Below, piece by piece: positions 1 through 64,000 of a DNA stretch of 64,000 nucleotides; positions within the stretch are counted from its first letter, which is position 1; the number at the start of each line of letters is the position of its first letter. The notes below the pieces were generated by a model that saw nothing but the letters and a program-made list of their open reading frames with translations, was not told the origin of the DNA and did no database searches. Location: positions 248,001-312,000 of IMG/VR virus record IMGVR_UViG_3300030673_000004; one strand, given 5' to 3'. The position numbers and the translations under genes are program-made.

Positions 1-30
1 CATGTGCCTCATAGTAAAAAGGAACTAGCT

Positions 31-669
31 ATGTTTGAATGGCCTGAACTTATTGCTAACATCTATGATTTGTTAAATTCTAAACCGTCTGAGTTTATTG
101 AGCGAGCACCCGGTGAATCTGCTTACATAGCATTTTCAGATGCTGTGCTGATGTACTCTCCAGAGTACGAAGATCTTAACCAGCAAATTTTGACAGTTCT
201 CTATGGTGTTTTCGGTAATCTACCGGCAGCAACATGTGATGTTTGGAAGTTTGAACTTACTAACATACGCCGTGGGTGCCTAATAAAAACAGATTTAGGC
301 AAAACATCCCCACCTGTGACAGACAATGATTCTGTGTGCGTGGCTGTTTGCCTTGTTAATAGGTACAAGCGTGAAATTGATGCTATCCTTAGGTCTGTAC
401 CTAAACCAAGTCTAACAGATCTTGTGTTTTCTTTGACTGATTCCTGTCCTCGGCCCTATTGTAATCTAGCGGATGCTTCGGTCACACTTAATTTTCGTCC
501 TATACCAGCTAGATCTCTGGCAGATATATACCAGGAGCTTCCATCTGCGTGGCGTAAGGTACTGCTTCAACAACTTAGGCGCATAAGTAAAGAATATAGT
601 CTGTCTGTGTATCCGACGGATCATCCTCAGGAGTTACGGTTAGTCTGTAACAGTACACCTGAAGAATAG
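31..669 (+). CDS. hypothetical protein
   Basis: ORF 4..669; AAGGA upstream favours ATG at 31. Confidence 0.7.
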   Translation: MFEWPELIANIYDLLNSKPSEFIERAPGESAYIAFSDAVLMYSPEYEDLNQQILTVLYGVFGNLPAATCDVWKFELTNIRRGCLIKTDLGKTSPPVTDNDSVCVAVCLVNRYKREIDAILRSVPKPSLTDLVFSLTDSCPRPYCNLADASVTLNFRPIPARSLADIYQELPSAWRKVLLQQLRRISKEYSLSVYPTDHPQELRLVCNSTPEE

Positions 670-721
670 AGCGCATGGAAGGCACACTTGTTACTAGGTG
701 TGCTTTTTTGTATGCTATCTA

Positions 722-781
722 TTGACAAAGATACAAAATTAATGTATATTTGTTCTTGTCACCCCAACAAGGAGTTCTCAA
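722..781 (+). promoter_or_regulatory. early promoter-leader cassette, copy 1
   Basis: TTGACA 722-727, 17-bp spacer, TATATT 745-750, AAGGAG RBS; near-identical copies at 19957 and 38949(-). Confidence 0.9.
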
Positions 782-1342
782 ATGGCTACGACGATCAAGT
801 TTATGAAGTTCTTTGTCACCGATGGAACCAACCGCGTGAAGGTGTACTACTCCTTGGACAATCGTGGTGACAAGCGCCCCTGTGTTACTCTGTACGAGAA
901 GGACTACGGGCAGGATTTGGGTAAGTTATTCCCGGATAACTACAAGAATGATACCGACATCATGACGGACTATTTTGATACTGGCCGTGTGACCCTGTTT
1001 GCTGATCATCCGTTGTATACGGCTGCTCGTGCTCGTGCTGAGCAGAATGTTGTAGAGCAGTCCGCGCCTAAGAAGGCGTCTGTGCTGGCTGATTCCGTAA
1101 AGCAGATCTCCGAGAATATCTGGGAAGTTGAGTCTCGTGGGATGCATTTTCAGCTTCAGTATAGGTTCAAGCCTGGGTATAAGTCTTGGTTGGTTACGGC
1201 TACGAGTCACATGTCTCGCGTTCCCAAGATCAAGTGGTTCTCTACTCTGGAAGACGTGGAACGCAGCTATGTTAGCCTTCGCGGCGTTGGCGTGCAGGTT
1301 GCTCCTCCAGAAAACTGCGTTAAGTTTCCTGCTCAGGCGTAA
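782..1342 (+). CDS. early phage hypothetical protein
   Basis: 186-aa ORF with strong RBS directly after the promoter; terminator follows. Confidence 0.85.
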   Translation: MATTIKFMKFFVTDGTNRVKVYYSLDNRGDKRPCVTLYEKDYGQDLGKLFPDNYKNDTDIMTDYFDTGRVTLFADHPLYTAARARAEQNVVEQSAPKKASVLADSVKQISENIWEVESRGMHFQLQYRFKPGYKSWLVTATSHMSRVPKIKWFSTLEDVERSYVSLRGVGVQVAPPENCVKFPAQA

Positions 1343-1356
1343 GATTGATTAATAAC

Positions 1357-1391
1357 AAAACGCCGAGATCTATAAAAGGTCTCGGCGTTTT
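1357..1391. terminator. bidirectional intrinsic terminator
   Basis: AAAACGCCGAGATC/GGTCTCGGCGTTTT inverted repeat between convergent genes. Confidence 0.85.
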
Positions 1392-1439
1392 CTAGTTTAG
1401 TAAGTAATCGTTATGGGAGCCTACGGTTTGAATCGTAGT

Positions 1440-2462
1440 TTAATCATCTACCGTGAGATCTTGGTGTAATTGGACTAGTTCATCCTTGACTATGCGTGCG
1501 GCGGTTTTCCAGTTATCCAATGTTACTGGCCGATGTGCGCCTGCAACAGGCTCAATGAAATCATCAACATTTACTTTGAACGGTGATGTTTCTGCAATAG
1601 CATCTTGTTCTTCTAACTTGACTTCTTCTGGCTTAGTTGGTTCCGGGTATTTGTCTGCTCGGATACGGATGTTAAGCAGTTTCTCTAGATGTGCTGTTAT
1701 GCGTGAGTACGTAAGCGCATAGGTTCGCACAAAAACAGCTTGAAGGAATTTTTGGTCAATTGGATCAAGTCCCGAAAGTAGGCTAAAGGAACCGGATATA
1801 AATAAGTTGATTGAGCCCTCACGATCATCAACTACGTTACTTGGTACTTTTAGCAGCAAGCTTTTGGTTATGGTATTACGGCTAAAGAGTGCGTGCTTTG
1901 TTACCTCAGGGATGAGACTTTTACTGAATTGCTCATCTTGTAATACTCTAGACTTATAGCTTGTCATATTATGCTCAAAAGCATATAGAAAAGCGGCTAA
2001 TGCTGGGTTACGATCAGCAAAGCACTTTTTGTGCAACCATTTCAAACCTGTGACCGCTTCAGTACGAGCACGATCTCGCTCTTCCGTACTGATCAAATCG
2101 GAATAGTTGGGTGTCCATACGGTACCTGTTTCCCATGTAGGCATTACTGTTGGTTCTGCTTTATCTTTTTCTAACGGCAGCGCTGTCTGTCCTCCTAGGA
2201 ATGTTTTGGTCCAATCCAGTCCAAATATATCTTCTTGCGTCGGTGTCCAGACAGATGCTGTATTTGTTTCAACATGCAAGTAATCAATATGCGGTGCATA
2301 GCTTATCTGAGTACCTTCTGTAAAAATACCCAACAACGGATTACGGTTGACAGGGAAAGTAGATCCTGGAACAGAGTAGATGAAGTCATTTCTTGGCCAA
2401 GAGGCTCTACGGTACAGTTCGCCGTTGTTTAGTTTGGGTAAGATTTCACTGAAGTACATCAT
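1440..2462 (-). CDS. DUF2829 (Tad2-like) N-terminal domain fused to an unknown domain
   Basis: N-terminal ~85 aa FSEIL..L.NG..YRRASW...YAPHID...WTPTQEDIFGLDW match the DUF2829 pattern. Confidence 0.7.
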   Translation of the reverse strand: MMYFSEILPKLNNGELYRRASWPRNDFIYSVPGSTFPVNRNPLLGIFTEGTQISYAPHIDYLHVETNTASVWTPTQEDIFGLDWTKTFLGGQTALPLEKDKAEPTVMPTWETGTVWTPNYSDLISTEERDRARTEAVTGLKWLHKKCFADRNPALAAFLYAFEHNMTSYKSRVLQDEQFSKSLIPEVTKHALFSRNTITKSLLLKVPSNVVDDREGSINLFISGSFSLLSGLDPIDQKFLQAVFVRTYALTYSRITAHLEKLLNIRIRADKYPEPTKPEEVKLEEQDAIAETSPFKVNVDDFIEPVAGAHRPVTLDNWKTAARIVKDELVQLHQDLTVDD

Positions 2463-2536
2463 ACATCCTATGTTTAGTGTCTGCCTCTCATAAACAACTT
2501 CTTTATGCGCAAGTTAACCGTTGCGTGGAGGCTAGC

Positions 2537-3310
2537 ATGATAACGATTTACCCTAATGAAGTAACTGCTTCAGGCAAAAAGTCTAAAAAGTCTAAAGACC
2601 CAAAATGGGAGCAGGGGGCTGTCAAGCATCCCGGTAGCTTGCGTAAATGGGCTGAAAAAGACTTTGGTCTTGAGAAGGGTGAGAAGTTTTCAATTTCCCT
2701 TTTGGATAGAATGCATGTGTCGGCTGAGAAGTCTGGAAATGCGCACAGGATCAAACAGATAAACTTAGCCAAGACATTTGTTCGTCAGGGTAAGAAAAAG
2801 CACGCAAAAGCGGAAGCCGCCGTTGCTACTGCTGCTGCTGTATCTGTTCTAGCAAGTGCTGGTACCCCGGCTATTGTTGTGGCTGGTTCAGAAGGTCTTG
2901 ATGATCATCTAGCAAAAAATGATCGTTTTGAGACAGGCAAGCCTGTGACTGTTGAATACATTCATAACGATACATCTTCCACCTATGGTGGTTCAAGGTT
3001 CGGAAAGGATGTAGAGCCTTCTGGCTTTTATGTGCTAGAACGTGATGCTGGTGCTCCTGTTCCTGAGGGGTGGAGTGCAGGAAAGATGGAGATCAAGAAT
3101 CCTTTGGTCCTTGACTGGGGCTCCGACTCTGATGGTGATACAGATAGTTGGAAGCATGTTCTTGCTGACGTTTATCGTGCTACAGGTACCGAGCTCACAA
3201 AGAAGCTCCTGGCTGAGGGTTATACCCATATTGTTACTTTGGATGATGGAAAGCCTACCGAAATTGTAGCTCTTGGGCTTCCTAAAGGTACGAAGGAACC
3301 CGAAGAGTGA
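2537..3310 (+). CDS. putative virion protein with C-terminal ADP-ribosyltransferase-like domain
   Basis: GGAGG before ATG 2537; YIHN...GFY...KNPLV...GYTHIV...TEIVAL resembles ART-PolyVal domains. Confidence 0.55.
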   Translation: MITIYPNEVTASGKKSKKSKDPKWEQGAVKHPGSLRKWAEKDFGLEKGEKFSISLLDRMHVSAEKSGNAHRIKQINLAKTFVRQGKKKHAKAEAAVATAAAVSVLASAGTPAIVVAGSEGLDDHLAKNDRFETGKPVTVEYIHNDTSSTYGGSRFGKDVEPSGFYVLERDAGAPVPEGWSAGKMEIKNPLVLDWGSDSDGDTDSWKHVLADVYRATGTELTKKLLAEGYTHIVTLDDGKPTEIVALGLPKGTKEPEE

Positions 3311-4380
3311 TTTCAGATCAAGCTGAATACGATGTTAGCCGTGCTATTCGGTTTGTTCGCGATCATATTATTGAGTGGGCTAGTCATCATGAGTCAAAAA
3401 CTCCTTATATTATTAAGGGACATTCAACATCTGATCCACAGTGTCCATCTAATCCTCTGTTTACGGTTCCTCTCTGGTATATATTTAGGCTGAATAAAAA
3501 TCCAAAAGGGTCAGATCCTAAGCAGCTTGATAGAATACTCCCTAAGTACGAAAGCCCTGAGGCGGTAGATACATTATATAAATTACTTTGTAACATATCT
3601 TTGGTATTTACAGAGGGGCCTATAACGTTAGCTTACGATAAAGAGTACGAAGCTTTATTCCGTAGGATAGCATTAGATGCGATACCCAAATTTGGGACTA
3701 CAGGGATCATAGCTTTACCCTACCAAGAAGCTGTGCATAGGTCCTCATACTTGGAGAGTGTCCTGAGTCATGAAGTTCGGCATGCTGCTGACTCTGTAAC
3801 TAACCACTGGTCTATGCGTGATCCACATCCAGATTATAGCAAGGATCATGAGGTCTATTATAAAGACCCGTCAGAGATTAGAGCGCGTGTCACCGAAATA
3901 GGCCACTCGGCTGAGGATGTTATTCATGCTTTAGTTGCTCAGTCGATAGGTACCCAAGGTGAGCCTGAGCACAGAGCTAACTCTCTACGGATCTTAACTG
4001 AGATATTTGGTTCTGGGGCTGCTGTTTTTTCCTCTTGGCTTTATGGGTTACTCACGCCTTTTCATAAAGGTGGTGTATCCTTAATTGGGGATACAGAAAT
4101 ACCTAGACCTACATTGGATATATCTTTAACACAAGTGCTGTTGAAGATTACCGCAAGTGCCTATTCGGGTAAAGCTATAAATTCAAAAGAGCAGGAAGCT
4201 ATTCAAGATTGGATGGCTAATTATAGCAAGTCCTTATACAATTATTTGGTAAAGCTCTACAGATCTAAGTTGCCTTTATCTGTTTTTCATGAGAGCAAGC
4301 CGAAAACTGAACAGCTATGGAAAATAGCTCATAAAAATCTAGCTCTTATTAAGCAAGAATTACCTAATATGACGTGGTAA
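3307..4380 (+). CDS. zincin-like metallopeptidase
   Basis: LSHEVRHAAD (HExxH) plus downstream YYKDPSEIRAR. Confidence 0.65.
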   Translation: MISDQAEYDVSRAIRFVRDHIIEWASHHESKTPYIIKGHSTSDPQCPSNPLFTVPLWYIFRLNKNPKGSDPKQLDRILPKYESPEAVDTLYKLLCNISLVFTEGPITLAYDKEYEALFRRIALDAIPKFGTTGIIALPYQEAVHRSSYLESVLSHEVRHAADSVTNHWSMRDPHPDYSKDHEVYYKDPSEIRARVTEIGHSAEDVIHALVAQSIGTQGEPEHRANSLRILTEIFGSGAAVFSSWLYGLLTPFHKGGVSLIGDTEIPRPTLDISLTQVLLKITASAYSGKAINSKEQEAIQDWMANYSKSLYNYLVKLYRSKLPLSVFHESKPKTEQLWKIAHKNLALIKQELPNMTW

Positions 4381-4408
4381 TTGGATACTAATTCTTATTG
4401 AGGACATA

Positions 4409-5620
4409 ATGAATATCATTCCTAATGAACATACACTAGAGCAAGTATCGCATGAGTTCTTATCTAAGCTGCCTGGGCATTTGCCCATGCCTAAATTTGA
4501 GCTGAAGAGTGATTACCACTCGGCTTGGCTGGGTAAGTGTGAATGGATGCCCGGTGAACGTAATACTACTATTTTTGTTCAAAAGAGTATCTTTGCAGAT
4601 AAAGATACTCTTCGTAGAGTCGTAGCCCATGAATTGTGTCACCACTGTGACTATCTCACAAATGAGCTATCCGCTTATGAGAAGGATCCTAAGACTTTCT
4701 CCATCCATGAGCGCTATCGTGATGGGCATGGATCGTCGTTCCATAAGATTGCATCCCTATTAAACTCTGTTTACGGTAAAAACTTTGTTGTTGACAAGAG
4801 TGATCTAGCAATGGATCTAGAGAAGGTACCCGAGTATACAATACTCTTGATGCGAGACAAAGGTAACCGAATCTACTGGTCTGTTGCTGAGCACCCCTCA
4901 GAAGAGCAGTTAACACACATTACTGATCTGCTTACTCAGAAATTCGATCATCGCGAGTATAAGTTAACTAAGTCTACGGATCCTCTTTTAGCGAAGGGTT
5001 CACCTATTGGACACGGGTTCTCTACACCTAAACCTGGTAAGGATCCTGTTAAGAATGCTCTTGTAAGCCGCTTGGCGGAACTCTGGAAGAACGGTGAGAC
5101 TGTAACCCCACCGCATGTGGTACAGTCCTCAGAGGAAGAAAGTGTCTTTGTTCCTCGTGAGCGTAAAGTAACTATTTTTGCTCAGGGTTCTGTTTATTAT
5201 ATTGCTGAGTCATTTTCCTCTGAGATAGGACAATCGACTGCTTATGATAAATACAATTTAATCGCTGGCCCGCTATCTGCTCGTAATGTTGCTATTGTCC
5301 GACCTATTATGGAAGGTCGCATTACAGCTAAGTTACCTAAGAATCTAAAACTCAAAGTCCCAGGTCAACTATATGGCAGTATTGAGTTAGAGTTCTGTGT
5401 ACCTGAGACTGATATTTCGTTTCTTGTGATTGCATCTGCTCGTGGTGAGATAAAACTAGACCTCATGGAAGGCTCTAATCGACATAATGTATTCACACGT
5501 GACATGAAACAAAGTATCTGGGAAGCGGCACCTGCGCAAGTATTTACGGCTATATTTGTTACTATTCGTCACGCTCTTATTGATCAGATGCAGCAATTAG
5601 GTATACAACCAGTCCTATAA
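4409..5620 (+). CDS. SprT-like zinc metalloprotease domain protein
   Basis: VVAHELCHH...GHGSSF, i.e. HExxH followed by HGxxF. Confidence 0.75.
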   Translation: MNIIPNEHTLEQVSHEFLSKLPGHLPMPKFELKSDYHSAWLGKCEWMPGERNTTIFVQKSIFADKDTLRRVVAHELCHHCDYLTNELSAYEKDPKTFSIHERYRDGHGSSFHKIASLLNSVYGKNFVVDKSDLAMDLEKVPEYTILLMRDKGNRIYWSVAEHPSEEQLTHITDLLTQKFDHREYKLTKSTDPLLAKGSPIGHGFSTPKPGKDPVKNALVSRLAELWKNGETVTPPHVVQSSEEESVFVPRERKVTIFAQGSVYYIAESFSSEIGQSTAYDKYNLIAGPLSARNVAIVRPIMEGRITAKLPKNLKLKVPGQLYGSIELEFCVPETDISFLVIASARGEIKLDLMEGSNRHNVFTRDMKQSIWEAAPAQVFTAIFVTIRHALIDQMQQLGIQPVL

Positions 5621-5685
5621 ATCTGCAAGAACTTCTCTACAGTACACAACTTAAGAACGACTTAGGTGTACTGAGGAGTTAAAAA

Positions 5686-7134
5686 GTGGCACATTCCGTT
5701 AAGCACCAGATATTTGAAGCCATTGCAGATTCACATTTATCTGTACTTTGTGACGGTATTGCTGTTACAGCCGACGTAGTTTCTGACCCTAATTCCTTAG
5801 ATGCTGCCTTAAAAAATAATAATGCTTTTGATACAATAGAGCATGACATTGCAGTTAACCAGGAACAGGCTCCTTTCATAGTTGAGCTTAATCGGCAGTT
5901 AGCTGCTATGACAAATAAAGTACATCTTGTAGCTATAGGGATGAAGCCAAAGCAACAAGGATCTGGTTACTTCTCATTCAGGATCGGTACTAAAGAAGGA
6001 ACTCTGGATGTACTTGTTATTGTTCCTTGTGTATTAAACCAGAACAAAGTTAGTCTTGCTCTTATAGTAAATAAAGCCCCCGTAAGCACTCAGCAGAAGT
6101 TTCAACTTCCGTTTGATCCGGGGAATACTTCCTTTTGGGAGCAGACACTTGGAAACATTGTGTCTAAGATAGTGACTACACTAAAGCCAAAGCTGGCAGC
6201 GATGCTTGCTACAACACAAAATCAAGGGAACAACACCGTGACGACTAACAATGCAACAGCCACAGTAGCAGAAGACGACAATTGGACGCTTGAGTGGGAT
6301 CCTGCTAAGATCCGTAAAGCTTCTGCTGATGGCACGGATAGCTCGGACGAGCCAGATATTTTAGATTATGAAGATGCCTATGAGTCTTTTCTTCAAAATC
6401 TAAATGAATTGATTTCTGGTATATTTGGCGATGATTCTGAACTCAAGTTAACCGCTACTGTTACATTAGGTAATGTTCCACAGAATAAATCTAAAGTTGA
6501 TATCATTACAGGCAATAAAGCTCAAGATCTAATAGATACATATTTCTCTCAAGGTGACAAAATCCTGCGTTTTCGCGAGGGTGACACCAAGGATAGCTTG
6601 ATTGCCGAGACAGAAGCTCCAGGGCATGCCCAACCAGATACATATGAGTTTACTCTTACTGATGATAGTGAAGCTAACGCAGCTCATACTGTTATTGGTA
6701 AGTGGGAATTCTTTGAAAAAGTAGGACTTTCTAAGCCTAAAACCTTTGTTGAACTCGGTGGGGTTCGTCCTAAGAACTATCAAGATCTCTTGAAGTTCAT
6801 GGGCATCATTTGCAGCAATAATGAGATTACTACACAGGCACGTAAGTGGATTGAATCCCAGCGGGATGAGAAGCTGCCCAGTCTTCATGGGTTCGCTATT
6901 GCCTTAAACGGAAATGCACAAACACCTATAGTTATGGTAGGTAACAGTGCAGTAGCCTATGCTATGGTCTTTACTAAAGATGCTGTTAACATCGCTCGGT
7001 CTGTGAATAAAAAGTCTTATCCTGTTGGCCGATGGACATGGGAAGAGCGTTGTTCCCGCTTGTCTTGTGCCGCTGTTCTCATCTATCTGCTCCGCACGGT
7101 GTCTTCTAAGATCACCAGTGAATACACACTATAA
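5686..7134 (+). CDS. hypothetical protein, probable virion component
   Basis: 482-aa ORF, GAGGAG RBS, acidic linkers. Confidence 0.75.
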   Translation: MAHSVKHQIFEAIADSHLSVLCDGIAVTADVVSDPNSLDAALKNNNAFDTIEHDIAVNQEQAPFIVELNRQLAAMTNKVHLVAIGMKPKQQGSGYFSFRIGTKEGTLDVLVIVPCVLNQNKVSLALIVNKAPVSTQQKFQLPFDPGNTSFWEQTLGNIVSKIVTTLKPKLAAMLATTQNQGNNTVTTNNATATVAEDDNWTLEWDPAKIRKASADGTDSSDEPDILDYEDAYESFLQNLNELISGIFGDDSELKLTATVTLGNVPQNKSKVDIITGNKAQDLIDTYFSQGDKILRFREGDTKDSLIAETEAPGHAQPDTYEFTLTDDSEANAAHTVIGKWEFFEKVGLSKPKTFVELGGVRPKNYQDLLKFMGIICSNNEITTQARKWIESQRDEKLPSLHGFAIALNGNAQTPIVMVGNSAVAYAMVFTKDAVNIARSVNKKSYPVGRWTWEERCSRLSCAAVLIYLLRTVSSKITSEYTL

Positions 7135-7143
7135 GAGGAAACG

Positions 7144-10100
7144 ATGCCTACCTTCAATAATATTCCAAGTAATATCCGTAAGAATCTGCTAACACCTATT
7201 GACCTTACTCAGGGCACGGCTTTGCTTCGTTCTAATCTAAGGAACATCGCTAACAGTTTGAGTAATGTAAATGGCTATAAATCATTTCTTCGTCAGGAAT
7301 TGCGTTCTCTTATGCATCCGCGTGAGAACGGCTTTCTTGGTTTGGTAGCTACAAATAATGTCAATGATATATCTATTGATTTAGTAGGTAACCCTATTCC
7401 AAAGATTATCTTTGGTGGTACCTATGTTGACATTGCTGTAGTTTTCAATCAGGATGCTTTTCGTATTGTTCTAGAAAAGGACGCATCTGCTGATGGTGCT
7501 ACTGTTGCCGGGTGGATATTGGCAGTTATTCCATACACACCTTTTGACAAGCTCACTTTTGGTGGGTTCTTAATCTATTTACTTCGCCGTATTGACGATA
7601 TCTTGTCTAAGACAGCAGCGCTAACTCGCTATGACAATAAGCTTGTTCGTCTTCCTGTAAATTCTGTAGGTATCGGCAGAAATGATAGAGCACCTGAGGC
7701 ACCAGATGAAGCTGCTATTGCACAACCACCTCAGCCTATAGAGGCACCTGAGGTAGCCCAAGCTCCTGCTCCAATAGAGAAACCTAAGCCCGAGCCTGTT
7801 ATTCCCGAGCAGCCTTTAGAGGATGAACCTGAAGTTGAGGATGTGGATACTAAGTCTAAGGAATATAAAGCAGCAGCTTCCTTTTCCTTGAGTCCTGATC
7901 TGCAAGAAAGTACAACACCGAAGCATCCTTATGATGCTGTTGGTAATTATGCTACTTTCTTTCAGGTGTTGAAATCTAACTTGAGCGCTGTGCGTAAAGA
8001 GCTAGCTAAATTATCTGGTAATACGTCAGCTAGTGTTAAACTTGATAAATCTGCTATTGTATTTACTGTACAAAATGTACGTGACCCTCAGCTTAGCCTA
8101 TTGACATCTATATCTTTGTTACCTATTGGTCAATTGAACCTGGGTAAGAACAAGGGACCTCGTTTTGAGGTCACCGGTGTATTAGATACTACTTATTATG
8201 ATGGTGAACTTGAGGAGGATGTCGGAAATGTTACACATGTATCTGTAGGAACGTGGAAATGGCTTGCAGAGTATGGTCGTTTGAATACTCTTCAACTAGT
8301 AAATAAAATCGTAGCCGATCTACTTGAAGCCACAACGCATGTTGAACATGCAGCTAACACAAACTCCGACGCTGCTATTGAGACAGAGTCTGAAGCTACA
8401 GCCGCGGATAAGACTAAGCATCCTAAATTGCCTACGGAGGTTAAAGTGCCCGAATCTAAGACTGAGGTTGAGACCTACAAGAAGAAGCTGGCCGAGATCC
8501 GCAAAAAGTCAGAGAAAAAGGGAACGGACACATCGGCCTATAACAAGATAGAGAATAAAACCCCTAAGGCGAAGACAGGTAAAGAATTATCATCTGAGAT
8601 TAATGTACCGGAAGTACCTGATTCTGGAGCAACTACTGTTGCTGACAAAATTAAAGATTCCTTAGAAGAAGCACCTAAAGTAAAACTTCCAAAGAATGCC
8701 GCTATTTTGCCTAAGGTTGTACAGGCTGCAGAAGAAAAGACACCGATTAAACTGCTGCCTTTGAATAAGTGGAATCATAAGAATGCGGATCATTACATAT
8801 ACCAGCCAGGTGGCCATGATTGGAATGGTAATTCATCAGTTATTTCAATCAACAGAGACCCTGATAGTAACTCCTGGTATGTTCGCTTGAACAATATATC
8901 AAAGCAGTTTAAGCAGCTAGTCGGTTCTTTTGTTGAGCCAGTAGCCTCCATTGTTAATGGTCAACTTGTAGATCATAACGGTCAAGGAGATGCCTTTGAA
9001 TCTCCTGAGGCTGCCTACGAGGGTTTACTCTCTGCTCTTAATACGGCTTTATATGGGAATGAGGCTACAGCTAAAGAGTTTGATGAGGACTACACGGCAG
9101 ACTCGCTAACAGACCTTGAACTGAATGACATGGATACAGATTTTGCTGACACCGACAAAAGTCTTGAGGATCCTAATGATGTCGTTGAGGGAGCTGCTGA
9201 CGGGGATGAAGCTGCATCGGAACCACCGGCAACACCAGCAGAGCCTGAGTCGCTTGAAACGTCTGATGGCGATGAAGAGAAGGTTGACATTAACACAGCC
9301 CTTAAATTCCGTGCAGTGCTGCCAGAAGATGCGGACGCTGAGCTCCCATCAAAACTCACGGAGCTGTTTGATGCTATATCTGATGGAAAAGTTCCCGAGG
9401 ATACCGTGATCTTTGTAACATCTGGCACAGGGTTGCGTACCTACACAGTAGGTAAGAATGAGGATGACTCGGTAAGTCTTCGGTGTGAGTACAGTGACGC
9501 TTTGATTCTTGATGGTATGGCGGGTACTCTAGATGACACTGAAGTAACAAAGACATTGGATAAAGCTAAGTCTGAGCAAGAAGATCGTTCTGCTAGTCTT
9601 CGCAACATTGATGAGATTTTTGATGCTTTTGAGACTATCGTTAAAGAAGACACTTTCGATCCCCAGAACTTCAATGACACTGCTGATGGTGATGACGGTG
9701 GCTATACCCTACCATCTGATCGTGATCGCTTAGATGCTGATTTAGCTGATTACGCTAAGAAGTCTTCAGATGATGCTGAAGCTGAAACGGATGAAGAGCC
9801 ATCAGAGGAAGAGGAGGCCGACGCCGCTTTTGCTTCTGCTCTGGTAGATTTGCTCCACTACAAGGAAAACCCGGTGGCTGCTGCTGCTGAGGTGAACGCT
9901 ATCATCCACGCTTTCTCTGGTGATGCTGAGGCGGCTTTCTCCTTGATTGAAGATAAGGGATTGTTTGCCAACGCATCTACATTCCCTGTCATGGAGACCA
10001 AGTTCTACAAACGTGGCGCTCGTCAGTATCCTGCGTATCACATGAGTGTGGCATCTACTACAGAGCCTACTCTAATGTTTGTTCCTCGGACAGGTGCTTA

Positions 10101-10149
10101 CGCTATCGCATCCCTAGAAGAGCTACAGAGTGAAGAGGCTCGCGGATAA
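7144..10149 (+). CDS. large acidic protein, probable virion/head protein
   Basis: 1001-aa ORF with D/E-rich and Pro-rich linkers and repeated x-x-A-A motifs. Confidence 0.75.
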   Translation: MPTFNNIPSNIRKNLLTPIDLTQGTALLRSNLRNIANSLSNVNGYKSFLRQELRSLMHPRENGFLGLVATNNVNDISIDLVGNPIPKIIFGGTYVDIAVVFNQDAFRIVLEKDASADGATVAGWILAVIPYTPFDKLTFGGFLIYLLRRIDDILSKTAALTRYDNKLVRLPVNSVGIGRNDRAPEAPDEAAIAQPPQPIEAPEVAQAPAPIEKPKPEPVIPEQPLEDEPEVEDVDTKSKEYKAAASFSLSPDLQESTTPKHPYDAVGNYATFFQVLKSNLSAVRKELAKLSGNTSASVKLDKSAIVFTVQNVRDPQLSLLTSISLLPIGQLNLGKNKGPRFEVTGVLDTTYYDGELEEDVGNVTHVSVGTWKWLAEYGRLNTLQLVNKIVADLLEATTHVEHAANTNSDAAIETESEATAADKTKHPKLPTEVKVPESKTEVETYKKKLAEIRKKSEKKGTDTSAYNKIENKTPKAKTGKELSSEINVPEVPDSGATTVADKIKDSLEEAPKVKLPKNAAILPKVVQAAEEKTPIKLLPLNKWNHKNADHYIYQPGGHDWNGNSSVISINRDPDSNSWYVRLNNISKQFKQLVGSFVEPVASIVNGQLVDHNGQGDAFESPEAAYEGLLSALNTALYGNEATAKEFDEDYTADSLTDLELNDMDTDFADTDKSLEDPNDVVEGAADGDEAASEPPATPAEPESLETSDGDEEKVDINTALKFRAVLPEDADAELPSKLTELFDAISDGKVPEDTVIFVTSGTGLRTYTVGKNEDDSVSLRCEYSDALILDGMAGTLDDTEVTKTLDKAKSEQEDRSASLRNIDEIFDAFETIVKEDTFDPQNFNDTADGDDGGYTLPSDRDRLDADLADYAKKSSDDAEAETDEEPSEEEEADAAFASALVDLLHYKENPVAAAAEVNAIIHAFSGDAEAAFSLIEDKGLFANASTFPVMETKFYKRGARQYPAYHMSVASTTEPTLMFVPRTGAYAIASLEELQSEEARG

Positions 10150-10156
10150 TATAAAC

Positions 10157-10188
10157 AGATCGGGTGCTTTGACAGAAGCACCCGATCT
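10157..10188. terminator. intrinsic terminator hairpin
   Basis: AGATCGGGTGCTT/AAGCACCCGATCT perfect 13-bp stem between convergent genes. Confidence 0.8.
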
Positions 10189-10199
10189 TCGCTCTTTAA

Positions 10200-10277
10200 T
10201 TAGATACCAAACCAATTACAGAATAATCTTACGAGTATTCCAATTAGAACTTGTGTAGCTATTTCTGATAATGACAT
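10200..10277 (-). CDS. small hydrophobic peptide, Fst/Ldr-like type I toxin candidate
   Basis: MSLSEIATQVLIGILVRLFCNWFGI (25 aa); AGGAGGT RBS; TATAAT on - strand at 10336-10341. Confidence 0.55.
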   Translation of the reverse strand: MSLSEIATQVLIGILVRLFCNWFGI

Positions 10278-10393
10278 TTTAACCTCCTTTCTGTTGAAAT
10301 TATGCCGCGTGGCTTTTGTTGCCTTCCTGTTTGTGATTATAGTCCGTGTTTTCAAATAATCTCTTAGTATAATGCACACAACCAAGGTTGTTT

Positions 10394-11407
10394 ATGTCTC
10401 TGTTGTCTGATTTTCTACTAAAGCAAGGCGTTGTCTGTGCTGCTGTCACGCCTGAAGATTACAGAAAAGACCACGAAGCACCCGGTCCTGACTATGCGGC
10501 TCCTATGTATGACCTCGAAAAAATGTATCCTAAAGATGTCTATACAGGGCGCGGTCACGAATATGCTAATTCACCAGAAGAACGTGATGGGTTATATGCC
10601 GTATCTCGCACCCATAATAAACCCTGGGCACCCATAACTATATATCGTGCAGTACCCAAAGATATAAGTAGAGCTAAAATAAACGTTGGTGACTGGGTAA
10701 CTACATCCCGTGCGTATGCTAAAGAACATGGTGAAGCACACCTTGGTGGCCATGGGGCATATAAAATTCTGAAACTAATAGCACATGCCCGTGATCTGTA
10801 TACAGCCGGAGATTCTTTAGCTGAGTGGGGATATTATCCTCGTCCTGCTACACCCGAAGAGGAGCGCCAGGTACACGCAATCAGAGATAACAGTGCTCGG
10901 GAGAGATTGCAGCGAGCAGCAAATGGTGAGAAACTAATTTCAATTAATAAGTATCCCGATGATGCCTATTATGGTAAAGAGCCCGAGTTTTTTCAAAAAA
11001 TGTTAGACGATGAGTATCAAGCTACCACAGCGGTTGATACTATTCCAGATACAACGGATATAACGGCGGCTGTAAACTATCAAGACGATACAGACTATGC
11101 AACAGAGCATACGGAGTTAACAAAACTGGGTTTGATTTTTGGACAACCACAAAGTAAGAATGACGGTATCCAGGTAACCTATAAAGGTCATACATTACAG
11201 ATACGCCCTGAACCAAAAGAAGTGGAACTATCTCCTGCTGTACCAGCATCTCGTGGTCGAAAACATGTTCCTGCCTCTGTAAAAAATGTACCAGGTTATG
11301 CTGTTACCGGAATAACGCCAAACGGAAATGTTACTCATGTATTACGGGCTGAGGATGCTGATAAGTGGTTACGTGGATTAAAAGCTCATTGGGATTCTAA
11401 ACAATGA
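10394..11407 (+). CDS. ADP-ribosyltransferase-like domain protein
   Basis: IYRAVP...GDWVTTSRAYAKEHG...LAEWGY follows the R-S-E layout. Confidence 0.55.
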   Translation: MSLLSDFLLKQGVVCAAVTPEDYRKDHEAPGPDYAAPMYDLEKMYPKDVYTGRGHEYANSPEERDGLYAVSRTHNKPWAPITIYRAVPKDISRAKINVGDWVTTSRAYAKEHGEAHLGGHGAYKILKLIAHARDLYTAGDSLAEWGYYPRPATPEEERQVHAIRDNSARERLQRAANGEKLISINKYPDDAYYGKEPEFFQKMLDDEYQATTAVDTIPDTTDITAAVNYQDDTDYATEHTELTKLGLIFGQPQSKNDGIQVTYKGHTLQIRPEPKEVELSPAVPASRGRKHVPASVKNVPGYAVTGITPNGNVTHVLRAEDADKWLRGLKAHWDSKQ

Positions 11408-11904
11408 ACATTTTATCAACATTTCTTAATTCATGCAATGTATCCCATATAGTAATAGCAGCGAGCAAGAAACCTTCCTCGGGTGCTGATGATTCTAATC
11501 AACGACACCCGAAACAAATTGTTCCTGACATGTTTAGAGCTAATAAAGTAGATGGTCTTACGGATGAAACTAAGATTGTTGCTTTTTCCTTATTGGCAGC
11601 AATAGCTTCAGGAACACCTTTTCAAGAGCTTGAGTCTATTGGTATCTCTGTACCAAATAGTCCAACAAAACTGCGTTTTCACTTTGATAAGATGCCCGGA
11701 AATCAGAATTTCAAAGGTATTCGGTATACTCGGTACATAGACCATAGTGCTAATAAACATTGGAGATTTTATTACATAGTTGGTTCTTCCCATGTCGCCT
11801 TGTTAGATATCTTCGACAAAGACAGCAATAAGATAGATAAAAATCAAGTAACACGACTGGTGTCGCTAATTAGAAAATTCAAAAATCAATCTGGTGAACG
11901 TTAA
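11404..11904 (+). CDS. RelE/HigB (Gp49-like) ribonuclease domain protein
   Basis: C-terminal WRFYYIV...VALLDIFDKDSNKIDKNQV matches the RelE/Gp49 pattern. Confidence 0.6.
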   Translation: MNILSTFLNSCNVSHIVIAASKKPSSGADDSNQRHPKQIVPDMFRANKVDGLTDETKIVAFSLLAAIASGTPFQELESIGISVPNSPTKLRFHFDKMPGNQNFKGIRYTRYIDHSANKHWRFYYIVGSSHVALLDIFDKDSNKIDKNQVTRLVSLIRKFKNQSGER

Positions 11905-11908
11905 GCAC

Positions 11909-11937
11909 TTGACAAATGAACATTATTAATGTATATT
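11909..11937 (+). promoter_or_regulatory. sigma70-type promoter
   Basis: TTGACA-17-TATATT with TTAATG before the -10. Confidence 0.85.
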
Positions 11938-11957
11938 TATAGCAGGAGGACGACACC

Positions 11958-12143
11958 ATGACGAAGCTTTCCAATACTGACATCCATGCTGCTAATCAGG
12001 AAGCTCTTGCCTCTATGTGCCCTGAGATGTTCATGGCAACCGCCTCTACTGAACCTGCGGTCTACGGTACTTGTGACACTACGCCTCTGGACATCTCACA
12101 GGAGGATCGTGAGTTTCTTCGCTCTATGGATCACTCCGCTTGA
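11958..12143 (+). CDS. small acidic hypothetical protein
   Basis: 61 aa, AGGAGG RBS, own promoter. Confidence 0.75.
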   Translation: MTKLSNTDIHAANQEALASMCPEMFMATASTEPAVYGTCDTTPLDISQEDREFLRSMDHSA

Positions 12144-12150
12144 TTAGTGC

Positions 12151-12179
12151 TTGACAGCCACACGTGTCTTAAGTATTAT
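12151..12179 (+). promoter_or_regulatory. sigma70-type promoter
   Basis: TTGACA-17-TATTAT. Confidence 0.7.
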
Positions 12180-12222
12180 TTAAGCAGTCTTGTTTCTAAC
12201 CTGAACAACTTGAAGGTGATCT

Positions 12223-13497
12223 GTGGGCCAGTGGAAAGATGAGCGAGATACAATTTTGGCAGAAGCTGATCTTGATCCTAAGGTCCGCAAAGATCTGGAG
12301 TGTGTTTCCCTGGCGGATCCAACTTTTTTTGATATTCCTAGACTCCGTCCTTACTTTAAGTGGGATAGGACCTCATACCAGCAGCGGCTACATGTAACAT
12401 ATGTGACAGCTTTGTCTAATTGCAAAACACCAATTCAAGCAGCACGTATTCACGGAAGTATCATCAAGCATCTGCAGGAAAAGCTAAAGAGTGCGTCTTT
12501 GTACGCTGCGTTTCAGGACATTATCTCCGATCCCGGACATATTGACGCTACCTCGGTTAATTTCGAGATCGCTCTTGCCTTCCAGTGGGGATCTCAAATG
12601 TATGCTCCTGCGCACTACAAACCGGATCCTGCAGCCAGCGCACGTCGTTGGCGTGGAATCTACGGGGATTTAGATCCGTATAGAGATCAAACATTTGTTG
12701 CAGCACACGCAGTGATTACTACGGATGTCAATAATGCCACTGCGGCTGCTACCGCTGCTACCACAGCATCAGAAGAACCCTTGGCCAAGATTGATGTTCC
12801 TAAAGAGGGTGGTGATCGTCCTGCTTACTTGGCACAGTTGCGAGATGCCCTTAGAACTAATTTGGGTACCCAAGAAGATGCAACTGTTGCTGGATCCGCT
12901 GATGCTAACACACGTGCTGCGTTTGATACTCTGTGCGCAACAGGTAGTATGCCTACAGATACTACTCTATCCACCGTGGAACAGGGTATGCGTATCAGTG
13001 AACTGCTGAAAACAAGCTTGAATCGCCAAGAAACCGTTAGGCATCTAAAGAGCCTCGCGGAGTGTAATGATGGTGATAGCTGTCCTGCGGATCATGCACC
13101 GTGCCTGCTTGGTGCCTATGGTAGTCTTCGTTCTGGCATGCACAACCATTTCTGCTTGGACTCGGATGATCTTCTCTTTTTAGGGAGAGGTACTGCTCGT
13201 GGTGTTCTTTTCCCTGTTGGAAACGCTGTTCCTGGCGCACATTTCTCTGTAGATAGACCTGACACAGATAAAGTTACCCTGGAAGTATATCTGCTGCCGT
13301 TTAGTAGTCTAAAGAAACTGGATAAACTGTTAGGCTTTACAAGAGACGCAACTTCTCTATATACGAGACGTACTGTTTTAGCTACCATGGAGTCTGGTGA
13401 GTTGCTACTCACCCATGTCTATGAATATGACGGCAGAGCCTCTCGTGAGCCCATCCCAAGTGGGGATTGGTTTGAGTATAGGAAGTCACGCGAATAG
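12223..13497 (+). CDS. hypothetical protein
   Basis: 424-aa ORF with Ala/Thr-rich linker. Confidence 0.75.
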   Translation: MGQWKDERDTILAEADLDPKVRKDLECVSLADPTFFDIPRLRPYFKWDRTSYQQRLHVTYVTALSNCKTPIQAARIHGSIIKHLQEKLKSASLYAAFQDIISDPGHIDATSVNFEIALAFQWGSQMYAPAHYKPDPAASARRWRGIYGDLDPYRDQTFVAAHAVITTDVNNATAAATAATTASEEPLAKIDVPKEGGDRPAYLAQLRDALRTNLGTQEDATVAGSADANTRAAFDTLCATGSMPTDTTLSTVEQGMRISELLKTSLNRQETVRHLKSLAECNDGDSCPADHAPCLLGAYGSLRSGMHNHFCLDSDDLLFLGRGTARGVLFPVGNAVPGAHFSVDRPDTDKVTLEVYLLPFSSLKKLDKLLGFTRDATSLYTRRTVLATMESGELLLTHVYEYDGRASREPIPSGDWFEYRKSRE

Positions 13498-13506
13498 AGG
13501 AAACTA

Positions 13507-15249
13507 ATGTCGAGTCTGCCGAATAGCTTAGGTTACTTTGTTAAGTCAGCAGGCGCTCGTCCTTTTTCGCAAACTTCTATTGTAGCCGTTACTGAGAATA
13601 AACCTGCACTACAGTCTTATCAGGAATTCGGACTTAGCGCGTTTTTCCGAAACGACATTGATTCACTTGAGATACTAGTTGGACAGCGCTCTGACGGGCT
13701 GTCCTTTTCATCTATAGCCTCTGGTACCTTGGGGCTTTATAGGGTTCAACCTGGATGCCAGACAGACACCCTTTTGCGCAGTCTTGATTTTGAACCATCT
13801 TGTCAAAGATATGATAAGTCCTATAGATTTTATATGACTTCACCTGGAGCACCTGATGAGCAAATTTGGGTAGCTTGTGAGTTGACATTAAAAGATGGTA
13901 CAACAGTATTTAAGGACATACCGTTACTTACTGATGAAAATCAGGCACGCATCCATAATCAAAATCAGCGTGTTGGTCATCTAAGCAGCTCGCAGGATGT
14001 ATCGTGGGAGCATAAAGCCCCGGCTACCGTAGCTATTCGGGCCTTGGACGACTTGGCTGAGACACCGTTAGTTCAAATGAACTTCACAGATCAGCCCTTG
14101 CTTCGTTATGATGATGGTACGTTAATCTATGCTGGTGGTGGGAACCGTTTCTTAGTAGGTACTTCAAGTATTATATACCAGGATGAAGATACGGCCCCTT
14201 GGGATCTGGGCATGCCTGTATTCCTAGAAAGTACTGCTAGTAATTTGCTGCCACATGCAGGTATGAATGTTAATTATGGTACATGGGATTCTCTAAATGA
14301 CCCGGTCGTTGTTGAAACTCGTGAGGTTTTTACTGCTTTTGGCGATGCCTACAGAATGGCATTTTTTACAGCATCCTCACCGAAGCAGATAAATTCCACG
14401 TGGACCTGGAGGAGCGATAAAGTTGCTTTTGATGGGAATACTGTAACAGGTTCAATGTTTGTTTATGCTAACTCAGATGACGCAGATCGTCTAAAATTTG
14501 AATTAGTGCTTCAAGTTATTTCAGCTACAGGGTCCGCTGTTTTATTTGAGGGCACCAAGCAGCTAGCATACACAGACATAAAGAATGTTAATGTGCATGA
14601 AGTGAATTGGTGCAAAGAGACCTCTGCGACAGCCGTTGCCGGTTACGTTCAACTGCTTCTGCGTGTATCAAATTTCAATCCCGGTGATAGATTCATGCTT
14701 GGGCTTGGTTTCCCTCAGGTGGAATACGGCAAAACAGCATCTACTAGAATACCCTCTGGTGGCACACGTCAAAGGGATCAATTAATCTACCTACCTTCGT
14801 CGTCATACTTAGCTGAGATGGATTTTGGTGCCATGCAGGTGACATGGGCTCCACTCTATGAGGGAGCACCAGACCCTGCTGGTGACCAGATACTATTTGA
14901 TACACGAGATTCTTTAGGTAAGAGCGGAATTGTACTAAAGCACACACGAGTAGGTTTGTTTGTTGCTCGCTTAGTAGATGCTGCTGGGACCTTTGCGGAA
15001 GTATCATCTGCATCTTTGATACCCTTAGAGAATGGTGTTACATATAAAACAATTGTATATTGGGATGATTCTTTACGTCAAATGCGCATAGATATAAATG
15101 GATCCCCTCTAGTAACTAAAACATTTATGGCTTTTCCTAATATGGGTAAAGTAGCACCGACTAGAATTCTCTTTGGGTGTTCATATCTAGAACAAGAGAA
15201 TCCAGAGTTTAAGTTGTTTGGTTTTGAACATAAGATAGCGAAATCGTAA
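13507..15249 (+). CDS. putative tail/baseplate protein with C-terminal LamG/ConA-like domain
   Basis: 580 aa, beta-rich; QVEYG..ASTRIP...TR and ILFD..DS motifs typical of phage tail lectin-like proteins. Confidence 0.55.
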   Translation: MSSLPNSLGYFVKSAGARPFSQTSIVAVTENKPALQSYQEFGLSAFFRNDIDSLEILVGQRSDGLSFSSIASGTLGLYRVQPGCQTDTLLRSLDFEPSCQRYDKSYRFYMTSPGAPDEQIWVACELTLKDGTTVFKDIPLLTDENQARIHNQNQRVGHLSSSQDVSWEHKAPATVAIRALDDLAETPLVQMNFTDQPLLRYDDGTLIYAGGGNRFLVGTSSIIYQDEDTAPWDLGMPVFLESTASNLLPHAGMNVNYGTWDSLNDPVVVETREVFTAFGDAYRMAFFTASSPKQINSTWTWRSDKVAFDGNTVTGSMFVYANSDDADRLKFELVLQVISATGSAVLFEGTKQLAYTDIKNVNVHEVNWCKETSATAVAGYVQLLLRVSNFNPGDRFMLGLGFPQVEYGKTASTRIPSGGTRQRDQLIYLPSSSYLAEMDFGAMQVTWAPLYEGAPDPAGDQILFDTRDSLGKSGIVLKHTRVGLFVARLVDAAGTFAEVSSASLIPLENGVTYKTIVYWDDSLRQMRIDINGSPLVTKTFMAFPNMGKVAPTRILFGCSYLEQENPEFKLFGFEHKIAKS

Positions 15250-15347
15250 TGGCACTATACTTTGTCTGCTGGCTTTACCAGATAGTAATGGGTGGATCCT
15301 TTAAGCCACCGCAGGTGCTGAATTAGTATCTGAGCTAACTTCTTTGT

Positions 15348-15911
15348 ATGAAATCCTTAGCTTATGATTTGGCAAAGAGTGAGCTTGAGATGCTTATGGA
15401 CTGTGCTGTTTGCAATCATGTTACCGCAAAATCAGCCCAGAAATATCAAGAAAGAGTCAGTTCTATCGTAGCTGAGGCTCACGCGGATGCCTATGAAGAT
15501 GAGTATGCAGACTTGGCTGTCTTGAAAGCTACAGCAGTTACCTACTTGCAACAACAGGTGGACCGTTATGCTCACGTATTGACTCCCGTAGTAGATAATA
15601 ACACACAAGTATATGCTGCTTTTGCCTCTGTTCCAGGAGCTATACTTGAAAAGAATTCTATAGCTGTACCTAGCTTACATCATGTAACGCTATCACGAGT
15701 GGATAATGCTAGGCTAAAACGTATAATAGAAGCTGCTGAAGATGTACCCCATGCTCTATACATAATTAAGAGCATGTCTGAGGTAACTGCGTCGTCTGTA
15801 AGTTATGACTTGACATCAGATAGTTTATCATTCATACGTAGAGCAGTAAATGGCCTATCTCAGGATAGAACGGCTAAAGCCCTGAAGAAAGCTTTTGGTT
15901 CTCTGCTATGA
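15348..15911 (+). CDS. hypothetical protein, probable virion protein
   Basis: 187-aa Ala-rich ORF overlapping the next gene. Confidence 0.7.
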   Translation: MKSLAYDLAKSELEMLMDCAVCNHVTAKSAQKYQERVSSIVAEAHADAYEDEYADLAVLKATAVTYLQQQVDRYAHVLTPVVDNNTQVYAAFASVPGAILEKNSIAVPSLHHVTLSRVDNARLKRIIEAAEDVPHALYIIKSMSEVTASSVSYDLTSDSLSFIRRAVNGLSQDRTAKALKKAFGSLL

Positions 15912-16747
15912 GTTACACTATCTCTATGGTCAATGGGGACTTTGATTACGACTCCTATGGGCGTGTTCGTACTGTATCTGGCACTAATAAATCGGCGCAA
16001 GATTTAGGCGAGATGCTACAGTCCCGCTTTGACAGCTCTCGTGGTTATGGTACAAATCTTGAAGTTGGTCATATTGGATATCTTGATCAGTCTGCTTGGA
16101 TCAAATCAGAACTTCAAGCAACTGTTACAAGGTTTCAGACTATCCAAAAGAAATCTGGCACATCAGATCGAAATGAGCTTGTCTCCGGTGTAAAGTCAAT
16201 CGCAGTTACAACTGATGGGTGGGGTGCCTACACTTGGAATTTACAAGTAACTGTCGGAACCGGCGCTACAGTCACATCATATAACGGTGTGCTGGGACGG
16301 CGCAAGACAGCCTTGTTAAACAGTTCACCGACAAATCAGGGTAACACAACAGGAACGTACACACCAGAATTAACGTCGGATGAGACATTAGCACATGCAC
16401 AACAGCGTGTTACTTCTACAGCAGATTGGGGAACATCTCAAGCAGGCTTTGTATGGAAGTCTCCAGAGCTGCCTATTCCTGTGGCTGTAATTACAGCCTT
16501 GGTAACATTAGCCAGTTTAGCAGCTCCCTCGGCTATTACAATAAAACCCTCAGTACCTGCTACGCCGAAGCCTGTATCATATGTGTCTTTTGTTATTGAT
16601 GCTAAAGAAGTTATGGTATCTACATTATCACCTTATACTGTAGTTATACCAAATATCAAAAGTGGTACAACAATCATTTATATGTATGCACACTCGGCAG
16701 ACAATAAAGTAGTTGGTACGGGATCTGTTGAAGTTACACTAAATTAA
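15908..16747 (+). CDS. gp25-like baseplate wedge/sheath initiator with C-terminal Ig-like domain
   Basis: NGDFDYD.YGRVRTVSG..K.AQDL...GYGT.L at the N-terminus; VSFVID...SPYT...YAH..DN at the C-terminus. Confidence 0.55.
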   Translation: MSYTISMVNGDFDYDSYGRVRTVSGTNKSAQDLGEMLQSRFDSSRGYGTNLEVGHIGYLDQSAWIKSELQATVTRFQTIQKKSGTSDRNELVSGVKSIAVTTDGWGAYTWNLQVTVGTGATVTSYNGVLGRRKTALLNSSPTNQGNTTGTYTPELTSDETLAHAQQRVTSTADWGTSQAGFVWKSPELPIPVAVITALVTLASLAAPSAITIKPSVPATPKPVSYVSFVIDAKEVMVSTLSPYTVVIPNIKSGTTIIYMYAHSADNKVVGTGSVEVTLN

Positions 16748-16808
16748 TTATCACATCTTGTATACCGACCACATCGTTATTATGTTTATTTCCTAGGAGA
16801 TACAACCT

Positions 16809-17585
16809 ATGTTGGTCGATGCTACTTGCCCTGAAAATGATCCTATCCTCGATTTCTGTAGAACTCTAGATGGATCTAAAACAGAATCCTTAGATGTCCT
16901 TACCGTTCTATTGCACAGAGAAACAAGTAAGTTCGATAGAACCGTGCTTACCTTGTCAGATCTTAATTTTTTACTGCATACCGCTATTCAAGATCAAAAT
17001 AAAGAATTAACCGAGTTGATTAGTCTTGCGCTACGCTTAAAAGAGAGCGTATCGGCAGGTCACTTAGATGTTGAATATGTAGGACTGGGAAGAAACCCTG
17101 CTAACTTATATTACACTGATTGTTTATTGCTTCGCATGGGTTCTCGCATCTATAGCTATAAGCCACTTACTTTGATGACTACCATGGATCGTTGGGATGC
17201 TCGTATGAAACTGATAATAGGGGCACCAACGGGGTTGATTTCATTCAGTCACTTGTTAGCTGCACGTACTTTAATAAAAGTAGGTTCTGTCTGGGATGCT
17301 GCTACAGATAAGCGAGTACCGTCTGCCCTGCGTAATGTGTCGTGTATCTATTATGCTGAAGGTCAGTTAGACACTAGTACAGTTGTCTTAAAAGTAACAC
17401 GTGAATCGGGCATAGGTTCTTCTCTTGTGTCAGAGGCACAGTTGTTACTAGAAGACACGGTTCTGATACATCTCAATGGTGATGCTCTATACGATGCTAT
17501 AGCTACTGGTGTACTGCAGCTTGGTACAGATGATGTACTGCGCAGCTCACTACTTCATTATATTGTACATACTAAAAAGCCTTGA
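16809..17585 (+). CDS. hypothetical protein
   Basis: 258 aa, AGGAGA RBS. Confidence 0.75.
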   Translation: MLVDATCPENDPILDFCRTLDGSKTESLDVLTVLLHRETSKFDRTVLTLSDLNFLLHTAIQDQNKELTELISLALRLKESVSAGHLDVEYVGLGRNPANLYYTDCLLLRMGSRIYSYKPLTLMTTMDRWDARMKLIIGAPTGLISFSHLLAARTLIKVGSVWDAATDKRVPSALRNVSCIYYAEGQLDTSTVVLKVTRESGIGSSLVSEAQLLLEDTVLIHLNGDALYDAIATGVLQLGTDDVLRSSLLHYIVHTKKP

Positions 17586-17610
17586 CAAAAGTACACAGAT
17601 CAGTTATTTT
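17582..17610 (+). promoter_or_regulatory. sigma70-type promoter for a leaderless gene
   Basis: TTGACA-17-TATTTT; ATG begins at the 7th nt after the -10. Confidence 0.7.
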
Positions 17611-17616
17611 GTAGGC

Positions 17617-17931
17617 ATGCGTATTTCATATGGTAAGTTGCTCATCTTAGAAGTTATCGCTGCCTTTGTTTTGGTAACAGGGGTGCTCTCGCTCTCTTCT
17701 TGCTCTGATGAACCTAGGGCACCGAATGCTCCTCAGACAGCCACCACGCCTGAGGCAGTAGATACAACATGGATCACTTGTGTAGATGCTGCCCACGACA
17801 CTGTGGTCTATGTGGCTGAGGGGCATGAATTTAATCCCAGTACCAATAATTTGTTCTGCTTTGTTCTGCATTACGCACAAAAGAAAATGAACGTATGGAA
17901 CCAGAACTGCACTTGGGAAGAACCTAAGTAA
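17617..17931 (+). CDS. putative lipoprotein
   Basis: hydrophobic signal ending LSSC; start at ATG 17617. Confidence 0.65.
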   Translation: MRISYGKLLILEVIAAFVLVTGVLSLSSCSDEPRAPNAPQTATTPEAVDTTWITCVDAAHDTVVYVAEGHEFNPSTNNLFCFVLHYAQKKMNVWNQNCTWEEPK

Positions 17932-18275
17932 TGGTGGAGTTGGATGACACGCTTACCTTTGAAGAGATGCGGAATCGTCTTGTAACTTTGCTGCATCCAG
18001 AGTTTGAAGTTGATAATGTATTATCTTCTATTCTAAAAACACATAAAGATCCAGATAGTGATCTAGCCAAGCTGTATCCGTCCTTGCCAAAAACAGCTTC
18101 TCAGTTCTACTTAATCGCTGTTAGCGTGTTAGCTCAGCGCAGACAAGAACACCCAAATGATACTTTAGGTAGTTGGGTAGTTGGCTATCCCTACCGAGAG
18201 GGTACCCGGCGTGCTCGTTTTTTCTTCAAATCTGATATACGTGTTATGCGTATTTTAGGTTTGCTCCAGACTTGA
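17931..18275 (+). CDS. hypothetical protein
   Basis: TAATG coupling to upstream gene. Confidence 0.7.
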   Translation: MVELDDTLTFEEMRNRLVTLLHPEFEVDNVLSSILKTHKDPDSDLAKLYPSLPKTASQFYLIAVSVLAQRRQEHPNDTLGSWVVGYPYREGTRRARFFFKSDIRVMRILGLLQT

Positions 18276-18325
18276 AAATACGTAAATTAACATTGTCCGA
18301 ATCACTTTAGTTCAAGGAGAGAATC

Positions 18326-18517
18326 ATGCCAGTCATTGAAGAAGTTCCGAGTACCAGTCCCGAGTTTGAAGAAATTTCTACTTGGGATGCTGCCAAGATT
18401 TGGGTTAAAGGCCAGATTGCCCGCCTTATTTGGCCCTTGCTTGGAATCTCGGCTGCTGTTATTCTTGTCGTTGGCATGGTGTTTTGGTTGAAGCACCGGA
18501 ATAGTGACGAAGACTAA
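18326..18517 (+). CDS. small membrane protein
   Basis: AAGGAG RBS, one hydrophobic segment. Confidence 0.7.
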   Translation: MPVIEEVPSTSPEFEEISTWDAAKIWVKGQIARLIWPLLGISAAVILVVGMVFWLKHRNSDED

Positions 18518-18893
18518 TTTTGCTCACGAGGTCTATGCTATGAGCTATAATACTGTATTCACTTTGCTGTTGGTGGTACTGCTATTTGCATCCAGCTATA
18601 CATTCAGCACAGATAAGACCTGGATGTTTGTTCGAGATGCCAATAAGATGCTTTGTGGCATAAATCTAGCTATTCCTGTGTTGAAAAAATATACAAAAAT
18701 CCAAACAGGTGGTACATGTAACAGCATAGAACTTCCTGTTTGTCAGAATGATACACAGATAGGTCTTCTGGTATTGCCTTGTACTGGACAGCAACGAAAC
18801 GACTGGGAAGCGACTGTAGCTGAGTGGATTTTTGAATATGGTAAAAAGATTCAGCAGTTGAAAGATGCCTATCATGACCAACACCCAGCTTGA
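18504..18893 (+). CDS. hypothetical exported/membrane protein
   Basis: N-terminal hydrophobic stretch. Confidence 0.6.
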   Translation: MTKTNFAHEVYAMSYNTVFTLLLVVLLFASSYTFSTDKTWMFVRDANKMLCGINLAIPVLKKYTKIQTGGTCNSIELPVCQNDTQIGLLVLPCTGQQRNDWEATVAEWIFEYGKKIQQLKDAYHDQHPA

Positions 18894-19275
18894 GAAACTG
18901 GATCAGATTGAAGTACAGGATACACTGCTGCTTCGAGACATTGTAGATATTGCTATGGCTAAAGTACAGTCAACATATAAACGTACATGTATTCAGACTT
19001 TGGATGTAAGCGACAGTGGTGTTTGCCGTCTGACCACGAAGATCAGTTTTCAAAAGCAGTCAGGTGCGCAGCTTAGCGTAACAGATACAAATAACTGTGT
19101 GCAGGAGACGAGTTTAATCAGCCGCATTGTTCATAATTGGTTGAGTTTTAATCTCTTGCGTCCCAGCTTTACAATTTACCCTATCTGCTTAAAAGATGAT
19201 ATGGGCGGTAAAGTCAACATCTGCCAGTTTGGTCTATGCTACCTACACTATAAGGATAGCTCATGCCCAATTTAG
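18865..19275 (+). CDS. hypothetical protein
   Basis: ORF tiling within operon. Confidence 0.6.
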   Translation: MPIMTNTQLEKLDQIEVQDTLLLRDIVDIAMAKVQSTYKRTCIQTLDVSDSGVCRLTTKISFQKQSGAQLSVTDTNNCVQETSLISRIVHNWLSFNLLRPSFTIYPICLKDDMGGKVNICQFGLCYLHYKDSSCPI

Positions 19276-19577
19276 TAAACATACTCCTTATTCTGGTTTT
19301 TGGGTTCGGTGTGTTTTTCCTCGTGCGCCGTATGCGTGTTGACTATCCTCTAGGTATGCTCACACGCAGGCACATTCTGGATGTGACCTTAGGGCTTATT
19401 GGACTTCTGATAGAATCTGTCTATTCAATTCTACAAGTATCTCTTGTTAAGCCTATGCAGGTATATTTGGCTATTGTATTCATACTTTGGGTACTTGACT
19501 GCTACTACTTAAGTTCTTTCCATCGTTTCTTAAACAAACCAATCTTGCCTAAAAGCAAAGATATAAGGAGATTCTAA
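19263..19577 (+). CDS. membrane protein (about 3 TM)
   Basis: three hydrophobic segments, AAGGA RBS. Confidence 0.65.
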   Translation: MPNLVNILLILVFGFGVFFLVRRMRVDYPLGMLTRRHILDVTLGLIGLLIESVYSILQVSLVKPMQVYLAIVFILWVLDCYYLSSFHRFLNKPILPKSKDIRRF

Positions 19578-19891
19578 TGATCCTGTTCACCGTTCTTAAT
19601 ACCCTTGGTGCTGCCACAGAGTCAACCATGGAAGAGGCTCCCTCTGTTGTATCTGGTGGTGTAATCTTTTTTCTGCTTCTGCTGCTTGTCAGTGGTGTTG
19701 TTGTCGTAGCCTTTTTTGCTAAGAAGGCTGAGGAGCGTCGGAAGTTGGAACAGGCACGTCGTCTTGTTGCGGAGGAGGCTCAGGCCCGTGCTGTTCGCGT
19801 AGAGATCCGGGGCAGTACACCAGCCGAACGAAACGCTAATCTGCGTGAGAATGTTCGCACTAACTTGTTCGGTGATCACGCGCAGCCTTAA
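19577..19891 (+). CDS. membrane-anchored protein
   Basis: AAGGAG RBS, one TM then a charged helix. Confidence 0.7.
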   Translation: MILFTVLNTLGAATESTMEEAPSVVSGGVIFFLLLLLVSGVVVVAFFAKKAEERRKLEQARRLVAEEAQARAVRVEIRGSTPAERNANLRENVRTNLFGDHAQP

Positions 19892-19912
19892 GTCGTGCTA
19901 ACAGCATAGAAT

Positions 19913-19942
19913 AAAAACCGCTAATGTATTTTAGCGGTTTTT
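19913..19942 (+). terminator. intrinsic terminator
   Basis: AAAAACCGCTAA/TTAGCGGTTTTT hairpin with T-tract. Confidence 0.85.
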
Positions 19943-19956
19943 CTTTGTTGATTACA

Positions 19957-20015
19957 TTGACAAGCATACAAAATTAATGTATATTTGTTCTTGTCACCTC
20001 AACAAGGAGTTCAAC
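19957..20015 (+). promoter_or_regulatory. early promoter-leader cassette, copy 2
   Basis: TTGACAAGCATACAAAATTAATGTATATTTGTTCTTGTCACCTCAACAAGGAGTT. Confidence 0.9.
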
Positions 20016-20282
20016 ATGAGCAAGCTGAAAATGATCATCCGCGATGGACATGCTTACCTGAATAACGATAAAACCACTTTTGAGTGTGCATCGGGAACCT
20101 TGGATATTGTTGGTCCTGACGGCAGGTCGCTCTTTGATTTGACTATTCATGATGATGGGTCGCTGGAGATCAGTGCAAATTCCTGCGTTTGCGTCAACGA
20201 TACTCTCCTTGACGACGGAATCCTCGTGAAGCCACGTGCCGCCAATCACATCATCGTGCGTCGCGAAGTCTACGAAGGTTAA
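20016..20282 (+). CDS. early hypothetical protein
   Basis: ATG 20016 follows the cassette RBS. Confidence 0.8.
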   Translation: MSKLKMIIRDGHAYLNNDKTTFECASGTLDIVGPDGRSLFDLTIHDDGSLEISANSCVCVNDTLLDDGILVKPRAANHIIVRREVYEG

Positions 20283-20310
20283 CTGTTACAACTCAGAAAG
20301 GGGATTAATC

Positions 20311-20703
20311 ATGCCAGATACTTATGTGATTAAAAACGGTAAACTGTACAATCCAGCAACTAATGAATATGCCATTATCATTACTCGCGGATATGGCAGT
20401 GGTTGGTCCACGTACTGCCGTGATGACGAACGAGAACTTTCCAGGAAGCGCTTGTTCTCACCGGCATTAGCAAAGGCGCTTATTTGTGCAGACAGGCGTG
20501 CCGCTAAACGGGCCTTACTCAGGCTGGATACTGAATTTGGCCGTCATGGTGATTTGCGGTTTCGCGAGCAGATGCTGGAAGATCGTGTCAATAGCCTTTG
20601 TGTTGATTTTGTTAGTGCTGGGTGCATGGTAAAGGTTGAAGAGTATGATGGTAGAGAGACTTATAAGTGCATTCCCTGTGACAATATGCACTACGTCGGG
20701 TAG
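20311..20703 (+). CDS. conserved phage hypothetical protein
   Basis: GYGSGWST and VEEYDGRE motifs; start 20311. Confidence 0.7.
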   Translation: MPDTYVIKNGKLYNPATNEYAIIITRGYGSGWSTYCRDDERELSRKRLFSPALAKALICADRRAAKRALLRLDTEFGRHGDLRFREQMLEDRVNSLCVDFVSAGCMVKVEEYDGRETYKCIPCDNMHYVG

Positions 20704-20784
20704 GCAGACTGACAGAATTGATCCTCAAACACTTGACATGCAAACAAAAGTATACTACCTTATCAGAGTCACCTTTAAGGAGTT

Positions 20785-21729
20785 TTGATGTCAACGACGT
20801 ATGCCAATTTCTGCCAGCAACTTGAAGAGAATTTTGCACAGCATCATTTGTCAAGTAAATTGCATCGTGTTTTTCGTGACAGCCGATTCCCTAATAGATT
20901 TTTTATCCTGTCCGCCATCGGCCCTGGCTGTGGTGATAATAACTACCCGGTTATTAAAACTCTAGAATTACAAACACAGCAGTACATCCACAGTTGTTGG
21001 GGTGCTAGATTAAGTTCTGAGTACATCTATGTTGACCTAATAGAGACAACAAGCACAGAGATGATCATTGATGATATTGAAAATATCCCGGTAGATACAT
21101 TTTTGTCTCTAGACGATGCTGCTGTATTTCGTATTGAGCGCTCCTGTTCAGATACACAGCTACTGCAGCTTTTAACACACTTTGCTGATGAGTCTGGCAC
21201 AAAACTGATACATGTGACACGGGATAGCTTTGTGTTCTACGACACATCTGTAGCGTTATCGCCTACGTATTTATGCGCTAGTTCAGATAACCGACACACA
21301 AACGGGTCAAGAGCAAACGGGTATGCTCAAGGCATCTTAGGTACCCTTCTTGAAGAATTTACCGACTGTGCCAACATGATGGTACGTGCTAACATTATGG
21401 CTGCAACAGATGAACAACAGCCTCGCCACTGCTCAGGCATAGCAAGACTACCTTTGTTTACTCTTAGGATAGTACCACCTGAGCATTGGCGTCGTTTTAG
21501 CCCTGTTGTGTTTAACGCAAATTACAAGGAAACAGCCTCCTTTAATTGGCAGGTAGCAAATCTGCTAGCTTCTTATTTAACGGAACAAGAGCATATTACA
21601 CTTCTTCGTATCTTGCAGAAAGAGACGCAAGAACAACCAAGCCCAGAAATCCAAACACTGCTACAAAAAGTCTTTCCTACCTTTGCACCGGATTCGGGGC
21701 TATGCTGTCAACCGCCGATTCAAGCTTAG
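20785..21729 (+). CDS. paralog array A, member 1
   Basis: C-terminal VANLLASYLTEQEHITLL...QKVFP. Confidence 0.75.
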   Translation: MMSTTYANFCQQLEENFAQHHLSSKLHRVFRDSRFPNRFFILSAIGPGCGDNNYPVIKTLELQTQQYIHSCWGARLSSEYIYVDLIETTSTEMIIDDIENIPVDTFLSLDDAAVFRIERSCSDTQLLQLLTHFADESGTKLIHVTRDSFVFYDTSVALSPTYLCASSDNRHTNGSRANGYAQGILGTLLEEFTDCANMMVRANIMAATDEQQPRHCSGIARLPLFTLRIVPPEHWRRFSPVVFNANYKETASFNWQVANLLASYLTEQEHITLLRILQKETQEQPSPEIQTLLQKVFPTFAPDSGLCCQPPIQA

Positions 21730-21755
21730 TAATCTATACTTAGGAGCCATAGAAC

Positions 21756-22589
21756 GTGTCTCTTGCAACATCACTAAATACATTTAATGCCTTGGTCCTT
21801 AGATATGACCCACGCCATGTATTGTACCCTAAGACGGCTAAATGGGCTCCTATTGTTCGGTATATTTTTGCCCGACTAGAACAAAATCTTGGGGAAGCTG
21901 CACGTGATTACTGCGATTTTCGTGTATTCTTTCCGGGCAAAGAAACATGCAATGAGTGCCGTTCTGCCTCTACCCAGCACATGATTAGCAACAGATTCAT
22001 GCATGATAATAATCTCAACTGTGATAAGTATCACTTCTTAATCAGTCAACGAATTTCTGATACACCCGATACTTATATTGAAGAGTTAGCTCTTGCTGTT
22101 GTGCAGATATTTCATGAGTTTGCGGAGCACGCACGTCTATTCCAAAATAGTAGTTCACGCAGCCATATAATGTATACTACTCAACAGCTACAAGATGCCC
22201 AAAAGCTTCAGGATAAGCTGACAGATGTTACATATTTGATAAGACATCGGCGTTATACTACAGATATCTGGTTTAAGATACCAGCGAGTGTGCCGTCTAA
22301 GCTGTTTCGTTTTCTTTCTGCTATTTGTGATCCTAATGCAACAGAATTACCAACACCAGAGCAGCGCTGGAGTAGTCCCCGAAGTGAGTCTGAATTCGCA
22401 TATCCATTAGCTGAGTATTTGGCACGCAATGTCTCTGATGAGGAGCATCGTATTCTTTTAGAGGCTCTTGTTGCGTTCAAGGGGACTCTTGTTGCGTTCA
22501 CGGGGACACGCTCAAGGACTGCCAGGAGCGCCTATGCGACATGTGACACACTAATAAAAAAGATTTGCCCTCAAGGGGCGTCAGCTTAA
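21756..22589 (+). CDS. paralog array A, member 2
   Basis: LAEYLARNVSDEEHRILL...KKICP. Confidence 0.75.
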   Translation: MSLATSLNTFNALVLRYDPRHVLYPKTAKWAPIVRYIFARLEQNLGEAARDYCDFRVFFPGKETCNECRSASTQHMISNRFMHDNNLNCDKYHFLISQRISDTPDTYIEELALAVVQIFHEFAEHARLFQNSSSRSHIMYTTQQLQDAQKLQDKLTDVTYLIRHRRYTTDIWFKIPASVPSKLFRFLSAICDPNATELPTPEQRWSSPRSESEFAYPLAEYLARNVSDEEHRILLEALVAFKGTLVAFTGTRSRTARSAYATCDTLIKKICPQGASA

Positions 22590-22592
22590 ACC

Positions 22593-23561
22593 ATGCCATC
22601 ACTGCGAAACCAGATAAATAGTGACATATTGGATCTCAAGCATGCTATCAACGACATGCTTGAAGTTGAGGAATATCTTGATTCTGGCAGTGTCTCCATA
22701 CGCAACACAATATGTTATTGCCCTGCTGTTGATAATTTTACATTTGAGGATTCGGATTGTTTAGAGTTTCGAGCCGTTTTGCACATAACTTCATCCATGC
22801 GTTTGACTGGTGCTGTTATTGATAAAATAGCAAAGCTCGTCCATGCCAAACTTCCCTATCTTGCTGTACTGCTTCCAACAGTACTGGGTCCCACAAATAT
22901 TGAGATAAAACTTAGAGGATTCAGCTCAGAGAACACCCTACCTTTGATGGGTTTTTGGCTACCACCTCTGAATACTCTAGCAGACCAGCTACAACAAGAG
23001 ATTACAGACGCACAACTGGATGTAGACGTATGGGGTCTGGATAAATGTGTTGATTGTATTCAAGTTTATATAGCGTATGATCATAGCTATGATCAAGATC
23101 AGTTAACTGCTGTATTTGACGCATGCTTTGATTTATACGGCCATTCTTGTGGTATCACATATAGGCAACAACAGGTACGAGTAACTACAGAACAAGGTAA
23201 TCAAAAAGCCTCATCTATTGTTATGATCTATTATGGCTCTATAGATGACTATACAGGCGAGCGGCCTCTACTGTGGCCGTTAGATCCCATGCATTGGAAA
23301 AAACAAGGCTATGTGTACTCTGTCACAAACGGAGCAACCCCGGTTGATTTTGAATACGCGGACCGAACAGGGGCGTCTTATGAGGTAGCTGAGTACTTAG
23401 CTGACCATTTGGATAGAGACGAGCATATTCTCCTGGTTCAGGCTTTGGCTTTTGCTAAGTCACATACCCCAGCAGGGCTAGAACTAAAAATGCAACAGCT
23501 TATCGACAAAGTATGTCCACCTAGCCAACCGAGCAAACAGTTGACAACGACTCAAATTTAA
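22593..23561 (+). CDS. paralog array A, member 3
   Basis: VAEYLADHLDRDEHILLV...DKVCP. Confidence 0.75.
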   Translation: MPSLRNQINSDILDLKHAINDMLEVEEYLDSGSVSIRNTICYCPAVDNFTFEDSDCLEFRAVLHITSSMRLTGAVIDKIAKLVHAKLPYLAVLLPTVLGPTNIEIKLRGFSSENTLPLMGFWLPPLNTLADQLQQEITDAQLDVDVWGLDKCVDCIQVYIAYDHSYDQDQLTAVFDACFDLYGHSCGITYRQQQVRVTTEQGNQKASSIVMIYYGSIDDYTGERPLLWPLDPMHWKKQGYVYSVTNGATPVDFEYADRTGASYEVAEYLADHLDRDEHILLVQALAFAKSHTPAGLELKMQQLIDKVCPPSQPSKQLTTTQI

Positions 23562-23569
23562 TGTATCTT
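23541..23569 (+). promoter_or_regulatory. sigma70-type promoter
   Basis: TTGACA-17-TATCTT with TTAATG. Confidence 0.75.
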
Positions 23570-23588
23570 TCCAATTAAAGGGGATACC

Positions 23589-24323
23589 GTGCCTATAACG
23601 TTACAGGACATTAACAAAGTACGCCTTGAGTTGGATGATGAAGTACCTGATTGTATTCTTCGCTGGGCGTTGCATGTAATTGAAGACATAAGTTACGCTC
23701 TAGGGATGTCTTTTACTGTTTCCTTAACCCGAAAATCGTTTGATGACCTAGAATTCAAGCTAGATGCAGACTTTACAGCAGTTTCTACTCAAACACTCTT
23801 GACGACGATTGAAAGAACGCCGGGGTATAGTCCTCTCCTACCGGGGGTTATTAACAGCACATACACTAACAGTCACATCCTGCTCCGGTTTTATACATAT
23901 ACGACATGGCAGGCTTTAGCAACTAACCAAGAGCTTATCCCCTTTGCAGAGCGCCGGTTACAAGCAGAGTTACAGCCAGAAACGGACACACAAAAGACAG
24001 TATTTAATTTAGCAGAAGCCTTGGCATCAGATCTTACACTTGACGAGCATAAAGCCCTGATGCTACTGATACCCCATTCTGTAAGTACCTGCTTAGAGAG
24101 ACTACGTCGCGCTACACTTCAGCGTGAGTCGGCCCAGTATCGTAATCTAGCCGTTGTAGCTCGGTCAGCGGAGACGATGGTACAAGAAGAGACTACGTGG
24201 CTATCTGAGAATTTTGATAGTCTACAGTCTGTGTATGAAAAAATAGTACCAGGCTCGCAAGAACCACCTGTTTTCGCAGTTGCTAGAAGTGTACTGGCAC
24301 GTACAGCACAGGCGGCAGTATGA
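23589..24323 (+). CDS. paralog array A, member 4
   Basis: LAEALASDLTLDEHKALM...EKIVP. Confidence 0.75.
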   Translation: MPITLQDINKVRLELDDEVPDCILRWALHVIEDISYALGMSFTVSLTRKSFDDLEFKLDADFTAVSTQTLLTTIERTPGYSPLLPGVINSTYTNSHILLRFYTYTTWQALATNQELIPFAERRLQAELQPETDTQKTVFNLAEALASDLTLDEHKALMLLIPHSVSTCLERLRRATLQRESAQYRNLAVVARSAETMVQEETTWLSENFDSLQSVYEKIVPGSQEPPVFAVARSVLARTAQAAV

Positions 24324-25375
24324 GCGCGAACAAAGAATCTTTTAGACAGGCACTGGCGGAGACGCAAAATATTCATGATGAGACAATGCACATGTATCGC
24401 TGTTTTGTCCTGCATGCCTTGTATGATGTCTATGAGACAGACCCGCGATTAGAGAGTATGAATCTGAGCGTATCTGTCACGGGACAAATACTATCAGATA
24501 CCTGTTCAATAACATTAAGAATAATTGATGATTCCCTAGGTCCTGTTCAACTTGCTTTGCAACCTAGTGTTGGCCTACACGTTGCACATAGACTAAACAT
24601 GATCACAGACCCAGATATCCGGGTTCGTGTACAAACACAAAGAGCTACATTCGTAGCTACCTTGACTACATGCGCCTTTTATCGAATCATGGGGCATCAG
24701 CACGTTAAAGACTACTGTAACGAATTAGTTACTTTGTTAGCAGATACACAAGATAGTAACCCTGTCGCAAGGGAGTCCTGTCTTGAAGTAGCGTTACAGC
24801 AGATTCCAGCAGAAATCCTATTTGCTGAGGCTCTAGCTCGAACAATTACACTGGAAGAGCATAAAACACTCATAGGTTCATTAGATCTCTGTAAAGCTCT
24901 TTTAGATATCTGTGTTCGTGAGCAGGGAGTTGTTACATTTAATACAAGCGTAGAACACCGCACTAGATGTGCAGAGGTGATAAAGACGCTAGATACCATT
25001 CGGGCAAAAGTAGCACCTAATTTAGATGTGACGGACGTAGTACATCCTGTGGATTCTGCTATTCTAATAGAGTCCTCACTGCCTGTGCAGCCTCAGCCAT
25101 CTAACGGAACAGGCTTGCTAGCTCAGATAGATAGAGAAGTTTTGGCCGACTTGCGTGCAGCAGCAGAAAACAGGCAAGCTCAAACACCGGGAGATACTAT
25201 TGACATTGCATTACCAGATTTAGATGAGCTACCTGTCGCAGAAGCTAGGCAAGAATGTTCCGTAGCTGAAACTGATAATGCTTCTGATTGTAGCTTTACA
25301 GATTACCGAAGATTTCAAGAGCGTATCCGTGCATACCTTGGACACTTCCTAAGGAGATCAAATGAATCCCATTGA
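24320..25375 (+). CDS. paralog array A, member 5
   Basis: FAEALARTITLEEHKTLI...AKVAP. Confidence 0.75.
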   Translation: MSANKESFRQALAETQNIHDETMHMYRCFVLHALYDVYETDPRLESMNLSVSVTGQILSDTCSITLRIIDDSLGPVQLALQPSVGLHVAHRLNMITDPDIRVRVQTQRATFVATLTTCAFYRIMGHQHVKDYCNELVTLLADTQDSNPVARESCLEVALQQIPAEILFAEALARTITLEEHKTLIGSLDLCKALLDICVREQGVVTFNTSVEHRTRCAEVIKTLDTIRAKVAPNLDVTDVVHPVDSAILIESSLPVQPQPSNGTGLLAQIDREVLADLRAAAENRQAQTPGDTIDIALPDLDELPVAEARQECSVAETDNASDCSFTDYRRFQERIRAYLGHFLRRSNESH

Positions 25376-25586
25376 TGCTTGGAAAGTTTTTTCTAATCTG
25401 GAGGACTACCGTGTGAAATTAAACTCACCGCTAGACTGCCATAAGTGCTTCAACGAAGCCAAGGTTCCTGTTGTTTTCATGCTCGTCTGTCCTATTTGCG
25501 GTAATAAAAGATGTCCCCATGCAAGTGATCATACTCTTGCTTGTACAGGCAGTAATGAACCAAACCAACCAGGAAGTGTTTACTGA
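25362..25586 (+). CDS. small Cys/His-rich phage protein, likely zinc-binding
   Basis: CHKC...CPICGNKRCPHASDH..ACTGSNEP.QPGS.Y. Confidence 0.75.
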   Translation: MNPIDAWKVFSNLEDYRVKLNSPLDCHKCFNEAKVPVVFMLVCPICGNKRCPHASDHTLACTGSNEPNQPGSVY

Positions 25587-26149
25587 TGTCACAACATATC
25601 AAAGCTGTTCGTATTGTCCGTGGTGCTTTTACAGCAAAAGAGTATCCCTTAATTTCATCTATACACAATCATGCTGTCCTAATCAGCAGTCGTTTGGCAG
25701 CACCACCAAATAACAAGGTAGAGTTGGATAAAGAAACTTGGTGGATTTTTTCTAGAAACCACAAAGACTACATCAGGTATAAGGTTCCCTATACTGCAGT
25801 AGATGCTGCTCCGTTTTATCGCTTAGGAATCTTTGTAGATGACCCCGACTATGATATTGCCCAGGACCCTGTTTTTACAGAGTTACAAAGTTTTTTGCGC
25901 TATGTTGCACATATCAAACATATGGATATAGCAGAACACTCACGCATCTATCGCGATTCCCTAAACAGATTGAAGGAACTTAGCGATATCAATAGAACTC
26001 AAACTGATATGCTTGATGAAATTGATACATTCTTACCATCCGTAGGTAGCGGGCCAAAGACAGAACGGCAGCAAATAACTGTTCAGGAAAGAACTCAACA
26101 TCTGCAGGAGCTAGTAGATTGTTTGAGCGCTATGGATGATGCCGTATGA
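25586..26149 (+). CDS. hypothetical protein
   Basis: TGATG coupling. Confidence 0.7.
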   Translation: MSQHIKAVRIVRGAFTAKEYPLISSIHNHAVLISSRLAAPPNNKVELDKETWWIFSRNHKDYIRYKVPYTAVDAAPFYRLGIFVDDPDYDIAQDPVFTELQSFLRYVAHIKHMDIAEHSRIYRDSLNRLKELSDINRTQTDMLDEIDTFLPSVGSGPKTERQQITVQERTQHLQELVDCLSAMDDAV

Positions 26150-26457
26150 AAATTCTAGGCTATGATATCAACCCCGATGGTTGCGATAGTGCTACATGTT
26201 TTGTTAAGCACAGGCAACTAGATGGTGCAGATAAACCCTGTACGTGTTTGCCTCATGTAGATGTCGCTACTCGTAAAAAGATCATCACACGCTTAAACAA
26301 CTACAGATCGTTAGACGACGAGTCTCTGCCTATTCCGCAGGATGGGCAGATTGCCTGGACATCTACATGTCCTATTTGTGGCAACTCTGTGTGGAATGTT
26401 CCCGGTGCTGGTCATATCTGCGATACGCCAAACTGCCCTCACTCAAATATAGGCTAA
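26146..26457 (+). CDS. Cys-rich hypothetical protein (zinc ribbon)
   Basis: CPICG...HICDTPNC. Confidence 0.65.
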   Translation: MKILGYDINPDGCDSATCFVKHRQLDGADKPCTCLPHVDVATRKKIITRLNNYRSLDDESLPIPQDGQIAWTSTCPICGNSVWNVPGAGHICDTPNCPHSNIG

Positions 26458-26459
26458 CT

Positions 26460-26753
26460 ATGCAAAAATGGATATCAGCGTGTATACAGGCTATCAAAGA
26501 TAGTTTACATAGCATCTTCGGAATAGGTTCGCACGAGTTTAACGAAGATGCTACATTTACAAATGATTTACGCTGGCGTTTTTGTGAACGTCCTGGCTGC
26601 TACCGCATTGAAGTTACTACAGATCCAGTAGAACACCAAAACCCAACTTGGTTAGAACGTGAGGCTGGGATTCGTAAACTACGTCTAATTGAGTCTGAGA
26701 TGCGCCGAGAAATGAGCAAAAAAGACCTTGTAAAAACACCCAAAATGCTGTAA
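26460..26753 (+). CDS. hypothetical protein
   Basis: ATG 26460 follows the upstream stop. Confidence 0.6.
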   Translation: MQKWISACIQAIKDSLHSIFGIGSHEFNEDATFTNDLRWRFCERPGCYRIEVTTDPVEHQNPTWLEREAGIRKLRLIESEMRREMSKKDLVKTPKML

Positions 26754-26762
26754 TTTTCTACA

Positions 26763-26957
26763 ATGCTTTTTACGCACCTAAAAGAATTCTTGGTGGCACG
26801 ACAGCACATGGACCCAAGAGAGCTAGAGTTTCTGTCACTCAAGCATGCTCATGAGCGTGGCATTGTTTGGTTTGCTATTCATGCAACACAGACTCTTTTA
26901 GTTATTGGGCTTGTTGTTGTTGTCATTTTCAATGTTTTTCGCGTAATACTGCGCTAA
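26763..26957 (+). CDS. small membrane protein
   Basis: C-terminal hydrophobic segment. Confidence 0.55.
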   Translation: MLFTHLKEFLVARQHMDPRELEFLSLKHAHERGIVWFAIHATQTLLVIGLVVVVIFNVFRVILR

Positions 26958-26965
26958 AGGATTTC

Positions 26966-27265
26966 ATGGCTACCAAAATATACTCGGAGTGGAACCACAG
27001 CAGATTTAGCTGTTGGTGGAACATCAATCTAGAGCATCAAAAAGAACAGCAGCTTTTGCATATTCGTGTATATCCGGATGAGGGTGAAGGTCGAACATAC
27101 CAGGAAATTATGACACAGAGTTCAGCCCGATGTGCTCAAGATGTTGTAAATCTAGGATCATCCATGCCGAGAACATTTCCAACACCAGACCAGCAGTGTA
27201 ATGAGCTGGCAGCTTACATGGATGAGTTTGTACGTGACGTTGATTCTGCCTATACCTCGGCTTAA
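26966..27265 (+). CDS. hypothetical protein
   Basis: AAGGA RBS before ATG 26966. Confidence 0.65.
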   Translation: MATKIYSEWNHSRFSCWWNINLEHQKEQQLLHIRVYPDEGEGRTYQEIMTQSSARCAQDVVNLGSSMPRTFPTPDQQCNELAAYMDEFVRDVDSAYTSA

Positions 27266-27289
27266 TCTATATTTTCACATATTGAGGAC

Positions 27290-27532
27290 TTGATGGCTAA
27301 GAAAAAATTCGGTGTATCCTATGTCTGTGGCACAGATCACAGGCTTGTTGTCAGTGCCTGCGGGTGGTTTACAATGGTTTGTGACATTGAAGAACCACAA
27401 AGCCTCCCTACCGAGGAGCAACTGGCCAGCGCATTAGCGTCGGCTAAGCAACAATACGGATGTGATTCAATTGTCCCTTTGGGTATATTCCCCTTGGCTA
27501 TCTCTCCCGAGACGGAGCACCGTGCCGAATAA
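27290..27532 (+). CDS. hypothetical protein
   Basis: GAGGA RBS. Confidence 0.65.
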   Translation: MMAKKKFGVSYVCGTDHRLVVSACGWFTMVCDIEEPQSLPTEEQLASALASAKQQYGCDSIVPLGIFPLAISPETEHRAE

Positions 27533-28262
27533 GGATACATTACAACTGCTGCCCTTTTTAGGAGATATGACTAATTTTCGCAGATGGTCTCCATATGTTG
27601 ATGACCTTCTTGACATAAGTATCATTAACTTAGATTTTATTGATCTCACCGCTACCGGTGCCTTGATACCCTATGATCTAATCTTCGAGCCTACAGTACC
27701 ACCACCATCTATGACCTATAGCCCAAGTAAACTGCTTTGTCATACTGGTACTATGCTTACATATGATAACCCTATGGCCAGAGAGCGATTCATTGCAGCT
27801 ATTATGCATGATGTGTGCCGCCCTAGTGCAGAACAAGTAGCCAAGGAGCAGATAGAAATTCTTATTCGTAGACAAGTGAGAGATCTATCCGGATCGTATG
27901 ATCTGTTGATGTCTCAAGCTTCCAAAATACGAAAAGATTTAGATACTAAAGATAATACCCAAAGGCATATACACGAAATAAATATACGACGAGAAAATAC
28001 CAGTGATATATTGCTCGGATCTAAATCAGCCATAAGCACACGTTTGCACTTAATACACATAATTGCTTATACGCATGCACGCGATATGCTTAAAGCCCGT
28101 GTCTCCGGGCATGGCTATTGGGAGGATGATGTTACACCCTTGCCAAACCGTCCTCTTTTACATATCATAAGTAAAGATCGTGGCACATCTGCTGTAGACA
28201 TGGCATATACGTGGTATGTGACAGCCTATAAAGGTCTTGCTTACTCTATAGCGCAACTCTAA
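27522..28262 (+). CDS. hypothetical protein
   Basis: GGAG before GTG 27522. Confidence 0.65.
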   Translation: MPNKDTLQLLPFLGDMTNFRRWSPYVDDLLDISIINLDFIDLTATGALIPYDLIFEPTVPPPSMTYSPSKLLCHTGTMLTYDNPMARERFIAAIMHDVCRPSAEQVAKEQIEILIRRQVRDLSGSYDLLMSQASKIRKDLDTKDNTQRHIHEINIRRENTSDILLGSKSAISTRLHLIHIIAYTHARDMLKARVSGHGYWEDDVTPLPNRPLLHIISKDRGTSAVDMAYTWYVTAYKGLAYSIAQL

Positions 28263-28278
28263 ACTGACTAGGAAACAC

Positions 28279-28767
28279 ATGGGTGACATTGTCCTTAAAG
28301 AACGAGCTAGTACACGCCCAATCAGTCAGGTAGAGGCTGTCACGCTAGCACCAAAGCAATCTACGTCACCGACACGCCTAGAGTTGCGTGCTCGTCAGCT
28401 AAAAGAGCACCCAGATCAGGTTGTAACGCCTATGCGTAGAGAACGTCGTCGCAGAGAGAGCATCAGCGACGTAATTAGAGCACCTCAAAATTTCACTCTA
28501 CACATGGTAGAGGCGTGCGACACAGCAGCGCCAGTAGACGTAGACTTAGACTTAGACTTAGACGTGACTGACAATACTAACCCCGTTTGTGAGGCAGAAG
28601 CCTGTGAGCAGACTAATGGAGAAGATGCAGATGTAACCGTTAGTGAAAATACAGCACAAGGCTGCGAGAGCACTGGAGAATTCTGTGAGGATCCACGTTC
28701 ATCACCCAGCAGACTTACTTCTGTAACTGGGGCTGCTGCAAATACCGTTGCGTGGTCTACTTTGTAG
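28279..28767 (+). CDS. hypothetical low-complexity protein
   Basis: AGGA RBS; tandem GACTTA repeat encodes DLDLDL. Confidence 0.65.
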   Translation: MGDIVLKERASTRPISQVEAVTLAPKQSTSPTRLELRARQLKEHPDQVVTPMRRERRRRESISDVIRAPQNFTLHMVEACDTAAPVDVDLDLDLDVTDNTNPVCEAEACEQTNGEDADVTVSENTAQGCESTGEFCEDPRSSPSRLTSVTGAAANTVAWSTL

Positions 28768-28839
28768 GGAGCACAGACAGCATCGGCAGTAATCCAAAAT
28801 ATCACTGCCATACGAAACTATTTTGGAACTACCTAGCCT

Positions 28840-29034
28840 ATGTCAAGGACTACCGTAGTTTCTCTGCTAAGTGAGCAAATAGAACTACCCCAGGAGTTAA
28901 GCCCGTGTAGTAGCTATGTCCAGATTGAACAACCTGAAGAAGCTTTATTATTCAATACAGTAAATTTATCTAGTACATATATTAGCTACTTTAGTACCGC
29001 AGGTTACTCATTCCACGGAGCACTGAGTTCTTAA
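28840..29034 (+). CDS. motif array B, member 1
   Basis: N-terminal SLLSEQIELP. Confidence 0.6.
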   Translation: MSRTTVVSLLSEQIELPQELSPCSSYVQIEQPEEALLFNTVNLSSTYISYFSTAGYSFHGALSS

Positions 29035-29333
29035 TGTCAAAACGAGTTAATAGCAATACATTTTTAGGAATGCTTATTGACCCCTCATTAGCTTGCGATG
29101 TAAGCAACGATACAGAAAGGCACACGACTGAACATGTCGAGCGTCTCAGGGGACAAACAGCACACGTTGTTATGGCTGACGAGTTTAGTTGGGTTGATGA
29201 CTGTGCAGCATTTAGCGGTATTCGTGACGAACCTGTAGAAGAGTCTGTGATGCACCACCAAGAAACGCAAGCCGACCTGGATCGTTTCTACCAAATCATA
29301 TCACAATACTTTTCAAGGCAAACTCGCACATGA
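29034..29333 (+). CDS. motif array B, member 2
   Basis: TFLGMLIDPS; TAATG coupling. Confidence 0.65.
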   Translation: MSKRVNSNTFLGMLIDPSLACDVSNDTERHTTEHVERLRGQTAHVVMADEFSWVDDCAAFSGIRDEPVEESVMHHQETQADLDRFYQIISQYFSRQTRT

Positions 29334-29527
29334 AACTATCGACCACAAAATTACTAGGTATCCTACTAGTACCACATGAAGAAACGAATGAAGAAACGAA
29401 TGAAGTCTTTGACAGGATACGTGCTACATCAGCAACTCCAACTACTTGGGAGGAGCTACGGAGTATGTTTGTTAGGACAGAAGCTGTTCCACGCTTTATT
29501 ACTATTACAGGGGATTATCACAGATAA
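29330..29527 (+). CDS. motif array B, member 3
   Basis: KLLGILLVP; ATGA coupling. Confidence 0.6.
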   Translation: MKLSTTKLLGILLVPHEETNEETNEVFDRIRATSATPTTWEELRSMFVRTEAVPRFITITGDYHR

Positions 29528-29901
29528 TGGGTTGTAATTGCTTGCTTACTGTAAAGATAGATCCACCCGAAGTATTCAATACAATTAATACTATCTTACA
29601 GTGCATGCATGTAGAAAAAAATAGCAGGGAAGAACTAGAATTGCACTCTATCTTAAGTGCAACATCGTTTGGTGTCGTTGTAAAATTAGATGATACATTC
29701 GATTATATCGTATCACCAGGTAGTTCTATAGACGAGATACGTAAGGCTTTGCACAATTTCAAGTCCTCGTTAACATCAGATATAACGTTACGTTCGTATC
29801 CGACACTAAAAGAACTACTTCATATACTTAGTTCAGCAGAACAACTTACGACATGTTCCTGGACTACAGATTTTATACCTACTGAAGAATCTTACGCATA
29901 A
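29527..29901 (+). CDS. motif array B, member 4
   Basis: CLLTVKIDPP; TAATG coupling. Confidence 0.65.
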   Translation: MGCNCLLTVKIDPPEVFNTINTILQCMHVEKNSREELELHSILSATSFGVVVKLDDTFDYIVSPGSSIDEIRKALHNFKSSLTSDITLRSYPTLKELLHILSSAEQLTTCSWTTDFIPTEESYA

Positions 29902-30203
29902 TGCTGCGACCCTCGGTTCACAATCTACTGTCAGTTACAATAGATCTACCACCTATTGAACAGCCTGTAGAAGAACCTGCAGGTGCTTTCAGTATAAATT
30001 CTCGTGGACAGTTCACATATGACCCAAGCGTAATAACAGAATATACAACAGGATCAAACTCCCTAACAGCACCCACTAATATACCATACAATGTAGTAAC
30101 CTGCGATCCTGATATTCTAACCTATGCATATAATCAAGCATTATATGAATTAACGCGCACGGGAGATATGACTTTTTGGGGTAGGACGACAACGGGTGTC
30201 TAA
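29901..30203 (+). CDS. motif array B, member 5
   Basis: NLLSVTIDLP; TAATG coupling. Confidence 0.65.
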   Translation: MLRPSVHNLLSVTIDLPPIEQPVEEPAGAFSINSRGQFTYDPSVITEYTTGSNSLTAPTNIPYNVVTCDPDILTYAYNQALYELTRTGDMTFWGRTTTGV

Positions 30204-30528
30204 GTTACCATCACAGCAGGATATGTTGTCAATAGTAATAGATCTCCCACAGCATAATGTGCTACCTACAGGTTATAGATTATATTTAGATACCAGCAGT
30301 ACGCGGGCAGTATTAAATCACATACGAGAAGGTATGGATACGCCTGGTTATACAGGTACAGCAAATCAAACAACAACGTCAGCAGCAGAAGAGGCAGGCT
30401 ATATGTTGCTTCACTCCTTGGAACGGACAGAATGTCACCTCCCAGCTTCGGTAGCTTCAGTACCAGTACAAGAACCATCGCGCATTCGTAGGTGCGTGAA
30501 TGCTTTTATGCGCTTCTTCATTGAGTAA
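30196..30528 (+). CDS. motif array B, member 6
   Basis: DMLSIVIDLP. Confidence 0.65.
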   Translation: MSKLPSQQDMLSIVIDLPQHNVLPTGYRLYLDTSSTRAVLNHIREGMDTPGYTGTANQTTTSAAEEAGYMLLHSLERTECHLPASVASVPVQEPSRIRRCVNAFMRFFIE

Positions 30529-30531
30529 ACC

Positions 30532-30560
30532 TTGACAGAAATGCACGCAATAACTAGATT
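30532..30560 (+). promoter_or_regulatory. sigma70-type promoter
   Basis: TTGACA-17-TAGATT. Confidence 0.65.
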
Positions 30561-30586
30561 AGGCATAGAAGGAAAGCTCAACCTAC

Positions 30587-30973
30587 ATGTCTATTGTACT
30601 GTACACAAGTTACTTTGGCTTAATGAAGCAGCATCCGTTAGCTGTTAGTATAGCAGGTGACGCACCCGAAGGTTGGCAAGGGCGTACATATAAAAAACTG
30701 GTACCAAAACGATGGATCTACGACCAGTATAAAAAAGATGGCAATTCACTCATGTATGCCTTACGCTATGCTACTCATGTTCTAGCCAAGTTAGATCGCA
30801 AGCAAGTCGCTCTTGAACTTGGCTACGGATCAATCTTACTTTGTTATGAAGAACCTTGGCAATTTTGTCATAGACAGCTAGTAGCGGAATGGCTATCAGA
30901 AAATAGAGACATTTTTGTACAAGAACTTAAATGTCCCCTGCTGCGAAAACCAATAGACTTTAGAACAGAATGA
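30587..30973 (+). CDS. DUF488-like protein
   Basis: YTSYF at the start and LLCYE....FCHR.LVAEWL. Confidence 0.75.
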   Translation: MSIVLYTSYFGLMKQHPLAVSIAGDAPEGWQGRTYKKLVPKRWIYDQYKKDGNSLMYALRYATHVLAKLDRKQVALELGYGSILLCYEEPWQFCHRQLVAEWLSENRDIFVQELKCPLLRKPIDFRTE

Positions 30974-31090
30974 CACCGGAAGCTATAGAAACGGTAATTT
31001 CAGAATTGCAGCGAATGCAACAAGAACTTAGAGAGATGATTCAACAGAACACGCTAAGAACTACTACATATTTAGTAGAAAGTAAAGCTG

Positions 31091-31561
31091 ATGACACAAC
31101 CAAAATATCCAAGAACTCGTAGGCGTAATCTTCCACATGCTCTATCCAGAGATCTGGCACGAGCACATGTAGATGGCCGTGACGATCAAATTCCGCAAAT
31201 CATAGCTGAATATAATAGTTATAGCCAAAATCACCCACAGTCGGGCCGAGCAGACGGCTATCAAGGTATGCAGGGACCCATAGGACCTGTTGGAGTTCAT
31301 GGATCTGCAGGCAGAGACACAATTGAACTACCTCCTGCATCCTATGGTCGCCCGCTGAATGTGGTGCCTATGACTGCTCAAGAGAACAATGAGCGTATTG
31401 CACGTGCTTATGGCGGTATTGGTGTTCAATGCTTCTCTCCAACACTTGAGACAATACCTCAGGAGCAACAGGGCATAGTTAGGCAGCAGACTCAAAATGG
31501 TGGGCGTGGTGTAGTGACATTTACAGTAGACAACTATAAACCAGAGGATACCACCAAATGA
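31091..31561 (+). CDS. hypothetical protein with short G-X-Y run
   Basis: GYQGMQGPIGPVGVHGSAG. Confidence 0.6.
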   Translation: MTQPKYPRTRRRNLPHALSRDLARAHVDGRDDQIPQIIAEYNSYSQNHPQSGRADGYQGMQGPIGPVGVHGSAGRDTIELPPASYGRPLNVVPMTAQENNERIARAYGGIGVQCFSPTLETIPQEQQGIVRQQTQNGGRGVVTFTVDNYKPEDTTK

Positions 31562-32280
31562 TCCATGACACGCTCACAGATCTAGTTTGTACGGAACAAG
31601 CTACACAGTTATTCTTTTCCCAGCACCCGGATCACTATACAGTGTATCGTCAACTCTTAGATTTCTCCAGTAAAGTGTCGGAGTGGTGGAAATCCATCCT
31701 TGTAACAACGCCACAAGAAGATCAAGCTGCGCTACATCATCTGTGCTGTGACCTAGAGCAGATCAGTGTACACCCCTGCCAAGATACCGATACAGAATTT
31801 GTTTTTCATCTGAATACTGGGCGTAATGGTGAATCTGACTGGGAAGAGATTGATCCAAATACTGAAGAAGGCTATAAGAGCTTACGACTTCTGCTATTCT
31901 TCGTCCGACATAATGATGCCTTTCCTGGAATCTACTACTGGTGCTACAGCGAAGGCCGACAGACATCTCTGCCCGAGCCCTATAATACAACAGAAGATAT
32001 TCAAACTATTCAGCTTCAACGAGAACAGCATCTTGGCGGTATTTTAGACAATGGTCTTAGATCCCTAGGAATAACAGCAGCAATTACAGCGCAGGCCAAA
32101 CAATATAAGCAACTTCATAGGCCATGTGCCATAATCACAAAAATTCCGACTGACAGCCCTCACTACTTCGATACCTATGCCTTCGTAGGTGATACCTGGG
32201 TACCCTGTGCGGTTACGCAGGGCTACGATCTTATCTCTAAAGCACCAATCACTACACTACGAGTACAAAAGAATGTCTAA
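31558..32280 (+). CDS. hypothetical protein
   Basis: 240 aa, ATGA coupling. Confidence 0.7.
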   Translation: MIHDTLTDLVCTEQATQLFFSQHPDHYTVYRQLLDFSSKVSEWWKSILVTTPQEDQAALHHLCCDLEQISVHPCQDTDTEFVFHLNTGRNGESDWEEIDPNTEEGYKSLRLLLFFVRHNDAFPGIYYWCYSEGRQTSLPEPYNTTEDIQTIQLQREQHLGGILDNGLRSLGITAAITAQAKQYKQLHRPCAIITKIPTDSPHYFDTYAFVGDTWVPCAVTQGYDLISKAPITTLRVQKNV

Positions 32281-32575
32281 GTATATTTCAACAAAAACCG
32301 GCGAGACCGTAGATGCGGTACGCTTTGATTATACTGAGTCTGCTATTGAGCGTCTAAAGGAATTCTGCTCAGGACAACTCAGCGAGTTCCATAAGCATTC
32401 CAGCGGTGAATTACCAGGAGTAGCGCGTTTAACTAATAGCGAAACGGGCACCCAAAATAATGTGTATGAGGGTGAGTTTCTTGTTAAGAACAAGGCAGGA
32501 CGTATCTGCAGAATGCCTGCTTTTGGTTTCTACCAAGAATTCCAAGATGTACGTACAACTAAGGACATAGCATGA
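32273..32575 (+). CDS. conserved phage hypothetical protein
   Basis: MSKY...VDAVRF...EGEFLVK pattern common in phage small proteins. Confidence 0.65.
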   Translation: MSKYISTKTGETVDAVRFDYTESAIERLKEFCSGQLSEFHKHSSGELPGVARLTNSETGTQNNVYEGEFLVKNKAGRICRMPAFGFYQEFQDVRTTKDIA

Positions 32576-33234
32576 CAGAGAAACTTTCAGCCAACAAACT
32601 AAATGAAGCCTATCGGCTAGAGCCCGAAACTGTACTGAATCTACTGTTTCATCGTATTCCTATGCCTGAAAGTCTGAATGAGTTACTCCCCGTAAGACCG
32701 GATGGCACTATTAGTGCCTTGGGCTTATTCAATAACTGTGTTCTGACATCCAATCACGTTGTGGCTACCTTATCTGATCCCGATGTAAATAGCGCACCAA
32801 CTACTGAGACATGTACTGGATTTGAGCTTACCTCGTTTTCCCCAGATGAAGCTCTGCAGCAGCGCATTCCAGAACATGTCCCTGTATATCTCATGTCTAA
32901 GGACTTGTTTGATGCTCTTTGGGATCTATTACCGTTAGCCTCAGAAGAAGTGCAGCAACAAATCTCAGACATGGCCAACGTATACAACGAGCAGAAACTA
33001 AAGGATCCTCACGATTTCGTAAAACGTGTACGCCCTACACACGCACCACGTATTGTATCACCTGAAGAGGAGTATGCTCAACTGCTTAAATCTCTCAGGC
33101 AAATTCAAGAGGCTGTTATATCCAAAGATATTAAGCAAGAGCTCCTTGCAGATAAAATTGTTGATACAGTGAGCACACGAGATACTGAACAAGAGGCCCT
33201 TGCTGATGATTTAATCAGTAATGACTATGACTGA
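32572..33234 (+). CDS. hypothetical protein
   Basis: AAGGA RBS, 220 aa. Confidence 0.7.
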   Translation: MTEKLSANKLNEAYRLEPETVLNLLFHRIPMPESLNELLPVRPDGTISALGLFNNCVLTSNHVVATLSDPDVNSAPTTETCTGFELTSFSPDEALQQRIPEHVPVYLMSKDLFDALWDLLPLASEEVQQQISDMANVYNEQKLKDPHDFVKRVRPTHAPRIVSPEEEYAQLLKSLRQIQEAVISKDIKQELLADKIVDTVSTRDTEQEALADDLISNDYD

Positions 33235-34447
33235 CGTGTACAGAAAGAACGTACTTATGTCTATTCTTACAAATAGCGCCGCTAAAGTAGCTAAATCTTA
33301 TAGTGGTGGTGTTATTAAACAGTTGATACAATTAGCAGTAACTGAAACAGCAAAAATTGTTGCAACAGCTATTAAGCAAACGATTACGAGCACAATTATA
33401 GTTGACTTCTTGGATGAGCCTTTAGCGTACAACATATTGACTAAATGGGTAATAAAGAATTTTCGCCAAGCTCAGAATAACTTAATGGCAACAGTTATTC
33501 CTTCATAATCGGAACAGCAGAACGTTGATTTTGCGGATTGGGATAAACTAACATTAGCACCTGGGGATTATTGGTTTATTTATAAACATAAAATAAACAA
33601 TAACATACGTAAATTCACAGTGCGTGCGGAACTACTAGATACGACAAAAAAAGAGGGTTTCTCTCAAAGATATAAGCTACTCATTACTATATTTGGTGAT
33701 GGAAAGCATCAATTAAGTCACGTAATTCAAAGTACGATACGGAACGCACACGATGGCAGACAAGTAGTGATTACCCACGAGCCATACAGACATAATTCAA
33801 AGCGATATACAGCGCTCAGAGATTTTAATAGTATTGTATTAAATCCCGAAACTGAAAACAAATTATTACACCATATCTCATGGTTTAAGCGAAGTAAGTC
33901 CTATTTTAGGAAGCATGGTTTAACCTATAAAACAGCTATATTACTTAAAGGACCACCAGGAACAGGAAAAACAAGTATAAGTCGTGCTGTTGCTAATTAT
34001 CTCAATTACAATATGTTCATTCTAAACATGACTGCGCTAATGGAAAAAGGAACCCGTGAAGCCCAAGTCCCACAAATACCTGAAAATTCACTTATCCTAA
34101 TTGAGGATATTGATAAAAGCCTAGATACTTCGGAGGGCAAAGCTATTCAAACACTAATGCAAATGCTTGATGGTATGCTTAGTTGCGATAACACGGCATT
34201 TGTTATTACAACAAATTTTCCCGATAAGCTGCCTGCTGAGCTTATCCGCCCAGGTCGAATAAATTTACAGCTTGATGTAGGTCTATTTTCAATAACTGAG
34301 GCAAAGAGACTTGCAGCCTTGTATGAAGTACCCTATAGTATTATTCAGAGCCTACCTGAGGCTATCTGGAGTCAACCGTCAGCCCTACATGAATTTGTAG
34401 TTAATTACTCCAGCAGAGAGCAGGAAAACAATGAAGTTAGAAGATAG
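33221..34447 (+). pseudogene. BCS1-like AAA+ ATPase interrupted by one in-frame TAA (33506-33508)
   Basis: Walker A GPPGTGKTS, Walker B LIEDID, TTN, RPGRI; the two ORFs share a frame with only one stop between them. Confidence 0.7.
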
Positions 34448-34811
34448 GCTTGTGAGCTATGTTGAGTTTACAACAGAGCAGCAGGAGCAGCTTCAAGAGT
34501 TTGAAGACACGTTACAGCAGGTGACACAGGCACGTGCTAATTTTCTACAAACAATAGCATGTAACAGCCACAAGCAGCATATTGGTAAACCTGTATACTC
34601 TATACGAAACTCTAGCTATGTTGGTCTACTTGAGTTTATTGAAGTTAATAGAGTAGAAAAAGAAGGAATGAGTTTACTATTCAGAACAGATAACGGTTTT
34701 TGTACGGACCCTGGCCTAAAAGAAGAAGTAATTGAAGCAAAAGAAAGAGAACTCGAAGAACTGAAAAATGAAATATGTTTTAAGACAATTATAGCTCAGC
34801 TACGAACATAA
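34431..34811 (+). CDS. hypothetical protein
   Basis: AGGA RBS. Confidence 0.65.
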   Translation: MKLEDRLVSYVEFTTEQQEQLQEFEDTLQQVTQARANFLQTIACNSHKQHIGKPVYSIRNSSYVGLLEFIEVNRVEKEGMSLLFRTDNGFCTDPGLKEEVIEAKERELEELKNEICFKTIIAQLRT

Positions 34812-34812
34812 T

Positions 34813-35844
34813 ATGCGCAGACCTAACCAAAATGCTCTTCGTCACAAATACGAACAAGCAACTCTTGGATATAGGCATGCGTTTTATCTCCTGTCGGAAA
34901 CAGAAGGCCGCTTGGTTGAACGCATTATAGACGCTCTTACATCTGAGGAGTTTACTCCAGATCCAAAAGATCTCTTAGATCTTATTGAATATCGGAGAAA
35001 AAACTATGCAGCCGAAGGAAACTGTGACTGCTGCGGGAAAGACATAGAATCCGTTGGTGAAGATGCCTACTTAACATCACAGATGTTTCACGGCTATGAA
35101 AATCCAGAGCAGCCAGAACCCCGCGTATGCTCAGCTCGATGCGAACATAACATCTTTCAGCACATAAGCACAATTAGAACTATAGCCGAGATCTTTCGTA
35201 TCGCGATACCAGAACAAAGCACGAAAGCTATCTGGTTTGAGGTAGAAGCTATAGTTAATCCTGATGTACTGAACCCTATATTGAGCATTCAACTATTGGC
35301 TGTCTGTCCAGAACTAAGAACAGTGCCTGTTCTAGATTTGCACAAACAAGCAGACTGGTTGCTATCAGGCTATGCCGATGAGTTACGAACAGAACGAATA
35401 AAAATCCCACGAGTCGTCATTACATTTCGTACAACGAAAAAACTACTGTATAAAATATGGCAGATTGAACTGCGCGGTATTGCTGAGGCACAAACAAGCG
35501 CAGAGTTTACACTAACAGACTGCCCTGCCTGTAATGGTACCGGTCATGTCATCTGCACAAATCCTGATCATGGCTCCGATGGTGATCAGTCACCACAGGG
35601 GTGTCCCGCTTACGGGCATGACGAGCTATGCCGCACACCAGATCCGTGTGAATTCTGCACAGGTCAAGGCACCCTGGTGGTGCAGGAACACAGGCAACCC
35701 GCGTCTGTAACACTAACAGGTGGGTATCTTACAATTACAGATGATCTAGGTACAACGGCACATCGCGATAGTACACGACTCGTAAACTATGTAAATTTCC
35801 TTGAACTTGTGGCTGAAGTGGGACACATCCTTCCGGCAGTGTAA
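34813..35844 (+). CDS. Cys-rich protein with DnaJ-type CxxCxGxG zinc-finger repeats
   Basis: CPACNGTG and CEFCTGQG; also CDCCG. Confidence 0.65.
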   Translation: MRRPNQNALRHKYEQATLGYRHAFYLLSETEGRLVERIIDALTSEEFTPDPKDLLDLIEYRRKNYAAEGNCDCCGKDIESVGEDAYLTSQMFHGYENPEQPEPRVCSARCEHNIFQHISTIRTIAEIFRIAIPEQSTKAIWFEVEAIVNPDVLNPILSIQLLAVCPELRTVPVLDLHKQADWLLSGYADELRTERIKIPRVVITFRTTKKLLYKIWQIELRGIAEAQTSAEFTLTDCPACNGTGHVICTNPDHGSDGDQSPQGCPAYGHDELCRTPDPCEFCTGQGTLVVQEHRQPASVTLTGGYLTITDDLGTTAHRDSTRLVNYVNFLELVAEVGHILPAV

Positions 35845-35854
35845 ATATAGAAGC

Positions 35855-36151
35855 ATGCTAACAAAAACTATTGGAAATGTTTGGATACTTGTTTTAGTCA
35901 TCTGGCTTATATCTTGGATTTTGCACAAGATGTACTTTCAGTACTGGAACTTCATTAAGATTGAGCAAAAGAACGATAGCAAGTACCGTGTATATGAATA
36001 CAAGTATGTGTACTGGAAGCGCGTGACACCGCAAGAATTTGACTCGTCTCGTAGCGCTATTAGCTATGTGCAGACTCTTCTAAAAGCGCGTAAGAGTACG
36101 TGGGCCAAAATAATTCTTCAAGAAATTACCACAACTAAATCAGTAGACTGA
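35855..36151 (+). CDS. membrane-anchored hypothetical protein
   Basis: N-terminal TM; start 35855. Confidence 0.6.
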   Translation: MLTKTIGNVWILVLVIWLISWILHKMYFQYWNFIKIEQKNDSKYRVYEYKYVYWKRVTPQEFDSSRSAISYVQTLLKARKSTWAKIILQEITTTKSVD

Positions 36152-36194
36152 ACACTGCTGTATTTAGAAGTACAAAGAGCACACGGAGTTACCA

Positions 36195-37064
36195 ATGACC
36201 ACATTTAAGATCTGTGACATACAGCGATCTACTGTAGACGATGTGATAAAATATACATTACAGGATGAGCGCTTCGGGAAAAACGAGGTATCCAGTATAC
36301 ATAAAGTAGATAAAGATATTTTATGTCTGCCTACTCAAACAAACTGTAAAATGGGCTGTAAATTCTGTCACCTGACCGGCACGACACGGCCATCTCGTAA
36401 TCTAGCATCTACGTGGTTGAGTTCCGCTGTAAATTTCTGGGTCGAAAAGGAACACTTAGAAGACCATTCCCGAGATCTTTTGATTAGCTTCATGGGTGTT
36501 GGTGAGCCCCTCATAAATATAGCTGGTGTTATTGGCTCCATTGAAGCACTACAGACAAAGTATGAAGGACGAATACGATTTGGCATCTCTACTATGCTCC
36601 CCAATCCCTGCGCACTAGAGCATCTAACGGAATGGCTTGCATATAAAAAAGAGTTTCGTGTCAAGCTACATTTATCTGTACACGGTATCTTTAATCGTGG
36701 TGCCATCATTAATAGTCCTCTGACTGCTGCTGAATCTATACATCTGGTGCAAGATTTTCAGGCAAGAACAGGACGACCTATTGAATTTCATTATACATTG
36801 GTTGATGGTATAAACGACAGCATAAATGAACTCACAGCCTTTAGTTCGTTAGTACGAACGTCAAGTAAAGATGTTACCATTAAATTTTTAACACTATCGG
36901 AGACGAATGGGTGTAAAGCTACGCAGCTATCGCACGAGGAAATAAGAGCACTTTTCTGTGAGAATATCGTAGAGTTCTATGACCCACCAGGTAGAGATGT
37001 TGGTGCATCCTGTGGAATGTTCAACCGAGATCTCTATAACACAACAAGCAAGGATGAGTTTTGA
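36195..37064 (+). CDS. RlmN/Cfr-like radical SAM RNA methyltransferase
   Basis: CLPTQTNCKMGCKFC, FMGVGEPL, C-terminal GRDVGASCG. Confidence 0.8.
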   Translation: MTTFKICDIQRSTVDDVIKYTLQDERFGKNEVSSIHKVDKDILCLPTQTNCKMGCKFCHLTGTTRPSRNLASTWLSSAVNFWVEKEHLEDHSRDLLISFMGVGEPLINIAGVIGSIEALQTKYEGRIRFGISTMLPNPCALEHLTEWLAYKKEFRVKLHLSVHGIFNRGAIINSPLTAAESIHLVQDFQARTGRPIEFHYTLVDGINDSINELTAFSSLVRTSSKDVTIKFLTLSETNGCKATQLSHEEIRALFCENIVEFYDPPGRDVGASCGMFNRDLYNTTSKDEF

Positions 37065-37393
37065 TTCTATACATTAGAGACGCACACGGGAACGATCTAG
37101 TAGACGCTGAATTTTTTGTTAAACACGAGGATAACAGAAAGTTCTTAGAACTGCGCGTTGTCATTTGCACTAGACCGTACAGTGAATTTCTTCTAGCCAA
37201 CACCCAGAAGTCCGATGCTGTCATTGATGCATTCGCACAGATTGAAGAGTTGCGTGGTTGGCTATGGGAAGTATATTTTGCCCGCAAGCAGAATACTGGA
37301 AGTGACGAAGATTATGATGCCGTGCTAAAAGAACTCCGAGCTATCTTCGCTAAAACAGCTAAGAAGTTTAAGCTTTCCTTCGTTGAAGACTGA
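37061..37393 (+). CDS. hypothetical protein
   Basis: overlaps upstream stop; AAGGA RBS. Confidence 0.65.
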   Translation: MILYIRDAHGNDLVDAEFFVKHEDNRKFLELRVVICTRPYSEFLLANTQKSDAVIDAFAQIEELRGWLWEVYFARKQNTGSDEDYDAVLKELRAIFAKTAKKFKLSFVED

Positions 37394-37396
37394 TAC

Positions 37397-37564
37397 ATGA
37401 ATCAGACAGAACGCCCCCGAGTGAAAGGCGCAACTGAGTTACCTGATACGGTAGACTCACAAGCACTACAGAACTTTAGAGAAACATTGTTAAGCAAACA
37501 AAAGCTACTAGACATAGAGTTTCAACATATACTCAGCGATAATCTTGGGGATCTTTACGCATGA
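37397..37564 (+). CDS. small hypothetical protein (55 aa, not in ORF track)
   Basis: MNQTERP...GDLYA fills the gap and is ATGA-coupled to the next gene. Confidence 0.55.
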   Translation: MNQTERPRVKGATELPDTVDSQALQNFRETLLSKQKLLDIEFQHILSDNLGDLYA

Positions 37565-37812
37565 CAATATCAAGCTTCTGTACTGACTTAGTTACATTCT
37601 GCTTGATTCTGAATTTTGCGCATTTGTGCCTGTGCGATAGACCGCTAAAGTTTAGCCAAGTTGTAATAGTTAGCTTTACTTGGATTTTTGTTGGTCTGCT
37701 TTACAGGCATATGTTTGACAGCTACATAACATGGACATTTGCTATGGCTGCACTGTACTTACTTGTATGGCTAAAGGAACAACGCACAAACATCCTACAT
37801 AGAAAGAACTGA
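37561..37812 (+). CDS. membrane protein
   Basis: three hydrophobic segments. Confidence 0.6.
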   Translation: MTISSFCTDLVTFCLILNFAHLCLCDRPLKFSQVVIVSFTWIFVGLLYRHMFDSYITWTFAMAALYLLVWLKEQRTNILHRKN

Positions 37813-37815
37813 GAT

Positions 37816-38028
37816 ATGTCACATACACTGCAAGAAATCAAAGATGTCATGGATACTTACTGTCTAGAAAACAATGTAGAGATGTCCTCTAATTCCGTTG
37901 ATGCTATGGTAAACGTAGTTTCTGCGTGGGAGACGTTACTAAGTAGACTACAGTATGAAGATGACTGCATGAACAATACTAAGTTTATGGCTGTAGCGTC
38001 TTACTGCTTGGACAGACTAAAAATCTAA
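37816..38028 (+). CDS. hypothetical protein
   Basis: ORF tiling. Confidence 0.6.
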   Translation: MSHTLQEIKDVMDTYCLENNVEMSSNSVDAMVNVVSAWETLLSRLQYEDDCMNNTKFMAVASYCLDRLKI

Positions 38029-38098
38029 ATAGAAAAGCATCCTGTAGATAACAAGACGCTTTATCAAAAACGAGTAGAAGAAAACTTAGGTACTGTAA

Positions 38099-38467
38099 TT
38101 AGTAATCCTCAACGGGTACAAAGCCACCACAAACGGTTGCCATCTCGTAACCCAATTCATCCCAGGGCAACAAACCCAAGCGACGAGTAGCTTCGGGACT
38201 ATTAAAATCCCGCAAGTACTGAGCACGGGCCGTCATCTTGATATGCAGAGCCTTCAGCGAGATACCGCTGTCCAAAAGCTTCTCCACAGCTTCCGTGTCA
38301 AACTTAGCACCGAGAGCACCAGCAGCACAAATCGCAAGAGCAGAAGGACTCTGTTCTGCAAAATCCTGTGGATCCTTGAAGCTGTTCTCGTGGTGCAAAG
38401 CTGGGCAGATAGCATTCTCGCCATACTTACAGCTTCCCAGATACTCGCCCTGATTACAATGACTCAT
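38099..38467 (-). CDS. hypothetical protein
   Basis: start MSHCNQGEYLGSCKYGE at 38467. Confidence 0.65.
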   Translation of the reverse strand: MSHCNQGEYLGSCKYGENAICPALHHENSFKDPQDFAEQSPSALAICAAGALGAKFDTEAVEKLLDSGISLKALHIKMTARAQYLRDFNSPEATRRLGLLPWDELGYEMATVCGGFVPVEDY

Positions 38468-38663
38468 ATGCAAGACGCTGGATTGCCTTCCAACCAAAAC
38501 GCATCTTACGCACAGCAGCCACAGACTGTCCAACAGAGGGATGTGTTGACGGAATACAGTGAGGGCGGCCCTGCAGATCACGAGCAATGTCACCAGCTTG
38601 AACTGTGGCTATGTCAGGCAAATTTACGAAATTTCTGATCTTAGGCTTAGATGCTGTAGGCAC
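38454..38663 (-). CDS. hypothetical protein
   Basis: tiles the - strand early operon. Confidence 0.55.
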   Translation of the reverse strand: MPTASKPKIRNFVNLPDIATVQAGDIARDLQGRPHCIPSTHPSVGQSVAAVRKMRFGWKAIQRLAYESL

Positions 38664-38684
38664 AATCAGTTTTACTGCTTGTGC

Positions 38685-38888
38685 CTACAATTCAGTGGCT
38701 GCCTCAGCCGCCTGTGTCTTGGCTTTCTCCTGATCCCTCTTCGCGTGCCACTGCAAAGTCTGCATCGTAACCATAGTGACTGCCGCGTGCATGCCCTTGC
38801 TGCCGTCCTCAAGCAGTCCCATATGGATTTGGCGCATGTGAAAATCCACCAACTCTTCAAACGTCATATCGGTGTAGTGCTTTTCCAT
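38685..38888 (-). CDS. early hypothetical protein
   Basis: ATG 38888 follows the RBS of cassette copy 3. Confidence 0.75.
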   Translation of the reverse strand: MEKHYTDMTFEELVDFHMRQIHMGLLEDGSKGMHAAVTMVTMQTLQWHAKRDQEKAKTQAAEAATEL

Positions 38889-38949
38889 TAGAGTAACTCC
38901 TTGTTGAGGTGACAAGAACAAAGATACATTAATTTTGTATGCTTGTCAA
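38889..38949 (-). promoter_or_regulatory. early promoter-leader cassette, copy 3
   Basis: reverse complement reads TTGACAAGCATACAAAATTAATGTATCTTTGTTCTTGTCACCTCAACAAGGAGTT. Confidence 0.9.
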
Positions 38950-38953
38950 GTAA

Positions 38954-39352
38954 TTACTGCTTAATCTCAAAGAAGCGATCTTTCCGAAGATACTTGAAGT
39001 TTACAACATCGCCAATTTTATGATTGTAAATCCAAGCGTCACCCATATCTTGAAGATCAGAAGTTCCCGCACCTTCAGCTAACTTAAAGTAATAATCTGT
39101 ACCTTGTACACGAAAAAGAACAACATTGGTAACCATAGGTTGATGCGGCTTAGTAGTCGCGGTTTCTTGATCTTCGCCATTGATTGCTACAATCTCTGCC
39201 GGGATATCGTGAACAAGGCTACAGGTGGAATCCAAACTAGGAAACTGATTACTAGCACAGTGGTTGTCTGTCTTATCCTTAGAGGAAGAACAGGCACCGA
39301 GCAAAATGCAAGCACAAAAGCACAAAAGCATCAAGAATTTCTTAACCAACAA
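38954..39352 (-). CDS. putative lipoprotein
   Basis: KK, hydrophobic stretch, LGAC lipobox; AGGAGG RBS. Confidence 0.7.
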   Translation of the reverse strand: MLVKKFLMLLCFCACILLGACSSSKDKTDNHCASNQFPSLDSTCSLVHDIPAEIVAINGEDQETATTKPHQPMVTNVVLFRVQGTDYYFKLAEGAGTSDLQDMGDAWIYNHKIGDVVNFKYLRKDRFFEIKQ

Positions 39353-39363
39353 AACACGCCTCC

Positions 39364-39624
39364 TTAAACTACAACGGTGAGCATATTTGCCGGAATGGCA
39401 ATATGCGTATAAGGGTAAGTTGGACTAAGATCTTGTTCCAAGCGAATGATGTACGTGGTACAACCAGGAGCCTCTGCCATAGCAATACCTTGGATCTCCC
39501 CAGACATATGCTTGCCTTGAACGTCAAACGAGACATGTGTTCCTTGATGAAAACGCACAAACTCATACTCCTGTGTACTACGAATAGCACACAACTCTCG
39601 ACTTAGTTGTGGTCGTTCGGGCAT
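39364..39624 (-). CDS. small beta-barrel-like hypothetical protein
   Basis: downstream of - strand promoter at 39655-39683. Confidence 0.65.
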   Translation of the reverse strand: MPERPQLSRELCAIRSTQEYEFVRFHQGTHVSFDVQGKHMSGEIQGIAMAEAPGCTTYIIRLEQDLSPTYPYTHIAIPANMLTVVV

Positions 39625-39654
39625 TCTGCATACCCCTAGTTAAATTGTTACGTA

Positions 39655-39683
39655 AATATACATTATGGTTGTATCTTTGTCAA
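39655..39683 (-). promoter_or_regulatory. sigma70-type promoter
   Basis: TTGACA-17-TATATT on - strand. Confidence 0.8.
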
Positions 39684-39744
39684 GATGCGTTCGTAGCTTA
39701 AACAAACACCTCTTAGTACACCGAGGACACCTTTAAGGACAACC

Positions 39745-40167
39745 AGGTTCACACCAACAGCAGCCACAGAAAAATTAACGCTTGATCAAATCAATAAAGG
39801 GATTGAAGATCTACCCAGTAAAGATCGAGGCGAAGTATTTGATGGACACCATACGTTTGATGCTCTCTATGAGTACCGTTGTGTGTACAATGCAGCGTTG
39901 TTCAATCTCCTAGCAAGAGAACCTAGGTTTAAGGTTCAAAAGAGCTACAAACATAGCGACGGAAAGCCCTGCTTTGATAAAGATGACATGTTCATTGTGC
40001 AGGCAACACTACCACAAGGTCAAGTCAGTAACCATTACCACAAAGATGACTGGGATCTGTTCTGCTGTGAAGAGAAAGAACAAGCAGACGAGTGGGACGG
40101 ACACACACCGGAAGTAGCTTTGGAGAGACTTAGAAAATTCTGTGAATCCTTTGCAAAAATTAAGTAA
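39745..40167 (+). CDS. conserved phage protein (WDGH motif), start codon apparently AGG
   Basis: DGHHTF..LY.YR...KS.KHSDG...WDGHT; the frame extends upstream of GTG 39883 with no canonical start. Confidence 0.6.
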   Translation, partial: RFTPTAATEKLTLDQINKGIEDLPSKDRGEVFDGHHTFDALYEYRCVYNAALFNLLAREPRFKVQKSYKHSDGKPCFDKDDMFIVQATLPQGQVSNHYHKDDWDLFCCEEKEQADEWDGHTPEVALERLRKFCESFAKIK

Positions 40168-40176
40168 ATTATAGGC

Positions 40177-40653
40177 ATGATCAATGACGTGCATACGATC
40201 AACGACTTCCACGGTGAGTATTTCTGGTTAAGTAATTTCTACCCGGTAGAAATATTATTAGATGAGCCTTGGCCCTATGCAAGTGTTGAGCATGCGTACA
40301 TGAGCCAGAAATCACGGGATCCTGCGTGGAAACGCTTCTGTCGGGACACGAAGAATGCTGCCGACGTAAAAACCGCTAGCTATAACATACAGCTTCGTGG
40401 TGATTGGGAACATATCAAAGAAGACGTTATGCGTACTTGTTTGGTGCAAAAATTTGGAGTGCCCGAATCTAAACTCCAAGACTTGTTACTGGGCACGGGT
40501 AATAAAACATTGGTTGAAGGAAATACTTGGAAGGATACCTTCTGGGGCGTTGATACTAAAACAGGTATAGGAAAAAACAAACTAGGTACGATGCTGATGG
40601 AAATTCGTAGCCAGCTACTCCACAAAAATGTTATCCTGAGCAAGGATTTGTAA
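40177..40653 (+). CDS. NADAR (YbiA-like) family protein
   Basis: LSNFY, SVEHAY..QK, KF, LL.TG...LVE, D.FWG, G.N.LG..LM.IR. Confidence 0.9.
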   Translation: MINDVHTINDFHGEYFWLSNFYPVEILLDEPWPYASVEHAYMSQKSRDPAWKRFCRDTKNAADVKTASYNIQLRGDWEHIKEDVMRTCLVQKFGVPESKLQDLLLGTGNKTLVEGNTWKDTFWGVDTKTGIGKNKLGTMLMEIRSQLLHKNVILSKDL

Positions 40654-40986
40654 ATGCCAGATAGCCAACAAAAACTTCTCACTGATCTAAAAAGTGAACT
40701 TCGCGAGTTTATCAGACGACAACCCTGCCAACTATGCTACACTACAGGCTACATATTAGGCTATGAAGATGCTATCAATGCAATCCCACCAAGTAGCACA
40801 ATAGACCCAATTGAACTTATTGCACAACTGCACAAGATAGCTACACAAGAGAACGAGGACAACAGCTTGCGGGACTATAAAAGTGGTTACATGGAAGCTT
40901 TAGACGACGCTCTCTATAATATCTGTGACGAAGATGAAGCTAAGTTCAATGATATCTATGCTAAAAACAGTATTGCTGTATCTTAA
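40654..40986 (+). CDS. hypothetical protein
   Basis: adjacent to NADAR stop; two GY..(A/G) motifs. Confidence 0.65.
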   Translation: MPDSQQKLLTDLKSELREFIRRQPCQLCYTTGYILGYEDAINAIPPSSTIDPIELIAQLHKIATQENEDNSLRDYKSGYMEALDDALYNICDEDEAKFNDIYAKNSIAVS

Positions 40987-41018
40987 CCAACCATAGCCAC
41001 CGGGCTACTAATATGTGG

Positions 41019-41311
41019 TCACGCTAACAACCGCTTTTCAACAAGGCTACCTCTCCGATTGAGCATGTCCTTAGCATAGTCGGCATACTTGGGTGAGATT
41101 TCCAAAGATGATTTCCGAAACCAGGAAGCATCCATTATATGCAATTTAGGTTTACGCTGAAGTCTACCGTCTTTTGTAAACATAGGCAGAACCGTAAGCA
41201 CACGCCTGCCCTTAGAGCAAGCCACAGAGTCTAACACAATACCGTGCCATGCAGCTCGATATATGCTCTGTACCATATCGCCAAACTTCGGTTTGTATTG
41301 TATTGTGACAT
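41019..41311 (-). pseudogene. leaderless early gene apparently frameshifted by a 5-nt duplication
   Basis: ATG 41311 is the 7th nt after the -10; removing one GTATT copy (41295-41304) gives MSQYKPKFGD in frame with the ORF. Confidence 0.45.
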
Positions 41312-41317
41312 AAACAT

Positions 41318-41346
41318 AATATACATTAATTTTGAATGTTTGTCCA
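41318..41346 (-). promoter_or_regulatory. sigma70-type promoter
   Basis: TGGACA-17-TATATT with the AAAATTAATG spacer of the cassette family. Confidence 0.75.
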
Positions 41347-41360
41347 GTATATAAATAGAT

Positions 41361-41393
41361 AGAGGCCCGTCTCTTGCTAGGAAACGGGCCTCT
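41361..41393 (-). terminator. terminator hairpin closing the ncRNA
   Basis: AGAGGCCCGT/ACGGGCCTCT stem. Confidence 0.75.
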
Positions 41394-41709
41394 TAACGTA
41401 AGCAGCAGCAACTGTTTCGAGCAGTTCGGACTGCGAGCGTTTCTACAATAGTACCATCACGGATACTGCCGGCATCGCTCCTGCACGCCATGCATAGTCC
41501 CCTCACCTTAGGAACTGGGCTTACGCTAGGTAAAAATTAGTGAGAACTTTCTTTTAATATAACGCAAGCAGCCAAACGATCTCAAGCGGTCGGTTGCTAG
41601 CACATCAGATGCGTTGATTGTCTGGAACTTAACTTGATGTGCATTACTGCTATCAGTATCCAGACCGCACCGTCCCCTTGCGGTAGGCGGATTCGTCAAG
41701 TATTTGACT
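41361..41709 (-). ncRNA. structured ncRNA candidate (~350 nt), family unknown
   Basis: own promoter and terminator, no credible ORF/RBS, many stems and pseudoknots. Confidence 0.7.
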
Positions 41710-41715
41710 GATCTA

Positions 41716-41744
41716 AATATAACATGAAATCTTCTGTATGTCAA
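41716..41744 (-). promoter_or_regulatory. sigma70-type promoter for the ncRNA
   Basis: TTGACA-17-TATATT on - strand. Confidence 0.85.
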
Positions 41745-41788
41745 CTACTTCTTGATGATCCCAGTCAGGATCGTTAAGGAGAAGAACA

Positions 41789-42346
41789 ATGGCTAATACA
41801 ATCGAAGAAGTCAGCGAAACAGAAGTTCCGGAAACAAACTCTACCACAGAAGTTTTGACCGAAGCTCAAGTTATTGCTGAGACTCCCGTTGTCGAGACGG
41901 CGGAGGACTTGCCCATCACAACCAATGACAATATTGTCGTAAAGACAATCGAGTCCGATCCGGCTGTGTATGATGAGGCATTGTTCCATACTGCAATCTT
42001 TTATAAGGCAATCAAGGATCTCACCGATGGTACCCAGGATACCATCGCAATCAATAACTCACAGCAAGGTCACGTTGCCTATCTGCTGAGTCTGGACGCT
42101 TTTACAGCGTTGTCACCAAATGCAACTCAAACATACACCATCACAACAAAGAGTCTGACATGGGCTAAAAACAGCTCTCGTGTTTTCTCTAAGGCTGTGA
42201 AACCTAGTGTTATTTTTGCACTGCAGACTAGATCCCTGCAGACAAACAACATCGGCGGTCACAAAGTATGGACACCGACTACGGTTGCCTACCTAGTCAA
42301 CCCGGCAATCTATGCAGATCTGATTACCCCCACAGTAATCCCATAG
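41789..42346 (+). CDS. hypothetical protein with acidic N-terminus
   Basis: AAGGAG RBS; terminator follows. Confidence 0.8.
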   Translation: MANTIEEVSETEVPETNSTTEVLTEAQVIAETPVVETAEDLPITTNDNIVVKTIESDPAVYDEALFHTAIFYKAIKDLTDGTQDTIAINNSQQGHVAYLLSLDAFTALSPNATQTYTITTKSLTWAKNSSRVFSKAVKPSVIFALQTRSLQTNNIGGHKVWTPTTVAYLVNPAIYADLITPTVIP

Positions 42347-42378
42347 CTGTAATCATAAGCAACCCGTATGAACTTCTT

Positions 42379-42406
42379 AGGGCGAAGGATTTTCCTTCGC
42401 CCTTTT
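42379..42406 (+). terminator. intrinsic terminator
   Basis: AGGGCGAAGG/CCTTCGCCCT plus T-tract. Confidence 0.8.
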
Positions 42407-42422
42407 AGTTTAGGAACGTAGC

Positions 42423-42944
42423 GTGGATTACGAAGCAACACAAGAACTGCTATCTAAATATCGACAGAGCACAAGACCCTCTGTATATTCTGCTACAACC
42501 CAGCAAGAAACTGAAATATCTACTGATTTTGAGGATGAGCTCATACTAATGGACAATAGCGTCAAGCGGTCCTTGATTGAACGTTTACGTAATATAAGCT
42601 CAACAACGACAACAAACACCATAGCCGTTAATCTGTTAACAGATGCAACAGATGCCGATATTGCTGATGAAGAAGATCGTGCATCTGAACTACAATTTAA
42701 GATTGGCGATCTTCAAACATTTGAAAAGAAACTCACAGATACATCCTCTTTAGCTGAAATGACTTCTGTTGTTGGTGTATTAACTAAAAATGCAGGATCT
42801 GCTTTGTTTGAATATGATCAAGCAATCAATAGATCTATTCATAGCTCGCTACTAGCTGATTCAGTATCAAATGAAAATTCATCATATACAAAACAAGAAC
42901 TCAGTTCATGGATAAGTGTCATATCAACATATATAACAGCTTAA
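42423..42944 (+). CDS. hypothetical protein, probably structural
   Basis: AGGA RBS; heads the fibre module. Confidence 0.7.
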   Translation: MDYEATQELLSKYRQSTRPSVYSATTQQETEISTDFEDELILMDNSVKRSLIERLRNISSTTTTNTIAVNLLTDATDADIADEEDRASELQFKIGDLQTFEKKLTDTSSLAEMTSVVGVLTKNAGSALFEYDQAINRSIHSSLLADSVSNENSSYTKQELSSWISVISTYITA

Positions 42945-42960
42945 TAAGGCAGTAAGAAAT

Positions 42961-45105
42961 ATGTCCACCACAAATAACATTGTCTTCTCATCTAAAGTAT
43001 TTGACACAGAAACTACCACAGATACATCTGGAAACAGTACAACATCTGTTGCTCTGACAGAACAATTTGCTGCTGATGATAAGCTATTCAGCCGCGTCTA
43101 TGTTAATAAATACGGTATTGTTACAGGCGGGCGTTTCGCTGAAGATGCTGGACTCCCACCGGATCCTGAATTCACGGGGCATATCGGTTTACGTGTACCT
43201 GCAGGGACTACAGATCAGCGACCTACAAAAGGTACCGCTATAATTAGGTATAACACCGACTTAAACGCCTTTGAAGTATATGAAGCCGGTGCCTGGACAC
43301 AACCATTTGAAGCTACCAACATGGGAGCCGTAACTACAAGCATATTACCAGCAGTACAATCGTCGGAGCTGTTTCAAATTGATGTAGGGAATGTATCGCT
43401 ACCTTTTCGGAGCGGTCAATTTGGTAGAATCGGTTTATCTAGAAAATCTGTACTCCTAGGCTCCGATACAGCAGATGGTGTTCTTGCTAATTACAATAAT
43501 ACACTATATTGGGGTGGCCAACCTCTAGGCAACCAAGGTAATCAGGGTGCTACTGGAGCTCAGGGGAGCCCAGGTAATCAAGGTGTTACCGGAGCTACTG
43601 GAGTTCAAGGTCCGCAAGGATTCGTAGGACCTCAGGGTAGTCAAGGGACAACTGGAGCACAAGGCAACCAAGGGTTTCAGGGTATTGCAGGTTCTCAAGG
43701 TGTAGCAGGAACACAAGGGCCTCAGGGATTTACTGGAGCTCAAGGTACTCAAGGGAACCAAGGTGTAATTGGAGCTCAAGGTACTCAGGGCAACCAAGGG
43801 AATCAAGGATCAGCAGGTACTTTCATAGTCACTACTACACTGTTTGTAGACTGCAACCGAGTAGACACCTATACGGCAACAGGAACATTAAGCTTTCCCT
43901 ATAAAACATTGGCTGCTGCTTTAGCTACTGTTACAGCCGCTACTCAGATAATTATGGCCCCTGGATCATATACTGAATCGGTAGCATCATACCCAGCATA
44001 CCCACTAGTTGTACACGGTAATGGAAGCACCTTAACACTGTCTGTTGCAACCACACTCACTAATAATTATACAGCGTATGACCTTAATGTAGTTGCTGCT
44101 AATGGCGTAACCTATTCTGGTGCGACAGCAACTACTAAATTTATCCTCAGAAATGGTAGTCGCAAAGGACCCTTAGCATTAACAGCAGGTATACTAGACG
44201 CACAGGCATGTACGCAAACATGGAATACTACATCAGATAAAGTTACTGTTAGTGGAACAGGACAATTAATTGAAATAGCTTGTATAAATACGTTGCCAAT
44301 AGTACAAAACAGTACAAGCTCTATTGTTTTTGTAGAAAACTGCAATTGGAATACATCTAGAGATAGCACATACCTAATTGAATCTAGTGCTGGGCAAATT
44401 AGCGTAGCAAATACAGTTGTTGCTAATACATCGGTCACAGCCGGAGGCGGTATCTATATCCATAATGCACAAACGGCAGCAGCCCCTAATGCTGTTGCTA
44501 ACTGTGTTATAGGTGCTGTAACCGCTGTTAATCTCGCATCTGGCGCAACTTTATATAGTAAAGTTGCTACTACAGGCACAGCCACATTAACAACTGCGGC
44601 TGCTGTTCCTGATTTGATCGGTGTATCTGGTCTTGCAGGTAGTCTAACACCAACAGCCGCAAATACATATACAATTGGTACTGTCGCATTAGACCTATCA
44701 GCTATCTACGCTCGCACACATGCAGGTGCCGGTGCAACTACCTTCGGCAGCACCTCGTATGCCACAACCATTACAGGTAGCTCTATTGCTCTTGGACAAG
44801 GACAAATACAAGGCCCCTCGGTATCTCAAGGAACAGCACTTTCATTAGTAGCACTTACACCACCTAACATCTTAGCAACAGCCGCATTTACATTGACGTT
44901 ACCAACCGCGTCGGCAACCTATAAAGGAATGACCTGGCTACTGTCGTCAGCCTCTTATATCATTACATATAGTGGTACATTTAAGTATTCAATAACTAAA
45001 GGTACATGGACAACCATATCAGCATCAACCTATGCTACTACTGCTGGCTATCTGCAGCACTGGATTTACTGTGATGGCAGTACTTGGTTTGTTAATCTAG
45101 ACTAA
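42961..45105 (+). CDS. tail-fibre-like protein with collagen G-X-Y segment and probable beta-helix
   Basis: VPAGTTDQRP..IRYNTD.N.FE.Y motif; G-X-Q/T repeats about 43528-43815; G.LSFPYKTL.AA...G.YTE. Confidence 0.75.
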   Translation: MSTTNNIVFSSKVFDTETTTDTSGNSTTSVALTEQFAADDKLFSRVYVNKYGIVTGGRFAEDAGLPPDPEFTGHIGLRVPAGTTDQRPTKGTAIIRYNTDLNAFEVYEAGAWTQPFEATNMGAVTTSILPAVQSSELFQIDVGNVSLPFRSGQFGRIGLSRKSVLLGSDTADGVLANYNNTLYWGGQPLGNQGNQGATGAQGSPGNQGVTGATGVQGPQGFVGPQGSQGTTGAQGNQGFQGIAGSQGVAGTQGPQGFTGAQGTQGNQGVIGAQGTQGNQGNQGSAGTFIVTTTLFVDCNRVDTYTATGTLSFPYKTLAAALATVTAATQIIMAPGSYTESVASYPAYPLVVHGNGSTLTLSVATTLTNNYTAYDLNVVAANGVTYSGATATTKFILRNGSRKGPLALTAGILDAQACTQTWNTTSDKVTVSGTGQLIEIACINTLPIVQNSTSSIVFVENCNWNTSRDSTYLIESSAGQISVANTVVANTSVTAGGGIYIHNAQTAAAPNAVANCVIGAVTAVNLASGATLYSKVATTGTATLTTAAAVPDLIGVSGLAGSLTPTAANTYTIGTVALDLSAIYARTHAGAGATTFGSTSYATTITGSSIALGQGQIQGPSVSQGTALSLVALTPPNILATAAFTLTLPTASATYKGMTWLLSSASYIITYSGTFKYSITKGTWTTISASTYATTAGYLQHWIYCDGSTWFVNLD

Positions 45106-45129
45106 CCGTAACTAGGGTGGGGGAAATTT

Positions 45130-46035
45130 ATGAAACTTGAATACAAACCACGGCCATTACTTTACTCGGAAGCTGGTGGTGGAATCTATGGCGTTGGTCC
45201 CTGTCGCTATGTACATGAACTTGAACGAGCCTTAAATAAATCTATCTGCGATCTTGCTGACGTATTTATTGGTACATCTATTGGAGGTGTTGATTCAAGT
45301 TTTATGGCTACGGGGCATAGTGGAAGTAATTGTTTACAACTTCATCGAGATAATCAAAAAGCCATATTTGGTGATGAAAACTTATTGTATGAAACAGTAA
45401 AATGCGGTGCTCAGTATGATGACTCGGCCATTGTAGGCATGCTCAAGAAACAACTGGGCAATGCCACCATGGATCAAGCACTAAAACCACTGTATCTAGT
45501 TGCTTGGGATATAATTAAGTGTCAAGTTAGGATATTTGGACCACAAGATAAAGATATTCCTATTTGGTATGCCGCTAGATGCAGTATGGCCGCACCAACA
45601 TACTTCAAAATAATGGACAAACGGTATATAGACGGAGGAGTAGCTGCTAATGACCCAGCCATGCTTGGAATTGCTGCCGCTTACCTGGATGGCTACCTTA
45701 CACCAGACATGCGTGTACTTAATTTAGTTACCTCAGGAGATACACCCGATAAAAGCCCTGTTGATGAAGACGCATTTATACTTACACAAGTAACTGATGA
45801 AATACTACCAGCGCTTACTTCAGGTAACAGCGCAGGTGTTGGTCTAATGCTTAAATTTGTACGCCAATTGATGTCGGATCTTGGTAGAAACATGCAGTTT
45901 TATCGGGTTAACCCAAATAGTCCTGATTATAAATTAGATGCTGTTAGCAAAGCAACGGACATTGAAAATATATGGGCAACCAAATACCAAGAAGATGCTG
46001 TCAGTCTAACCAGCTTTATGGTAACTGATTCCTAA
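45130..46035 (+). CDS. patatin-like phospholipase
   Basis: GGGIYG, GTSIG nucleophile elbow, SMAAPTYF, IDGGV.ANDP. Confidence 0.9.
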   Translation: MKLEYKPRPLLYSEAGGGIYGVGPCRYVHELERALNKSICDLADVFIGTSIGGVDSSFMATGHSGSNCLQLHRDNQKAIFGDENLLYETVKCGAQYDDSAIVGMLKKQLGNATMDQALKPLYLVAWDIIKCQVRIFGPQDKDIPIWYAARCSMAAPTYFKIMDKRYIDGGVAANDPAMLGIAAAYLDGYLTPDMRVLNLVTSGDTPDKSPVDEDAFILTQVTDEILPALTSGNSAGVGLMLKFVRQLMSDLGRNMQFYRVNPNSPDYKLDAVSKATDIENIWATKYQEDAVSLTSFMVTDS

Positions 46036-46092
46036 GTCTAATTAGTTTCGGCAAATAACCTCTGTTTAGACAATGTGCTAATAGAGGAACCA

Positions 46093-49000
46093 ATGCCAAG
46101 AACACATCTACGTGCTGCACAATTAGCTGACGGTGGAACGCAAGGTCAGGCTGTATTAAGAAATGCAGCCGGTGATCTGTACTTCGGTGATGTCGTAACT
46201 GAGGGTATTCAAGGGCCTCAAGGAGATACTGGATCCCAGGGACCGCAAGGTGTTCAAGGTTCAACAGGTGCTACTGGTGCTCAAGGGGCACAAGGGGTAA
46301 CGGGTGCTACCGGGCCTCAAGGTAGCCAAGGAACATCTGGCATAAATGGTTCTATTGGTGCTACTGGTGCTACTGGTGCTCAAGGACCACAAGGCCATAT
46401 AGGTAATACAGGGCTAAAAGGCGATATAGGTGTCCAAGGAGCAACGGGAGCACAAGGGCCTCAAGGAGCTACTGGTATTACGGGTGCGCAAGGAAACCAA
46501 GGTACTATTGGAGCTCAAGGTAGCACAGGTAGCCAAGGCAGCACAGGTGCTACTGGTGCTCAAGGTTCAATAGGGCCTCAAGGTAGCCAAGGTTTAACAG
46601 GTGCAAAAGGTGATATTGGTTCTCAAGGCAACCAGGGTAATCAAGGTGTAATCGGTTTAACGGGAGCACAAGGTGTTCAAGGTGTTCAAGGAACTACCGG
46701 TGCTACTGGCTCTCAAGGAAACCAAGGGTCACAAGGACTAACAGGTAGTGGCTCTCAAGGAGCAACGGGTGCTACCGGACTTCAGGGTAATCAAGGATTC
46801 CAAGGATACTTAGGTAATCAAGGAGCTATTGGTGCTCAGGGAGCTACTGGTTCTCAAGGACTTCAAGGTAGCCAAGGTTTAATCGGAGCGACTGGATCTA
46901 CGGGTGCGCAAGGTACAACAGGTGCTACTGGAGTTCAGGGTAATCAAGGTAATCAGGGTGCTGTTGGAGCACAAGGCTCTCAAGGACATCAGGGTAATCA
47001 AGGATTACAAGGAGCTACAGGGCTTCAAGGTAATCAAGGATTCCAAGGGTTAACGGGTAGTGGAGCGCAAGGTGTACAAGGAGCTACAGGGCTTCAAGGT
47101 AATCAAGGATTCCAAGGGTTAACAGGTAGCGGAACACAAGGAGCTCCGGGTGCTGTTGGTGCTCAAGGGCTTACAGGATCTCAAGGATCTGTCGGCGCTC
47201 AGGGTGTTCAAGGAGCTACCGGTGCTACTGGAGTTCAGGGTAATCAAGGATTCCAGGGTGCTCAAGGAGCTGTTGGTTCTCAGGGTGCCACCGGAGCTGG
47301 CACGCAAGGAGCTACTGGTGCTCAAGGTAATCAAGGTAATCAAGGTGTAATCGGGTTAACTGGTGTTCAAGGTGTTCAAGGAGCAACAGGTAGCCAAGGG
47401 CATCAGGGATTCCAAGGATTCCAAGGATTCCAAGGATTCCAGGGTGTTACGGGCGCTGGTGTTCAAGGAGCTACCGGAGCTCAAGGTACTCAGGGCAACC
47501 AAGGATTCCAGGGTGTTATTGGTTCTCAGGGTGTTCAAGGAACAACTGGATCTACGGGTGCTCAAGGATTACAGGGGAACCAAGGTAATCAAGGTGTAAT
47601 CGGAGCTCAAGGATCTATGGGGTTACAAGGATCTACCGGAGCTACTGGTGCGCAAGGAACACAAGGAACAACCGGATTTACAGGTGCTCAAGGAAATCAA
47701 GGACCTCAAGGTGTAATCGGTGCGACGGGAGCTCAAGGTACTCAGGGCAACCAAGGATTCCAGGGTGTTATTGGTTCTCAGGGTAATCAAGGTAATCAGG
47801 GTGTTCAAGGAGCTACTGGAGCAGGAACACAAGGTGTGCAAGGAACAACTGGATCTACGGGTGCGCAAGGAAATCAAGGTACACAAGGTGCTACTGGTGC
47901 TCAAGGAACACAAGGAAGTACAGGAGCTACGGGTGCGCAAGGTACTGTTGGTGCTACTGGATCTCAGGGAAACCAAGGATTCCAAGGTGTTACTGGGGCC
48001 ACGGGAGTACAAGGTGCTCAGGGTACTATAGGCGTTACGGGTTCTCAAGGATTACAAGGTAATCAAGGAAACCAGGGTACCATCGGTGCAACAGGTGCTC
48101 AAGGAGCTACTGGACTTCAGGGTACTATTGGAGCACAAGGTGCTACTGGTGCTCAAGGAAATCCAGGTAGTCAGGGATCCCAAGGACTAACAGGTAGTGG
48201 AGCACAGGGTGTCCAAGGAGCTACCGGAGCACAAGGTAATCAAGGTGCTACGGGTGCGCAAGGTAATCAAGGTGCTACGGGTGCGCAAGGTACAACAGGT
48301 ACGGCTGGTAATCAAGGTACTACTGGACTTCAGGGTAATCAAGGAAACCAGGGTGCTGCTGGTGATCAAGGCACACAGGGACATCAGGGTACCGTCGGCG
48401 CGACCGGAGCACAAGGTAGCCAAGGACTTACAGGCTCTCAGGGTGCAACTGGATCTACCGGAGCACAAGGTGCAACAGGTGCTCAAGGTGCTACTGGTGC
48501 TCAAGGAAATCCAGGTAGTCAGGGATCCCAAGGACTAACAGGTAGTGGCGCTCAAGGAGCTCAGGGTAACCAAGGAGCACAAGGAATAGCTGCCGTTGGG
48601 ACTATCTATTACCTACACAATACAGCGTCAGACGTAACACCTTACTTAACACTAACACGTACAACACCAGTAGCAAGTGAAACAACAGCAACTTCAACAT
48701 TAGCAACAACAAATACCGATGTAGCTATAGCCGCATTTATATCAACAGCAGGTGATCCAAATATCACAATGATACCTGCAGGTATGCTACAAGCACAGTT
48801 GTATCTATCTGTATCAAATATAGATAGTAATACAACATCACAAATTTCATTCTATAAACGATCAACTGATTCTAGCGAGACACTGTTATTTAGTGCAACA
48901 TCTAACGATATAAATGCAACTACGGCTACATTGTATACACTACAAGCTGTAGTATCCTCTGATATAGTATTGGCTACATCGGATCGACTACTCATAAAAA

Positions 49001-52000
49001 TAACAAGTAGAACAACAAGCACGCTAAGCCCATCAATAACTTTATACTACGATGGTGTATCTCATGCCAGTGTACTATTATCCCCGATTGTTGTTGGTAC
49101 TCAAGGAGCTACCGGATCTCAGGGTAATCAAGGATTCCAAGGTGTTACTGGGGCCACGGGAGTACAAGGTGCTCAGGGAACAACTGGACTACAGGGCAAT
49201 CAAGGTAATCAAGGATTCCAAGGATCTGTCGGTGCTCAGGGAGTCCAAGGAGCAAATGGCCTGCAAGGAACACAAGGATCGGTTGGCGTCCAAGGAGCAA
49301 CAGGTGCGCAGGGAACTATCGGGGCTACGGGACTTCAAGGTACTGCTGGTGTAACGGGAACGCAGGGTGCTCAGGGAGCAACAGGAGCTATTGGTTCTCA
49401 AGGCAACCAGGGTAATCAAGGTAATCAGGGTGCAATAGGTACTACGGGTTCTCAAGGAAACCAAGGTACACAAGGTACACAAGGTGCTACTGGATCTCAA
49501 GGAGCACAAGGAGCACAAGGACTTACTGGGGCTCAAGGTGCAGCAGGCGCTCAAGGTTCTACCGGATCTCAAGGTAATCAAGGGCATCAGGGATTCCAAG
49601 GACTAACCGGTAGTGGAACACAAGGAGCTCAGGGTGCTGTTGGTGCAACGGGTGCTCAGGGCAATCAAGGTAATCAAGGTGTAATCGGACTACAGGGGAC
49701 TCAAGGACTAACAGGTACTGCTGGTGCTCAAGGCAACCAGGGTGCCCTTGGTGCTCAAGGTTCTACAGGTTCTACCGGTGCGCAGGGTACACAAGGTGCA
49801 ACAGGGGATCAAGGTGCTACTGGACTTCAGGGTAATCAAGGAAACCAAGGTACCATCGGTGCAACGGGAGCACAAGGAACAATTGGATCTGCGGGTTCTC
49901 AAGGTAATCAAGGTAATCAAGGTGTAATCGGGTTAACGGGAGCACAAGGAAACCAGGGTGCTGTTGGTGCTCAAGGTACACAAGGTAATCAAGGATCCCA
50001 GGGTACCCTTGGTACTACAGGAGCACAAGGATCTACGGGTGCAACGGGAGCACAAGGTAATCAAGGAGCTCAGGGAGCTATTGGTGCGCAGGGTGCGCAG
50101 GGGGCTACCGGAGCTACTGGACTTCAGGGTACTGCAGGTTCTCAAGGTTCTCAAGGTTCTCAAGGTTCTCAAGGTAATCAAGGTAATCAAGGATCTGTCG
50201 GTGCTCAGGGAACTACTGGGGCTACAGGATCTCAGGGAAACCAGGGTAATCAAGGTACAACAGGAGATCAAGGACTTACTGGTGCTCAAGGTACAACAGG
50301 TGCTCAAGGTAATCAAGGAGCTCAGGGATTCCAAGGAACTATCGGTGTAGCAGGTACGGCAGGATCTCAAGGAAACCAGGGTAATCAGGGATCCCAGGGT
50401 ACAACAGGTACAACGGGAGCACAAGGTAATCAAGGATCCCAGGGAGCTGTTGGTGCTCAAGGGCTTATAGGATCTCAAGGATCTGTCGGTGCTCAGGGAA
50501 CTACTGGGGCTACAGGATCTCAGGGAAACCAGGGTAATCAAGGATTCCAGGGGACAACAGGTGCTCAAGGGGATACTGGAACTACAGGTACAACTGGAGC
50601 ACAAGGGAATCAAGGATTTCAAGGGACTATGGGCGCTACTGGACTTCAGGGTACTACAGGATCTCAAGGGTCTGTCGGTGCTCAGGGAACTACTGGGGCT
50701 ACTGGATCTCAAGGTAATCAGGGTAATCAAGGTTCTACTGGAGCAACAGGTACCCAAGGAGCTACTGGATCTCAAGGTAATCAAGGAAACCAAGGCTTAA
50801 CTGGTGTACAAGGTGCATCAGGAGCTCAAGGCGCTACTGGGCTTCAGGGTACTACTGGATCTCAAGGTAATCAAGGTAATCAAGGAGTTATCGGTTTAAC
50901 AGGACTACAAGGATCTGTCGGCGCTCAAGGTACACAAGGAGCTACCGGAGCTACCGGAGCACAAGGTACTCAGGGTACTCAGGGTAATCAAGGGTTCCAG
51001 GGTGTTATTGGTGCTACTGGATCTCAGGGTAATCAAGGGTTCCAGGGAGATACTGGAGTTCAAGGTTCTACGGGAGCTACTGGATCTCAAGGTAGCCAAG
51101 GTTCTACTGGAGCAACAGGTACTCAGGGGAACCAAGGTAATCAAGGTGTAATTGGAGTTCAAGGTAGCCAGGGGACAACTGGAGCACAAGGTACTCAGGG
51201 GAACCAAGGATTCCAGGGTGTTATTGGTGCTACAGGATCTCAGGGATCTACAGGTGCAACGGGATCTCAGGGGAACCAGGGTAATCAAGGAAACCAAGGC
51301 TTAACTGGTGTACAAGGTGCGGCAGGAGCTCAAGGTAGCCAAGGTTCTACTGGAGCAACAGGTACCCAAGGAGCTACTGGATCTCAAGGTAATCAAGGGT
51401 TCCAGGGGTTCCAGGGTACAACAGGTGTCGGCGCTCAAGGCGCTCAAGGTACGCAGGGTGTTCAAGGTGCAACCGGCGCAGGTTCCCAAGGACCTCAAGG
51501 AGCTACCGGAGCACAAGGAAGCCAAGGAACGCAGGGGAACCAGGGAGTGGCAGGGAGCGGCAGTGGTACTACAACTCTTACATCAGTTGCACATTTCGCG
51601 CTGACAGAGACAGTTACAAACACAGTAGCATATTTCTATACAGAGCGTGCCCTTGGTACAACGCAAGACGACAAGCAGCGTTCAGGAAATAGTAGTGGTA
51701 TGAGTTATGCATCTGCCTGTTCTGGCTGGGTGTGCCCATTCACAGGTACTATCACACGAGCTGTATTTGTAATTGCGGCTGCTGGAGTAAACAACGGAAC
51801 AGTCACATATCCATGCGCATACAACGTAGCACTGTATCGTGTAGGTTTTGCAACTGAGCAAGATGCGGCTGTCAACAGTGGTTCCCCTAATACAATTTCA
51901 ACAACACTTGCCTCCGGTGTTGGAACTTTCTCGGTAGCCGCTGTTAATACTCGCTCAGTAGTAACGCTTAGCATAGCTGTAACAGCCGGTGATGTTCTGG

Positions 52001-52089
52001 CACTAAAGTTTGTTAATGGCTCCGGCGCGTCAACCGTTGCAATGTCTCAAATGGCATTTGTTTCACTTGTTATTGAAGGAACAATCTAA
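46093..52089 (+). CDS. giant collagen-like fibre protein
   Basis: GAGGA RBS before ATG 46093; two G-X-(Q/T) tracts separated and capped by globular domains. Confidence 0.9.
46204..48585 (+). repeat. collagen-coding 9-bp period repeat, tract 1
   Basis: GGN-NNN-CAR/ACN period, about 795 codons. Confidence 0.95.
49096..51567 (+). repeat. collagen-coding 9-bp period repeat, tract 2
   Basis: same period, about 820 codons. Confidence 0.95.
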
Positions 52090-55013
52090 TGGCGTGTACA
52101 TATAGCTTTAGAAATACAACTACATCGGATATTACGCTAAATAACTCATTAGTTATCCAGGCACTATCTACAAAAACAGTATTCGATGTAGATACAATGA
52201 CAGTAACCGATGCTTGGTCAATCGAGCATTCTCTAGATGGAGCTGGATCAGGAACAACAGAGATAGCTCAATTACTATCTACAGGTAGTCTTGTATTTGT
52301 AATAGATGGTATAGATCAAACGTCTGATTCTTTTTATCCCGCATGGAAGACATTCTTTGGAAGCATCGTTGCTACAAATGTGGCTGAAAGTGTTCACGTT
52401 TTAGATCAAGCTGGGTATATAGGAACAGCAGCACCAAAAATAAAAACAAATGTAGTAACTACTGCTAATGCTGTAGATAGGACAGGATTTTTTATTGGCC
52501 CTGTCAATACAACGAATACACTTACAGTATCATCTACAGGTACATTAATATCACAGTGTGATCGACAACTACTATATTGCATGCAACCAGGTGTAACACC
52601 GGGTCATTGGTTTCAGTATATAGACAGTTACGGGTCAACTATGACACCGGCAAGTAATTCTGCACTGTCTACATCAGTTGTATCCTCTGGAAATCTAGCA
52701 GTCGCGATCACATTACTTGGTGATACAACATCGCACTACCCGTATGCCGGTGTAGCGTTTGACTTTACAGACAATGGGTCCGCAACAACTGCTAACAAAG
52801 CTACATTTAATGTATCTGCTTATACAGGAATAACAATTACTTATAAATCCTCAACTGTTATTAAACTACAACTAGAAGGTAATGCTGACTCCGACGGAGC
52901 TAACTGGTTCTACTCGCTGCCAATTGCATCAACATCTAGTACAGTGACACTGACATGGGCTCAGTTTTCACAACCCACATGGGTATCTACTACACAAACA
53001 CGAGCAATTCCTACAGCAGCACTAGCAAGTATCAAGTTCCAATATGATACAGCGCAAGCAGCAACTTCATTTACTGTATATAAAGTAGCATTTACAGGTA
53101 CAGGACCATTCATGGTCTCGCCTACAGCGCTCTCAAAAAAGTATAGCGTTCAAGCAGTACAACTTATAAATCAATGGTTTAATCAATTCTACTATGAAGA
53201 TACTACAGGAACATTAGGTAGAATAGCATGGGTTAGTGGATCTAATGTAGATACAACAATCACAGTATCTGAGGGTATCGGTTATGGCATGCTGTTAGCT
53301 ATAATAGCAGCAGCGTCACCCGGTGTTAGCGAGACATATCGTAAACGATTTGATCATATGTGGGCATTTTACCAGCTAAATAAAGATGGTAACGGCCTAA
53401 TGAATTGGAAGGTACAAAACTTTAATGCTACCGTGGTTGGTTCTGGTGCAGCACCGGACGGGGATCTTGATGTTGCTAAAGCACTACTTCTAGCATATGA
53501 ACGTTTCATGGATGTATCTTATTTAATAGCTGCTAGAAAACTAATGGCATCTATTTGGACATATGAAATTATATCAAAAGTAACAACGTCAGGAGGAACT
53601 AGATATCTTATTGCGCCGGGTGACAGCTACTCTAGTTTCTTCAATCCTAGCTATGCTAAGCTCGCAGCAATAAAATTATGTGCATATTATGATAATGTAA
53701 CTACACATTATTGGAATACTTTATATACAGATACTCTTTGGTTTCTAAATGCAAATCAAACATCAGTAGGGTCATCGTGCTTCTATCTACCATCTAATTG
53801 GTGCGATAAGAATGGTACACCTGTAATAGGTAACTCATCACTAGGCTTTGGCTGGGATGCTTGTCGAGTATTATACCACGTAGCAGAAGCATTCTACTGG
53901 TTTGGTGATTCTGCAGCACGTGCATATCTACAAACAATAGCAAGTACTTCATTAGCCACAACACTCATATCGTCTCCAATGAGTTTACAGCTAACAATTA
54001 AACCGGATGGAACATCAGGTCAATCATATAACTCAACATCTTCTACATGGTCTGCTACAGCTACAAGTGACTACAATACAGCCGCTATAGGAACTATTCT
54101 AACAGCACTTACAACAACATCAACATTCACAGAAGCGCAAGCAGAATCTGTTCTAGACACAATTCTTGCATATACAACAGAAAATACAGACTACTTTAGA
54201 TTAGCACTTAAGGCTTTTATACTTTCTGTTATTACTGGAGTATCTACCAGATATGCCAAAGATGCTGGATCGGCATCAGCTATAGCATACATAGTAAATG
54301 TTGGCGCTCCTTATGGATCACAAACAGGGAATGCCCAACTAGCTATAATGGCCGATGGTAGTGGTGTTCAAGTAAGAACATACTCTAACGGGACATGGAC
54401 GACAAGTTCAATTAGTGGCTCTCAAGGAGCACAAGGAAACCAGGGGCCTCAAGGTACATCCGGTGGACCTCAGGGTAACCAAGGTACAACAGGAGCACAA
54501 GGGCCTCAAGGTACGGCTGGTGTGCAAGGAGTACCGGGCGCTCAAGGTAGTCAGGGAAACCAGGGTAATCAAGGACCCGCTAATGGTGCCCAAGGAGCTA
54601 CTGGAGCACAAGGGGCTCAGGGACCTCAAGGATTTCAAGGTGCCCAAGGAATCCAGGGAGCAGGAGTACAGGGGGCTCAAGGACCTCAAGGTAACCAAGG
54701 CCCTGCTAATGGGCCACAAGGAACTACAGGATCTCAGGGAAACCAAGGAGATCAAGGTGTAATTGGCACACAAGGAGTACCGGGCGCTCAAGGTAGTCAG
54801 GGAAACCAGGGTAATCAAGGAGCTAAAGGAGCACAAGGTACTCAGGGAGTACAGGGCACAACGGGAGCTCAGGGAGTACAAGGTTCAATAGGAACCCAAG
54901 GTGCGACGGGAGCACAAGGTACTCAGGGTAATCAAGGATTCGCGAGCATTGTAGTTGTCTCAACTATGCCAAGTACTCCAGCAGCAAACACACTTTATAT
55001 AGTGACAACCTAG
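52089..55013 (+). CDS. CBM11-like + glycoside hydrolase family 8 + collagen-like fibre protein
   Basis: VSEGIGYGML, GLMNW, AAPDGDLDVAKALLLA, FNPSY, GWDACR (GH8); upstream YAGVAFDF..YTGITITYKS..LTWAQFSQP.W; G-X-Q tail; ends MPSTPAANTLYIV. Confidence 0.8.
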   Translation: MACTYSFRNTTTSDITLNNSLVIQALSTKTVFDVDTMTVTDAWSIEHSLDGAGSGTTEIAQLLSTGSLVFVIDGIDQTSDSFYPAWKTFFGSIVATNVAESVHVLDQAGYIGTAAPKIKTNVVTTANAVDRTGFFIGPVNTTNTLTVSSTGTLISQCDRQLLYCMQPGVTPGHWFQYIDSYGSTMTPASNSALSTSVVSSGNLAVAITLLGDTTSHYPYAGVAFDFTDNGSATTANKATFNVSAYTGITITYKSSTVIKLQLEGNADSDGANWFYSLPIASTSSTVTLTWAQFSQPTWVSTTQTRAIPTAALASIKFQYDTAQAATSFTVYKVAFTGTGPFMVSPTALSKKYSVQAVQLINQWFNQFYYEDTTGTLGRIAWVSGSNVDTTITVSEGIGYGMLLAIIAAASPGVSETYRKRFDHMWAFYQLNKDGNGLMNWKVQNFNATVVGSGAAPDGDLDVAKALLLAYERFMDVSYLIAARKLMASIWTYEIISKVTTSGGTRYLIAPGDSYSSFFNPSYAKLAAIKLCAYYDNVTTHYWNTLYTDTLWFLNANQTSVGSSCFYLPSNWCDKNGTPVIGNSSLGFGWDACRVLYHVAEAFYWFGDSAARAYLQTIASTSLATTLISSPMSLQLTIKPDGTSGQSYNSTSSTWSATATSDYNTAAIGTILTALTTTSTFTEAQAESVLDTILAYTTENTDYFRLALKAFILSVITGVSTRYAKDAGSASAIAYIVNVGAPYGSQTGNAQLAIMADGSGVQVRTYSNGTWTTSSISGSQGAQGNQGPQGTSGGPQGNQGTTGAQGPQGTAGVQGVPGAQGSQGNQGNQGPANGAQGATGAQGAQGPQGFQGAQGIQGAGVQGAQGPQGNQGPANGPQGTTGSQGNQGDQGVIGTQGVPGAQGSQGNQGNQGAKGAQGTQGVQGTTGAQGVQGSIGTQGATGAQGTQGNQGFASIVVVSTMPSTPAANTLYIVTT

Positions 55014-55014
55014 T

Positions 55015-55611
55015 ATGGCAACAACATTAAATTACATAAATGCTTCTGGTGTATCTAAATCCATAAAGAGTATAGCTTACTCTAATGCATCAGCAGTACT
55101 GAATACTGCCAAAACAGTATATTTTGGCAGTACTAACGTTTGGTCTGCTACGACAGCCGCATGGGTAACTGGATCAACAGATGGTCAAACTATGTACTTA
55201 GCTGCATATACGCCAGCAGCAGCGATGTCTGTTGCATCCTTCTCTATGATATTTAGTATCTCATCTAATTATAACGTGACTTGGGGCATTTATACACTAT
55301 CGGGGTCCACGTATACAGCACTTGCTAATAGTTACGGTACAACTACAACTGGAGTAACTATCACAGCAGGTGCTGTTTTAGGAACAGCAACAGAATACAC
55401 CTACACAAAAACATACACAGCGTCATACCCAACATTGAGTGCTGGGACAACGTACTATTTTTGGGTAGGTGAGCGGTATCAACCATATAATCTATTAAAT
55501 GGAAGCAGCGGGTGTCCTGGCTATGCACCAGCATGGGCAGCCGGATCAAGCTCCATGACATACACAGCAGGTGCAAAGAGTAACATTTACTTATCTGTAG
55601 TTGCACACTAA
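55015..55611 (+). CDS. Thr/Ser/Tyr-rich fibre-tip-like protein
   Basis: K.VYFGSTNVWS N-terminal motif typical of proteins following fibre genes. Confidence 0.6.
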   Translation: MATTLNYINASGVSKSIKSIAYSNASAVLNTAKTVYFGSTNVWSATTAAWVTGSTDGQTMYLAAYTPAAAMSVASFSMIFSISSNYNVTWGIYTLSGSTYTALANSYGTTTTGVTITAGAVLGTATEYTYTKTYTASYPTLSAGTTYYFWVGERYQPYNLLNGSSGCPGYAPAWAAGSSSMTYTAGAKSNIYLSVVAH

Positions 55612-55682
55612 GCAGGAAATATCTAAAAGATATCCTCAGGATTCTGTAAATCAAACAGATCACCAGTTAACCTGAGGACCAC

Positions 55683-56921
55683 ATGGAACTTCCTACTGTT
55701 TCTATCTTTACACCGACGCATAACCCTAAGCGCCTCATTGAAGCATACCAATCTATCAAAGATCAAGATTTCCTTGAATGGGTAATTTTATACAACAATG
55801 GAGCAACACCTATTGGCTTTGATGATCCACGTGTCAAGGAAGTTATTGATACCCACGACGGTGATGACAGCGCCTGGATTGGACGACTAAAACATGAAGC
55901 CTGTGCTTCCTGTATAGGTGATATCCTACTAGAACTAGATCACGATGATCTACTGATGCCCTTAGCGCTAGAGCATGTACGCGAAGCCTTCTTGGACGTT
56001 GAGATTGGTTTTGTCTACTCAAACACTATCCATGCAAATGCCGATCTAACCACGTCATGCCCACGTTTTGACGAACGCTACGGATGGAAGTATCGTCAGG
56101 TAAATGTCAATGGCAACTTACTTGATGAGCACATCTCGTTTGATCCGCTGCCCACAACAATCTCACGTATCTGGTACGCCCCTAACCACCTAAGGGCATT
56201 CCGTCGTTCTTTATATGAACAGATTGGTGGATACAATGTCGGTATGCGTGTACTTGACGACCTGGACCTCATGTGCCGTCTATATGCTATTACAAAATTC
56301 CGGCATATCAATGAAGGTCTTTACATCTATAGATATGAAGATAATACCTTCGCTAAAGATGGAATTAACCAAGAGATTCAAAACAATGTCTACCGTATTC
56401 ATGATATGTACATTGAGTCTCTTGCCGAGTCGTGGTCTACAGCGTGTGGCTTGCGCAAGATTGAACTCGGTGGCAGACTAGCGGCACGTCCAGGCTTTGA
56501 AACTGTGGACCTGTTTGATGCAGATATCATAGCAGATCTTAACAGTATCTGGCCCTTCAAGGATAACTCTGTTGGCGTCATCCGAGCTTACGATGTTTTT
56601 GAGCATCTTAAGAACCCCATATTCGTCATGAACGAACTGCATCGTGTGCTCGCTCCAGGTGGATACGCTATCATTCAAGTACCTAGCACAGAAGGTACAG
56701 GGGCAGCCTCGGATCCTACTCATGTGTCGTGGTGGAATGAGCGATCCTTTACATACTACACCCAAGCAGAGCGTGCTAAATACCTACCAGACTTCAAGGG
56801 TAGGTTCCAAGCACTACGTTTGTTCACTACAGAACCTGATGCAGAACGCTGCTGCTGGGTGCAGGCACACTTGATGAAGCTGGATAACGCTATTCGCGTT
56901 CCTGGAGAAGTCTTGATCTAA
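55683..56921 (+). CDS. glycosyltransferase family 2 fused to class I SAM methyltransferase
   Basis: VSIFTPTHN, LELDHDD (DxD); C-terminal IELGG, DL..IWPF.DNSV, DVFEHL, RVL.PGG, DPTH. Confidence 0.85.
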   Translation: MELPTVSIFTPTHNPKRLIEAYQSIKDQDFLEWVILYNNGATPIGFDDPRVKEVIDTHDGDDSAWIGRLKHEACASCIGDILLELDHDDLLMPLALEHVREAFLDVEIGFVYSNTIHANADLTTSCPRFDERYGWKYRQVNVNGNLLDEHISFDPLPTTISRIWYAPNHLRAFRRSLYEQIGGYNVGMRVLDDLDLMCRLYAITKFRHINEGLYIYRYEDNTFAKDGINQEIQNNVYRIHDMYIESLAESWSTACGLRKIELGGRLAARPGFETVDLFDADIIADLNSIWPFKDNSVGVIRAYDVFEHLKNPIFVMNELHRVLAPGGYAIIQVPSTEGTGAASDPTHVSWWNERSFTYYTQAERAKYLPDFKGRFQALRLFTTEPDAERCCWVQAHLMKLDNAIRVPGEVLI

Positions 56922-56950
56922 AGCCACAAGGCACAATCTCGTAGATATAA

Positions 56951-56984
56951 AAGAAGCCAGGCCACAAAGTGACTTGGCTTTCTT
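56951..56984. terminator. bidirectional terminator
   Basis: GAAGCCAG/TTGGCTTT hairpin between convergent genes. Confidence 0.6.
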
Positions 56985-57003
56985 AATTTAAGGCACTGTT
57001 GTG

Positions 57004-57345
57004 CTACAGAATTTGGCCAGCATTAAGAGCATCTGCGGCTCGCAGTAAGGACTGTAAAAGTTTCCAGACATAAGCGTAGCTATTGAAGATTCGATCACGA
57101 TAAGATACATGCGGATCATAGCTGATTACTGCACCGATCAGTTCCTGGAGCTCTTCGAGGGCTACCTGTGGCCCATCAAATGTCTCTTTTGTCACGATAT
57201 CTATCACACTACCATCGTGGTTACCTCGCGATCCATGTATGAAGTATTTATACTTAGTGGCTAAGTTATCCTGAACAGTGATTATCTGCGTTCCACCATC
57301 GCGCAGGCCATCCAGACGTGTCAACTCAAGCGTGTGTGCTGTCAT
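57004..57345 (-). CDS. hypothetical protein
   Basis: 113-aa ORF with LRDGGT motif. Confidence 0.65.
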   Translation of the reverse strand: MTAHTLELTRLDGLRDGGTQIITVQDNLATKYKYFIHGSRGNHDGSVIDIVTKETFDGPQVALEELQELIGAVISYDPHVSYRDRIFNSYAYVWKLLQSLLRAADALNAGQIL

Positions 57346-57379
57346 AAAGAACTATTTACAACAAAATACGACGAAGACC

Positions 57380-57408
57380 TTGACACCCATACAGTTTTGA
57401 AGTATATT
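57380..57408 (+). promoter_or_regulatory. sigma70-type promoter for the large ncRNA
   Basis: TTGACA-17-TATATT. Confidence 0.85.
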
Positions 57409-57414
57409 TTATTC

Positions 57415-58181
57415 ATCGGCACGACGGCACGACGAGAGGCCGGAGCCCAACCGCAGCCACATAAGGGGCGGTTTTTTACGAGAAGAAGAGTAACTGAGGT
57501 TACTCACAAACAAACAAACAAAATCACCTGCTGTCAAGACGGCTGGTGCCTGACTTCAACCATGGAGAGCATGAAAATGCATTGGCCGTAGCTACTTAAC
57601 AAAACAACACCTATGAGCTCTTAACATAAACATGTAAAGGAGACTTTCGGATATGCCATTCCTTTAGCTACTTAACAAAACAACACCTATGAGCCTTCAT
57701 CATGAGGTTCCACGAAAACCGAGTGATGCCTGACAAAAAACCTAGGGAGGAACTATACAAATGCCGCCTACGTGATCTTACTTTGTGTGTTTTTTGTTTT
57801 TCAACGAATAGAAACTTGAGCTAGTTGATGAGATAAACCAGTTGTTGAAAGGTGCAAAACCAATGCGATGTAGGTAAAAATACCCAGCGTTACTTAGGTT
57901 GCTAACGAGAGTTAAAAATGACTAGGATGTTGCTCCAGCATTAGCCGAAACCTAGTGAGGGAGCACCTCCAACCTCTACTGAGAAAGTCAAACGTTCAGC
58001 CGATTTTCAGTAGTTGTAAGTTTAATAATTGAAACGTGCATATGTCCTCGTGGCTTCTCAGGACTGGCATTTGCTAAAATAAATTGCCCGAGAAGTAAAA
58101 GCCGCATAAGATACTTACAAGTAGTTTAATAGCTCTTATACAGCTATTAAACCATAACGGTAAGCTAGCTTAGCGGCTTTT
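57415..58181 (+). ncRNA. large ornate ncRNA candidate (~770 nt), family unknown
   Basis: largest ORF-free gap in the window, own promoter, at least 10 stems including pseudoknots, 3' closing stem with U-rich tail. Confidence 0.7.
57589..57694 (+). repeat. perfect 30-bp direct repeat x2 around a 46-nt insert
   Basis: TAGCTACTTAACAAAACAACACCTATGAGC at 57589-57618 and 57665-57694. Confidence 0.95.
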
Positions 58182-58201
58182 GCATTTTATAAACATTTAA
58201 C

Positions 58202-58230
58202 GTGACATACATACAAAATTAATGTATATT
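58202..58230 (+). promoter_or_regulatory. sigma70-type promoter (cassette-family spacer)
   Basis: GTGACA-TACATACAAAATTAATG-TATATT. Confidence 0.8.
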
Positions 58231-58276
58231 GTATTCAAGCAAGAGCTAAACAAATAAGCACAAGGAGCACAGGCCA

Positions 58277-58981
58277 GTGCCACAAGAAAATCCCGGCAAG
58301 CGTGTCTACATCAATATCCTGAACAAGTGCAATGAGCGATGTCCCTTCTGCTGTATGTACAGTGGACCTGAGAAAAACACGATCATGCCGTTTTCTACAT
58401 TTGAAGATATTCTCCAGAACGAACGTACAGGCCCTCTTGTTGAAGTTCAACTTGAGGGAGGTGAGCCTTTACTGCACCCAAATCTATACCTGTTCTTAGA
58501 ATATATCCACTACCTAGATGTACCTAAGATCATCATTACCACAAATGGTATTCTTCTGCGCAAACATCTGCCTAAACTGACGGAGTTTGCAAGCAGAACA
58601 CAAACAACTCTCGTGATTAAAGTTAGTGTAAACTCGCACCTCCTCAAGCAGCCGACTAAACTTGGCATGGATCACTTTGAGCAGCTCAAAGATCTATACC
58701 TCGCTACCGAATTCCTCCCGAATGTAATCATCCTGTTCAATGTTCGACTGCGAGCAAATCATGAAGATGATGATATTGTAGAAGGGCTGCGCAGAACAGA
58801 CTTGCTGAAACACTCCAATGTCTTCCAGCTACAATCTTACGGAAGATACTCAGAACAAACCGAATATGAAAAGCCTGTAATCGTACAGAACATTAAACAA
58901 TGGAACATCTACTCCAGTGATGGTATCTGTTTCGGGCAGGATCTAGTTGCGAGAAGTAATCATGAAAAGGATGTGAGGTAA
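58277..58981 (+). CDS. radical SAM protein
   Basis: CNERCPFC, GGEP, TTNG. Confidence 0.85.
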   Translation: MPQENPGKRVYINILNKCNERCPFCCMYSGPEKNTIMPFSTFEDILQNERTGPLVEVQLEGGEPLLHPNLYLFLEYIHYLDVPKIIITTNGILLRKHLPKLTEFASRTQTTLVIKVSVNSHLLKQPTKLGMDHFEQLKDLYLATEFLPNVIILFNVRLRANHEDDDIVEGLRRTDLLKHSNVFQLQSYGRYSEQTEYEKPVIVQNIKQWNIYSSDGICFGQDLVARSNHEKDVR

Positions 58982-60029
58982 TGGTAACTATGAAATTTGC
59001 ACCACTACGTGAAGCTCGCCAGGAATCACACAATGTTGAGGAATACAAACTGCTCCCATTCATGTTTGAGTCAGGACCACGCCAGGTCTACAGTAACATG
59101 AATCTGTCCATCATGATTGATGATTACTGCAATGCGAACTGTCAATTCTGTGTAGCTCAACTACGCTACGAAAACCGAGCTAAGCAGTACCAGAAGCCCA
59201 AGATTCACAATGATGACACCTATTTCGCACGTCTGGATGAGATGCTTTCGTTTCTGGCACCGCTCAATCCTAGCATCAGCATCACGGGTGGCGAACCCAG
59301 CAAGTCCCGCAGGCTCCCGCAGATTCTTGAACTTAGCAATAAGCACGGTTACCGCAAGCGGACCCTGACGACGAATGGCAGTGGACTCTTTGATGAACTG
59401 AACGGCAAAACTATGCTGCAGCACATCATTGATAACAAGTTCCAGCACTTGAATATCAGCAAAGCCCACTATGATGAAGAGACCAATCGGCGTATCATGC
59501 AATATGATGCTAGTACCGGATATTGCTCGAATGAAATACTGAGCCGAATTGCAACTTATGCCCTGGCAAACAATCTGCGTCCTCGTATGAGTTGTGTGCT
59601 TCTCAAGAGTGGTATATCTACCCTGGAAGACATGATTCATTATATGGAGTTCTATCAGAGTCTGGGTATGGACAATGTCATCTTTCGTGAGCTCATGGAT
59701 TATGACAAAGTTTCTATGGACAACGCCCCAAAACTAGCGTTCAATCAGGAAAACAAAGTGTATCTTGCTGATCTGTGGAAGCAGCTTGACGGAGATACTC
59801 GGTTCACTCCTGTGCGCAACCTGATGGGCTACTACTATTATGTAGAAGTCTACAAGTATCAGAACGTAGACACATGTGTTCTGAAGGTGCCAACCTTGTC
59901 AAGCTGTACAACGAAAAGGCTAAGCACCCGGAAGTTGTCTACGAGATGGTGTTTCATCCCAATGGCAACCTTAATGGCAGTTGGGTTGATTCCGAAGATA
60001 TTCTTCAGAAATACCAGGGAACTCTGTAA
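58981..60029 (+). CDS. radical SAM protein with apparent frameshift near 59870
   Basis: CNANCQFC, TGGEP, TTNG; a natural-looking C-terminus lies in another frame ending TAA 60029 just before the next RBS. Confidence 0.75.
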
Positions 60030-60040
60030 AAGGACAATAC

Positions 60041-60232
60041 ATGTTTATTGCTGTTGGGCCGTATGCAGAAAACACAAGCGATCAGTTACCCGATGTCATC
60101 ATTGATGTGTGCTCTGATCTTACCTATCAAGAACGCTGCAGGTATACAGAATTAATTGCAGACGCAATCAATAGAGGACTACCTAAAAACTTGTCCAGGG
60201 AAGACTTACAGCCAAAAGTACAAAAAGTTTAA
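60041..60232 (+). CDS. hypothetical protein
   Basis: AAGGA RBS. Confidence 0.6.
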   Translation: MFIAVGPYAENTSDQLPDVIIDVCSDLTYQERCRYTELIADAINRGLPKNLSREDLQPKVQKV

Positions 60233-60234
60233 CC

Positions 60235-60263
60235 TAGACATACGGCAACACATAGGATATATT
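60235..60263 (+). promoter_or_regulatory. sigma70-type promoter for a leaderless gene
   Basis: TAGACA-17-TATATT; ATG at the 7th nt after the -10. Confidence 0.65.
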
Positions 60264-60269
60264 AAGACT

Positions 60270-60677
60270 ATGAAACACCTGAAACAGTGCTCCTTAGATG
60301 AGCTTCACAACTACGACGCTATCACAGCACCTATTGCTAATTTTGTGTCAGCTACGTGGGAAGGTGCTCGTTTCAGTATGCCACGAAATCTCAATGCAGC
60401 AAAAGCGGACATGTGTAATTACGATGAAGAGAAAGTGCAACATACTATTGATGAGGCACTACAGGCATTTCGTGGGGGTCCGGGTGTTACAAATGAAACA
60501 GAGACCCTACTCTCGTGGGAAGAAGCTCTTACTGCACATAGAGTTGCTAACGAGATGGAAATTTGGCCGAGCACACCCATGGAAATCTTGATCAAAACTG
60601 TGTTTACTTTCGGCATGAACGTGGCAGATGAAATTCACCGACGCGAAGCACCACCTAATGAAATAGTAGGCAACTAA
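60270..60677 (+). CDS. hypothetical protein (leaderless)
   Basis: ATG 60270 at the predicted TSS. Confidence 0.65.
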   Translation: MKHLKQCSLDELHNYDAITAPIANFVSATWEGARFSMPRNLNAAKADMCNYDEEKVQHTIDEALQAFRGGPGVTNETETLLSWEEALTAHRVANEMEIWPSTPMEILIKTVFTFGMNVADEIHRREAPPNEIVGN

Positions 60678-60932
60678 ATGTCAGCAGACAAGCACCTGCG
60701 CTGCAAAGGTACGCTTAAAGAATGCACGTATCTCCTTGGGCGATTATATGCTTACCTAGTTGATAAGCTAAAGAACCCAAAGAGCAGTCAAGACGATTAT
60801 GAGTACGGCCTAGATTTCTACAAGTCACGAAAGGACTCAAGCAAATGTTGCCTAATTAAATACTACTATGATGGTCCTATTTGGATCTTTCGTATTTTCA
60901 AATACACACTAAGCATTCATTTGTACGACTAA
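60678..60932 (+). CDS. hypothetical protein
   Basis: immediately follows upstream stop. Confidence 0.55.
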   Translation: MSADKHLRCKGTLKECTYLLGRLYAYLVDKLKNPKSSQDDYEYGLDFYKSRKDSSKCCLIKYYYDGPIWIFRIFKYTLSIHLYD

Positions 60933-60945
60933 CAGTAGGCAGAGT

Positions 60946-61485
60946 ATGTCTAATAAAATTGTAGTCATCCTATATAATAACAGCAGTATCTTCATTAAGA
61001 TTGAAAAGTATTTTTGCTCCAACGAGCAAACGGCTGTGGGTCTACTCCAAGAACTAACTGAGCAGCTCGCTAAAATCTCTTTTGCGAATCTCAGTGTCGC
61101 CTTTTGGTCCTCATCTGATATATGGGCAGGTCCCACATTTGGACAAGCAGAACTGAAATTTCTACCGGCTGATCACATCTTTGATGACCTCATATATCCG
61201 GTGCGTGCTGTCTACGCACTATACAGTGACTATATAAGTAGATACAAGCAAGCACAACTAGGGATTTGGCCGCGAGTACACCCAAGCGTCAAGAGCGCTA
61301 CTATAGAACAGCAGGCAGAGGCGGAACGGATGAACGTACTCCTATATGAAACTGCGCTCAACAATTACTTCAGAGAAGTGCAAATCCTAGTAGATATCTT
61401 GAAGATACCTTCACTTGAAAAGCATTTTGATTGGATGTCTAAAGAGGATTTCAACAAGTTCATGAATGCACCAAACCCAGGATAG
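60946..61485 (+). CDS. hypothetical protein
   Basis: 179-aa ORF. Confidence 0.65.
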   Translation: MSNKIVVILYNNSSIFIKIEKYFCSNEQTAVGLLQELTEQLAKISFANLSVAFWSSSDIWAGPTFGQAELKFLPADHIFDDLIYPVRAVYALYSDYISRYKQAQLGIWPRVHPSVKSATIEQQAEAERMNVLLYETALNNYFREVQILVDILKIPSLEKHFDWMSKEDFNKFMNAPNPG

Positions 61486-61761
61486 GATAGCAATGCGACA
61501 GATACGTGTCCCGGACTAGTAGGTCATACCCAGGATTGGAATATAATCCACGAAGCTATCCAATCCATTGACTTTGACTCTGACTCTGAATATACTAAAC
61601 AAAATAAACCACCAAAAGCACGAGCAGAAATAGGTGAAAATCTTTAAGTTGCCCAGAATTTAACTGAGTTAGGTTTCAAGAAAGATGAAGAAGGTGCTTG
61701 GTGATGTGATACCTAGTGTCAAACGCAATAATCTCTCTTTAGACAGCTAACGAGGGGATCT

Positions 61762-62862
61762 ATGCCTGACACCAACGTAAAAGAACTAACTGAAACTGCT
61801 CTAGACTCTAATTTAGAGTCGCAGAGCACAGACCGCATCTCTCAGTACAAGCTCCTTCTGGGAGATAAGATTGTAAAAGAGATCAGCCAATCCTTGGGTG
61901 AAGAAGGTACCAAAAAGTTTCTTGAATTACACGCAAAGTTTGACAGCCTATTAGACCAGCACCCAGAACTTGACATCATTAACGTTGTATCTGTTGATGA
62001 CATAGGTGAGTACTCATCCTTCACAGAATATACAGCATTTTTACGTAAGCTGTACACTAAACTAAATGCTACAGCCAATTCAGCTAATAACAAAGCAGAT
62101 AAAAATAGTGCTGTTAATCAGATTGTAGATGTCTTAAGTGATATGCTTGATCTAGCAGGTCAATCAGGTGACACAGCCGTAGCCTCCGCATCATCAGCAG
62201 CATTTATAGAAAAGATCTTTGCGCCACTAATCAAAGTACCACTCACTACTCGTGAGAAAACAATTCTACCAAAGACCTACCCGGACTATGTTGAAATTGC
62301 TCGCTATGTTCATAGCAGAGCAGAACAGGCAGAATTTAATACCTGGCTATTAAATAAGTTAAATGGTATTGTGAAATGTGGACTAGAGCGGTTAGCCGAC
62401 CAAAAGAATATCATGGAAGAAACCCGTGATACATTAGGACCCAAAGACTACCTAGTTGAGCTTCAGAAGTATCTAATGGACAACGAATGGATTGGATACA
62501 GCAAAAATGAAGTAAAAGAAGCTATAGCAGCCACAAAAGAAATCACACGTGCTGGTTATACCACAAATGTTGATATAGCCAAAGGAAAACAAGTAATACA
62601 GCTAGACATTGATGCACTCAAGAGCCATGCATACTTGTATCTAGGTGCCACGCTTGACTCCGAGCTACGTAAAGCCATTTATCGGCTTGCTGACAGTGTC
62701 AACAAGAACTACAATATTGAGGGCGGTGCCGCTGGTATGGATGTGCTTATGGCAGCTTCCGCTGTCTATATTCAGGATTTCGCTCGCCAGTGGCTCACAA
62801 AGCTGATCAAGGTGTTCAACGACATTGATTTTGATGCTGAAAAGACAAGCAAGAAGCCTTGA
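61762..62862 (+). CDS. hypothetical helical protein
   Basis: GAGGGG RBS, 366 aa. Confidence 0.8.
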   Translation: MPDTNVKELTETALDSNLESQSTDRISQYKLLLGDKIVKEISQSLGEEGTKKFLELHAKFDSLLDQHPELDIINVVSVDDIGEYSSFTEYTAFLRKLYTKLNATANSANNKADKNSAVNQIVDVLSDMLDLAGQSGDTAVASASSAAFIEKIFAPLIKVPLTTREKTILPKTYPDYVEIARYVHSRAEQAEFNTWLLNKLNGIVKCGLERLADQKNIMEETRDTLGPKDYLVELQKYLMDNEWIGYSKNEVKEAIAATKEITRAGYTTNVDIAKGKQVIQLDIDALKSHAYLYLGATLDSELRKAIYRLADSVNKNYNIEGGAAGMDVLMAASAVYIQDFARQWLTKLIKVFNDIDFDAEKTSKKP

Positions 62863-62947
62863 CATAAGCACAAAAATAAACTATATTGTATCAACCTGCC
62901 TATTTTAGGACGGTTGACCATCCAAGGGCACCGAAAGGTGCCTTTTT
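62859..62947 (+). promoter_or_regulatory. promoter plus structured leader ending in a terminator-like hairpin
   Basis: TTGACA-17-TATATT; TCAACC/GGTTGA stem; GGGCACC-GAAA-GGTGCC-TTTTT. Confidence 0.7.
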
Positions 62948-62960
62948 GTTGAAAGGATTT

Positions 62961-64000
62961 ATGGACAGCAACGACCAAAATAGTAAGGATCTGGATAAGG
63001 TTGGCTCTTCTGTGCGCACAGTAGACGGTATTGTATCTGTTACTAACCAAAGTGCAGCAGCAGCAGCCGATCCAACCCTGGCATCGCTCCGGAATAAGAT
63101 CAAGCAGGTATTAGACGCAAACGTACCCGGCGAAAAAGACATGACAGACGAGCAAAAACAAGCCTTTGATGCCCTGTTGGAAAAACCGCAGTATCGTATG
63201 CTCAGCCTCAAAGGTGACGGCCTGTATGTAACCATTGCTACTTTAATCTACGGGAAGTATGCCAAGCTTTCAGGTACGCAGGAATCCGGACTATTCGTAC
63301 ACCTGCTGTGTCTCCCATACGTCTCCGGCTCTACGGCTAACAGCACTATCAAGAGTATCACCAGTATGGCAGATATGCTTGAAGCCGACCTCAAGCCTGC
63401 ACTCCCAAAGTCCCGTTTTAAGATTATCGACACGATCTGCACGTTACTTCGTGATGGCGCAACAGACCTGTCAAGCCTTCTCACAGATCAAGAAATTGCT
63501 ACCGAGATCCAGAAGGAACTGAATCGGAAGACCTCGTCCCTCGCCAATCCACTAAAAAACACATGGGCATTTAGTGCATACACCGTTTTGACAGAACTAC
63601 TGGAAACTAAAATGGGTGTTGACGAGAAGTTTCAGAAAGCCGTCACTGCATTTGTACGGGGTATCGTTACTTTCTACACACAACTGCAGCGAGCCATTTC
63701 GGCTATTGACTTCCCGGATGCCAGTGACAATGACTTTACCTATGAAACAACGGAGTTGTTCAGCGCTGTTAATGAACTAAACGCACAGATCACTACAAAC
63801 CCGGACGAATCAAAGGTCACAGCAACTCTCGCATCTGCTATTCTAGAGCACCGCAAAACAATTAAGGGACTCTGGGCAGATCAAGAATGGCTGCAAATTC
63901 CTTTTCTGGTACCTACACAAGTTGCTGCGTTCAAGACGCAGTACACTAAAGATCTTCTTGCCATGCAGCAAGAGTGTCTGCGTATTTCTGCCTCAGACAC
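62961..64000 (+). CDS. large hypothetical protein, truncated by window end
   Basis: AAAGGA RBS; MDSNDQNSKD... stays open to the window end. Confidence 0.8.
   Translation, partial: MDSNDQNSKDLDKVGSSVRTVDGIVSVTNQSAAAAADPTLASLRNKIKQVLDANVPGEKDMTDEQKQAFDALLEKPQYRMLSLKGDGLYVTIATLIYGKYAKLSGTQESGLFVHLLCLPYVSGSTANSTIKSITSMADMLEADLKPALPKSRFKIIDTICTLLRDGATDLSSLLTDQEIATEIQKELNRKTSSLANPLKNTWAFSAYTVLTELLETKMGVDEKFQKAVTAFVRGIVTFYTQLQRAISAIDFPDASDNDFTYETTELFSAVNELNAQITTNPDESKVTATLASAILEHRKTIKGLWADQEWLQIPFLVPTQVAAFKTQYTKDLLAMQQECLRISASD

Follow-up and report, generated by a model that had tools for sequence, protein, structure and literature searches.

In an uncultivated jumbo phage, a conserved transcription unit joins candidate four-codon mini-ORFs to a covarying RNA domain

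What is carried by a long stretch of gene-dense phage DNA that appears to hold no gene? In the 64,000-nt stretch analysed here (the window), the largest gap without an ORF of at least 80 amino acids lies at 57346–58276 (931 nt). An earlier note, made from the letters alone, had singled out this interval and proposed that it specifies an independent noncoding RNA with its own promoter and a multi-pseudoknot fold, either distantly related to such RNAs as GOLLD and ROOL or of a new class. The source is an uncultivated jumbo phage, and the gap contains a conserved, predicted transcription unit of ~775 nt (~57415–58190, + strand) that runs from a strong host-type promoter to an intrinsic terminator, with A57415 as its likely transcription start. 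The framework of the locus is as follows.

57380–57408, + strand: promoter P1, TTGACA-17 nt-TATATT, sigma-70-type (11/12 positions in a consensus scan)
57415–57560, + strand: variable 5' leader with local hairpins (from alignments and sequence comparison)
58097–58190, + strand: intrinsic terminator, whose long hairpin has AAAAGCCGC/GCGGCTTTT at its base and TTTTGCATTTTAT after it
58202–58230, + strand: promoter P2, which serves the downstream operon and is conserved along with the RNA block

Both hexamers of P1 are invariant in 4/4 lineages, and P1 is one of a promoter family that recurs in the intergenic regions of this phage. The gap, the promoter and the idea of an independent unit, conserved among related phages from promoter to terminator, have thus all been borne out. 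At the distal end the base of the terminator hairpin, which had been read by eye as a closing helix, is supported by relatives through compensatory changes (GCCGC/GCGGC versus GTCCC/GGGAC and GTCCTG/CGGGAC); the hairpin is followed by a U-tract and the tail, CTTTTGCATTTTATA, is invariant. The leader is less uniform. AACCGC..GCGGTT followed by T6 (57448–57477) is found in the window lineage only, and the hairpin at 57525–57548, proposed as CACC-GCTGTC/GACGGC-GGTG, is conserved in position but not in sequence, preceding a conserved GGTGCC..AC in each lineage. The 5' half as a whole is A-rich, with C slightly over G.

Compared with shuffled controls, the + strand folds more stably (z = −4.1 for 776 nt and −5.4 for the 3' 273 nt), in agreement with the proposal of a structured RNA. 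The minus strand is stable too, however (z = −2.2 and −4.6, respectively), so fold stability alone cannot choose the strand. The + strand fits because the G-U pairs found in the covarying helices (described below) would be A-C mismatches on the other.

The whole block (P1, RNA, terminator and P2) recurs in only three other lineages, L011/L012, L014/L015 and L041, all of them related jumbo phages. The comparison therefore covers four lineages, three of them deeply separated: L011 and L014 are 99% identical in a neighbouring gene, whereas fourfold degenerate sites in the neighbouring 366-aa gene are only 34–39% identical between lineages, that is, saturated. Judged by this comparison, the unit is under purifying selection within a small jumbo-phage clade. 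A radical-SAM-enzyme operon lies directly downstream of the block in all lineages. In L041, however, the block is retained in a different gene context, where the downstream genes, radical-SAM enzymes included, are not orthologous to those of the window although P2 is kept.

Beyond these phages the region was not found. It is absent from the more distant relatives reached through the 366-aa protein (L035–L040) and from those reached through the radical-SAM and methyltransferase proteins (L004–L009 and L055). Neither the region nor its 24-kb surroundings had a BLAST match among ~50,000 GenBank phages. When five conserved-block patterns were run against IMG/VR, JGI metagenomes and GTDB genomes, the phage itself was the only true match; nhmmer or inspection by eye showed the pattern matches L017–L034, L044–L054 and L056–L058 to be due to chance.

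Conservation in the 5' half is highest at ribosome-binding sites followed by very short reading frames, two of which end in UAG at the start of an exact direct repeat.

57564–57597, + strand: mini-ORF unit 1, SD GGAGAG (57564–57569), 7-nt spacer, ATG CAT TGG CCG TAG (57577–57591; MHWP)
57637–57673, + strand: mini-ORF unit 2, SD AAGGAG (57637–57642), 10-nt spacer, ATG CCA TTC CTT TAG (57653–57667; MPFL)
57745–57775, + strand: mini-ORF 3, SD GGGAGG (57745–57750), 10-nt spacer, ATG CCG CCT ACG TGA (57761–57775; MPPT)
57589–57694, + strand: 30-nt exact direct repeats (57589–57618 and 57665–57694), each beginning at a mini-ORF UAG

A repeat match of this length arose in 0/100 shuffles. Neither the repeat (57589/57665) nor the three SD-led four-codon ORFs had been remarked upon previously. 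In both UAG units the stop is followed by CTACTT (57592–57597, invariant, and 57668–57673). MHWP is also found in L011, L012 and L014 with CAT changed to CAC, and its start is GTG rather than ATG in L012; MPFL occurs twice in L041 with TTC changed to TTT. The MPPT frame, which holds two consecutive proline codons, lies in a 17-nt block (AAATGCCGCCYACGTGA) that is conserved in all lineages, its sole change being a synonymous CCT to CCC in L041 (AUG CCG CCY ACG UGA). Relatives have three or four mini-ORF units each, with MHFG as a further UAG-unit peptide; across the lineages, two to three of the frames carry UAG plus CUACUU. The frames are always four codons long, position 3 of the UAG units is always aromatic, and the substitutions within orthologous copies (5/5) either are synonymous or swap ATG for GTG. 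An SD (GGAG, GAGG or AGGAGG) precedes the start by 7–13 nt in 17/18 copies, despite flanks that differ between lineages. The exception is unit 2 of L041, where 19 nt separate the SD from the MPFL ATG, but 7 nt from an ATG further 5' in the same frame (MKYPMPFL). At the rate seen in the rest of the window, ~0.09 SD-led 15-nt ORFs would be expected in 776 nt; three are observed. The 'noncoding' label attached to this RNA is accordingly not supported for its 5' half, where the comparison points to frames that are translated, and for scans of this kind a lack of ORFs need not mean a lack of translation.

Some properties of the units are less easily read. Folding predicts a pairing between the SD of unit 2 and a pyrimidine tract 3' of unit 1, and in global folds the three window SDs and that of unit 1 in L041 are largely paired (P(unpaired) 0.07–0.33). 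Measured against the phage's own genes, which may not reflect host usage, the mini-ORF codons are not strikingly rare, CCG and ACG excepted, whilst no amino acids are used less than His and Trp. The UAG units have no two consecutive identical or clearly rare codons; the CCG CCY of MPPT is invariant. Unit 2 of the window and both units of L041 read CUU UAG CUA C. Stop-codon read-through or +1 frameshifting after UAG was considered and rejected, as neither frame nor product is conserved: the sequence after UAG is out of frame between copies and the distance to the next ATG, from the unit coordinates, is 64, 83 or 84 nt. Reassignment of the codon was likewise rejected, TAG terminating 14/74 ordinary genes in the window.

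The 3' half is of a different character. MAFFT alignments place its helices out of register, an error that a covariance model derived from those alignments repeats; the model was therefore built from one lineage and the other lineages were aligned to it. The helices that emerge are these.

57799–57866, + strand: plausible helix Pa (57799–57805 with 57844–57850) plus a conserved block, GTTGAAAGG..AACCAATGC (57844–57866)
57931–57965, + strand: hairpin H2, TGCTCC (57931–57936) with GGAGCA (57960–57965)
57976–58013, + strand: hairpin H3, with a stem of 10 bp and an 18-nt loop containing the invariant GYCAAACGNTCA (57987–57998)
58038–58074, + strand: stem S1 (58038–58044 with 58068–58074)
58054–58095, + strand: H-type pseudoknot, CTTCTC in the S1 loop (58054–58059) with GAGAAG outside S1 (58090–58095)

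Covariation is strong for two hairpins and the H-type pseudoknot. Nine pairs tested in H3 were paired in 100% of cells, with 5 changed on both sides and compensatory changes even between L011 and L014. Seven of the eight pairs tested in S1 had changed on both sides, with 94% of cells paired. The six pairs of the pseudoknot, a helix not included in the model that built the alignment, were 100% paired, with both partners altered in 4 of them (the L011 lineage has TGCCTA/TAGGCA). Two more hairpins and the terminator persist although their sequences differ. At the position of H2, four unrelated sequences in four lineages give a 6–8 bp stem (up to ~11 by hand extension), whilst slid controls pair poorly. 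Pa pairs at 7/7, 8/8 and 7/9 positions in the lineages, and has an alternative partner in that of L011; because its 3' side is nearly invariant, these figures argue for it weakly.

The pairings proposed by eye thus fared unevenly. CTACTGAGAA/TTTTCAGTAG (57976/58004) corresponds to H3 and GCTTCTC/GAGAAGT (58053/58090) to the pseudoknot, both supported by relatives, and TTTCAAC/GTTGAAA (Pa) is plausible. TGCTCC and GGAGCA do pair in relatives, but as an ordinary hairpin stem rather than the pseudoknot envisaged. The long-range helix CAAATGCC/GGCATTTG is not kept, the local stem S1 covarying instead; nor are the long-range TTGTAAGT/ACTTACAA, GTCCT/AGGAC, ACTAGG/CCTAGT or GAGTAAC/GTTACTC, and CCTACGT/ATGTAGG is kept in just one other lineage. 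Of the multi-pseudoknot architecture, then, one pseudoknot survives, whilst both long-range helices and the second pseudoknot are lost in relatives. The 3' half, a covarying RNA with a pseudoknot and an invariant 12-nt loop, matching no Rfam family, is nonetheless fairly described as a new structured phage RNA, and this domain would be new whatever its mechanism.

No match to Rfam was found at gathering score in the whole window, and permissive searches of the window and two relatives returned only sub-threshold miRNA, snoRNA and CRISPR-DR noise, the weak CRISPR-DR matches in relatives lying below threshold and on the opposite strand. ARAGORN detected no tRNA, either in the 64-kb window or in any of 12 related loci. 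There were no cas genes among the neighbours, and the mini-ORF units account for all of the repeats; the region did not fit as a CRISPR mini-array, as a set of type III toxin-antitoxin repeats or as a DGR template.

What might such an RNA do? We tentatively favour, with a little less than even confidence, a trap that would work through translation, capturing ribosomes, tRNAs or release factors, on an RNA that the folded 3' domain keeps stable. The RNA would be made early in infection by the host RNA polymerase. Ribosomes would load on the mini-ORFs, form three peptide bonds and meet a stop whose context is weak (UAG-C), in many cases with Pro or Gly before it, or alternatively would stall on Pro-Pro; ribosomes, particular tRNAs or release factors would thus be engaged unproductively, as with the CreT toxins and the lambda bar minigenes. 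Pyrimidine tracts pairing with the next SD could couple or gate the units, and the 3' domain would chiefly shield the RNA from decay, like the CreT hairpin, with the invariant H3 loop perhaps giving it a second function. The net result would be modulation or shut-off of host translation. We prefer this model because of the SDs, the fixed four-codon frames, the synonymous-only changes and the excess of SD-led 15-nt ORFs. Against it count the pairing of the SDs in global folds, the ordinary frequency in phage genes of codons other than CCG and ACG, and the position of the MPPT Pro codons, which precede Thr and only then the stop, whereas the characterised toxin has its stop immediately after them. 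The phage needs translation too, and no compensating tRNA genes accompany the window or related loci. With peptides that vary by lineage (MPFL versus MHFG), no single tRNA is obvious as the target, and a 400-nt covarying domain with its invariant loop exceeds the needs of mere stabilisation.

A further possibility, which we consider real but rather doubtful, is that the 3' domain is itself the functional part, as a protein-binding, scaffold or antisense RNA acting through the H3 loop and the GAAAGG..AACCAAUGC block, with the mini-ORFs as cis accessories whose ribosomes shield the A/C-rich, G-poor 5' half from Rho or RNases, or time the folding of the 3' half. The strong covariation of H3, S1 and the pseudoknot, together with the retention of H2 and the terminator, speaks for this, as do loop and junction sequences that are invariant despite saturated neutral sites. 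The composition of the 5' half resembles a Rho loading site, and the sequestration of SDs by pyrimidine tracts on their 5' side points to translation that is regulated, not maximal. However, the 3' domain has no obvious partner: nothing in the window is complementary to the conserved loops, which led us to reject an antisense target there, and Rfam offers no match. Shielding alone, moreover, requires no fixed four-codon length, UAG plus CUACUU or invariant Pro-Pro frame. A role as a regulatory leader, in which mini-ORF translation or stalling would set read-through of the terminator (58097–58190) into the radical-SAM genes, would account for the place of the block directly 5' of that operon in all lineages, and leader peptides bearing stall-prone codons are a classical attenuation device. 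We find it improbable: a full second promoter, P2, is conserved between terminator and operon, the mini-ORFs lie 320–580 nt upstream of the terminator, for which no conserved alternative antiterminator pairing was found, the downstream genes of L041 are not orthologous, and the same radical-SAM pair is widespread without this region.

It is very improbable, in our estimation, that the four-codon frames are genuine genes whose tetrapeptides (MHWP, MHFG, MPFL, MPPT or processed forms) are the products, whether intracellular signals, inhibitors, or leaderless substrates or cofactors of the downstream radical-SAM enzymes. Exclusively synonymous substitution, the aromatic third residue of every UAG unit and the presence of radical-SAM genes downstream in every lineage would all suit such a role, and mccA of microcin C, a translated gene of 7 codons, is a precedent for a very short one. 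Set against this, peptides and enzymes both differ between lineages, no RRE or SPASM signature reaches family cut-off, and the conservation of UAG plus CUACUU and of the 3' domain is left unexplained. To our knowledge no ribosomal natural product is as short as four residues; were this reading true, these would be the shortest known ribosomally made precursors. Hardly credible, finally, is a decayed gene or an element acting in DNA rather than RNA (an origin, or iterons for a DNA-binding protein). An exact 9–30 nt repeat in two to three copies spaced 76–101 nt apart might suggest the latter, but promoter, SDs, starts and terminator are conserved, there is no AT-rich dip or skew switch, and compensatory helix changes that include G-U pairs are not predicted by DNA-level constraint. 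As to a decayed or hidden gene, six-frame peptide matches between lineages were alike in all frames and on both strands, and stop-to-stop pieces of at least 33 aa matched nothing in PHROGs and gave two sub-threshold chance matches in Pfam (E 0.015 and 0.13).

Should the trap mechanism prove true, no array of translation-trapping mini-ORFs would have been known from a phage before this one; the other examples of the principle are the CRISPR-guarded CreT toxins and the long-standing puzzle of lambda bar. It would also point to a route by which a jumbo phage could manipulate the host ribosome, tRNA or release-factor pool by RNA rather than protein. The fixed UAG plus CUACUU would also offer a natural handle on stop-context control of termination with very short nascent chains.

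How does the RNA compare with known systems? With GOLLD, ROOL and OLE (Rfam; PMC12286853) it shares a length of hundreds of nucleotides, a phage-borne location, several helices and a pseudoknot. Unlike these, the phage RNA has no adjoining tRNA genes, is structured over only ~400 nt, has translated-looking mini-ORFs at its 5' end and is confined to one small phage clade. With no covariance-model match at E <= 10 in 57200–58400, or at E <= 5 in the corresponding stretches of L011 and L041, membership appears to be ruled out. An attenuator would be expected to show mutually exclusive terminator and antiterminator pairings and to lack a separate promoter; here no conserved alternative to the terminator pairing was found, and a conserved second promoter follows the terminator.

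The closest known systems appear to be the CreT mini-ORF toxins and the lambda bar minigenes. The bar minigene consists of AUG AUA plus a stop and shows that phages can carry such elements. For CreT, the requirements are an SD, an efficient start, a mini-ORF not exceeding 6 codons in which two special codons stand side by side, and a hairpin that stabilises the RNA (PMC8501985). Strong SDs, efficient starts and frames within ~6 codons are found in the three window units (three or four in relatives), and the covarying helices and long terminator hairpin provide stable downstream structure. Haloarchaeal CreT and bar share with the phage RNA very short, efficiently initiated frames (2–6 codons) and a downstream hairpin for RNA stability, and act through unproductive translation, by tRNA sequestration or peptidyl-tRNA drop-off, the latter being concentrated at the di- to tetrapeptide stage (PMC10192219). 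They differ in using two consecutive rare codons (AGA or AUA), where the phage units have His, Pro, Trp, Phe and Pro/Gly/Leu codons that are not clearly rare, a fixed UAG, a fixed 6-nt 3' context and an arrayed arrangement. The type I-F CreT of Pseudomonas aeruginosa, a small, independently transcribed RNA whose 15-nt mini-ORF has two proline codons and arrests translation (bioRxiv 10.64898/2026.06.02.729485), is like the phage RNA in its canonical SD, its 15-nt frame with consecutive prolines and its stable downstream structure; translation-dependent activity, established for CreT, we infer for the phage RNA. In the toxin there is one mini-ORF, the stop comes directly after Pro-Pro, and a CreA guide with Cascade represses it from within a cas locus. 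In the 775-nt phage RNA, Pro-Pro follows AUG and is succeeded by Thr-UGA, there are three to four mini-ORFs and a large covarying 3' domain, and no CreA partner, Cascade-repressed promoter, cas genes or CRISPR-like repeat is found nearby.

A further parallel concerns the stop itself. The autoregulatory site of RF2 (prfB) reads CUU UGA CUA, and the CUU UAG CUA C units have the same Leu codon, weak stop-plus-C context and following bases, with a preceding SD-like element. The phage stop is UAG, which is RF1-specific, rather than UGA; +1 frame products are not conserved, and other units carry CCG or GGU before the stop and cannot slip. The likeness nevertheless hints that weak termination may be what matters in these units.

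The window belongs to IMGVR_UViG_3300030673_000004, a contig of 375.5 kb from a jumbo phage that has not been cultivated; contigs almost identical to it were recovered from several samples. Most large proteins of the phage have no PHROG match, and it is therefore very distant from described ones. The earlier note had picked out the window's largest ORF-free interval and a promoter at its start. Both readings stand: no other gap in the window that is free of ORFs of at least 80 aa is as long as 57346-58276 (931 nt), and the promoter, P1, matches 11 of 12 consensus positions and belongs to an extended family, TTGACAnnnATACAAAATTAATGTATATT, found repeatedly between genes on either strand. This motif is probably the early promoter class of the phage, or has a shared operator between its two hexamers.

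57004-57345, minus strand: 113-aa gene, upstream flank of the gap
57380-57408, plus strand: promoter P1, TTGACA-17-TATATT
58202-58230, plus strand: promoter P2, a TTGACAnnnATACAAAATTAATGTATATT copy immediately before the radical-SAM operon
58277-58981 and 58981-60105: radical-SAM gene pair, downstream flank of the gap
722-750, 11909-11937, 19957-19985, 58202-58230 and 62859-62887, plus strand: intergenic TTGACAnnnATACAAAATTAATGTATATT copies
41744-41716, 41346-41318, 39683-39655 and about 38951-38921, minus strand: intergenic TTGACAnnnATACAAAATTAATGTATATT copies

A long hairpin, AAAAGCCGC...GCGGCTTTT, with TTTTGCATTTTAT after it, closes the sequence between P1 and P2, and together with P1 therefore defines a promoter-to-terminator unit of ~775 nt on the plus strand. 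Folding against shuffled controls, a check proposed in the earlier note, gave z = -4.1 over the full unit and z = -5.4 over its last 273 nt; the reverse strand is likewise stable, so the strand call is based on promoter, terminator, ribosome-binding sites and the G-U pairs in the covarying helices. An AACCGC..GCGGTT hairpin with T6 (57448-57477), found in the window lineage only and 35-60 nt past the predicted RNA start, looks like an intrinsic terminator or attenuator placed early in the unit. Three more gaps of 700-820 nt without an ORF of at least 80 aa lie at 39353-40176, 28768-29526 and 37394-38098, two of the three in a divergently transcribed region holding several TTGACAnnnATACAAAATTAATGTATATT copies. 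Listed jointly at 52089-55013, 12223-13497 and 10388-11407 are a tail-fibre protein with a GH8 glycoside hydrolase and collagen repeats, two proteins with GGACT / gamma-glutamyl cyclotransferase domains and one with a ParB C-terminal domain.

The suggestion that this might be a distant GOLLD- or ROOL-type RNA was not borne out: judged by the defining model match, it does not belong to GOLLD, ROOL or OLE. No Rfam model matches the window at the gathering score, those of GOLLD, ROOL and OLE included; permissive E-values gave noise only for the region and two homologues, and the window and related loci contain no tRNA genes. The region has no match among about 50,000 GenBank phages.

Relatives were found by way of neighbouring genes. 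Hundreds of proteins resemble the flanking radical-SAM protein at about 50% identity, and their contigs carry the two-gene cassette and lack any long gap upstream of it. Jumbo-phage contigs from its 64%-identity cluster (L011, L012, L014 and L015) have kept the gene order, along with a gene-free gap of 970 nt. A conserved 366-aa protein led to a third lineage, L041, which carries a homologous block (nhmmer E = 3e-52) in a different gene context: the minus-strand gene is absent, and the downstream genes encode an LRR protein and a radical-SAM enzyme that is not orthologous. More distant phages, with the 366-aa protein 67-70% identical, lack the block, and five patterns from the conserved blocks, searched for exactly in IMG/VR, JGI metagenomes and GTDB genomes, returned this phage and chance matches only. 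The family is narrow, a single clade of uncultivated jumbo phages, which limits both statistics and reach.

Within this clade the 366-aa gene is saturated at 4-fold degenerate positions (34-39% identical between the three deep lineages), and the identical 9-17 nt blocks in the gap are therefore under selection. Common to all lineages are both promoters, AAATGCCGCCYACGTGA, GYCAAACGNTCA, GANACGTG, CTTTTGCATTTTATA, GAAAGG..CC(A)ATGC, GACTG and TAAAAG, and TAGCTACTT in two or three copies each. The radical-SAM cassette itself (58277-60105; also L004, L005, L006 and L008) encodes proteins of about 225-235 aa and about 345-375 aa that match generic radical-SAM families only. It is widespread in metagenomes (213 relatives at E <= 1e-5) and elsewhere lacks the RNA and adjoins Amidoligase_2 genes or genes for VWA and PTH2; Amidoligase_2-like genes adjoin baseplate genes in relatives (L003:8685 onward). 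L041 also has a 433-aa TnpB/Cas12f-like gene (OrfB_IS605, Cas12f1-like_TNB; L041:7677-8978), missing from the window, inserted just upstream of the 366-aa gene.

Aligning all copies from all lineages on the repeat TAGCTACTT revealed an array of mini-ORFs in the 5' half with a common anatomy: a Shine-Dalgarno sequence (SD), ATG (GTG in one copy), three sense codons, TAG and CTACTT.

57577-57591, plus strand: MHWP UAG unit
57653-57667, plus strand: MPFL UAG unit
57761-57775, plus strand: MPPT frame, ATG CCG CCY ACG TGA, once per lineage in all lineages

The corresponding UAG units are MPFL and MPFL in L041, and MHWP, MHFG and MHFG in L011, L012 and L014. The SD (GGAG, GAGG or AGGAGG) lies 7-13 nt 5' of the start codon in 17 of 18 copies; in the exception, L041 unit 2, the distances are 19 nt to the MPFL ATG and 7 nt to an earlier ATG in the same frame (MKYPMPFL). 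The MPPT frame has its own SD, around which the sequence varies between lineages. Substitutions in orthologous copies are confined to CAT/CAC, TTC/TTT (twice independently), CCT/CCC and ATG/GTG, every one preserving peptide or start. Three SD-led 15-nt ORFs occur in 776 nt, against about 0.09 expected from the window-wide rate.

Read-through and +1 products differ, and the frames therefore truly end at UAG, an ordinary stop in this phage (TAG ends 14 of 74 genes). The frame after UAG is not kept, with the next ATG, by unit coordinates, 64, 83 or 84 nt away. It is well established that termination is weak in the context UAG-C and that release is poor when the chain ends in Pro or Gly. In local folds of all lineages, a pyrimidine tract 15-25 nt past each stop pairs with the next unit's SD, and the SDs are mostly paired; such predicted pairing suggests gated or coupled rather than constitutive translation. 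The palindrome UAGCUA, formed by the stop and the next three bases (57589-57594, 57665-57670 and equivalent sites in relatives), pairs mutually over 6-7 bp in every predicted fold and might join units of a single RNA or of separate molecules.

The 3' half, in turn, is a structured RNA. MAFFT misplaced its helices, an error that carried over into a model trained on its output, so a covariance model was built solely from the lineage of L011, L012 and L014. Its sole other matches in 119 kb were the window and L041 (E = 5e-6 and 3e-5). The structure counted on the resulting alignment includes a pseudoknot that the model does not contain.

57799-805 with 57844-50, plus strand: helix Pa, by hand
57931-36 with 57960-65, plus strand: helix H2, 6-8 bp (as much as about 11 bp when extended by hand)
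57976-85 with 58004-13, plus strand: helix H3, 5 of 9 pairs double-changed
58038-44 with 58068-74, plus strand: helix S1, 7 of 8 pairs double-changed
58054-59 with 58090-95, plus strand: pseudoknot, 4 of 6 pairs double-changed

Standard pairs form in 98% of cells. Covariation among homologues, another check proposed in the earlier note, is present: 16 of 26 pairs changed on both sides, counted over only four distinct sequences in an alignment fitted to H3 and S1 and not to the pseudoknot. None of 500 shuffles reached the observed values, and sliding the 3' partner by 1-3 columns left at most one pair with a double change. Comparison by hand showed the H2 stem to be formed by four unrelated sequences. 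The neighbouring gene is 99% identical in L011 and L014, while several compensatory pairs differ in H3 and the H2 stem is replaced entirely, which suggests unusually fast turnover of H2 and H3.

Several pairings read by eye in the single sequence survive comparison: the one at 57976/58004 is H3, the GCTTCTC/GAGAAGT pseudoknot covaries, the terminator base is compensatory between lineages (by hand) and a hairpin at 57525-57548 is supported. TTTCAAC/GTTGAAA, now Pa, is plausible and weakly informative. TGCTCC/GGAGCA does pair, as the plain hairpin H2 and not as a pseudoknot. CAAATGCC/GGCATTTG gives way to S1; TTGTAAGT/ACTTACAA, GTCCT/AGGAC, ACTAGG/CCTAGT and GAGTAAC/GTTACTC are not conserved either, and CCTACGT/ATGTAGG holds in just one other lineage.

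What might such an RNA do? We infer that ribosomes translate the mini-ORFs and that the act of translating them is what matters. The RNA joins a Pro-Pro 15-nt frame to two or three His/Trp/Phe-rich frames with a weak, RF1-only stop, and we tentatively favour, at somewhat less than even confidence, a multi-unit trap: the units would jointly capture ribosomes, tRNAs or release factors and so modulate host translation, with the 3' domain as a stabiliser and possibly a second functional module. That the covarying 3' domain is instead the effector, and the synonymously evolving mini-ORFs its accessories, we consider somewhat less probable.

The remaining readings carry less weight. An attenuating leader for the downstream operon is unlikely, given that P2, which serves that operon, is conserved and that the downstream genes are non-orthologous between lineages. 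It is very unlikely that the tetrapeptides are themselves the products. A DNA element or gene remnant is improbable in the extreme. A decayed gene was rejected: stop-to-stop pieces had no credible match in Pfam or PHROGs (two sub-threshold Pfam chance matches only), and peptide similarity between lineages appears in every frame on both strands, a pattern that nucleotide conservation alone gives.

The closest experimentally characterised systems to the putative ribosome trap are the CreT RNA toxins. Haloarchaeal CreTs act by tRNA sequestration; they require a strong SD, an efficient start, a stabilising stem-loop and a frame of at most six codons that includes two consecutive rare ones (PMC8501985). 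The CreT of Pseudomonas aeruginosa, which stops translation in vitro, has an SD, a 15-nt mini-ORF containing two proline codons in a row, and a hairpin that serves RNA stability (bioRxiv 10.64898/2026.06.02.729485). Peptidyl-tRNA drop-off and its control by RRF and RF3 fall mainly at the stage of di- to tetrapeptides, and bulky residues stabilise short peptidyl-tRNA on the ribosome (PMC10192219). The phage RNA is not a CreTA module, having neither CreA nor cas context. By analogy it may nevertheless work like CreT or a bar minigene, differing from CreTA in being arrayed, with a fixed UAG + CUACUU and a large covarying domain.
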